Assembly: GCA_964016885.1 (NCBI GenBank) | Contig: OZ024740.1 | Coordinates: forward strand, 44,020,001-44,084,000 | Direction of reading: 5' to 3' | DNA from: Eledone cirrhosa | Lineage: Eukaryota | DNA: 64,000 nt | Translations under genes and position numbers: made by a program | The notes under the pieces: model-generated | What the model was told of the DNA's origin: nothing | The model's input: the letters and a program-made list of their open reading frames with translations, nothing else | Databases searched by the model: none | Shown here: piece by piece, positions 1 to 64,000 of the stretch | Numbering within the stretch: position 1 is the first letter of the stretch | How the letters are laid out: every line of letters starts with the position of its first letter

Positions 1-226
1 GACACATCCAATTCTCTCATATATATATAGAGTCACACGTCACAACACAACTTGATCTCAGTTTGACAATCGCCACCGACGAATGCGAGAAAGTTCTCCA
101 AAAAAGTTAAACAGGAATCTTTAAAATTCTTCCCACCGAAGTTAACAAAGAACTTACTAGATCTACCAATAAAATTAAATCAAATTATTTAGCACTACAA
201 GTGAAGTCATTCTTTACCATTTTTTT

Positions 227-292
<66 letters not shown>

Positions 293-452
293 ACCAAAGA
301 TTAATATGACCAAAGATTAATATGGTTCATTGATTACTTAATGAATATAGTTTTACAATAGATTAAAAGCACTCTACAATAAAGTTTTCTGGAGTTATTA
401 ATATTATTCAAAATATTAATAAATGAATACGTTCACATAATCAAAATATAAG

Positions 453-516
453 TTTTATTATGTATATTTCGGAGGTACTGTGCTGTTTTTTTTCAGTACG
501 TCCTCATCAGATAAAA
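453..516 (-). ncRNA. Minimal type I hammerhead ribozyme in a short (TA)n-adjacent PLE-end element
   Basis: Minus strand reads uuuuau CUGAUGA ggacguacug..caguaccucc GAAA uauaca UA auaaaa; stems I, II and a short stem III pair by eye. Confidence 0.8.
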
Positions 517-879
517 TATATGAATTGATGTATGACATGCCTCAACTGTCTTGATGGTTCAATTCCAGTATTGGCAGTGATTTATTACAACAAATCTCAA
601 TATTAATATACACAAATAATAACATGATAAACTTAAATATGATGAAGAAGAGGATGTGGAGCGAGATATAGGTATAAGGAGGGGGTGAATATGAGAAAAT
701 GTATGAAGAAATATATAAACACATGCATACATAAATATTTAAATATTTAAAAGCGTAAATATATGTGTTAGGGAAGACAGGAAGAGAGAGAGATAGATAG
801 AAGAGAAAAAAGAAGAGAAGATAGAAGAAGGAGAGAGAGAGAGAAGAGGGATGACGTAACTTCAAAAAGGAAAGAATGA

Positions 880-915
<36 letters not shown>

Positions 916-1249
916 AGAAAGGGACATGATGCTTGACCGCTGTTTTCAAATATTAAGTCAAATAGAAGCGACCAATTAAATTCCGTCAAATTTTTAATAT
1001 CTTTTGTATTTGGTTATGTTTGAACTAATTATACTAATATATTATATCAAAATTAAACAATATAAAAATATTTTCTATAATAATCAGAAGCATAGTTCAA
1101 TTAATAAATATATTAAATATTTTGTTATAAAATTCAAAAATCAAAAACATTTTTACCTATCAAGCAAGTTTACAAACATATTAAATATGTATAAGGATAT
1201 TTACCACAACATATTCGCATATCACCATCAGTATATGCATTTTATATAA

Positions 1250-1435
1250 TTGTTTCTACTTTAGGCACAAGGCCAGCAATTACCCAGTGCATTACTGGTA
1301 CTTTATTTTATCGACCCCGTAAGGATGAAAGGCAAAGTCAACCTCGGCGGGATTTGAACTCAGATCGTAAAGGGACGTAACTATGCTGGAAAGCATTGCG
1401 TCGGACCTTCTACCGATACTGCCAATCCACCGCCG
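1250..1435 (-). mobile_element. tRNA-derived SINE (family A)
   Basis: A-box tggcagtatcgg, B-box gagttcaaatcc, body gcctttcatccttacggggtcgataaaataaagtacc, short att tail; near-identical copies recur in the window. Confidence 0.9.
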
Positions 1436-1884
1436 TTTTATATAATGTTTAGAATTATTATCTGAATTATTCATTTTACATTATAAACAGTTGTCATTTA
1501 CTTATAGGATTAATAAGTAGTTATATTTACTCTTGAAAGTATTAATATTTCGATTTTAATTTCGTAACTATATCATAATATCATAATATATGTAGTTTCC
1601 CTATAAGGATTAATATCATGTTAAATATACATTATTAATCCATTTGGATAGAAAGAAAATAATATATTCAGAATGCAAACAAAGGGAGGTAATCCATATG
1701 TGGTCATTTATATTATCTAAGTGCTTTGAAAGCCAGAAGATATTTTAAACCGCAAATTTAGAAAATTCTTGTTATACAATGACCATTCAAAAAACCGAAC
1801 TTAGGATAGTGAGTCACATCATGAGATTATTTACTATATAAAAAAAAACCGATATACAATTTTTATAAAATTGTGTATCGGTTT

Positions 1885-2122
1885 ATACAGTATACTTAAT
1901 TAAAAGCATTCTGATTATTACTGGAATTCTATAAGAATCCAACACACATAATTTTCAGCAAACAGGAAGAGTACTGAGCTTTGATAAGTACCAAAAAGTA
2001 CGAAACAGAACTCTGTCAGTTTATCTCCCCTGTTTGCTGAAAATTTAAATAAGTGACATTGTCACTATTTTAAAACAATAGCGTAAGGTCTTCAAAATGC
2101 TTTTAATTAAGCATACAGTGTA
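1885..2122. mobile_element. MITE-like element with imperfect terminal and internal inverted repeats
   Basis: cttaattaaaagcatt (~1895) vs aatgcttttaattaag (~2096); internal ttttcagcaaacagg-like pair with cctgtttgctgaaaa. Confidence 0.55.
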
Positions 2123-2207
2123 TTGCAAAATACACTATACATACATTCATAGATATATATATCGCTATTTCAGAGCACCAATTCTAATTTTCATATATAT
2201 ATATATT

Positions 2208-2266
<59 letters not shown>

Positions 2267-2309
2267 TAGATTTTGATTTTAATTTCACATCTTACATCCA
2301 TATTAAATA

Positions 2310-2382
2310 ATTCTATCTGATGAACGACTTCGGACGCTTCTGTGAGAATCATCTGACTTCGTGAAACCTTGGGTAATGGAAT
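2310..2382 (+). ncRNA. Type I hammerhead ribozyme
   Basis: auucuau CUGAUGA acga..ucgu GAAA ccuuggg UA auggaau; followed by a gagcactc tail and (TA)n. Confidence 0.8.
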
Positions 2383-2490
2383 AATTATATTGTGTTGTTT
2401 ATTACATAATTAGATAGCTCTGTTCTATACATAGAGCACTCTTCTTTCCTTTATCTTTTCCACGGAAATACTTAACATATATATATATAT

Positions 2491-3432
2491 AATTCGTTTT
2501 TGAATTTGTTTTGCGAGATTTCTTATCTGAAAACGTGTGTTGAAACAGATATTGTTATACTATGGGAGGGTCATGTTGCCAATAAAAACACACACACCTG
2601 TTGGTTTTCACTTCAATTTATTACAAATTTCCGGTTGGTTGTTTCGATAACCAGAAGTTTGTTTATATATTGTCAAAGCTCTTTCGTCACACATTCTATT
2701 TTAACATGTTGGTAGAGTACAGATGATTCTTTACTATCTTGAAGGAACGGATAAATGAAGACTGGCGAGACCTTCAAGATAGTAAAGAATGATCTGTACT
2801 CTACCAACATGCTAAAATAGAACATAAGGGTAAATTAGAGAACATAGAAATAAAAATAGAATCTACACACAGAAAAGACGCAATGTTTAGACAAATCACA
2901 GAGGCAATAAACATAAATGAATTACAACCAAAATTAAATAGAAAACATGAGTGGAACAGCAACATCACAACTTACAATTAAGGACAAGATGAAAACACAC
3001 ACGCACATAGAACAAACAACCAACCAGTAACATGTAAATAAACAAATAAATAAACGAATATAAACACACACAGACACCCGGATGTAACACATGCGCAAAC
3101 TAAGTACACAACACACACACACAAACAAGATGGCGTAGGACAGAACAAAGGAGAGGCACAAAAAACAAAGAAAAGAATCCCCAGTCACTAAAGAGGTCAC
3201 AGAATGTGTGACGAAAGAACTTTGACAATATATAAACAACCATCTGGTTGTGGAACCAACCAACCAACCAACCAACCAGAAATTTATAAATTCCTAAATT
3301 TATAAATGTATTATAATAAATTGAAGTGAAAGCAACTGGTGTGTGTGTTTCTTATTGGCAACATCACCCTCCCAATATCGGTTTCAACACACGTTTTCAG
3401 ATAAAGAATCTTGCTAAACAAATTCAGAAACG

Positions 3433-3436
<4 letters not shown>
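2491..3436 (+). mobile_element. 3' end of a PLE (GIY-YIG C-terminus, 3' UTR, decayed hammerhead) with inverted 5' copy; same family as 61253-64000
   Basis: 2800-2960 translates YQHAKIEHKGKLENIEIKIESTHRKDAMFRQITEAININELQPKLNRKHEWN; inner hairpin arms 2694-2745/2771-2822; outer arms inverted; (TA)n on both sides. Confidence 0.8.
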
Positions 3437-3492
<56 letters not shown>

Positions 3493-4152
3493 TGTGAATG
3501 ACGGCCGTAGAACGTACGGGTGAAAAGTAGGTAAAAGGAAAGAATTATTGGTCGCACATATGAGCCTCCCACCTTGGTTAAACCTGTATCCATTATTCTT
3601 CCCTCTTATCACTGGACTTCGTAGCTTCCTTCGTCAAACCTATATTTTCGTCAAGATATATTTTCGTTCTGACGGCGTATTCTCTAAATCTCACAGAATT
3701 CGGATCACTTCATCTAAAATTAATAGCTCTATTTTGCGGGATTTTTGTTTATTATTTATATCTAAAATTTAAATTTAAATATGTATTTTTAAAGTATCAT
3801 TTTAGATTAATATTTTCGCATGAATATGCAAATGATTCACTTAAATGAATGGAAAATATTATGTATAGTGTTGAGACTCAATATATATATATTTTCCCTC
3901 TTGCGAACTTATAAGTACGTTTTCGAATGGAAGATTTGATTAAGATAGAGAATGAAATTCTCTTCACGATATATTTACAGAAATATAATGACAAAGAAAA
4001 GAGAAAGAACAAGAATTATTTTGAAATTTTTAAGAAATTAGATTAATTAATTTTTAAACAAACTAATCAGCTAAATATATTAATACAATGGAGGAAATTA
4101 ACTTTTAGAGTCAATGACAACTTTACTGACTGTATACATACACCGACATGTA

Positions 4153-4200
<48 letters not shown>

Positions 4201-4203
<3 letters not shown>

Positions 4204-4648
4204 CGATATATTAACAAATGGAAACTATATTTATAAAACCATATTTATTTCATTATACATATTTCAAGGACACCAAGTCAAATTATGGTGCGCTTTCATC
4301 AGATAAAATATAATATAGATCACTTTTATAAATAAATATTGACATACTCTTAAAGAATGCGACCATTTCTGTTGGAAGCTCGCGGACTTCCAACAGAAAT
4401 GGTCGCATTCTTTAAGAGTATGTCAATATTTATTTATAAAAGTGATCTATATTATATTTTATCTGATGAAAGCGCACCATAATTTGACTTGGTGTCCTTG
4501 AAATATGTATAATGAAATAAATATGGTTTTATAAATATAGTTTCCATTTGTTAATATATCGTATTTTTACTCCAATAATTTGTTGAGTGCTTTATATCAG
4601 TTATAAAAATATTTGCTTGTTGTATCCCAACAAATTAAATATAACTTC

Positions 4649-4652
<4 letters not shown>
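4201..4652. mobile_element. Fold-back non-autonomous element with a hammerhead on each strand
   Basis: Inverted arms 4201-4378 and 4387-4564 with 8-nt spacer; hammerhead at 4455-4519 (+) and mirror at 4246-4310 (-); (TA)n on both sides. Confidence 0.9.
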
Positions 4653-4710
<58 letters not shown>

Positions 4711-4713
<3 letters not shown>

Positions 4714-6270
4714 TTGTAATAATAGGTAGATAAAAATACCTAAGGTATAGAGCAATTCACGTCAGCAGGGTGAGTTTGAATTTAATTATTAAGGCCACTT
4801 ACTACAATGGCACTATACCAAGTACGTACGTTTCGTTATCTCTGAGGGCCAACTTGTTCAACCTGTGCCAATGAAAATAAACCGGAAATTGTTTCCTCAG
4901 AAATGAAAATACAGAACAATAGGGAGAGAAAAGCCCCACATCAAGGGCAGGTAATCTGGATTGTCTAGAGCAGACAATTCTACCCCCGCCCCCACCCCCA
5001 CCCCCACAAACGCTGAAATAACTAATAATTATGAGGCGGTGGGGAATACAAATATCGATAGATTAAGAAATATATCAATCACTATCAAGGAGGCCAGTTC
5101 TTTAAGAGCTATTCAGAAACATGAGAACATCGTGAGAAGAAGTCTGTGCGTGTGTTTATTATTGTTATGGAGGATATTCAATATCCATCATTTCTCGTCA
5201 TTATCTGTACGCCTTGAGAACGTTTATATGTGTTCATATTTTTCTAGTATTTTTCACTTGTTAGAGAAGTATGTGTTCTTATCTTTGATGTTTCTTTTAT
5301 TTGGGCATTTGAAGGTCTTTTCGTGATTAAGAAAGCGATTTTTAAACCAACGCTCTGACATACCGACGTATTTCCCAGGATTCTTTTATGTGGTGTTGAT
5401 TCAATAGAGAGACCTCAGCTTCTCATATTATCGCTGTGGTGTTGCATTATAGATTCATGGGGCATGATTCAAGTTTTTTTACAAGAATATCCGTATATAG
5501 TTTGGGACTGCCCTATCGAAAATGGCTTGGTAAGAAGAAAGGTTAAATATCCGCTTGCTATTATTCTTAACTCAATTTGTAAGAGTATAGGGGGAGGCAG
5601 GAATTCTTGTGTATGTATCTAAAGTTTTCGCTAGTCTTGTGGAAGGGTTTGTGTCTATAGGTAGGTTTAAACTGAAGTTTAAGTAGTTAACATTAGTGAG
5701 ATTGGTGGATACGGTAATTTTTAGCCCTATGTCTCTAGAGGTAGTGATTAACTCTTTCCTAAAGGTGTCGATAAAGGGCTCGTAAGGGCCAGACAAATAT
5801 CACGGTATAAACCCATCTGGAAACCCGGGAAGTTCGCGCATAAGCTATAGAGGATAAAGAGCAAAATATCCATCCTATTAAATCGTAAATATCCATCCTA
5901 TCAACGATCTCAAAGTCGTTTGTCACGGATTTCTTTAACCAGGGTTCTCCCTTTTTGAAGAGGAGTGTTTTACGGCAATGAGATATTACCAGTCTGTCCA
6001 AGTCATGTGTATCTCTAAATCTACTGGCGAAGTCCAGTGTCTTATCGAGTAAGTTACTTGATATCGACGGGTAAAATTCCATGATATCGAACTATGCGAA
6101 TCTGGCTCTATCCGTATGCTTAATTGAGTTAAAACAATCCCAACACCACTTCGCTGTTTTCCCATTGCTTAAGCTTACATCATTTATTAATATTCCTGTT
6201 CAAGATTCTACGTAGGTTCTTACTGACTAGGCCTAATTCTGTCTTGACAGAGTTAATGAGTCTACATATC
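4711..6270 (-). mobile_element. Degenerate 5'-truncated PLE (Naiad-like RT/EN remnant)
   Basis: CRLINSVKTELG, FDIMEFYPSIS, CRKTLLF..W.KK, GLKITV..N...VNYL motifs with stops and frameshifts; 3' half of a hammerhead (GAAACGUACGUA) near 4822-4835; ends at (TA)n. Confidence 0.8.
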
Positions 6271-8037
6271 TATAAATAATCAAAAGAGGACTAAAGGTTG
6301 AATGTGTGCATCTACTCGGGACTGCGGGTGCACCTAAAAACTTTAGAGAAAACAATGACACACACTACCAAGAAATATTTGATCGCAACTGATGACTGCT
6401 GCAATATATATTTCTTTTTCAGTTAAATTTTGTTTTGTTTTAGTTTTTCTTGTAAATATATATATCAGTTTTACTGTAAGCTATCAGAGAAGTAATTGAA
6501 TATTTTCTGTCTTTCTGAAGCCTCTCCTTAACCCAGTAAGTGAATTAATATCATATATGTAGGCAGTATATATATTTTACACTTCTTTCTTATTTGTTTA
6601 CAAAATCAAATTGTATTTTCACTAATCATTTGATAGATGTATCTGTCATGGGGAAAGTTTTATAACGACCATGTTTAATTTAATATTTTTTATAGGCAGT
6701 AACAAATTGTCAGATTGTATAGAGTGTTGAATTAAATACCTGTACTCTGAGTTCAAATCCGACCAAGGTCAACTTTGGCTTTCATACTTTCAAAATTGAT
6801 AAATAAAATACTAATCCATAACTGGTGAATATGGGGAAATTTATAAAGCGTCAGATGAGATGACTTCCGTATTCGTTTCACCATTGCTAAATCTCGTATC
6901 ATCCCTTCCATTCACCGGAAACACATTAAAGTTTCTGCAACCAGTAGATAATACGAGCCACAGAAAGTTTCTCGGAAACGACGTTTCCTTTAACCGAGCT
7001 GACAATTGGGTCTTTCCATTTCCTATATTCTTCGTCTTTCCAATTCTGAAATCATTTTGATCATCATTGTGCCTTATATCATCAAGTGGATTCAGAAACT
7101 TCTTCATGTACTAATGTTTTATATCGGTCACCTAACTACCTCTGAATATGTTAAGTCAAAATCCCTTTTGGAAATAAATTTACAGAAATAAAAATTTGAA
7201 ACTCAATATTCCAAAGGTTGGCGTTATAAAGAAATATATCACTACATTTTTTGTTAGAATATTTCAATCTTCATCAAATTATATTATCAACTCTAATTGT
7301 TTACAATTGTAAGAAGTGGTGTCAATTATATTTCAGATATAAAACGATTATTTAAGGAAACTTAAAATGCCATCACAAATAGAAACAATATCCAGAATTG
7401 ATTTTTGCATGCATAAGTTTGCTCTTTCTACCAAAACATCTGAAAATGTTTCTATCCGAAAGCAAGAAATTATAAGATAGCTAGAAACATTTTAAAACGA
7501 AACGTTTATTTTATTTTTATATTTTACAGCTCTTTGCATATTTTCACTAATAAGCTAATTTCTATTGCATACATTTACTAACAACTCTATAGTGCTTTCA
7601 CTAACAATGGTGCTTACTTTGGGAAATACTTCAATTCCTGGAAGTTAATTCCATTGGTATTAATCATTATGTCGAATTACGAATTGGTGAAATATTTCTC
7701 CCGGAAGTGTCAACATTATTGGAAATATTATTAAATCTATTTAACAATATATGTGAATAATCTACGTACGCAACACTATTTATAAAATATCCACAACGCA
7801 TTCATACACACATGCACACGTTCACACACAAACATACGCGCACATAGTCTCTCTCTCTGTCTCTCTCTCTCTCTCTTTCTCATACGTACCCCCCCCCCCC
7901 CACACACACACACACACAGCTGTATTCCTTTTTTGACAAACGACGAAAATGTTTTAAATTATATTGATAGAATATATCTTCCTTGAAATATCAATTTATT
8001 TTCTACGTTTTGCAATAACCGAATCATTCTCTCGCTG

Positions 8038-8102
<65 letters not shown>

Positions 8103-9642
8103 TTCTGTCTCATATATATATATATATATATACATACATATAACAATGTTGTACCGGTTTTCCGGCAATAAATTGTCTTGCAGTTCTCGTAATCCGGATA
8201 TTAGTTATGCTCGTACCCTCCAATTTCCTGCAACCCACCAGAGTAGTTTACTGGGTGACCAGCGGCGGCACTTTGTGTAATTTCCAATTGACGGCATATT
8301 TAGATGTCAGCAGCTGTTGCAGCTGTAGTGAATTTGAGAAACAGTTATCCTATTTTGCTCATATTAATGCTTATTCATGACATCCAAACCCAGTGAAAGG
8401 GTCAAATGTTTTACACCTTTATATCATTATAGTTGAAGCGTAAGTAAAGGGTTTCCGCCTTAATGAAGGTGTGTTGCAAATATTTGGGAGTAAGATATTT
8501 ATTAATTGTTTCTACTTTTGGCACAAGACTAGCAATTATCACCATTTTCCAGAGCAATGTCTTTTCCATCCTGTCCAGCAGGACCAGGAGGTGCTCTGGT
8601 CCTTAACTTGCATTGCTAGGCATGAATACTCTGCTACCTATAATCTACATCATTCTTTTGATGACAACAGGATTGTGAATTAATCCCATTTGACCATCGT
8701 TTGCATTGCCAGTGTTCAAACAATGTGAACAACAACAAGATTTGCTCTCAACAAATATATACACCTGTTAATATAATGTTTCAATTAACACATCACACCT
8801 CTTTAGTGTTAACAATAATGATAATAATTATAGTTAAATTTTTATATAGAATAATTAGACGTTAAGTTTGTTTGTTGTGTGAACACTGTTTTCATTATAA
8901 CTTGGAAAATATCCACATTTCATATGTTGAATTAATTATAATCCCAACTTAAAAGAACTGATAGCCAAATGCGGAATAGAAAATAGAGAAAATCTGAGCA
9001 AGACAAAACATGAATATACAAAACATACGGTTGTATTTCATTTATTAAAACAATGATATCTGATCATAATGACATTAATGCGTTGATATGTATGTATGCC
9101 ACAGAAAAAGCTGCTCTCCCTTAATTAAAAGCGTACACGGTATCTTGTTGACTCTACTAGCAGAGAACATCCTGGAAGGTGGTGTTTCTGCTAGTATATA
9201 TAACACAATGAAAGAGGATTGTGGAGATTTCAGAGAATCATACAGAAAAGAGAAATAGGGATTCAGTATTGGAAAAAATATCATAAACAAAAATCAAGTA
9301 ACAAAAACTAAACAATATAATAATTATATTATATATGTTGGCAATCTGATTAAATGAATGAAGCTTTTTCGTTTTTCTGAAACTTTTCATCGAAAGAGTT
9401 CGATTATTTTTTAACAAAATATTCATTTTCGTTTTCACAGTGCACAATATACACCCTGAAGTAAATAAACAAACATTAGGACGAAATGAGGTCAAAGTCA
9501 AGTTAATTGGAAGAGCACTACTTTCCTGTGAAATAAATGTATCTGTCTATGTAAAATAAACATACAATAAGTCACACTAAGATGTTAAGCTATGGTTGGT
9601 CATGAAATCGCATGTATTGTCTCAGTCCATTAGACATTTTTC

Positions 9643-9684
<42 letters not shown>

Positions 9685-9879
9685 ATATGTTTCTGCTGAA
9701 AAAAAATGTTGATATTAGAGGACATGACTAGAATAGGAGACAAATGAGGCCTTTCGGTTCGCATTTCTATCTTGGGACACCGTGCTTTACAGTCACTTCT
9801 TTCCAGGTCAGTTGATCAGTGCCAACATGTGCATTGAAGTTTCCCAGCTATTAAAAGTGTAGATGGAAGTGATTCAGTA

Positions 9880-10380
9880 TGACACCGGGTCGCAGGAGGA
9901 TACCCTTGTTCAATAAAGATGTTAAAGATGTTATCCAAGCATATGAGGTTTACAAAGATTGGCTTGGAAAGAAGTATTTTTTCTTACACTCCTGGCAAAG
10001 GCTGGCGCGAAAAGTCACTGCAGAGACAGTAAAGGTGTCATTGGTTAAGACATATGAGGACGTTGAGGATTCCGAATTTAGATCAGCAAATGAAAGTGTT
10101 CTGGCAGATCATTCGCCGACTTCATAATACGAAATCCCCCTCCACGCATATTATTATGAACTTGTTTGGACTTACTTTTCTCTGAAGCGAGGGGAAAAGA
10201 ATACTTTGCTGATCTCTTAAAGCTGGTCACAACATCTGATGTACATGAGGTGCATCTATGAACGAAGTCTCGAGGCTGGTGTCAGCAGAGCAATTAAAAC
10301 GCTCACAGGAAGCAAGACTACTGGAGAGGATTAAATTCGGCTTGCGATGTTAAAAGCCTGGTGGTCTGGATCTCAGGAAA
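9880..10380 (+). mobile_element. Old RTE-type LINE fragment (EN-RT linker)
   Basis: Broken frames give KEYFADLL and EAGVSRAIKTLTGSKTTGED*IRLAMLKA. Confidence 0.65.
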
Positions 10381-11029
10381 GACACCAAACTTGTTATTTT
10401 CAATTCAGTATTCTCGCCAAATCTCAGAAATAATACAATCGCGAATATAAGCCGCCATGGTCAACTTTGCCTTTCATCCTTTCGAGGTCAATAAAAAAGT
10501 AACAGTCCAGTACTGGGGTCAATCCTTCCTATTTATTCTTTATTTTAAATATATATGTGTGTGCGCGTGCGCGCGTGCATGTGTGTGTTTGTTTGCGTGT
10601 GTGTGTGAGTGTGTGTGTGTAAGTGTGTGTGAGTGTGTGTGTATGTATGTCTATAATTATATATATCCATGTAATGTTGACAGGTGTGAGAATGAGTGCT
10701 AAATAATAAAGTAGAGTTTAATATTGTTTTCTTTCTCTCTCTCTCTGTCTCTCTCTCTCTCTCTGTATGGGTATGAGCGTTTGCATGTAAATGAAAATAC
10801 TTTTAGCAGAATTAATTTTACAGTGGAGAACTACTGTTCGTAATTTAAAAACAATTATCCAAAGATATGAAGCGTTAATGCAATATATCACCATTTTAAT
10901 GTATTGCTATCTTTCCTTATCTTTTCTTATATATATTTATACATACCTACATACATACCTACATGCATACATACATATATATATACATGTATATACATAT
11001 ATATATATATATACACACACACATATATA

Positions 11030-11103
11030 TGGCAGCGATAATGAGGGACAGAGACCGCTGGAGAGAACTCGTCCATGGATCTCGGGAATTTTACCCGCCT
11101 TAG
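11030..11103 (+). mobile_element. Extreme 3' tip of the RTE LINE found at 37358-39035
   Basis: Matches the reverse complement of 37358-37431 (encoding ...[19 protein letters not shown]); embedded in (TA)n. Confidence 0.9.
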
Positions 11104-11164
<61 letters not shown>

Positions 11165-11243
11165 TATACTAGAATGTGAGATTTTTTTACAAAATGAAAA
11201 ATAACCGAGGTGTCCTACACCAGTTAAAGTATAAAGAAAACAG

Positions 11244-11339
11244 AATGAAATCGAAAATGCAACTGGAGTCATATTTTTAAAAAATAACAAAAATATATAT
11301 TTATTTAAATAAGACTCCAGTTGCATTTTCAATTTCATC
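11244..11339. repeat. Imperfect hairpin
   Basis: gaaaatgcaactggagtc vs gactccagttgcattttc. Confidence 0.75.
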
Positions 11340-11354
11340 TTTTTTTCTATATAT

Positions 11355-11699
11355 ATAGTTATGTAATAAACAATATAAGATAATTATTTCATTTACCAGT
11401 GGTTTCTTGAAAGCAAACAAAATTTGCCTTCAATCATCAGAATGAAAAAATCCTGGTGTATTTATTGACAATGGATTTTAAAAACAAAAATATAATGATT
11501 ATATTTTTGTTTTTAAAATCCATTGTCAATAAATACACCAGGATTTTTTCATTCTGATGATTGAAGGCAAATTTTGTTTGCTTTCAAGAAACCACTGGTA
11601 AATGAAATAATTATCTTATATTGTTTATTACATAACTATTAAGATATGTAACCTACATAAAGCACTCTTTTTTCCTGGACTTTTCCGACGGAATTACTT

Positions 11700-11703
<4 letters not shown>
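11355..11703. mobile_element. Fold-back element with a hammerhead on each strand
   Basis: Palindrome 11355-11639 centred on 11497; uuucauu CUGAUGA uugaaggcaaa..uuugcuuucaa GAAA ccacugg UA aaugaaa at 11547-11607; tail resembles 2390-2480. Confidence 0.9.
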
Positions 11704-11793
<90 letters not shown>

Positions 11794-12045
11794 CTTAGGT
11801 TAATAGGAGTTAGGTATTGTATACCCGTGTCCCATTGAAGTATTGTCAGTATAATAATTAGCTCAATGCTTTGGAGCAGAGCCGTATATATGAATATGAA
11901 CACAGCTAGTAAACAAGGACCCACACTCCACCCTCCCGCACATAAATTAGACTTATTGTCCCCTGCTTTTGCTCTTTACTCTCTTTACCCTTTGTTCTTG
12001 AATATTTGGTTGGTAGAGTCCATAACACCAATCAAACCCCTTTTA

Positions 12046-12094
12046 TAGCTCTGAAGAAACCTACGGTTACGTAAGGAAGAAACATTGTAAGCCA
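12046..12094 (+). ncRNA. Hammerhead-like motif at the 3' end of a short PLE fragment (11795-12140)
   Basis: gcu CUGAAGA aaccuacg guua cguaagg aa GAAA cauug UA agc, then AATAAA and (TA)n; stem II base is imperfect. Confidence 0.6.
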
Positions 12095-12138
12095 ATAAAA
12101 ATGTTTTTGATGTTGTAGACGCTCTTCTGTTCTTTATC

Positions 12139-12172
<34 letters not shown>

Positions 12173-12193
12173 ATATAAATGTATATATATATA

Positions 12194-12286
<93 letters not shown>

Positions 12287-12288
<2 letters not shown>

Positions 12289-12767
12289 CGTTTCTGAATT
12301 TGTTTAGCAAGATTCTTTATCTGAAATCGTGTGTTGAAACCGATATTGTTATACTTTGGGAGGGTCATGTTGCCAATAAGAAACACACGCACCAGTTGCT
12401 TTCACTTCAATTTATTATAATAAATTTATAAATTTATAAATTTCTGGTTGGTTGGTTCCACAACCAGATAGTTGTTTATATATAGTCATAGTTCTTTCGT
12501 CACACACTCTGTGACCTCTTCTGACAGAAACAAAATGGCGTAGGACAGAACAAAGGAGAGGCACAGAAACAAAGAAAGGAATCCCCAGTCACTGAAGAGG
12601 TCACAGAGTGTGTGACGAAAGAACTATGACTATATATAAACAACTATCTGGTTGTGGAACCAACCAACCAACCAGAAATTTATAAATTTATAAATTTATT
12701 ATAATAAATTGAAGTGAAAGCAATGGTGCGTGTGTTTCTTATTGGCAACATGACCCTCCCAAAGTAT

Positions 12768-12775
<8 letters not shown>
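12287..12775. mobile_element. Fold-back of the PLE terminal repeat (family of 61253-64000) with an intact hammerhead
   Basis: Arms ~12287-12521 and ~12594-12775 inverted; aguca CUGAAGA ggucaca gagug ugugac GAAA gaac UA ugacu at 12587-12631. Confidence 0.85.
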
Positions 12776-12808
<33 letters not shown>

Positions 12809-13056
12809 GTGAGTGTGAAAGGCCAAGGGTCATTATTGAAAGTCACTGGATTTTGCAAAATACATAATATTTTTTATTGGAGGATGTAAGATAATTTCCC
12901 GCAAAAATTTGATTACACTGTTTTATTTCCACTTATGTATTTTTCGAAAATGTTATTTATTCATTATAAAAATTAAATGATACCATTCTATATGTAGTTG
13001 GGCCCCCTTCATCTGGCAACCAATATTGTTAGACCTAGTCCGCCACTGTATATATA

Positions 13057-13250
13057 TCATCATCATCATCATTCGTCGACTACTGTCGAGATGATGGATC
13101 TCACTCTCATGCCCCAGAATTCCCTGTCCCCCATCGCCGCCCCCAGGTCCTGTCTACTGATTCCCGTATCCCTAGAGATAACGTCAGGGAATGACAGCTT
13201 CCTACTCCTAGTCAGGCTGGAGTCAGGGTTCCAGAACAAGAGAGCGGATA
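13057..13250 (-). mobile_element. 3' tip of a second RTE-type LINE with a (GAT)n tail
   Basis: LLFWNP..R.....DVISRDTG...L..AM.DR..W resembles the C-terminus of the 37358 ORF; stop codon is followed by gat repeats. Confidence 0.75.
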
Positions 13251-13354
13251 TATAAATACATAATGCCAATCATTGTATGTTTGAATCTGACATGCAAAAA
13301 CAAATATATAGGAATAATGTAAGCCCAAAATGTAGTAGATTCAAATATCACGGG

Positions 13355-13464
<110 letters not shown>

Positions 13465-13574
13465 GAGGAATGAAATGAGGTAGAACAGAAATGAAACATG
13501 GATTACAGGTTAAAATGTAATTTAGATCGATGTGGAACAAAACAAGGATTTAGTTTCTAGAACACCCAAATGAG

Positions 13575-14035
13575 TTAGAAGTCGACCTTAAGTAGGAGCA
13601 ATAACATTAAGAAAGACATGAACGACACCACAACACTTTGTTTTGAACATTTTTATAGTAGATTTATAAGTATGAATTTTCATAAGATTTTCTTAGTTGT
13701 CTCTGTGGCCTAGCGATGGGTATTAAAGGCGGTGGAGATCCTGGCCTTCGGTTCAATCCTGATCAAGAGGTACATGCAACGTTTTTCAGTTTTTATTTTA
13801 CCACCCATGTCAAACAACTGGAAAGGTTTTCTGGGAGATCTACTCCCAACCAGAATCGAACTTCAGATCAGGATCACCACCGTCTATGATTCCTCCAAGT
13901 AGGCCAACGAGACAGCTACAAAAGAATAGTGAAAATTGATAATTATAAACCTACTTTCAAAATCAAAGGTAAATAGATGTGGTGTCGTTCATGGCTTTCC
14001 TAGAGTTATTAGTAATATTTAGAGTCGACTTGTCA
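13575..14035. repeat. Diverged inverted pair of a repeat with a tRNA-like head; related to 17345-17545
   Basis: gtggcctagcg..ggttcaatcc at 13705-13760 (+) and a mirror at 13842-13920; shared gtcgac and catgaacgacaccaca motifs. Confidence 0.65.
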
Positions 14036-14116
14036 ATCTTCTGGACCTTTGGCAACAACGTTATTGTTCCTATGTGTGTTTAACTGTTGAATTAATTTAT
14101 TTTGATTAGTTTAGCA

Positions 14117-14185
<69 letters not shown>

Positions 14186-14189
<4 letters not shown>

Positions 14190-17100
14190 TAAAATAACAG
14201 ATTAAAATTTAAGCAAAGAATCGCTGCTTTCACCCTTAACGGGATCTTCTGAAACTAACAAAGTCAATCAGTAAACGCTGAAGTGGATATTTCAAAAAAC
14301 GTTGCAACCGGAGGAAGACAGGAAGACGATACTTTGGTTCGTGGAAACGTTCGCTGGCAAAGAACGGGAAAAAACGAATATAATACGTCATTATTTGGAG
14401 CAGTGAAAAACAATTACACGCAAAGACAGAACCACGTTTAAGGTATAAAAGAAGTCGTAGACTATGTTCTCTTAGGTGGTTCATAGAGACGTTCTCTGGC
14501 AATGAACGAAAAAAACCGAAGATAGTACGTCATATGTGGAGCGTGGAGAACAAAACCACGTAAATGGTATAGCAGAAGTCGTAGACTAAAATTCTAACTA
14601 GGAGACCAAATGAATCTCCGCTACAGAGTTAAGAACAAAGTAAATAAATACAATACAGAGGTAATAGAAATTAAATAAAAACATACACGCATACAAATAC
14701 GTACATACACAAGCATATGCGAAAACACTTACCATAGGTATATAAAACCACGCACATATAAATATGTGTGTGTGTGTATGCGTGTATACAAATAAATAAA
14801 TAATTAAATAAACGTATATAAATAAATAAATACGTATATAACAAGCACACACACATACCTACATGTAAATCCACAAATGTTCGGAGACGTAAGTCAACCA
14901 AAACATGAAGTACACATATACACACACACACATACATACGAACCTGCATACTCACACAGACGCAAAACTCCCGTATACACATAACCAAACCATATGTACC
15001 AGAATATATAAAATTATACGCCATAACATATACAATCAAATATACGTACGAGAATGTATACGTACCTTCACAAAACATAGAGGTAATATATACTTTCCTA
15101 TGCAAATAAGTAATGGTATAAACAAAACATATACTTAGCTACCACATCAAGACGTAAAATATCCACGTATAGATCGTACTATCCGTTAGGGTATAACGAG
15201 GGTCTGTAATACAGGAAAGTTTTGTGCAATTTATGTTTACAAGCCGAAATTGCCTCAGATTTTTTGTTTAAGATGTGGTCTGTGGCGTAGAGTATTTCCA
15301 GGGCCTCAGCGGCGCAGAGGTCACATGGTCTTTTATTTCGGTTATATGATCTAGCCCTAGCTAGGATTTCCCAGTGTAAATTATATTGGGTGTGGTTGTC
15401 TTTTAGACTCCAGATATAAGCTGAAAGTGACGTCATATTCCTTCTTAAAGGGTAACGAAAAGAATGGGCATGCATGTAAAGACGCTGCTTGAATCTATTG
15501 GCGGTTAACCCTATGTAGGCCCTACGGGACGTGAGTGTTTCAACCTTGCATTTGTAGATAATGTTACTAGAGAGGCATTTCTCGGATAGGGGGCAATCAG
15601 CAATTACAGTTAGTACTAACAATTACAGTTAGTACTAACAATTACAGTTAGTACTAACTACAGGGTTGCACGTGTTCCTACGGCTAGGTAGTTTAGCTAA
15701 ATTTGAAGCTGTGATGTTATGTGCAAGGTTAGGAGTCGTAGAGTAAGAAATTTTAATAGTATTTCTATTAAAAAATTTACTATATTTATGCTTCGTAATA
15801 AGGGGAAGAAAGATCTTAGTTAATGGTGTGGCCACCTCCATATTATATGGTGGGTTATACCAACAAATGCGACGGGATCTATTACTTCTATGTCTATTTT
15901 CGTACTCTGTATATGCTACCTTATCGATGAATCCACTCCGAGCAAGAGCTTCATTGTAATAAGTGGAATAGTCGTTGAAAATATGCTCGTTAGTAGATAG
16001 ACGGGAAAGCCTCAACGAAACGTTCCTTACCAGGTTCTTGGTTATGCTGGCAGGATGGTTGGAATGCTTACTTATGTAATTAAGCGTATCATTCGGCTTT
16101 CTATACGGGTAATACAACCCATAAATTGAGGGTAACGTCGAGGTAATTAACGACCGAGAGATTGGCCTCAACCTGTATAGAGACGTTGAAGCCTTTAAAG
16201 AAGGCTGTGAGTTCTTTTCTGAACCTGTCGCAAGCACGAGGTCCACACTTAGTCATGGTCAAAAGACCATCATTACGGTACAAACCACCGCCTGCGTTGG
16301 GGAATTCGTCCTTGATAGAGAAAAGAAGGAAAAGGCCGATAAGATCAGTAACCTCCGCAGAGTCGCTGGCGCCCATACTCACGTCGAATGGGGTACTATT
16401 GGATGTCTTAATCCAAATAGAGTCGTCGAAATTAATCACCGACTTACGGGCATTGAGGATGACATCAACTTCGAAATCCTTAACCACTGTGAGTGTTTTA
16501 GCGAAATTGAGAGCTCTAAGGAGAAGTGGTAAAATGATGGAGGAGTAGTAAATGTTGATGACGAATTGGATAAAACGGCAATGTTCCTTGTTACATATGC
16601 CGTTGAACCAATCAATCACCGCGAAAGAATTGTTCCACAGTGCAAGAGGGGCCAAACTTCTAATTTCAGGTATAATTCTATCAAGAATCGTTTTACTAAG
16701 TCTACCTAAATCGGACTTCGTAGGGTTAATAAGCCGAATAGGGGCTTGTTTGGAAAATTGGATTTGTGATCCTTCAGGGTAAAGTGGGGAGAAATAGGGT
16801 CCAGAGGTTCGGTCCAGTCCAGGATGTTGAGATCAGATGTGATTTTAAACCCAGCATCGTTGATTTCATTGATGACGCACCGATTAGTTTTACGGTAATC
16901 CTTAGTTACAGCATTATGTAGTAGTTGATGGTAAGTACTGCGCTCCACTTGATATAGGTTGCCAGTTTTGTTGGAATGGACGTGCACGGCATTAGAATCC
17001 TTAATAGAACGAATTCTATTCTTCAGGTCCTGCTGTAAGGAATTGCTCCTATTCCGAAATTTGATACTCTGTATGAGTTCCAAGACATCATTTTCGAAGG

Positions 17101-17345
17101 GTAGCAATGCTGGGTTACACGGGGGGTTATTATAGGTTTTAAACCCAAATTTATCCCGTTTGTTGTCAGCTTTCCGCGGATTATCGAAATAAAAGGCACG
17201 CCAACGCAACCTTTCAATGAACGCGTCTGTTTTCTGTATCAAGAGTTTTAGGTATGTTTTCCTGCTTGGTACGGGTATGTTCTTTGTAGAAATATTCAAA
17301 TGTTGTTTCTGCATGATGAATATAAGTCAATAGAATGCTCAACCG
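14186..17345 (-). mobile_element. Near full-length PLE, Naiad-like (RT plus C-terminal GIY-YIG), frameshifted
   Basis: STKNIPVP, KDHK, RLINPTKSDLG, FDVSMGASDSAEVTDLIG, LYRNDGL, YRKPND, CNC..CPL..CL..IIYKC, YIGLT..FKQR..H; hammerhead with U4A change at 14206-14256. Confidence 0.92.
15601..15657. repeat. 19-bp tandem triplication disrupting the RT-EN linker
   Basis: caattacagttagtactaa x3. Confidence 0.9.
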
Positions 17346-17766
17346 AGGGAGCCAAACTCCCGACCAGGATCGAACTTCAGACCAGGATCACCACCGTCTA
17401 TGATTCCTCCAAGTAGGCCACCGAGACAGCTACAAAAGTTTAATGAAAATTGATAATTATAGACCTACTTTCAAAATAAAATTTAAAGAGTTGTGGTGTC
17501 GTTCATGGCTTTCCTAGTGCTATAGTAATATTTAGGGTCGACTTCTGGTCATTATTGAAAGTCTCTGGATTTCGCAAAATACATAATAAATGTTATTGTA
17601 GAAGGTAAATATTTTCCCGCAAAAATTTGATTGCACTGTTTGGTTTCCACTTATGTATTTTTAGAAAATGTTATTTATTCATTATAAAAATTATACGATA
17701 GCATTCTATATATAGGTGGGTCTCCGTCCTCTCCTGTCAACCAATATTTTTAAAACCAGTCCGCCA

Positions 17767-17802
<36 letters not shown>

Positions 17803-17805
<3 letters not shown>

Positions 17806-18432
17806 GTTCTGGTATATCAAATTATTACCATAGAACCACCTTAAATCATAGACACACTATATATTTCCGGGGGTACATTGTACCCTCAGATATATATTAA
17901 CCTTTTTCAATAATCTCCATATGTAGAGATACAAATGTTGTCGTTATATTTAGTTACTAAAAATCTTTTTTTAGTGGCGAGCTATAGACGGCGAGTCTAC
18001 GATTTTCCGCCTTCACTATACACCAATGTATTTACGGGTCACTTTCACGACCTTTTAGACCTGGAGTGAGGTCATATATTTTGTCGTTCCTGGGGTTTTT
18101 AACCCTAGGACAGGAAAATGCTTCTCTGATGATCGTTGCTTTTCCATTAATATCCTAGTGATATTTAATGTTTTGCACCGTGAAACTGTACAGTTAGGGC
18201 CATTAGAATAGGTAAATATTTATATTATATTTTTTAATTTTGATTAATTTTGATTGTATATTAATTTTGATTTATTTTGAAAAATTGATTGAATTTTTAC
18301 TTGTTCTGCTTATCTTGATACTATGTTCTGGTATATCAAATTATTACCATAGAACCACCTTAAATCATAGACACACTATATATTTCCGGGGGTACATTGT
18401 ACCCTCAGATATATATTAACCTTTTTCAATAA

Positions 18433-18435
<3 letters not shown>
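17803..18435 (+). mobile_element. Retrozyme-like partial tandem (519-bp period) with a hammerhead
   Basis: 114-bp direct repeats at 17803-17916 and 18322-18435; CUGAUGA at 18126, GAAACUGUACAGUU at 18182; (TA)n on both sides; no ORF. Confidence 0.8.
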
Positions 18436-18490
<55 letters not shown>

Positions 18491-18495
<5 letters not shown>

Positions 18496-19158
18496 TTAAA
18501 GTATATGATAAACACGAAATGTGTTTACATTGCAACAGACAAAGTTAGCTATTAATGAAATAAACTAATAAAAGTGAATACAATTTGTCTGTCTCGATAC
18601 AAGTCAATAAAGACAAGATTATATTGGCAACAGCCATGATTCCTGGACATATTTAAATTTTTAAATTCAAACCTGTTCTGTAGACGAATTTGAACCTCGA
18701 AACCCAAATAAGTTTCGCAACGGTGGAATGTGAATTGAAAAATAAAGAGAATCGAAATGGAATAGAAATAAAAGAGTGAAATGTCCAAATCTTCTGTGCT
18801 TATCAACAGGAATCCAGTAAGATTAGTCTATCTCACATCAAAAATTTTGCAGGTCTGACTACACGTGGGTAGGCAGGCCAAAACTAGCTATCCCACATTC
18901 ACGGTGCTAGAAATAACAGCCGCTTATGCAGGCTTAAGGATCAGCTCTTACAATAAAGGAGCTATACATTATATTATATTTTGAGAATAAACTCTCAGTC
19001 GTTTACAATAATTAAGCTCCAGGAAGGGGCTCTTCCGAGCAGTTAATACATTTAAAGTATATGATAAACACGAAATGTGTTTACATTGCAACAGACAAAG
19101 TTAGCTATTAATGAAATAAACTAATAAAAGTGAATACAATTTGTCTGTCTCGATACAA
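18491..19158. mobile_element. Non-coding partial tandem (556-bp period) in (TA)n
   Basis: 112-bp direct repeats at 18491-18602 and 19047-19158; only a weak UUGAUAA..GAAA motif on the minus strand. Confidence 0.75.
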
Positions 19159-19299
19159 TATATATATAGTAATTGTTTCTCAGGTGTCCGTCTTGATCAA
19201 CTAACAATTATGTAGGCTCGCTTTTGTCCTCGACGTAGCATACTTTCGAGGTTGTGATGTAATCACACAGTTTTGTGTACGACGGGTTTTTTTTATAAT

Positions 19300-19485
19300 A
19301 ATTGTTTCTACTTTTGTGACAAGGCCATCAATTCTCTCAGTGCATTACTGGTACTTAATGTTATCGACCCCATAAGGATGAAAGGCAAAGTTAATCTCGG
19401 CGGGATTTGAACTCAGATCATAAAGAGAAGTAACACCTTCAAAGCATGGCGTCCGACCCTCTACCGATACTGCTATTCCACCGGA
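19300..19485 (-). mobile_element. SINE family A
   Basis: Same A/B boxes and body as 1250-1435. Confidence 0.85.
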
Positions 19486-19557
19486 TATTTATATAATTAT
19501 GAAGGATAAGTCATGCTGGAATGCTGGAATATTTTATCAAATCATTAATTATGTCAT

Positions 19558-19618
19558 TGCTGTTATACGTATTTCGATAGTATCAATCATGTAATAAATA
19601 TGACCTCATCAGACAACA
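19558..19618 (-). ncRNA. Minimal hammerhead ribozyme
   Basis: uguugu CUGAUGA ggu..auc GAAA uacgua UA acagca; palindromic stem III; weak stem II. Confidence 0.7.
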
Positions 19619-21506
19619 GTTATGTAATTTTTTTGTACTGCGATATGCCTCGTGTGTGTATTTTGATGTTGCTCTTTCTACGCCAGTCTAACATATGGAT
19701 CTTAGTAAAGAATAAGCATGAGAAACAGGAGAAGAAAATTCTTATTTGAGCGTATTTTAAATCAAGAACCTAGCGTGTTACCAAATGCAATTTTAGAGGG
19801 GCAACAACATACAAACGGATAATATTGTAATTATAATCAGAATGTTAGCAGTAAAACATACACATAAGACTGAATAAATAAAAAAGAAAATATAAATATA
19901 CAATTAAAGTAATAAAAAGTAAAATATGAATATATGTCAACAGGAGTTTAAAGTATATAGTAAGAGAATAAATAAGAATGTGCGTTATACTATCGCTAGT
20001 ATTATGTCTTGAGTAACCTAGAGTGTAAAAGTTAAGTCTAGTATGATTCAGTAGTTAAGTGTATGGTACACAGTTATTTGTATCTAAGTTTTCTAAATGG
20101 GTAGAGCAAGTATTAATGTTAGGTGCAGTGTGTTACATAACAGGGCTTCATGTTAAATTGTAAGTAATCACTGGTATCCCACATTTATACTAATTTAGGA
20201 TGGGGGATTTTCTTAAATAATTATCATTATTTCACGTTTCCATATCCCCTGAGAAAATTACCCGCTGTCAGTTATGTGCAAGTACCGAAGAAGTCTGCCT
20301 TTTAGAAATTACCCATGGTTCACTCTCACTAACCATAGCACTAGAACAATTGAGAGACTGAAGAGGTGACATATATAAATATAGAAACTAGGAACTTAGG
20401 ATATAAATAGACCCCAACAGAAAAATAATTAATGATTGGACAGCACTTTAAACATAATGACAGATCTATACTACCAATATCCTAAATCCTAACCTATGTT
20501 AATGCTAGGTCGAACCATTATAGAAAGGTGGACGTGTATTCAATTGGCATCTGGTAATGTCAACAATAAGCAGGTTCTGTATTACGTGACATTAAAACTT
20601 TACGACTTGGAGTGTCCACACACAGAAGTATACGTGTAGCAAAATCTCTTCACACTTTATCACGATGTTAATATTTCTTCTTGTCTTGAATTGTTTCCAA
20701 CCCTTTGTCTGGAGAAAGCATCCCACTTGGTCATTTACTGTTTATCGAATATAACACTTTCTTCACCCCATTCTCCCCTCGTTTCTCAGCAGACGGACAT
20801 CACACGAAGTTGTTCTAGAAGAGGGACGTAGCACTTAGCCAAGCACACCAGCCATCTTGACAAGGTTGGCACCTCGATAAAGGTTAGTTCAATGATCATG
20901 TGAGACTACTATTGTATTCAAGCAAACTAGCCACACAACCATAACCCACAATTCACTTGGTTCCTTCTTATTTTCCTCTAATGTTAACAATGGCTTCGAC
21001 GTTAATTATTTCTTAAATATTATCATAGCAATGTTTGTTATTGTTCATGGATATTTTTAATGGCAGCTTTACTTTCAACCTTCGACTTCCAACTACTGAC
21101 TATTACAACCAGTACAACCAGATATCTCGACTCACTGAGACACACAAACTTGATTTATTCGCTATAACTCACAAACATTCCCACAGCACTTATATGGGAG
21201 AGAACAATTCACGCCAACACAACATTACTACTACATCGGCCACATCTAAGTGAACAATGTACAATAATACCAAATTCAAAGCATTATCTCGCGCTACAAC
21301 TAAAATATATGAACATCATTACATATGAACAACGACTGTTCTATAACCACTCAGCCACGAAACGGAATGAGTTTCAAATTATATCTCCCAACCAACAATC
21401 TGACAAACAATAATACATAGGATAAAAAAGTAACTACAATCCAATAAGCTGAACTTTCTCTCCTCACTCTCTCCATATGTCAATATATATACGTTTATCT
21501 ATCCAT

Positions 21507-21543
<37 letters not shown>

Positions 21544-21988
21544 CATGTGTGTGTGTGAAGGTGCATGGCTTACTTATATATGCATACACACACGTCCGCC
21601 CGCAAACACAGTGGTCATTTTAAACACACACACTGTGTGTGTGTGTTTAAAATGACCAATACCTTACACATATTGACACTATTGAGAATGCCGATTTTTC
21701 TGGCGCCTGTGACTTAGAAACACAATATAAGCATGACAGGTCACGTTATTCGCAACCAACCATTATTGTTCACCCTGTATGACCTCAACTTTGCTAATAA
21801 GGTTTCTATTATTGGATTCTGATTATATAACTTCAAATCCATAAATGATATATAATTGATTACATGACACTTACAGTGTTGTATGTTACAGAAAGTTGTC
21901 AAACCGACTTTCACAATTATTTCACGTTGCAAGATATATATATATCTATCCATCTATATATATATATATATATATATATCTGTATCTA

Positions 21989-22106
<118 letters not shown>

Positions 22107-22347
22107 GAAACACACAGATACATGCGGACACACACATATATACATGAATGCATCCGCACCCAACTGTGAGTTAAGGGTGCCAACTTCACCGATGTTGCTC
22201 AATGAATGACTGGGACAGACCAATTCAGTTTTAACTAGACTGAACCAGTATCAGAGTTAAAAATACATTATGAAGAGAGAAGAAACATTTAGATATAATT
22301 AGTAATAAAATGTATCATACCTATCCATCTATCTATCTATCTATCTA

Positions 22348-22387
<40 letters not shown>

Positions 22388-22439
22388 TAGATAGATAGAT
22401 AGATAGATGGATAGATACAGAGATAGAGAGATACATAGA

Positions 22440-24495
22440 TTTCTTTATGAGCCACAAAGGCACAAAAGAAGGGAACAAATACAAATGGGGTGTTTACATA
22501 CAGGTATATGAAAATAAAACTATTAATAAAATAACAAATAACAATTGAAATCCCCAATAGGAGGGAGGCGTTACACAGGGGCTGTACACACCCCGAAAAA
22601 ATGTGCAACCCTCATCTCCAGGAGCACCAAGAGTGAGTACGTCCTTCCTCTCTTCCTCTTTTTCCTCAACCTACAGGCTTATATAGAGAGAAGGCACAAC
22701 CACTCGGGCCATCTTTGCCACATTGACCCACGTTTTATAAAATTTGCTGGGGTACAACACCTCACTCTCCATCCTGGTTCTTCTTCCAAAATAATATTTG
22801 AAAGAACGAATCAGTTGTTCGCCGGAGAGAAAGGTGTCTGACATCAGCCCTTTTAACCTCGTCCACCATATAACCTCTTTCACCATAGCCATAACACATA
22901 GGAAAACTGCCTCTCCTTCGTTTTTGAAGGAGGGTGGCGGTTTGATCATGATAATGGACTCGGTGGTCAAATGGATTGGTCCCACCCGCGACAATAGTCG
23001 TTCTACGTAGCCCCACAGGTCGGTAAAGCCCAGGCAGTGTAAAAATGCGTTCGCGATGGTTTCCTCGTCGCGCACGCATCTCGGACAGATCTTTTTAGAA
23101 GGGTCCTTGCCCGGGTGCCCGTGTCTGTAGAGCTTGTCTCGAACTGGTAGAGCTCCTCGGTAGCACTGCCAGGCCAGGGACTTTTAGAAGTTGCCCATCG
23201 GTCCCGGGCGGAAGTTCTACCGAACAGACTGGCCAGTTCGTCTTCCTCTACGCCTAGATTTTATCCGAGCGCGTCGTCGCACTTGGTGCGGACCAACACT
23301 CTATAGAATGACAAAGCGGAGTGTCCACTGATCGCCGGGTCCGCCTGCCAGATGGCTGTGAGCGCCTGAGCACATTCGATGTGCCAGTCTTTGCTTGACC
23401 CAGGACTGCAGCTCGGTCAGCGAGACGAGTCGTGGGAATGCTCGCCTCACGAACGGGGCCCACACCGGTTGTCCGGTGAGGAATACGTGAGGTGCTACAG
23501 CATGAGCGCGTGTTTGCGCATCGTCAGCCATGGCATCCCCAGCCCTCCGTTTGAAGGGTGTTAGCAGCAGATGGATCTTCTTACCAAAGGAGCCCGTTTT
23601 TCCAAAGTAATTGCAAGAGCGCGCGCTCCATTTTGGTGAGCGTTTTGGCTGGACAAGGCACGACGGTCAAGCGGTAGTAGATGACCGACGCTATAAAAGT
23701 GTTCGCCACCTCCGCTCGACCTTTCAAGGATAATTTGCACTCGGCCCACTTCTGGGTGAGCGCAAATACCTTGACCGTCACCTCGTTCCAGTTCTTCTCC
23801 ACCTGGAGGTCCGGGCCAAACCAGATCCCGAGCAGCTTTACCGGTCTTTCCGTCCAGCGTCCGACGACGCCATTGGAAGGCATCGGTTTGCCTCTCCACC
23901 TTCCGAGTTGCAAACCGATGGATTTGTCCCGGTTCAGCTTCGCTCCTGTGAACATTTAGTATTCCTCCAGTAGGGTGCCGATCCCCCCGATTTGCGAGGT
24001 GCTCGATACCATTACTGTCACGTCGTCGGCGTAGGCCGACGTCGCTTTCCGCAGTCCCGGTTCCAAAGGGATGTCCTGCAATAGCTCCAACTTCCGCAGT
24101 AGTGGCTCGAGAGTCAGTACGTACAGAAGGTAGGAGAGAGGGCATCCCTGTCGGATGGATCCCATGATATGGAACGGCTCCGACAGGTAGCCGTTCACCT
24201 TGACCCTTGAGCAGATGTTGCTGCTGTGCATTGCAGCAATCCAGCCCCTGAACACGAGTCCGAAGCCTGCCACCTCGAGCACCGCATCCAGGTAACGATG
24301 GTCAACCCTATCGAAAGCCTTAGACTGACCTAAGTTGATCAGGGCCCCACCGAAGCCGAGTTTATACCCTAACCTCTCTATGATGTATCGCATGAGGTGG
24401 AGGTTGTCATGTATGGACCTGGTCGGGATTGCGCATGTCTGCGCTTCTCCCACCAGGTTTTCGACGACAAGCGCCAGCCTCTTTGCCAACAACTT
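22440..24495 (-). mobile_element. 5'-truncated Tx1/L1-like LINE (RT and C-terminal region), several stops and frameshifts
   Basis: SKAFDRVDH, IRQGCPLS, SAYADD, GAKLNRDKS, KLLGIWFG, CP/RC..DEETI..H-like Zn motif; (TAGA)n on both sides. Confidence 0.9.
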
Positions 24496-24571
24496 ATAAA
24501 TAGATAGATAAATAGATAGATAGATATATAGATAGATAGGTATATATATATATATATATATATACCAATAA

Positions 24572-28254
<3,683 letters not shown>

Positions 28255-29074
28255 TACACACATACTTATATATATACATATGTACGAGTGGGTTATATCG
28301 AATATTGATAATAACGTTCGATTCATTTCTAAACAAACGAGCCCTATTACGAGGAGCTGTGCCGTTTGTTCAACACTGGATTTAAGGAACAATCACCGTG
28401 TTTCTGGGTCATTACCGTTCATCATTGGCAGAGAAGTATACATTCCAGATAACATTTACGTACATGAACGTGCGGTTTGGGGTTTCAGAGAGTTAGCGGT
28501 TTTTTGTTGCGTCAATGCTAGTTTCATGTCTGCAGTTAACCTGGTTAAATTATCTGATGCCTCCGACCGCAAAAATGGTGAATGCTACGCAGGCACGCAG
28601 GCACGCACACACCCCAATAAATGAAGATGGTAATTCCATTCAATTTCTCTTTGACAATTCTTCAACTCAGCCAAATCTTCACTCATCACTACTATACCAG
28701 AGTTTTTCTTACTCCTCCCCACATAAGTAATAAAATATACACACACATAAACAGACGCACGCGTGCGCAGTCACACACCCACAAACACAACGACACTCGG
28801 AAAATACATACAAAAATATATTAAAATAATAAATAAAATATAATTTATTTTCAAACATTTTTTAACAACCTACAAATAATCTTTATATATGTATGGGCTT
28901 ATATACTTACATGCTTAAACCCCTATATAGACAGTGCATCATTGTACCGACACGTAAATCACCTAAATCACGCTTCCGACAAGATGGCAAGTTCACTGCA
29001 AGTAGTTTTATCAACAGTCTGGAATTAGATCTCGAAACGGCAAGAGCTCAGCCGTCGGGCCTCGACATTTTGCA

Positions 29075-29134
<60 letters not shown>

Positions 29135-29141
<7 letters not shown>

Positions 29142-30643
29142 CAAATAACGAAACGAAATTAAATTTCGTTTCGTTTGTAACTCACTTTTGTATGACTGAC
29201 GCTTAAACAATTAAGTTAAAAATGTACATCTACATATGCATACTGAAATACTAGTGTGTATATGAATACACACACGTATACATATGTAGGTGTACCAAGT
29301 CTTTCACTGGTCGCTTTACAGTGAGCGGCCCAGCTATTCTGTATATAAACACACAGACAAACCGGTTTTTAGAGTCATACTGGTTTTTCGGGGGAACACC
29401 TTCCCCCTATTCTCCAGAAAGCCAGACAAGGAACATTGAACTAGTTTCGTTGTTGTTACAACTCATCAGCAATATTTACCTATCTACCGGCCTTTCTGGA
29501 GAATTGTAAAAGCACATATCGTTATATGCTTTTTCTATGAAAATTAGTAGTGGGCAGACTAATTTGCATAGAGTGTGAGTACGCACCGGTTCAGCGGAGA
29601 CGATAAAAACAAATAACGAAACGAAATTAAATTTCGTTTCGTTTGTAACTCACTTTTGTATGACTGACGCTTAAACAATTAAGTTAAAAATGTACATCTA
29701 CATATGCATACTGAAATACTAGTGTGTATATGAATACACACACGTATACATATGTAGGTGTACCAAGTCTTTCACTGGTCGCTTTACAGTGAGCGGCCCA
29801 GCTATTCTGTATGTAAACACACAGACAAACCGGTTTTTAGAGTCATACTGGTTTTTCGGGGGAACACCTTCCCCCTATTCTCCAGAAAGCCAGACAAGGA
29901 ACATTGAACTAGTTTCGTTGTTGTTACAACTCATCAGCAATATTTACCTATCTACCGGCCTTTCTGGAGAATTGTAAAAGCACATATCGTTATATGCTTT
30001 TTCTATGAAAATTAGTAGTGGGAAAACTAATTTGCATAGAGTGTGAGTACGCACCGGTTCAGCGGAGACGATAAAAACAAATAACGAAACGAAATTAAAT
30101 TTCGTTTCGTTTGTAACTCACTTTTGTATGACTGACGCTTAAACAATTAAGTTAAAAATGTACATTTTTAACTTAATTGTTTAAGCGTCAGTCATACAAA
30201 AGTGAGTTACAAACGAAACGAAATTTAATTTCGTTTCGTTATTTGTTTTTATCGTCTCCGCTGAACCGGTGCGTACTCACACTCTATGCAAATTAGTCTG
30301 CCCACTACTAATTTTCATAGAAAAAGCATATAACGATATGTGCTTTTACAATTCTCCAGAAAGGCCGGTAGATAGGTAAATATTGGTGATGAGTTGTAAC
30401 AACAACGAAACTAGTTCAATGTTCCTTGTCTGGCTTTCTGGAGAATAGGGGGAAGGTGTTCCCCCGAAAAACCAGTATGACTCTAAAAACCGGTTTGTCT
30501 GTGTGTTTACATACAGAATAGCTGGGCCGCTCACTGTAAAGCGACCAGTGAAAGACTTGGTACACCTACATATGTATACGTGTGTGTATTCATATACACA
30601 CTAGTATTTCAGTATGCATATGTAGATGTACATTTTTAACTTA

Positions 30644-30648
<5 letters not shown>
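29135..30648. mobile_element. Retrozyme-like array: ~2.2 tandem 468-bp units plus one inverted unit, one hammerhead per unit
   Basis: Period 468 (29321/29789); minus-strand auauug CUGAUGA guug..caac GAAA cuag UU caaugu at 29433-29475 and 29901-29943; zero-spacer palindrome centred at 30161/30162. Confidence 0.92.
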
Positions 30649-30700
<52 letters not shown>

Positions 30701-30927
30701 CACGGTTGAGAAAGTCAGATAAAACTGCCCAGAAGACGAATCAATGATACGTTAATGATATTGTTTACACTTTTAGGTACAGATATAACATCTTCTAAAA
30801 AGATGGAATTGGTAGCCAACGGCTCTTAAGCGTAGCGATTATTTCACTCATCCGCCATCTTATGGGATGCTTTACAAGATTTTTCCAACTGTTTGATAAA
30901 ATTGTTATCGAATATTATTATTGTCAA

Positions 30928-31120
30928 GGGCGGTAGATTGGCAGTATCAGTAAAGCGTTGGACGCCATGCTTTGTAGCATACAGTTACGCCCCTTTATGA
31001 TCTGAGCTCAAAACCCGCCCAGGTTAACTTTGCCTTTCATCCTTACGGGGTCGATAAAGTAAAGTACCAGTAATATACTGGGGTAAATGCATGCCTTCTG
31101 CCAAAGGTAGAAACAATTAT
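30928..31120 (+). mobile_element. SINE family A
   Basis: Same consensus as the other copies. Confidence 0.85.
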
Positions 31121-31430
31121 TATTGTCATTTGCGTTTGGACATACATATTTCAAGTTTCATATATGAAGACGCATGGCCTAGCGATAGAAATTGGATTTG
31201 CAATCGTGAGGCTTCGAGTTCAATTCCAGGATAGGGTGATGTGTTATGCCTTTGAACAAGACACGTTATTTCAAGTTTCTCTTTCTACAAAAGGTTGCGA
31301 CCGGTAGATAGAATCAGCAATGGAAAGATTAATGGAAACGTTGTTTCCCCTGTTCCAATTTGTTCCACCCAACTCAGTAAGCGAGAGCGGTCTGGGAAGT
31401 TGTCGATCAATATGTTTATTTAATTATATA

Positions 31431-32642
31431 CTAGCTGACGTACCCAGTTTCGCTCGGGTAAACAGATGATAAGAGAAGAAAGGTAATAGAGAAAATGACT
31501 GTATTGGATGTTTGTCTGGTTACAGTATGAGGCGAGTCCGTGGTGTCTGTGTGATACAAAAAACAGTAAAAAAAATCTTCCAGATATACCAGATTCTTCG
31601 TTGTACCGTTTGTGCATAGTATATGAACAATTCTAGGTGCTCCCACCTAGAATAGTGACCTCTAGGAGATGATTCATCTTCTGCCTGACTGTAAAACGTG
31701 TATCATTGCATAGACGTGGTTGTTCCACGTTTCTCAAAAGGATGATGGAAGTTCCAATCTTTTATATTATATTTAGATATAGATATAGATAATTAATATA
31801 AAAGATGATGCTCAGCCAGTTCGTCTTCAACCATCGCAACACGCCGCCGCTGCTTGGCTCCAGTGTTTTGTTGGCGTTGTTCAGCCAGTTCCTCTTCATT
31901 CATGGCGGCACGTCTTCGCCTCTGAAGTTCGGCGTTCCGCTGGCGCTGTTCGGCCCGTTTTTCTTCATTTTCTGCACGCCGTCGTCTCTGTAGTTCACTG
32001 TTTGATAAAGTCGAATTGCTTTTATTATCAGTATTCATTTCGAGCAATTGTCAAAAAATGACACAATAATAAATATAAAAGACGTCTGTCAATGTGAAAA
32101 AAAGGTCCCTATTTACTCCCTTCACAACTCTGTGTATATTAGACTAAGAGACAGGCACACGGACAGATAAACTGTGTGGCAATTGTGGAACACCGCACGT
32201 ACACACACATATACGCATGGAAACGCGCGCACGCACGTAAACTTACACACGCACCCGTGCACTTACACACACGCATACACTCACACATGTTGATAGTTTT
32301 TACTTTCTGTGGAACGGTGCACGCACGCACACGCACATAAACATACGCGCACGTACATACACAGGCACACACGTTAATAGATATTGCTTTCCTTCACCTC
32401 ATATTTTCACACACATCACACACACACATGTCTCTACACTGACACATACACATAGTGTATCCAACACAGCGTTCACTTTGCCTCTGTTTCTTACTCTCCC
32501 CTCTCGCTCCCTCATTAGCATTATGTATATTAATTTAAGTTTGGCGTCGTTGAGGTGGGCGAAGTCTTTTGAAACCTATGAACCAATGATAATCGAGAAT
32601 GATGGCACACGGAATACTGACATTGTTTAAATTAATATATAG
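31431..32642 (-). mobile_element. Internally deleted Helitron
   Basis: 5' a|TC at 32642; 3' hairpin acccgagcgaaactgggt then CTAG|t; N-terminal QRRRRA/EQRQ repeats (31793-32047); helicase-end-like SRVGAP..NGTTKNLVY near 31570-31660. Confidence 0.75.
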
Positions 32643-32779
32643 ATGTATGTGTGTATATGTATATGTAGCAACTGCCTGTGCTTCTTATTCTCTATGCTTA
32701 AACATCATATATTTAAAATTTATCACCTCATCATTCTGAAAGTTCGAAGTTCGAGCTTCACACATAGCCCCCCCCCCCC

Positions 32780-32894
<115 letters not shown>

Positions 32895-32969
32895 TAACTG
32901 AATATAAAAGAAAAACGAACACAGACATATACATATATGTGTTCAAATCGTAAGGGACCAGATTCGATG

Positions 32970-33158
32970 TGCATTTGGCAGTATCGGTAGAGGGTCGGAC
33001 GCCATGCTTTCCAACATAGTTACGTCCCATTACGATCTGAGTTCAAATCCCGCCGAGGTTGACTTTGCCTTTCATCCTTACGGGGTCGATAAAATAAAGT
33101 ACCAGTAATGCACTCTGGGTAATTGCTGGGCTTGTGCCTAAAGTAGAAACAATTATTA
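32970..33158 (+). mobile_element. SINE family A lying between inverted repeats 32891-32966 and 33406-33480
   Basis: SINE consensus; flanking arms are reverse complements. Confidence 0.85.
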
Positions 33159-33560
33159 TATATACACACACTATTCAGTTTTTTTAATATACTTATAAGT
33201 GACCAGGATACTAATAATTCTTCACCCGCTGATTAGCAAGAATTGGTATTCCTCTTCACAATTAATTTTGCGAAACAGCATTATCGAAGCTGTCCGGGTT
33301 ATTGGTAGTTACCACAATTCCGGTTTGTATTTACTTCCTTGTATTATTCTTAAATTGAGTCTGGCAAACCCTATTGTCTATAGTTAGTATTCTTTTCACC
33401 TTAGCGAATCTGGTCCCTTACGATTTGAACACATATATGTATATGTCTGTGTTCGTTTTTCTTTTATATTCAATTATAATATACGGCTCGGAAAAATCTC
33501 TTTCCTTGAGCTACTTTATTGTAAGAGACTATTTTGAGTTTCTAACTCAATATATACCTT

Positions 33561-33621
<61 letters not shown>

Positions 33622-33625
<4 letters not shown>

Positions 33626-33866
33626 ATTCGAAGTCAATGTTGCAGCATATGTACAAAATTTACTAGCCTATTACAATTGTTTCAATATCGATCAGCTCAG
33701 GGTACAATTAATGTGACTTTGAACACATAAGCTCGCATATCTGACGAGATGTCAAAAAAGGGTCGGGCCTCATTACCTTGATTGTACTCTGAGCCGATCG
33801 ATATTGAAACAATTGTAATATATTCATAAAGTTTGTACATTTGCTGCAACACTGACTTAAAATCTT
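33622..33866. mobile_element. MITE-like imperfect fold-back
   Basis: tattacaattgtttcaatatcgatc vs gatcgatattgaaacaattgtaata; outer arms also match. Confidence 0.7.
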
Positions 33867-34121
33867 TTAAATCTATTTGCACCCTGCACACTAAAGCCAT
33901 AAATCTGGAATACAATCCAAATGAAACAGACCTCGTAACAGCATTGAGTGCTTCAGAGGCGCACTGCCTGTAACTGTTCTTACACATCTAACCACAAACA
34001 CACACACGCACACACACACACACATATATATATATATAAGATTATTCCGGGTTCAATGGGGGGTAACCACAGTAAGTAAGGTACTCAATACAAAGCAGAG
34101 TATAAATATTTAATATAGAAT

Positions 34122-34172
34122 AGCTTCTACAGGAATAGAACTGTTTCATTGGCGAGAAATCATCAGGAAGCT
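34122..34172 (-). ncRNA. Hammerhead-like motif (weak stem II)
   Basis: agcuuc CUGAUGA..GAAA cag uucuauuc cug UA gaagcu; downstream actc..gagt motif. Confidence 0.65.
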
Positions 34173-34493
34173 GACTATTCAAGTAATATGGTGGTTTTTA
34201 TATCTTTTCTGGGGTGGGGGGGGGGATTGTGATGGGCGGAGGTCATTGGTTGATGGATTTAAAGAAGAGGGAATTCTTTAAAAGATATATTTAGAGTAAC
34301 AAAGGCAGAAAGAATTCTATAAACAAGTTCAAACTAGAGGAGCCACTCCTTATTTTTGAGGTTCACTTAAGCTAACTATGCCAATGGTCAGGTGTCTACA
34401 AACACATTCACACAGACATACACATATATATATATATATAAACCCCTTACTCCTACACTCTCGCAAAAACACAAACTCTTATACCCATATATA

Positions 34494-34546
<53 letters not shown>

Positions 34547-34723
34547 AAGTATGACCCCGACGGCAGAGCTCAAGCCGTTTCGACGGCTATTTCTGGACTA
34601 GTCCATACTTTCTCCTATTACCCACTCTACTACGCTAAGTATTGAGTACTCTGGTGAGTTATGGTCCATCTGGTTCCTTACCACAAATCCTTCGTTATTT
34701 ATATATATATATATGTGTGTGTG

Positions 34724-34783
<60 letters not shown>

Positions 34784-34839
34784 GTTTAGACACTACCTTG
34801 CTCACAAGTGTCTCTCTTAAGCTTCATATCATGTCTCCC

Positions 34840-34910
34840 TATTTTGTCTGATGAGAACGCAAATATCGTCCCTGGATGATATTTGTTTTTGAAATGCACA
34901 TAATAAAATA
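34840..34910 (+). ncRNA. Type I hammerhead ribozyme
   Basis: uauuuugu CUGAUGA gaac gcaaauaucgucc cu ggaugauauuugu uuuu GAAA ugcaca UA auaaaaua. Confidence 0.8.
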
Positions 34911-35552
34911 CATGGAACTTTTCTAACCATCTTTTAATTTCTTCTTATATATATATATATATATATATGCGAACTTGAAAATACCACAAGAGAGACCCTT
35001 TGGATAGCGTAGACAGACGCCGGACCATACCCGCAAATATATACCCTGATCTGTCTTGAATATGCATGGCTGACGGAATATGGATAACACGACCACCATC
35101 TAAGCTGGAACCGACCCCTACAACAAACAAAGAGGGGACAGCCCTTCGCATTTGACCAGTCGCGTGCGTGCTTGGAGTTCGTGAGAGGAGGAGATATTAG
35201 CGAGAGACGCAATATACCACCCCAGTCAAATCCACACTGGTTTTTTTACCAATATAGCATGTAAACCAATACATCCTATGCAGCGAGACCTTGGATTTAG
35301 AACCGGCAGGCTGATCTATCGCAAACGCGTGCAACCCCCGAAACTAAAAGATCGAACGGACCACACCCAGCAACCACTAGCTATTTGATCCACAGGTACA
35401 TTTCCCAGAGAGTCCACACAGCTGATAGTGAATCCCAGTTGATTCGTGAACTCTGAACTTTTAAAAAAAGACCAACTGTGCCTGGAGCTATGCAGATGAC
35501 TACATACGCACAATGGATATCGCACCCACAAGGTCACCTGTATTGTTCATCT

Positions 35553-35803
35553 TGCTGTATGTGTGTAAAGTATCCGTGCGTGGGATATCCCTGAGTACAT
35601 TTTCTTGACTATCAATTGTTTATTGATTGTTTGTTAATTAGGCAGGAATATACCATTATGTCTTTGTTAATCCTAAGTGTTGCTGTATGTGTGTAAAGTA
35701 TCCGAGCGCGGGATATCCCTGAGCTAATTTTGCTTGACTGTTAATTGTTTATTGATTATTTGTTAATTAGGCAGGAATATATTATTATGTCTTTGTTAAT
35801 CCT
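35553..35803. repeat. Two-copy tandem duplication (~129-bp period)
   Basis: tgctgtatgtgtgtaaagtatccg...tctttgttaatcct occurs twice. Confidence 0.85.
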
Positions 35804-36980
35804 GTATTAAGAATTTTATAATAATTTTTTGATAGTACATTATTAGATTACTGAAGCTACCTTATACCTTCTTAAAAATACATCTTATAATTATTGTCTT
35901 TTTGCTTATGTATTTTCTTACTTATCATTTTCTTTAATCTTGCCCAACTTGATAAGCTCTTTGAATTGCTCCCTAATTAAATTACTTAAATTACTTAAAT
36001 TATTTTATCTATTATACCTAAGTTGTATCTGTTGAAGCAGCCCTTTGAATAATTCCCCGGATATCGCAAATCCCGTAATTTTTAACTTTTAATTTATAAT
36101 TTTCCTCAATTCGTTTGTATATATCCTTAAAGGCTCTCTAAAATTTTAATTCTTCGAAGGGTCTCTCGGGAGAGGCTCTTATTAAAAATATTAAAGGGGC
36201 CTTTTCTGAGGGATTTTTTGAAGGCTTTTTGAATTAACCTTTAATTGATTAGTTTCTTTCAACTTAGTAGGATTATCAAAACTTGGTAAATATTCTGAAA
36301 AAATTTTTTTAACGTGATCTCTGGGGAAAAAAATTTTTTTCTTTCGAAAAAATTTTTTTTCTCTCGAAGGAATTTTTTAGGAAACTTTATATTTTATTTT
36401 TTTATTTTTTTAGTCTCTTAATCTCTTCTGGTTTGTTAGGTTTATTGGGGCTTATAAGCTTTATGCACTTATTGAGGGATTTTTTAAGGTGCTTCTACGA
36501 GATCCCAAGTCTTTTACTTTTAATGCGTAAATTATAAATTATCTAATTTTTAACTTTCAATCCGTGACTCTTAGGCCCTTTTCAAATTCTCTTAACTCCC
36601 CATAACCCATCTCTTTTACAACTCCGACAACTAATATAAAAGAGCCCCCTTAGAATATAGACCCCAAATATACAAGCGGAGCTGCTGATGTATACCACAA
36701 TTTCAAACTGCTAATCTTGAGTGAAACGTTGATGTAAATAATGAACTTGCAATCACATGTTATATGCCTTGAAAAGTCCCACCATATGGTCGGACGAATC
36801 GGCTGTCGGCGATAAACTTGTTATAATGTCATAATAGTTCCTTTGTTCTTTTTCATTAATATTTCTGCTCTGCTTATAGGCATAGAGCTTAAATAGCTAC
36901 CGTCGCATATTTGGTAGGTCAGGCGTGATCATCGGAATTCACATACGACCTACCATACATCTTGCTTATATATATATATA

Positions 36981-37100
36981 TGATGACGAAAGGCTTTCTC
37001 CATGGGTTCCATTCGGAAACCATGTTTATTCCCTTTCAGAAACTAATTAGTTGGAGTGAAATTTTAGTAAGTTAATATTTATAATTTTCTTATTTTACGT
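36981..37100 (+). ncRNA. Hammerhead-bearing PLE-end fragment; related inverted copy at ~40920-41035
   Basis: (c)UGAUGA cgaaagg..ccuuuca GAAA cuaauuag UU ggag; the other copy supplies stem I cucc. Confidence 0.6.
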
Positions 37101-37218
37101 CTTTCATATAATTGTTCTGCATCCCCTTGCATTGAACCACAAAGTTACTGAGACAAAACCTATATATTTGCTAGCAGATGTATGCATCTGTATATATATG
37201 TTGGTAGATATACTAATT

Positions 37219-37263
<45 letters not shown>

Positions 37264-37267
37264 CTGC

Positions 37268-37351
<84 letters not shown>

Positions 37352-37357
37352 ATATAT

Positions 37358-39035
37358 CTAAGGCGGGTAAAATTCCCGAGATCCATGGACGAGTTCTCTC
37401 CAGCGGTCTCTGTCCCTCATTATCGCTGCCATACCCTGCATCTCCAACAGACCAGTGTCTGTCCTTAGGGCATCAACATATGTTAACCCTGGTCTTCCTC
37501 TTCTAGTGTGTCCATGTAGGGGCTCCCAAAGGAGCACTGAGTGCAATGTCAACTCTGGATGTCGGTGAGCATGTCCAGCCAACCTCAGTCTCCTCTGTGT
37601 CACTTTTGAGCTGACTTTTGGGATGCTCCCATACAGCTCTGAGTTTTTCATCCTCAGTGTATACTGATTAATGTTCAGAGCCATCCTCAGCATTCTCGTG
37701 TAGCACCCATCCACCATCTGAGTGAGTCTCTTGGTCAGTGTCCAAGTCTCAGACCCATACAGCAGCACAGACTCCACTACAGCAATGAAGAGGCGGATTT
37801 TCAGGTCTCTACGAAGGTCCGACTTCGACACCGATCTCAAGCTGTGACACGCCGCCCAGGCCTTGCTCTTCCTCTCAACCACATCATCTTCCGTATTCCC
37901 AATCTTTGCTCCCAAATACAGGAAGTCCTCAACCAATTCCAGCGGCTTCCCGCCTACATTAGTGATCCCCTCTGGCTTCTCAACATTCTCTACCAGATAT
38001 TTTGTTTTAGTCTCATTCATTCTCAGCCCCACACCCATCGACACAGTCTCAACCTCCCGCATCAAATCCTCTGCCTCCTTCACTGTATTTGTCACCAAAA
38101 CTATGTCGTCGGCAAATTCAGCATCCGATACCTTTTTCGCCCCAACTCTCCTGCTCTGAGCCGGTGCTACAGTAAAGCCAGAGTCCTGGTGTTTCTCCAG
38201 TGCAAGGCGCATACAATAGTCCACTACGATGATAAAAAGGTAGGGAGCCAATGTATCTCCCTGGAGCACTCCAGCCAGTATCTCAAAGAACTCTGTCATC
38301 CCATCAGGTGTAATGACTTGGGCTTTGGTGTTGGTGTAGAGCAGTGATATCAGGTCCACTATCCTCTTGGGGATTCCATAAGCCTGTAAGATCTTCATCA
38401 GGCAGTAACGGTCCACAGAATCAAAGGCCTTCCTAAAGTCAATGAAAACCATGACCGCAGGAAGGCACTTTGCTCTAGCTCCCTCTAATATCCTCCTCAG
38501 CATCAGGATGTGACTGGTGATTGATCTACCCTCTCTGAAGCCGTTCTGGTTGTCCCTGAGCTTCTTCTCCATCTCAGGCTGGATCCTGTTAAGAATCATC
38601 CTGTCGAGGGTCTTTGCCACAAGTGACGTCAGTGAGATCCCCCGGTAGTTGTTGGTGTTAGAGAGATCTCCCTTCTTTGGCACTGATCCTCCACTGATTC
38701 GGGGCAACTCCTTTCTCCAGTGCCCCGTTACAGAACCCCAGGATGATATCATCAAAATCACACCTCTTCATCACCTCTGATGCCACTCCATCTTCTCCAT
38801 GAGCCTTGCCCTCCTTTATCTTCTTCTTGGCTCTCTGAAGCTCCTCTCTGGTGAAGGGTTCTGTCTCAACATCCAGTTCCTCAAACAGCCGCCTGATCTC
38901 CCCAGTTCTCTGGGCTGTGGAGGGTGGCTCTCCTAGTAGGGTCCTAAAATGGTCTAGCCATTTCCTCTTCCTATCCTCGGGCCCCGTTCCCTGGATCTGA
39001 CTCGAACACCTTTTCTTCCTCCCTGTGATCTCGTT
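37358..39035 (-). mobile_element. 5'-truncated young RTE-clade LINE; RT ORF largely intact (467 aa)
   Basis: NYRGISL, QNGFR, FIDFRKAFDSV, GVLQGDTLAPYLF, FADD, FLYLG, LLYGSETW; (TA)n on both sides. Confidence 0.93.
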
Positions 39036-39716
39036 ATATATATATATTTAAAAGAATAGAGGTGTAACACACAAGTTATGATATATTGGTAAACAGAATA
39101 GAAAATGCTGACAAAGTGTTCACAGTGAAAAATAGTTTAATTAGGAATAAGTGAGAATTAGTAATAGTATTGGTTAGTATTCAGTTTTGGTTTTTAGTTT
39201 TACCGGTTGCGCATTTCTAATGCTTTTCAAAAATAATTTTGAGATAGAGCGTCCGTGATGTTTGCTCTGATCTGATTAGTTTTGGGAATTCTACATGTTT
39301 TTATGTTAAAAATGTGGCTCCATCGGTATTAAAATAAGTTTTGCGCCAATTCGTGTTGCAAAAATTCTTGTGGTCAAAACAAATTTGATTGATCGGTAGA
39401 GGTCATGTGAATGTAAAAAATTGATTTTGCGCCAAATGTAGGTTTGTGTCGGCTGACTGAGAAATAAGTCTTTCACAACAAATATGTGTGTGTGTGTAGT
39501 AGTAGTAGTAAAGAGGTTCGTTGTTGTGATAATGGTCAGCAGGGATGTGTGTGCGGACCACAGCCTGTTGACAGTTCAAATGCCTATTAAGACAAGTGTG
39601 TGTGTGTAGCAGAGTAATTCGTGGTAGAGGGATGGTCAGTAGGAATGTGTCTGTAAGTGTGTGGGGGATATTTTAACATGTTAAAAGATATTTTTCAGCT
39701 CTTGTCTTATACGGAG

Positions 39717-39771
<55 letters not shown>

Positions 39772-39960
39772 TTTGTATGTTAATGTACGCGTGTGTACGT
39801 GTATGTGTATATTTGTGTGTGTGTGTGTGAGAGAATGTGTGTGTGTGTGTGGGTGGACCAGTATTTTTTTCTGGTAAAATGGTGTACATTATTCGATATT
39901 TTCAGTAAAATCGATTCTCTCAATAGAACATCAAAAACCTTAATAATAAAAGGTGTGAAA

Positions 39961-40007
<47 letters not shown>

Positions 40008-40017
40008 AACGAGTAGG

Positions 40018-40113
40018 ACCTCGACAGCTGAGCTCAAGCCATTTCGACGGCTAATTCTGGACTAAATGAACATTTTTATCCTGGTATTTGAATAGCCGAG
40101 CTTCTCAAGGGGT
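40018..40113 (-). ncRNA. Hammerhead variant (U3-A8 core, extended stem III with GAGCUC loop)
   Basis: acccc UUGAGAA g..cggcua..uagccguc GAAA uggc uugagcuca gcug UC gaggu; related 3' halves at 34554-34589 (-) and 29029-29060 (+). Confidence 0.65.
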
Positions 40114-40286
40114 AATTCCATATATGGTCAAAGTGATTGTCACAGAGATTGGTCAAAAGTTAGTAGTTGAGACATAATAATTCTATGAGGGCAATTAGTG
40201 GAGGGAAGGGTAGCTAAACCTTCCAGTAGGAGAAAGAGGGAGAGGGGGTGGAGGAGACCCATTCATGCGTTGATAGTGCCGGCTAC

Positions 40287-40852
40287 AGCTGGGCGTGAGG
40301 TCAAAGAAGATACTAGGGAGGGGGAGGGGGAGGTAGTCGAAACAGTAAGTAGAACAATGAGGGGTAAATATATACGTACGAAGTACGAGTTTTTATGTAG
40401 CTTGCACTAGAACTTTTGTATCGTGGCGGCAACCTTAGAGATAGTATTAGTATTCTTTTTCGGGACTCTGAATTATTATTTCGTACTAGTTTACTTTTTT
40501 GCACTGGGTGGTTGCTGGCCTTGTGCCTGGGGTAGAAACTTTTATTATTTCGTGGTAGTTGCTTTAGTATTTTGGCGCCTCACTTGTTGACCCGTCACCG
40601 TAAGATATACTTACTTATACCTCTTAAAAGGGTCTCATTTTATTTCCGTCCCCCATAGTATATTTCTTTAGCCTAGCAATAGTGAGAGACTTAGGTCGTA
40701 GTAACCAGAAATTGTTTGTTTTTTTTACATTTAATCGCCTTTTAACACTCTCAGTATTTTTCTATATATTTACCCCTCATTGTTCTACTTACTGTTTCAA
40801 CTTCCTCCCCCTCCCCCCTCCCTAGTATCTTCTTTGACCTCACGCCCAGCTG
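40287..40852. repeat. ~90-bp inverted repeats around a ~390-bp spacer
   Basis: cagctgggcgtgaggtcaaagaagatactaggg.. vs ..ccctagtatcttctttgacctcacgcccagctg. Confidence 0.85.
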
Positions 40853-41140
40853 TTTCGAAAATATTCTTACTTGACACACATATATATATATTTCACCTAA
40901 TGCGGGGCCTAGGGGATCAAAAATAAGAAAATTATAGTAATTAGCTTACTTACTTAAATTTCACTCCAACTAATTAGTTTTTGAAAGGGAATATACATGG
41001 AGAACATGGAGAAACCTTTTCGTCATCGGGGAGTCATTCTCAGCTAAGATACCTGGCGATGCGTGGACACAGGGAACTTATACAAAAATATTCAGTGGAT
41101 AGAAAAGAGCAAGCGGGGACTAAATTCCAAGAAACTAAAG

Positions 41141-41282
41141 AAAATCACTGCCTTCTTGTTCGGTGGCAAATTCAAAAGAATCAATCACGTGACATCGAGG
41201 TTAATCAGTGAGGAGTGATTAACCTCGATGTCACGTGATTGATTCTTTTGACTTTGCCACCGAACAAGAAGGCAGTGATTTT
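41141..41282. repeat. Palindrome with 67-bp arms and 8-nt spacer
   Basis: 41141-41207 vs 41216-41282, one mismatch seen. Confidence 0.9.
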
Positions 41283-42473
41283 AAGACTCTAACAATTCTG
41301 CCAATCCACCAGCCTAATAAGTACGAAAGTGATACTTGACAAAATATCCTGGCATCACTCAATGAATTGAAGACAGGTTATTGAATTTTGGTTCACATGA
41401 AATCTTTAAGTGAACAAAAACTTGACCAAATGACTATGGCAGTGAGCATTTTATTTTGGACATGGAACCATAATGAAATAGCAACTGAAATGTCAAGTGG
41501 TAGTTGTTCACTGGATATGGAATAGGAATGTCAGAGTAAATATCAACTGATCAAATAAAATTTGAAAAGAGGATAATTTTACTGCTGGCCATAAAATAGC
41601 TTTTTATAGAGAATAATAGTAATAATTCCATAGAAAATATATATCAAATGTAAGATATTTTAAACCGTTAATGTAGAACAAATTATTAAGAAAGAATACA
41701 TTACAAACATGGGAAGTAAAATGTTTATAATAGAAGAAGAATTTTCGATTTTCCATGGCTGGGCGTTATTTGATACAAACATTTTTAAAAGTCTATTTCT
41801 GAAGAGAAACATATTATACGTATTTATCGTCTGGGTATGCACACACTGAATCATTATGTTGGATAAAAAAAAACGCTAAAATATATCAAGTCAGCATATA
41901 TTGTGAATTGCTAAGAAAAGGCTCCACTTCGAGGAAACAATGATGGAATATGTCAAAAAAAAATTGAAAAAAATCAAATTAAGATAATAAAACTCGTGAA
42001 CCAAATAAATTCGAATCCCATGATCAGAGCTGAGATCTGGCGTGTCATGTAGAATTTCAGGTTATGAGAATAAAGCAACTCGAATAAAATTCGTATTTGA
42101 AACCGTAATGGCATAGACCACTTGAAGGTTCTTTTACCCTATGTGAGAGGGGAGAGGGGAGCCCGCGTCAGCCCCTTTGTGTCCAATATTTGAAATACAG
42201 CAACAACAGTGAAATTTCTGTGAAAAGCCGATTAATTTAACTGTGATATGGAAGTCATTGGGGTTTTGTACGACGATTATGCACACCAGGCTCTTAATAT
42301 TTGTCTGGGCACACATTTATCGTAACTCCAGGAAACTGCGAGCTGAAGAGAGGTGAAACTCCCAAGTTGTTCGGGGGCACAACATGGAAGGAATTAATTT
42401 GATCAAATTGCTTATTAAGAAGTCGTTTGCTCACGCTAGTATATTTGGTACTGATTTATCTACGACAATTTCA

Positions 42474-42602
42474 ATTTTATGTGATACATAATAGAGATAT
42501 TTTATGTGATACATAATAGAGATATTTTATGTGATACATTATAGAGATATTTTATGTGATACATAATAAAGATATTTTATGTGATACATAATAGAGATAT
42601 TT
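42474..42602. repeat. 25-bp minisatellite x5
   Basis: gtgatacataatagagatattttat at 42481, 42506, 42531, 42556, 42581. Confidence 0.92.
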
Positions 42603-44082
42603 AAGATTAACAAATATGTTCGTATGAAATAAATACTGTGGCAAAATATCCTTACGACATTTACAGATCCAAGTATTGCTATTTTCTAGAAGGTGTCTAT
42701 GTTTATAAAAAGAAAGATAAAGGGCACATGAATCCTGGTGGAGTTGTATGGGGGCGGTCATTACACAAAGGCATGTCTTGAGCATTTTAAACCGGGAGGG
42801 ATAATCCCTCTCGAGGGCAGAAAACAGTCGATTTCTTCCAGAGAGATAGAATAAGAGAAATCAAGAGGGGAGAAAGGGAATGAGTAGGAGAGAAAAAAGG
42901 AGAGAGAGAGAGAAAGAAAAAAAAGTGTATAGATAAAGGAAGAGTCGACCACAGTACTGATGTGGTACTTTAATTATCGATCTCGAATGGATGAAAGTTA
43001 AATTTGACCTCGGTCGGTTTTAAAGTCAGAGCACAGAGAACTGAAAAATAATTTACATGACATGGGGTCTTAAAATATTGAATTTTAGGGGCGCTTATCC
43101 ATCTCCAGATGGTCGACTTTTTCGAGAGAAGAAAGATAACGACAGAAAGAGATGCAGAGTAAGAATCAGCCCCTGAACTGGTATTTTGTTGATCTCGAAA
43201 GGGTGAATGGCAAAGCTTGACATCAATAAAATCTGAACTCAGGGAGCAGATAGATAGAAGAGATACTTCAACACATTCTATCCGATGCTCTAACGACTCT
43301 GCCATTTCGCCGCCCTTCTTATATGCCTATAAGTTGTTATATGATGGTCTGTTCGTTTATGACGAATGCTAATGCTTCTGCTATCCTATTCACACAGGAT
43401 TATTTGTGCATCTAGGCAAGAGGTTGTCTTTTATTTACATAAGAGACAACAGGTTTACGAAGCTATTTGCATTGTAATGGCGTGACTTTATGCATGTTCA
43501 TTTCGGCTGATCTATTTTTTGTGTGTTTTACTTTAGATTCAGGTTTGAGCTGTTCGTGTCTAAACGAATTTCGTCAGATATTATCGATTTATTTCTTTTT
43601 TTCCCAACGTAATATTGTGCTTGTAGCAGGGCTTCTAATGAGCTGGAAATCAAATGGCTAACATTAACGACTGCCTTCGAATCTTCCTTAATATTTCCCT
43701 CTCTTCTAATACCACTTGAAGAGAAACAAGAACAAAGAGAGAGATGCTGCCCTCTTATGAATTTCATTAAAAAGTGGATGAGAGTGGCAAAATGGAATTG
43801 ATCAAATGGATCAAGATTAATTAAGAGACAGTAGACTGGTGATAACAACTGGGAGATGTTATTATCTTTGGCATCAGACTAAACTGTGATGTGGATCTAC
43901 ATTAGCTAAGCTGCCGTGGAGTGATGATAAAAGCTTTGGTGTATCAGACTAGTCCGTGGTAGTGTGTGGAGTACTCTAAATCGTACTACTTAGTTTCTCC
44001 ACTATTTGGTTGTGGAGTGCATCCGTTCCCTCTATCCTAATTTTTTATGTGCTGTATCTTCTGTTTATTATTAACTGCTTAA

Positions 44083-44275
44083 TGGCGGTGGATTGGCAGT
44101 ATCGGTAAAGGGTCGGACGCCATGCTTTGACGCATAGCGTTATGGTCCTTGTTATTCTGAGTTCAAATCCCGCCGAGGTTAACTTTGCCTTTCATCCTTA
44201 CGGGAGCGATAAAATAAAGTACCAGTAATGCACTGGGTATTGCTGGCCCTGTGCCAAAAGTAGAAACAATTATTA
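44083..44275 (+). mobile_element. SINE family A
   Basis: Full head-to-tail consensus. Confidence 0.9.
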
Positions 44276-44483
44276 ACTGCTTAGTAATATATTCATTGTT
44301 ATTATAGGCCTCCTCCTTTTTACTTAAAGTAAATCTCTCAACGGGTCTTGTTTGTTGGTTTGCCACGTATTTCGTTTTGGTAATGTTCCGCAAAGTTTTC
44401 GGCCCTTATAGCGAATATAAAAGCTACTACTACTACTACTATTACTATTACCACTACTACTACCACCACAACTACTACTATTA

Positions 44484-44522
<39 letters not shown>

Positions 44523-45540
44523 TTGTCGCTCCTTCTACTACTCGGGATCAAGAGGAGGATGTTGATGATGATATGATGTTTTATCGTAACAAGACGTACT
44601 TCACAAAGCTCTTGTTTATGTGAATTTGTTTTTCAAAATTGAATGACATTTTCTGTTTAATTCATTCGATTTGATTCTAAGAAAAATAAGCAGTTTGTTG
44701 TTAAATTTTGACAGCTGCACGGAAAACACATGAGTACAACGAACAAAATTTTTGAAAAAGAAAGCTCTAATAGTATGAAACAAAGAAATATAAAAAAGAT
44801 TGTTCTTTAGTTTTTAATACGAATGAGCGTGATTTTGACAACTCGCTAAGCAATAACACAGATTTGCGTACACAAACACATTTGAAAATCATTAAAGAAT
44901 TTCTAGATGGAAAACAGCTTTAATAAAACGAAAACTTGTATTAGGGATATATTTTGAAGGACTCTCTCTTGCCCCCCCCCTCTCTCTCTCTCTCTTTGGT
45001 CAAGTTAAAGTGTGGTAAAGTTGTATTTAAAGCGTCTCTGTCTCCTTATTTGGTAAAAGGTATAGTAGGGATATTTATCAAGATGGACTGTGTCTCTTTA
45101 GTAGAGGAACATTTTAGTAGAGATGTATAGCTAGATCGAATTTGTCGAGGAAAAGTTTAGTAAGGATTTATATCTTGTCTCCTTAGTCGTGGCAAGGATT
45201 AGTGGTAATACATATCTTGAGGGACACTGTCTCCTTTGTCTACGAAAAGTTGAGCAGAGATTTATCTATAGAGTCTCCATCTCCTTAGTCAAGGAATTTA
45301 TCCAAGAAAGGACAAGTTAACATTTGTCATATATCTGTCACACAAAAAGAGGTGGGGTGTTGTATGCCCTCTAAGTGTGATTCAAAGAGACCCCTACTCC
45401 ACGACTAAAGCAATGATGTGCTCAAAGTGTGAGAGAGTGTGAGTGTGTTTACGGGTGTGTGAGTGTTGCTCTGTGTGTCTGTGCTTGAAAGAGAGGGAGA
45501 GATAGGGAGCTTGATTATGCGACACCATGGGTGGTTTTAA

Positions 45541-48410
45541 TGGTCCTTGTTGGTGTTGTTGCTGCTGCTGTTGTTGTTGCTGGTGGTGTTGTTTCCTTTA
45601 CTGTTGCTGTTGCTGGTGCTGATATTGTCTTTTGTTCCGGCTCCGGTCTTGGCAGCAACTGAAATTTGTGGCCCCCTAGAGTTTTTATCTGTGGGCAAAA
45701 AGCTCGCAGGTGTGTGGCTTCACTACCAACAAAACTGTCCTACCGTTTGCCCTCCGTGACTACCTGGATTTCGTATTCGTCTGGCAGCATGATGTGGTCC
45801 GGGAAATTGTTGATGTCTTCGGGTCTGATTTGGAGAAGAATCTCCAAAAAAATCCCGGAACACCTGTCATTCTTTGTAAATATAACGTCGAGGAGGGTAC
45901 AGGGCCCTCTGCCGCTATGCATCCTAGGAGCCACCATAAGTTTGGTCCTGGCGGAATCCTGGGAACATAGACTCTTACTGTTCTCCTCCGCAAGTAGGAC
46001 GGGTACATGATTATTTGCTCCGTTTTGCAGGGGACCAAAGAACCTCCACAGTAACATCCGATCCAACATCACCACCACCAACAACAACAGTGGCACCACC
46101 AATCTCACCACCACACTCAGCTTCAACAACACAATAAATAATGCCCCAAACACCCACAACATCCCACTTTTTCCGACCTTCATTCAACATGGCCTTACTC
46201 GGAATAGGCTGCATAAATGCACGTGTTTTGCATCATCTTGGAGGCAGGAGTCACCTGCTCAACGAACTCAGGCAAATGGACATGTGGTGACCACCCACGA
46301 GACCAGAATTTCCGAGATACAAACCTTCGCACCCATTTTCACTGTACGCTACGAGATGTATATATCCCCAAGCCATCCGGGATCTAGACGCCGAGTCACT
46401 GTGTTGTGTCTAAAAGACGTGGATCTCATGATGGAGACCAGTTTCCTGGACAAGTTGGTGGTGCTGGACGCGACCAGCAGCGAATGCAATGCTTTCATAT
46501 TAGTGACTGTCTGTGCCCAGATTTCTTCAGGCGCTTTGAGACATTTCTAGGAACGTACCAGTCTTTAGTGTTAGTGGGTCACTAGAACGGTATCTCAGAC
46601 GCAGACTGGGACTGCGTTGGATAAGCAGATAGGGGAGGAGGGTGTAAAATCTCGCAAACCTCCTCAGAGATTTCCAGGTACTGACAGGATTTCCCGAATG
46701 AGCTAATGTGGATATCTACAAACCGCATTGGGTCATCCAGATCGTATCTAGAGAGGGTTTTAGGGAAGTAGAAACGGCTAGCATAAGCTGTGCCCATTGA
46801 AAAATAGTTAATTACAGAGACTACATAACTTTGATTTTTAGAGTGGCTAGCTGATTTTCCTCGACGCCCAGGGTCTGACCAAGGAAATCGTCGCTCTTAC
46901 CCTCCACTAAACCTCTACAGAACTCCAAGGAAGAGTTTCCACCGATTGCAATGCCCGATTGACAAATGGCTGAGAGCTCTTGGAGACATTCCAGTTCCCA
47001 AGCTTTCACTCGTGCAGCTCCGCCAAGGAGAGAGCTGGGGTAAAACGTGCCTAGCAAAAGGCAACCACACCTTTTTACCGTCTAGGAAAATCTGAGATGT
47101 CGTAGTCTCAGCTCATGTCTGCGCATCCACGGCATGCCCAGTCCTCCACGCAGCAGGTATTGACAGCAAATAGACCACCTGACCATCAGTGTGCGTTCCT
47201 TCAACAAAAACTGAAAGGGCAAACGCTCCAGTGCAGTTAGACGAGGCTTAGTACAAAGCATCGCATGATGGTCAGGCGGTAATAGATGACGGACGCAATG
47301 TATACATTCGCCATCTCCACGGGACCTTTCGGGAATAACTTTCTCTCGACCCATTACTGAGTGAGAGGCCACCCTGCTCGTCACTTCATCCCAGTTTCTC
47401 TCTATTTGGAGGTCCGGACCAAATCAGACCCTAGCAATTTAATCTGTCCGTCAACCAGCGCCGATGACGCTGTTGGACGGCATAGACCTGCCTCTGCATG
47501 TGCCGAGCTGCAGGCCCAGTGACTTTCACTGGTTAATCTCTGCTCCTGCCAACGCCTCATATTCTTTTAGAGTGGTGCTGACCGTCTTGATGCGTTTGGC
47601 GTTCGACACCACAGCAGTGATATCGTCGGCATAATCTGACATGGTTCTCCCGCATCCCAGTTCACGCGGAATGACTGTCAACGTTCCTAGTTTATCAGCA
47701 ATGACTCTAGAGTTAATAAATACATCAGGGACGAGAGGGGACAACTTTGGCGAACAGACGTCATGATTTTGAAAGGTTCTGGAAGGTGCCCGTTCACTCT
47801 CACCACAAAGCAGATGTTGCTGTGCATGGCACCGACTCCATCCTCAGAGAATGGGTCTAAGCCGGCCGCCCTCAAGACCGCAGCCAGGTATTGATCGTCG
47901 ACCATATTGAATGCTTTCGATTGATCTAAATTGATTAGGGCCCCACCAGCCCCAAGCTCCTTAGCTACACTCTCCACTATATATCGGAGGTTGTCGTCGA
48001 TGGATCTTTTGGGAATCATTGCGTTTAGCAGTGTTATGTGCCTGAAATTATCTATGTTGTCCCCCATGTTCGGGTCTTTTTTCAGCAGCGCCACCGCTCT
48101 TCGGCTCACAGGTATTCCATGATGTCACTGATGATGTCTGGCATGTGTACGTAAAGCACGTAGGGCAGACCATCGAAACCAGACGATTTACACCTCACGC
48201 CGCCAAACATTGGATTCCGTATTTCAACGGCAGTTATCGGCTTTTCGCAACACTCCGTCTCCATTGCCATGTACCGCGGAAGGCGGTTGAGCTAGGGACT
48301 AAAGTCCATTCCGCGATCCGGCCCGCCCATCCCCGCCGAGCAGTTGAGCAAAGTGCTGTTGAAAATCTGCACACATCTGCTCGGAATGGATTAACATACA
48401 CCCGTCGTGC
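45541..48410. mobile_element. Old rearranged Tx1-like LINE: ORF1 piece (-), APE endonuclease piece (+), RT piece (-)
   Basis: 45541-46031 (-) YPSYLRRRTVRV..VVTEGKR plus knuckle remnant; 46190-46870 (+) IGCINAR..SRSYLERV; 46900-48410 (-) GFDGLPY, LDQSKAF, VRQSCPLS, YADD. Confidence 0.75.
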
Positions 48411-49989
48411 TGCACCAAAGACCGGACCATGGTTTTGGAGATGGAGGTGTAGTGCTATTGTAATTTGTGTGGTTATTATTGTGTGACTGAAGGCGGTGGA
48501 TTGTCAGAATCATTAGAGCATCGGACAAATGCTTTGCAATATTTGTTCCGGCTATTTACGTTCTGTGTTCAAATTCCACCGAGGTTAATTTTGCCTTTCA
48601 TCCATCCTGGACCCAGGAGGTTAATTATATCAACCTCAGTTCAGGAACTGAGGTTGATATAATTAGCTTTCCCTTGACCGCAAAATTCCAGTCCTTGTGC
48701 CTAGACGAAAAGTGATTATCCTTTTACAGTCTGAGTTAAAATCCCGCCGAGGTTAACTTAGCCTTTCATCCTTACGGAATCGATAAAATAAAGTACCAGT
48801 AATGGCCTTGTGCCAAAAGTAAAAACAATTATTATTGTCAAATTGATAAGACGTACTTTTTAATGGGTTTCGAGGTTGGATTACTTCATGACTATCACAT
48901 GAACATTTTTCTTTAAAGCACTTGTAAATCTGGATTATTTCACAGCCAACGGATTTCCTGACAGTGCAAAATCTGTCAAATTTGTGGCAGATCTGGAAAT
49001 TTTCTTGACGGTTTTGTATGTTACCTTTCTTTCCTATTTTGTTTGCAAACATTCTCACGAATAACAAAATGATAAGATACGCCGCTAAAAATTGAGCGTA
49101 TGAGATATAAAAAAAAAGAATATTAATATAATTCCACAGCGAAATATTAATATTTAACTATAAAAAATATAAGGAATCAATGTTTTTATAGCCAAAAAAT
49201 TACCAGTTTAGATATCACGAGTGAAAATATTGCCAACAATACGAACAAACACTTCATGTCAAACGAAGATATTTCGGCACCTTCACATGTAAATGGCATA
49301 GTTTCTAGCGTAGTAAACGATGAAGAATATTAAAATATGAATCTAATGTCGATAAAAGAATCATTATGTGGGAAACACATTTTTGAGAAAAACATATCTC
49401 TATAAGAAGACTACGTACAGGAGCAACCAGAGCAAAAAATAGCTACTTCTGTTCTCTAAAAATGGAGAGGGGGCATGTCTCCAAAGAATGAAGAGTAACA
49501 GATGATATAATAGACTTGAGGGAAATTATCTCGTCTAACACAGGGAGAACCTATAGTACTATGAGCATATTTTAGAGAGTGAAAAAGCCAGAAAGTCTAA
49601 GGCAGTCATGGGCAACCTGCGGCTCGTAAAGCTTTCTGAAAGGCTCGCCTAAGTCACCTAAGTGAAATCTTTCTGAAATTGTTACCCCAACTTTTCAGTC
49701 GTAATTTATCTTTATATCGTGTTTACGATCGAGGAAAACAACGTGTACGAATTCTGAAGAAACAAATCAAAACAACCTGAGTTACCGCCCTTTTTAAATG
49801 TGGGGGCACGAATGTAAATTAGTGCTTGCTAAAAAGCAATGATGGCCTGATGATGAGCCATATCTCATGCGGCACTTTTCTCGTGGTCTAAGGCACACGC
49901 CCTAATACTAATGCCCGAAATACTAATGCCCGAAAACAGATAAATACAAGTAGGGCAGTCAGCGACATCATTAACGATTTTGACATTTG

Positions 49990-51060
49990 ACTTATTGTCA
50001 CCTTTTTACTGTTATAGTGAGCCATTTGGTGATATTTTCAGAAGCTGTATATAATGATCCTTTCTCTATAGATACTGTACTTAGTGAGTCTACTATAACT
50101 CTGAACATTGGAATCGTATCATAATCGCATATTACCATTCTGGAGGTCTTCAGCGGTTCTAAGTCCCACTTTAAATCCTGGTATATATCTATCCTCACGC
50201 TTTCTATTCCTTTCACTGCGGTGCCGAATGAACAAGCTATATCTACCATTTTATAAGTTGTTATATCTTTTTCTAGGAGTTACGGTTCCATACATACATA
50301 TATGTCTCTAGTGCAACTAGATCTGAGTTTCAGTGTTTCAATTTCTTGCTCTGTCTGTATTTTCGTGAAACATTTCGACATTTCCAAATTTAACAACATT
50401 CGCTCGTCAATGTTCATGCAATTTTTCTGGTTGTTCTAAACTGTGTTTTACACAATTGTAAGCGTGAAACTGATACAATTTCTTTATACCTTCAACATTT
50501 GTACTATTTCTCTGTTCAGCTTTTACACCCTGGTAGAAAATGCGTTACAATCTCTTTTCTCTCGCTCTATAATCGATATAGTGATGATATATATTCCTTA
50601 TTTGTGTCTTCTGATTGATCATGTCCTTACAGTATAGTTAGTATAGTGGGTTGCTATTATAGTGGCTTCTTTAGCTTCCTTCAAATCTTATTTTTCTTCA
50701 CTAGTCCCAAAATCGAATGCGTTATCTTCGAAGTAAATTCCATGCATTTTGTTCTTCAGCTTTTCTTTCCTGCTTTCTATAACATCGTAATTTTTTATTC
50801 CAGCGTTTATTGTACTTGTATTTATTGTTCCTTCCTTTTTCACAGATCTCGAAATACTTTTCTTATTTTCTAACCCGTATTGTAACAATAGTATTCCTCA
50901 TTTACAACACAGTGCTCTACATTGATCAAACTTCTACTATCTCATCGTTCCATACGCAATGTATCATTATCACATTTCTTATAAAACATGTACATTTTCA
51001 TCAGCTTTTTTGTTTTTCTATCAACATCCTGTCGTGCTTCAGTGTTCCAACACGTAATAA
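49990..51060 (-). mobile_element. Ancient R4/Dong-like LINE remnant with restriction-like endonuclease
   Basis: DRKTKKLM..LINVEHCV, KNKMHG, VDIACSF..YQDLKWDL..VIVDSLSTV resemble R4-clade C-terminal motifs. Confidence 0.65.
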
Positions 51061-51693
51061 CTACACAATAGCACACAGCATAGATTATGGAGAGACCACT
51101 TGAATTTATAGCTATGGAGATATTCCTAATATTCAGGTGGGATTTTTATATTTTATTCTTCCTTTTTATCTCTTATTTGTTTTACAATATTCTTTATGCT
51201 TTGTCTTATCTTCGATCAGGTTGTCGAGGTATCGGTCACATCTCCAGCGTTCTTGGCCTCCGGACCACCTCTTTTCCCACTTCTATCAAGGCGGAGATGG
51301 CAACCAGCAGGAGCGAGACCTACGAGTTGGAATGACTCTTCCAACACGTTCCCTTGCCATCCTCCAGGTCAACGTCTTCTCCATTCTGTTCAATGGAACC
51401 AGGTGACAGCCTGTACGTGTGCTCCCACACACATCAGAGAAATCTTCCCCACACCATCCGGGCTCGATTCAATGGAGTAGCGATGCTAAGTTGTGCTAGA
51501 GAGATAAATGTAATAACCATTTTACTAAACTTAAATTTCAGCTTGTAAAATTATAACTAATCTTACACGATACCTACCTATTAATTCCATATTGTCACCT
51601 TTTCACAATAACGATCCCCACTGGCCAATTCTGACTTCCATTCTCATCTCCTCACTCAAATGCCGTACGTTGTTCAATTTACCAAAGTGTTAA

Positions 51694-52050
51694 GCTGCTG
51701 CTGCTGCTGCTGCCGTTGCTGCTGCTGCTCATACAACCACTGCTACAGCAATTGTCACTGAAGCTACTATTGATATTGTTGCTACGACTGTCACTTCTCC
51801 CATTGCTGCCGTTGCTCTTGCTACCGCCATTGTTATTGTTGTTGCTGGTGGTGGTATTGCTGCTGTTATTGTTATTATTGTTGCTGCTGCTGCTACTACT
51901 GTTGTTACTGCTGTTGCTTCTGCTACTAATGCTGCTGCTTTTGTTGCTACTGCCGCTATTGTTGTTGCTGCTGCTGCTACATCTGTTACTGCTGTTGTTG
52001 ATGTCGTTGATGTCATTGCTGCTACTGCTACTGCTGCTATTTTTGTTGTA
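51694..52050. repeat. Compound trinucleotide low-complexity tract (GCT/GTT/ACT)
   Basis: Direct reading of the sequence. Confidence 0.9.
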
Positions 52051-53506
52051 GTTAAGATTAATTTAACACAAAATTGACACAGGTTGTGTTGAAAGGATTT
52101 TTATAAAATCTAGTTACTTCTTTTGTTTAGTTTTGTTTCTTTTAATTTTCAGTTCAAGTCCCACTAAGTTTGACTTTTCCTTTCATTTTTCATAGCTAGG
52201 TCCATAAGATTATAGACCAGTGAAGAATACTCCCACAAATCTAGTTGACCTTTCTATCCCAAAGTATTTTACCCTGTGTCTATAGTAGAACTTATATTGT
52301 TGTTATATTTACCCAAATTGAAATTCTTGCTTATAGGTCAGTCCTATTGTTCTTATATTTCTTGTACATATGCAATGAACGTTACACAACTACTTTTACT
52401 TACTCAAAAATATGTGAATTTATGTCACATAAACACCCAACATATACCAATAAGGTTTCTTTTTTCTGTCTATCGCTTTACATAAACTTTGAATGACCAA
52501 AAATGGCGCATAAAGTTCGTAATTTATCTCACATAACGTCATAAGAAGCGGTTGTTATCATAGAAATAATCTTCTTTGTTGAAATACATTATATCAATCA
52601 TTTAGAGTGAATTATATTTAGTAACAATTCTTTCTAAAATTGACATAAGGTCAGCAATTTGGAGGGAAGGGAAAGGTGATCATACAGACTCAAGTATTTC
52701 ATTGATGCTATATTTTATCGACCGTAGATAGAGAAAAGGCAAAGTTGACCCCGGTGACATTTGAACATAAAATGTAAAGTGCAGGAACAAATAAATGCTG
52801 CAAAGCATTTTATCCGACGATCTATTGATTCTGCCAATCCAATGCCCATATAATTAAATAACGATATTATTTAATTTTATTATTTCTAATACTTTCAGTA
52901 CTCTATATCGCTTTTCGTTAATGCTTTCACTTATTAAATGCGTTTATACTAGACTCGGGGCAAGATCTAATGTAGGGCAAAGGGGGAAAATACCCCGTAA
53001 TCCCCGTAGAGGATGGGCGCACCATCAACAGTCGTAGCAATTTATTTGAGCCCTCTGCTGGGCTTTATAGTTTTATCCCTTTCAAAAGGAGAACTATATT
53101 TTTAACACAAATGATTCAATGTCCTTGCCAAATATGTAATATATGTAACCATGCCAAATATGTAATGTATGAGCAAGATGAGATTGCTCCTATATGTCTG
53201 GTCTCAGACTGCAGCAACCTGTCCAAATCATCCCAGTGTGGAAAGTTGACGTAACAAGAGGATGGTTAGATTTTTTTTTTTATTTAATACCTGTATGTAT
53301 AACTTTTCAATTCCAATTACTTGCTCCAGCCGACTTTGATATGTAAAATTGGCGGTTTCGTGTGTATTCTAAGTTTTGTGTATGCGGGAGCCCCCAAACC
53401 TGAAATATTCCGTACCCACCAAGCTCTAAGTCCAGCCCTAACTAGACTAAACTCAAATTCAAACTCAAACTCGGAAAGTTTCTGTCTTTCAATTTCTTGT
53501 TGATAA

Positions 53507-53700
53507 ATAATTGTTTCTACTTTAGGCACAAGGCCAGCAATTATTATCCAGTGCATTACTGGTACTTTATTTTATCGACCCCGTAAGGATGAAAGGCAAA
53601 GTCAACCTCGGCGGGATTTGAACTCAGATCGTAAAGGGACGTAGCTATGCTGGAAAGCATGGCGTCCGACCCTCTACCGAATCTGCCAATCCACCGCCCT
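53507..53700 (-). mobile_element. SINE family A
   Basis: Nearly identical to 1250-1435. Confidence 0.9.
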
Positions 53701-54014
53701 TATATATGACATTAAGATAATGTCATATATTTTGTAATGTTTTTTCTTCAGCTATGAAGTTCATCAATATTACCGTACCGTACTCTACACATTTGAAAAT
53801 GCTTCTCTGCAAACTTCGTTAACAAATATGCATTGTTAAGAAAGTTGTAAAGAAACAGAATCTAGAAAGGAGTAATAAACTGTAGCAATGTCGATCTCCC
53901 ATGTCTGAGCGTGGCTGCCACTGTTAGTACTTGAGCTGTGTGTGGGGTGAGGCAAATAACATCCCACGCTACGCAATAATTCCTGCGCTGCTAATCTAGA
54001 ATTTCATTATATAA

Positions 54015-54450
54015 CGTGTCCTTCCCTTTTTGAATCGTTATCGTGTAATTTTAAGGAAATTCAGCAGGTATTTCTAGCCAGTGAACTGATATGGTAGAAA
54101 TTCTTGTTTGCCTTCTCTTTTCAAAACGTTAGGGTGTAATTTGAAAGAAATGCGGTAGTAATGTTTAGCATCACACATAACTACATAGAAACTTCCTCTT
54201 CCCTTCTTCACCTTTCAAAACATTAGAGTATAATTTGAGAAACATCCAGTTGCTAATTCTAGCCGGTTGAGCGACTAGGTAGAGATTTCTTTTTTGTCCT
54301 TCCATTTTCAAAACTCTAACGTCTAATTTGAGAGATATACGACTGCTATTTATAACTGGTTGAGCGGCCACGTAGGGACTGTCTGTTTGTCCTTCCATTT
54401 TCGAAACGTTAAGTTGTAATATGAGAAATATATGGCTGCTATTTTTAGAG
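54015..54450. repeat. Diverged ~93-bp tandem repeat, about 5 units
   Basis: t(g)ccttc..tttcaaaac..taattt-like motif recurs at ~54017, 54109, 54201, 54295, 54388. Confidence 0.75.
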
Positions 54451-54599
54451 ACTTCCACGTTAGTTCATTACATTTTATATTAACTTCATTTTGCATTTGT
54501 GTAATATTCCTAACACGTTCCTTAATTTTCTAGTTGTACTTAGAAAAATGTTTTGAGATATTTTCTTCCTTTTATTTTCTTATTTCTCTATTGATATTG

Positions 54600-54910
54600 T
54601 CTGTGTATTTGATGGGCCTCCGTCGTTTACGGCGATAAGTGTGCCAGTTGTTTAAACAACGTAACAACTTGTTCATAAAATTAACGAGCTAGGAACTGAA
54701 GATTCCACAGAGACGCATACCCTTAACGTAATTCTCGGGGGTATTCAGACATATTATATGACGTGGCTGGCCTTTTAAATTATAGGTGCAACTCGTTTTC
54801 AGTGGCTGAGTGGACTGGAGCAACGTGTGATAAATTATCTTGTTCAATGATATAACACATAACTGGGAATCGAATTAACGAACTTACAACCATGAGACGT
54901 ACACCCTATG
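54600..54910 (-). mobile_element. Second tRNA-derived SINE family (related pieces at ~31165-31280 and ~55300-55510, +)
   Basis: ggctgagtggactggagcaacgtg body and a B-box-like gttcgattcc-type motif. Confidence 0.65.
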
Positions 54911-55614
54911 TTAATTCATCTTTATCATTTACTACTATGAGTTCAAATCCCGCCGAGGTTAACTTTGCCTTTCATTCTTACGGGGACGATAAAATAAAGT
55001 ACCAGTAATACACTGGGAAATTGCTGGCCTTGTGCCAAAAGTAGAAACAATTATTACATAATACGTCTGGTATTACATCTTTTTCGGACGTTGGAGCGGG
55101 AAAACATCTTTGGTATTTGTCGCTTCACATTTCATTAAATTGTTTCTTTCATGTTCAGGATTATTTGGGGTTTGTTACAATCGTGCCTTTCTTTTTTTTT
55201 CATCTACGATAACAATATTGGGTCTTCCAATTTCTAGTATAGTGTTGTATTGTATGTTGGAATTTGCCATTTATCTTAATTATACCAGAAGTTTAGTGAA
55301 GGTGAGTACCTTAGTGATAAGATTATTCGGCTCACTATAGGGAAGTCATGAGTACACTTCGCGGCGGCGCGTTATGTTCTTGAGCAAAATATTTATTTTA
55401 CGCTGATCATCCCTGCAAAATACTTAAAGGTACACGTGTCTGTGGAATGCTCAGTCCGTTCCGTTGATCAAATCAACTGGAACACTTATCGTCATAACTG
55501 ACGGAGTACCAGTTTTACCAGAAGCCTATTGTTCATACATTTTTTCTTTATTTCATTCGTAATATTTTCCACCCATTTTCGATGTGATCATCCGAAGGAA
55601 ATATTTCTTTCTCA

Positions 55615-55880
55615 ACTATAACTATACACGTCTCTTCCACGTGAACATCATTTGATCTCTCTTAACTATACCATAATGACACACAACTATTACCCAGGGA
55701 CGTCATGTAATCCACCTATATACACGAGCTTAATGACACTCATCTGTTCCACGTAGAAATTATGTGATATCTCTTAACTATACCTTATTGGGACGTATCT
55801 CTTCCACGTGCACATCACGTGATCTCCCTCACCTATCGCATAATGACACATATCTGTCCTACGTGGACATTATGTTATTT
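55615..55880. repeat. Diverged ~57-bp tandem repeat
   Basis: tct(c)ttccacgt..atctctcttaactatacc..taatgacac recurs 4-5 times. Confidence 0.7.
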
Positions 55881-56297
55881 CTTTATATACATGGCCCAAG
55901 ACTTTTCAGATCTCGAATACTTCAAAATCATTTTCATTGAACTTTTGAAAGACATGGTATCAATGGTATATGACATATGAGAGTAACTCATATGAAAAAG
56001 AAAAATATATTTAATTTATTCCCAGAGATTATTTATGAGAGGCAAATAACAATAATTTAATCTTTCACATCCGTTCCTCTAAAACTGCTCATATATCCTC
56101 TTCCGACCAAACATTGTCTTAATATCTTTAAATATCCCCCCTTGATACACATGAATCCTATAAAAATAATTGAATTTCAAGTATTTTAGCTGCTTTCATC
56201 ATTTCCAAATACAGTTCCTTATTATTACTTACGTAACATTGCTAAAGGTCAGCCTACCCTAATACACACTCTATAAATCATTATATTAATCCTAATA

Positions 56298-56492
56298 AGG
56301 GCGGTGGATTGGCAGTATCGGTAGAGGGTCGGATGCTATGCTTTGACGTATAGAGTTACGGCCCTTGCCATTCTGAGTTCAAATCCCGTCGAGGTTAACT
56401 TTGCCTTTCATCCTTACGGAGTCGATAAAATAAAGTACCAGTAATTCTCTGGATAATTTCTGGCCTTGTGCCAAACGTAGAAACAATTATAT
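56298..56492 (+). mobile_element. SINE family A (partial copies also at ~48725-48835 and ~54938-55055)
   Basis: Consensus match. Confidence 0.9.
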
Positions 56493-56944
56493 TAATCCTA
56501 ATAACGTTTTGCTTTGATGTATTGCGCTATTTAGGAAAATAACGATTCAGGTTTTCTTGTGTTAACCTACTTTTTTCTATTTCTTGACAATACAAAAAAT
56601 CAACGACAAGACATAGGAATTAAAATTACATTTTCTCGTTTTTACAGCAATTTAAACCTTCTGAATATTGCTCTTGAGATATTTTGCTGGTGATAATTTC
56701 GAAATATTTCCATTATAAACATGTCTCCCAATTTATCAAACTCTATCATATCTATTTACTTCGTTATCTGGAGCACGCATCGTCGATATTGACGGAGATC
56801 CATTGCATTCCATTTATTTGCCAATATTATTTTCGTTTTCTTTTGGTTTCAGATTATGAATTTAAAGTCGACCACAGTATGATAGGAAGCATGCTACAAA
56901 ACCTGTGACAGTACAATGAGCAGGCGGAAAACAATAACAATAAC

Positions 56945-59900
56945 AAGATTCTTTCAGTAGAAAATGTTCAAGAGATTTTTTCAGTGAGATATCAAAACAT
57001 AAATTCATTTGCAATACCGGTTTCAGTATTATATGCATTGTCAATTGCGTATATGTAGAATATTGTTAAGCTGCATATTTGTACAAATAGTGATAATAAT
57101 AACAATGAAAATAAAAAGGGGAAGAAAAATTAATTTTCACATACATGTTCATTCAGAGAAGAGAGTTCATTGCTCTGTCCATCCTTCTCTGCTTATAGCT
57201 TGGTTGTGACCGGTAGTAGGAGAGGGTAGAGGAAGGGGGGAATAATAATAATAAGGAGGAGGAGGAGGAGGAGGAGGAGGAGGAGGAGGAGGAGGAGGAG
57301 GAGGAAAGGGATAGTTGCGTTGGCAGACTGCTGTGAGAGTCCCTTTGAGGAGTGGATACAAGTTCCAGCTGGGATTGGTTTGAAAGGCCGGGTGATCAGT
57401 CCTTATGGAGGGAGAATATTATACAACCTTAGTACTCTCATCTTTAGAAGACGAAACATACTACGAAAGGGCTCAACACTACAGCCAACAGAAAATAATG
57501 AGAAACCTAAAAACAACCCTTTACAGAGGACTTACCGACAAGGGATACAAGTATATCACTGACTTCAAAAGCAAACCCAGCCTTTTCTACGGTATCCCTA
57601 AGATACATAAATGCGAAAAAATAAGTAAGGAAGCTACAAACATATTCATCAATGTCCCCCTCACCCAATGACCTCAAATTAAGACCTATAATAGCAGGTA
57701 CGGTTTATGAAACCCACCGCCTCAGCAACTTCCTAGATATCCTGTTAAACCCATTCCTGAAACGCATTGAAAGCTACATAAGGGATGACCTTGATATGCT
57801 CAACCACCTCCCCAAAACACTTAATAATGAACATACCCTACTAGTGTCTTTTGATGTAGTCAACCTTTATTCCAATATCCCACACAACCTAGGAATAGAG
57901 ACAATCCAATCCTGGTTAGAAAATTACCTCAATGAACTACCACACCGCATCATAAAAGAATTCGCAATAGAAGGGCTCAAATTTATCTTGGAGAATAACT
58001 ACTCCGAATTCGATGCCAAATCCTACAGACAGAAATCCGGGACTGCCATGGACACGAAAACGGCCCCCTCTTACGCCAACCTTGTTATGGGATACTTGGA
58101 AATCACCCTCTACCGAAAAGTACTAGATAAATACGGAAAGCCCTTCTACCTCCAGATAGAAAAAAAAATGGAAGAGATATGTGGATGATTTCTTCATCCT
58201 CTGGCATGAAAGTATTAGAAAGACATTGAATTTAAAACATTTCTTAATTGACTCAACACAAACATTCAATTTACAATGGAATGAACAACTTCCTTTCCTC
58301 GACATCCTTATCAAGAAATCCAACAACAAAATAGAAACAGACTTATACTATAAACCCACAGACTCCAAACAGTATCTTCCATTCAACTTATGCCACCTTA
58401 GACACACCAAAATGAGTATTCCTTACAACCTAGCCAAAAAGATCTGCACAATAGTATCTGATAAATACACATGCTACATACGACTAGAAGAAATAAAGAT
58501 TATTAGCAGGAATTACCCACAATCCCTAATCAACAATGGATTCCAACGTGCCCTAAAGCTCAACATCCAGGAACTTAGACACCCTAAACCGAGGAAAGAA
58601 TCAAACTGAAAACTATACCTTACATCTCCTCACACAACCCCCTTAACAATGAAGGACTCGACACCACCCTCCAGAACATACCCTTACTAAAAAGAGACCT
58701 AAGAATGAATCAAATCCTCCAAACACACAATATCATAAAGAGCAAAAGACAACCCAAATCAATAAAAAAACATCCTTACAATGGCCAAAGTCCAGCCGAC
58801 CCTCACAATGAGCCCTACAGTAAAAAAAATGCGGAAGACCCAACTGTAGTATATGTACCAATCTAATAGAGGGATCGGAGTTCCACTTCAAACAAGGACA
58901 ACACTTTACAGTTAAACACAATTTCACATGTGCATCAGCAAACCTGATCTATGTGTTGACCTGCTCAGGTTGTCGAGAACACTACATAGGACAGACCAAA
59001 AACAGCCTCCGACAACGTATGACGGTCCATAGTTCCCAAATCAAAATATGGGAATACAGAAAGACAGCACTGAGTGAACACATCGTGACCTGCGCTTTTA
59101 ATGAACAACCCAATCTTAGAATTTTTCCCATCTACAAATTTAAAGACAACGCTTCCTACATCCAGCGCATTAGCAAGGAATCACAATTTATCGCCAAATA
59201 CTAAACCATTCTAAATGCTTCCACTTCGAACTAAACTAAAGCTGGTACACTTTAAAATTAACACCCTAGACAACTTAACCCTTTAGCAATGTATCCTTCT
59301 CCAAGATTCCAGCAACCTCTGGCAACTATATAATGCAGACCATGCAACCACATATAAACACCTACATCAGCTAGCCCTGGGGGACTTCCCCGAAGATAAT
59401 CGGATAAATGGAAGCATTCAGGTGTCAAACTAAATGCTTTACATTCCTCTGAATCTGGAAGTTTCTGCTGAAGATAGAATGGGCATTCCAGTGGCTCTGA
59501 ACCCCTTTTAGTGACATATTTTCTCTATTCCCCAAAATCTGAAATTTCGGCTAGGGGTAGAATTAGCATCTCAATAACTCGTAATCTTCTTTGTGGCCAA
59601 AAAATCCAAGGTTAATGTTGATTTTTTCCAAGAGAAAATACCAAGATAGATATTTCTAGAAGCAATCACCCCCCCCCCCCCCCACCCCATCCCGGTCAAC
59701 TCTAAGGTCACCCGGCTTTTCAAACCAATCCCAGCTGGAACTTGTATCCACTCCTCAAAGGGACTTTCACAGCAGTCTGCCAACGCAACTATCCCCTGCA
59801 TCATCATCCTCCTTATTCTCCTTTACCCCCTTCCTCTACCCGCTCATACTACCAGTCACAACCAAGCTATAAGCAGAGAAGGATGGACAGAGCAATGAAC

Positions 59901-60132
59901 TCTCTTCTCTGAATGAACATATATGTGAAAATTAATTTTTCTTCCCCTTTTTATTTTCATTGTTATTATTATTATTATTATTATCGCTATTTGTACAAAT
60001 ATGCAGCTTAATAATATTCTGCATATCATCAATTGATAATGCATATAATGCTGAAACCGGTATTGCAAATAAATTAATGTTTTGATATTTCACTGAAAAG
60101 ATTTCTTCAACATTTTCTACTGAAAGAATCTT
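56945..60132 (+). mobile_element. Degenerate PLE (Neptune-like) bracketed by ~450-bp inverted terminal repeats
   Basis: FYGIPKIHK, LRPIIAG, FDVVNLYSNIP, GTAM..APSYANLVMG, DDFF, PFLDILI, YKPTD, CSGC..YIGQT..RQR..H; arms ~56945-57395 and ~59708-60132. Confidence 0.9.
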
Positions 60133-60188
60133 TTTCCATTCTACTATTTGTTTTGATATATATCAACTCATGTGTTACTTTTCAACAT

Positions 60189-60284
<96 letters not shown>

Positions 60285-60293
60285 GAGAGGGGG

Positions 60294-61120
60294 GGGATGA
60301 AAAATGGCGTGCTGCGTTGTTGCAGATGTGATACATATGAATTAAAAAGTAGAGTAAGAAGCCAGGACTATTCGTCATCAATGATCTTCTGGCCATTATA
60401 GTTATTTCTTCGCATTAAAGATCATATACCTCAGGCCAGCGCGAGCAATAACTAAATAAAGTTATTGGAATAAAAAGAATTGGGTGGAGAAAGAGAGTCA
60501 TGTAAACAAACAAGAATGGTAAGGCAACGTAATGGGTGAAAAATCAAGCCAGTGATACAAGTGAACATAAGATCTGGCGAATCATTGACGAGAAGACGAA
60601 AGACGCATCCAAGCCATGCGAAATGTGAGCGAGAAAAGAATTTCACACAGGCCAGACAGGTGGGAGTGAAAGAGGGTGAGTAGCCGAGAGTGAGTGAGTG
60701 AAAGTGTGAGGAAGAGGCTAGCCGAGAGAGGGTAACTAGCAGAGGGGGTGAATGAAAGTAAGAGGTACAAGGAGAGAAAAGGGGGAGAGAGAAAGAGGAT
60801 AGCAGTAAGGGAAGAGAAAGAGGATAGCAGTAAGGGAAGATAAAGAGACAGGTCACAGCGAAGGGAAAAAATATAGGGATGAAAAATGGCGTGCTGCGTT
60901 GTTGCGGATGTGATACATATGAATTAAAAAATACAGTAAGAAGCCAGGACTATCCTGTTTACATGTCTCTCTTTCTCCACCAAATTATTTTTATCCCAAT
61001 AACTTTATTTAGTTATTGCTCGCTGGTATATGATCTTTAATGCGAAGAAATACCTATGATGGCCAGAAGATAACTGATGACGGATAGTCCTGGCTTCTTA
61101 CTCTATTTTTTAATTCATAT
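60294..61120. mobile_element. Non-coding element: ~582-bp partial tandem followed by an inverted copy, between microsatellites
   Basis: gggatgaaaaatggcgtgctgcg at 60294 and 60876; 60956-61120 is the reverse complement of ~60340-60508. Confidence 0.8.
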
Positions 61121-61122
61121 AC

Positions 61123-64000
<2,878 letters not shown>

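Follow-up and report, generated by a model that had tools for sequence, protein, structure and literature searches.

Two described systems come closest to the locus analysed here, the non-LTR retrozymes of animals and the Penelope-like elements (PLEs), and both are summarized from the accessible text of the sources cited. Animal non-LTR retrozymes were defined in PMC7229834, where RNA circles were shown and a circular template and a PLE helper were proposed; circles have also been proposed for PLEs (PMC4209133), and retrozymes have been linked to pLTRs (10.64898/2026.07.22.740005). PLEs form partial tandems with an inverted 5'-truncated copy and a tail at one end, and they use microsatellite targets (PMC8557442); in vitro, a PLE protein cuts and extends both strands, and two internal starts bound the tail (PMC11167929). 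How the tandem and inverted ends of PLEs are formed, and whether the circles of retrozymes template insertions, are open questions in this literature (PMC8557442, PMC7229834, 10.64898/2026.07.22.740005). The family described below has inserted thousands of times very recently, its two ends are strictly paired, its haplotypes can be scored, and the genome that carries it also encodes an intact candidate enzyme; both questions thereby become testable by genome statistics and an established in vitro assay.

The locus, situated near the middle of the window (the whole stretch of 64,000 nucleotides that was analysed), represents a single insertion of a hammerhead repeat that is young, dispersed and non-coding, and it shows the "tandem + inverted + tail" footprint known from Penelope. 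Like the animal non-LTR retrozymes (PMC7229834; 10.64898/2026.07.22.740005), the family consists of non-coding tandems with one type I hammerhead per unit, has a GC content below 50% (here 38%), a strongly self-paired monomer, thousands of copies and target duplications of more than 4 bp (here ~9 bp), and co-exists with PLEs; its unit of 468 nt compares with ranges of 150-450 bp (PMC7229834) and 51-972 bp (10.64898/2026.07.22.740005). The accessible text of these sources mentions neither head-to-head arms nor two fixed ends nor TA targeting for retrozymes (the word "inverted" occurs 0 times in that of PMC7229834), and RNA and cleavage have been demonstrated in known retrozymes, whereas in the present family both are predictions. 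The family probably adds a new member to the animal retrozymes already described; neither paired fixed ends in retrozymes nor a cephalopod retrozyme was found in the literature searched, to which most subscription papers, Repbase and supplements did not belong.

With the EN+ PLEs (Neptune, Nematis, Naiad and Penelope/Poseidon; PMC8557442, PMC3846280) the family shares tandems, an inverted truncated arm, a tail at one end, microsatellite targets, target duplications (8-10 bp) and a hammerhead in the repeat; it differs from them in the absence of an ORF, a longer tail (~70 nt versus 30-40), a canonical instead of a minimal hammerhead and the presence of several whole units per arm. The Anolis Poseidon element PAc, studied in vitro (Frangieh et al. 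2024, PMC11167929), is similar in its two RT starts that bound the tail, its AT-rich targets and the cutting and extension of both strands. However, PAc is autonomous, its hammerhead is dispensable in vitro (hammerhead mutants were without effect on insertion), and its start sites are reported as non-homologous to the target, whereas the ends of the present family lie at TA-like words. The non-autonomous elements of Chlamys, e.g., MRC1 (PMC8557442), are comparable in that they derive from PLEs and insert as head-to-tail multimers; most of them lack hammerheads, and in their 3' sequence they match their autonomous partner, a similarity not found here with the one candidate PLE compared.

Tandem Repeats Finder reported a period of 468 with 2.2 copies and 99% matches at 29135-30165, and the inverted arm mirrors positions 29675-30161 with zero spacer, centred on ATGTACAT (Table 1). 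The near-identical 468-bp units, the inversion without spacer and with 487-bp arms at a self-complementary word, the single minus-strand hammerhead of each unit with its stem III ACUAGU, and the change of C3 to G in the inverted copy had all been proposed in the initial annotation and were recovered here. The arms differ from each other at three positions (29937/30386, 30023 and 30025), and private differences among the copies of the locus fall at four sites (29345, 30023, 30025 and 30386). The C3G allele at 30386 is carried by 1 of 205 aligned family pieces and is a private change, either a later or a copying mutation. The left end of unit 1 is the fixed end A of the family (unit position 1), which is its 3' end when read in the sense that carries the hammerhead, and a 13-bp hairpin is found inside the tail (29147-29175). 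The unit is non-coding (the longest ATG frame in the looped unit has 19-20 aa, and there is no ORF with RT plus GIY-YIG), it has no LTR, its ends abutting the TA runs directly, and its GC content is 0.378; the predicted fold of the monomer has -167 kcal/mol (z = -10 versus 100 shuffles). Contigs of run X2, a run of unknown kind in which strand, ends and level cannot be read, cover the unit and leave its unique flank uncovered; they carry no evidential weight.

Table 1. Positions of the features of the locus (numbering of the window).
Feature	Positions	Strand
Left (TA)n target microsatellite	29075..29137	.
Unit 1, 468 nt, private variant at 29345	29135..29602	-
"Tail" of ~70 nt between fixed ends A and B, outer end only	29135..29206	-
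Type I hammerhead 1, intact core	29416..29487	-
Predicted cleavage of hammerhead 1 (GUU), from the standard hammerhead layout	between 29439 and 29438	-
Predicted 468-nt cleavage-to-cleavage monomer RNA, candidate circle, non-coding	29439..29906	-
Unit 2, 468 nt, private changes at 30023 and 30025	29603..30070	-
Type I hammerhead 2 with intact core, cut predicted at 29907/29906	29884..29955	-
Partial unit 3 (91 bp), 5'-truncated end of arm A	30071..30161	-
Head-to-head junction (30161/30162), 8-nt self-complementary word (microhomology)	30158..30165	.
Inverted arm B, 487 nt; outer end is the family fixed end B (unit position ~73)	30162..30648	+
Hammerhead 3, C3G at 30386, predicted inactive	30368..30439	+
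Right (TA)n target microsatellite	30648..30697	.

The CUGAUGA cores on the minus strand begin at 29469 and 29937, and stem II has 4-5 bp. Helix I of 6 bp with a bulge, helix II of 4 bp, a palindromic helix III of 2 bp and a full core fit the published dimensions of the canonical type I hammerhead of metazoans (6 and 4 bp in helices I and II, and 1-2 bp closed by a small palindromic loop in helix III; PMC4209133), and the motif is therefore canonical type I rather than "minimal", the label under which it was first noted. At the gathering level, Rfam returned no match for the locus; below the cut-off of 52 bits, HH9 matched all three hammerheads over their full length (35 bits and E 1e-6 for the two intact copies, 31.3 bits for the C3G copy). 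Matches to miRNA families in Rfam were rejected as hairpin artefacts of the palindrome. Inherited alleles were present at 1 of 45 hammerhead positions versus 66 of 411 elsewhere (p 0.0075), the lone change keeping a pair, and unit-private changes fell in the hammerhead at the expected rate (17 of 192); by this comparison of alleles, the hammerhead appears to be under selection among inherited variants. Across seven variants, which are few and related, 6 of 15 pairs change on both sides and 96% of cells pair, a covariation of the hammerhead between families. For the two intact copies, the double-hammerhead fold was predicted to lie 2 kcal/mol over the free fold, whereas two single folds cost 15 kcal/mol, making the double fold 13 kcal/mol better. 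Hammerheads with GUU sites and a short stem III may cut slowly. The C3G change abolishes hammerhead cleavage (PMC11167929), and 8 of 9 predicted dimers showed no cleavage in 10.64898/2026.07.22.740005. A signal of strand-specific selection on the whole fold (pair-keeping 24:22 in inherited alleles versus 20:75 in private ones) was discarded because the antisense control shows a like trend (20:27 versus 14:74).

A search of the 3.0-Gb assembly with unit 1 gave 822 candidates, and the best 40 of these, when scored, contained at least 152 matches, full units being 98-100% identical. The exact 32-letter hammerhead pattern occurs 6,097 times in the genome and a relaxed pattern that admits sister families 38,952 times, both with 0 occurrences in both controls; most of the relaxed motifs appear to belong to sister families. 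The dispersed exact motifs and the near-identity of full units support the earlier view of a recent insertion and show the family to be dispersed. The first 100 exact motifs fall in ~30 loci, an extrapolation of which gives roughly 1,800 insertions of the family, and both orientations are present in 10 of these loci, all head-to-head. The set analysed further comprised 76 loci (84 fetched, 8 redundant ones dropped), the first 40 being the best matches to unit 1, and hence biased to its subfamily and to end A, and the other 36 having been found by a 45-letter hammerhead pattern. One sister family, identical in 306 of 503 aligned columns, has two fixed ends as here, ~59 nt apart. The sister families (L014:118-1051, L087, L088, L089 and L101) have units of 430-502 nt and are alike in the stem III palindrome and the two-end architecture.

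Two-armed clusters were counted 53 times in the 76 loci (52 are distinct, one being a local duplicate). With end A defined as unit position 1-5 and end B as unit position 67-76, 47 of the 53 clusters pair A with B, one pairs B with B, none pairs A with A and five have one end elsewhere; the A+B pairing holds for 46 of the 52 distinct clusters, and for 22 of 23 among the loci retrieved by their hammerhead pattern, a subset unselected on ends. The 27 one-armed clusters, some of which are fragments of interrupted insertions, end at A in 19 cases and at B in 7. In the only B+B insertion (L037:2840-6141) the units carry one extra base in the run beside site A. The outer ends are fixed, whereas the inner ends and the point of inversion vary; circularly permuted copies, which had been suggested as a test of the family, would mislead because the outer ends are fixed at two sites. 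Target duplications of ~9 bp were detected in 4 of 54 loci (L026, L027, L079 and L095), where the target is not pure TA, and in the remaining loci they are mostly masked by TA.

The junctions between the arms show microhomology of at least 2 nt in 20 of the 32 insert-free cases (17.5% expected, p 2e-8) and short inserted bases in 20 of 52. Same-position palindromes account for only ~3 of the 52 junctions, and the 487-bp palindrome is thus a special case. Its two arms end at the same 8-mer, a self-complementary word at unit positions 88-95 where a long hairpin has its base, and the palindrome is therefore perfect; inner ends pile up at this place in the family (11 of 131 in 15 bases, p 0.003, for an interval chosen post hoc). 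The perfect palindrome is incidental, and the locus is an ordinary member of its family.

Our main reading, to which we give a probability of roughly 0.65, is that a young protein-free retrozyme was written into a TA microsatellite by a PLE-type enzyme that primed both nicked strands on a probably circular 468-nt RNA. As to its parts, we have little doubt that the locus is a retrozyme mobilised by a PLE-type enzyme, and separate priming of the two target strands is quite likely. Evidence on the template comes from the haplotypes of the units: the mean distance is 0.007 within arms (313 pairs) and likewise 0.007 across arms (228), versus 0.0445 between loci (34,010). Fifteen locus-private alleles occupy every covering unit of both arms. 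L058 has 16 units (8+8) over both arms that are identical bar one homopolymer run, L083 has six identical units, and among locus-by-allele cases, counted for alleles that recur in several loci, 466 were uniform within the locus versus 83 mixed, most of the latter being single units (the count left out 7 poorly aligned pieces, one of which, in L027, is a real chimera). This homogeneity of the arrays favours a monomeric template, probably circular. Of the earlier proposal of a circular template, the monomeric part is favoured by arrays such as L058, and on the shape of that template a linear RNA remains a rival; on balance the circle is probable. The autonomous PLE of this genome also tends to carry one haplotype over both arms, so that this feature alone is no proof of a circle.

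That rival, twin priming on a linear template (either a multimeric transcript of a young, homogeneous array left uncleaved, or an RNA with terminal redundancy that is copied repeatedly through homology-guided jumps), we consider unlikely. In vitro, a PLE copied mainly uncleaved RNA (PMC11167929), the autonomous PLE gives the same two-arm footprint with units of 4 kb, and homology-guided jumps would be scarless; two chimeric arrays show that a second template or event can take part. The linear template is at odds with the fixation of new alleles on all units of an array, as in the uniform cases counted above, with the conservation of the hammerhead among inherited alleles, and with the expectation that 5' truncation should shorten arrays in each generation, yet arrays of 8+8 identical units exist. 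No inner ends were found at the predicted cleavage site (unit 300-308; 0 of 131 versus 2.5 expected, a weak result) and no indels occur there, which argues weakly against a cleaved linear template. In the two chimeras (L027:1501-2645 and L070:1895-8029), the haplotype of a unit or arm on the A side does not match that of the remaining array, a pattern suggestive of re-insertion at the end of an old copy or of the use of two templates; a further 6 loci of the 66 show differences at 2-3 lineage sites.

Less probable still is a fold-back, in which a single priming event is followed by a turn of the RT onto its new cDNA (by template switch or self-priming) and an endonuclease resolves the end at B. 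It would account for the single haplotype found on both arms, a published proposal attributes Penelope palindromes to self-priming (PMC3846280), and the studied locus is itself a perfect palindrome with a shorter second arm and with arm lengths that are compatible. Among the 46 A+B loci, this one included, 36 have compatible arm lengths (30 A-first and 6 B-first), whereas the other 10 fit neither direction of fold-back copying. The low frequency of same-position palindromes speaks against it, as do private alleles on only some units of both arms, which number 3 versus 227 singletons, and the inverted arm of the locus lacks the two private changes of unit 2 (these may be later). Fold-back is refuted as the sole mechanism, and the template switch that had been offered for the inversion does not hold as the general one, in view of the ~3 same-position junctions and the 10 impossible pairs of arm lengths. 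The inverted arm corresponds to the usual second, head-to-head arm of Penelope insertions, whose outer end is fixed.

Amplification as a satellite, i.e., of solo Penelope terminal repeats by unequal crossing-over, with the inversion produced by DNA repair, is very improbable as a whole. Local amplification has been suggested in 10.64898/2026.07.22.740005, and long arrays do share variants among subsets of units; variants common to unit subsets in a 31-unit array and in L070 indicate that long arrays are not all the product of one copying event and underwent later local turnover. The fixed paired ends at TA runs, the target duplications, the identical units across both arms and the wide dispersal refute it for the origin of the insertions, and it is left as a secondary process in long arrays. 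The 31-unit array (L085-L086; G000:C1:5738093-5752746) spans 14 kb and includes an inverted arm that is short; it shows signs of local turnover and carries a compensatory variant in stem II. Finally, although long-read sequencing artefacts include zero-spacer palindromes, a fold-back introduced by sequencing or assembly is very unlikely, because three positions differ between the arms and the junction is a different one in each of 51 further two-armed insertions; in addition, the outer end matches the fixed end B of the family and contigs of a public DNA run (whose sample may be the source of the assembly) show the TA junction of end B in family copies.

For the mobilisation of the retrozyme by a PLE-type enzyme, a candidate is available in the same genome. 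A young and abundant PLE has an intact, uninterrupted frame of ~1,200 aa, and 150 of 150 scored matches are 98-100% identical; the protein is a PLE candidate by its motifs and by weak similarity to a Pfam-positive RT/GIY-YIG frame (E 4e-9), searches of Pfam and of solved structures giving no name for it. Copies of this PLE (L153:2346-5996 on the minus strand, also L143-L156) have an Asn-rich insert, a C-terminal GIY-YIG-like domain and an atypical hammerhead-like motif. Its insertions in (TA)n are head-to-head, and wherever both ends could be read (10 of 10 loci) a short end is paired with a long one; ten of the loci examined had been picked for opposed frames, and one of these ten has a single readable end. 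Its short and long ends are 42-59 bases apart and lie ~256 and 313 bases behind the hammerhead-like motif, versus 265 and 334 in the retrozyme; its units are of 4 kb, and in 8 of 10 loci the own arm is closer than any other arm. Between the retrozyme unit and the terminal repeat of the PLE no significant DNA similarity was detected (33 and 23 of 300 shuffles score as high), none of 30 GIY-YIG loci had a hammerhead of the family type, and a five-monomer profile run over the collected loci yielded no ORF-linked relative among the matches listed. The intact PLE is put forward as a candidate helper only. Broken Penelope-like RT/GIY-YIG frames, recognized by motifs, are located near the locus at 15179-17326, 26510-28174 and 57625-59204 (all on the minus strand), with one weak RVT_1 match among them.

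According to the main reading of a retrozyme written from a probable circle, the tandem array would be transcribed from its minus strand, and neighbouring hammerheads would pair via their palindromic stem III and excise the 468-nt monomer, which a host ligase would close, as the predicted fold, the conservation of the hammerhead and the known retrozymes suggest. A PLE RT/GIY-YIG protein would then make a staggered double nick in (TA)n, ~9 bp apart; the target and its duplication are observed, and the enzyme is a presumed one. One 3' end would prime at site A and the other at site B, at the two observed ends ~70 nt apart. Each cDNA would be extended over a variable length, often more than one unit, in keeping with the arm lengths and the lack of a scar at the ribozyme site, and the cDNA ends would be joined head-to-head via microhomology or short inserted bases, as the junctions display. 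A more specific version, in which a dimer of the PLE RT/endonuclease sits on one ribozyme-made circle and both polymerases travel around it (a twin-primed rolling circle), is tentative. If it were true, the circle would be an obligatory intermediate, hence the selected hammerhead, and, given the same geometry in the autonomous element, the pseudo-LTRs, inverted ends and tails of Penelope would all be products of one mechanism.

Several minor observations concern the sequence of the unit. A>G and U>C make up 19 of 32 array-fixed alleles, versus 45 of 202 unit-private changes, a bias in the former. A-to-I editing was considered as their source and rejected, because the enrichment involves U>C (9 of 32) as well as A>G (10 of 32), i.e., there is no strand-specific signal of editing. 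An octamer-like word at 29561-29568 (minus strand) is common to the sister families and is changed in the L058 lineage. Newt satellite 2 has an snRNA-type promoter; the octamer-like word was dropped as a required promoter, since it is altered in the young L058 lineage although shared with a sister family. Runs X5 and X6, from two other organisms, contain, at low depth, sequences closely related to parts of the unit.

Other repeats with hammerhead-like motifs are present in the window. The end of another high-copy repeat adjoins the left TA run (29019-29070, plus strand) with an apparent 3' half of a different hammerhead. Further motifs of other families were located at 2317 (+), 19612 (-), 34166 (-) and 34848 (+), and head-to-head pairs of hammerhead-like motifs, belonging to different families, at 4302 (-)/4463 (+) and 11440 (-)/11554 (+). 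Elsewhere in the genome, family copies have themselves received later insertions, in one case at unit position 144-147, by a LINE-like element whose frame has 1,040 aa (L049:2748-7510), and in another at unit position 201-205, by an insert of 276 bp (L044:5094-5369).
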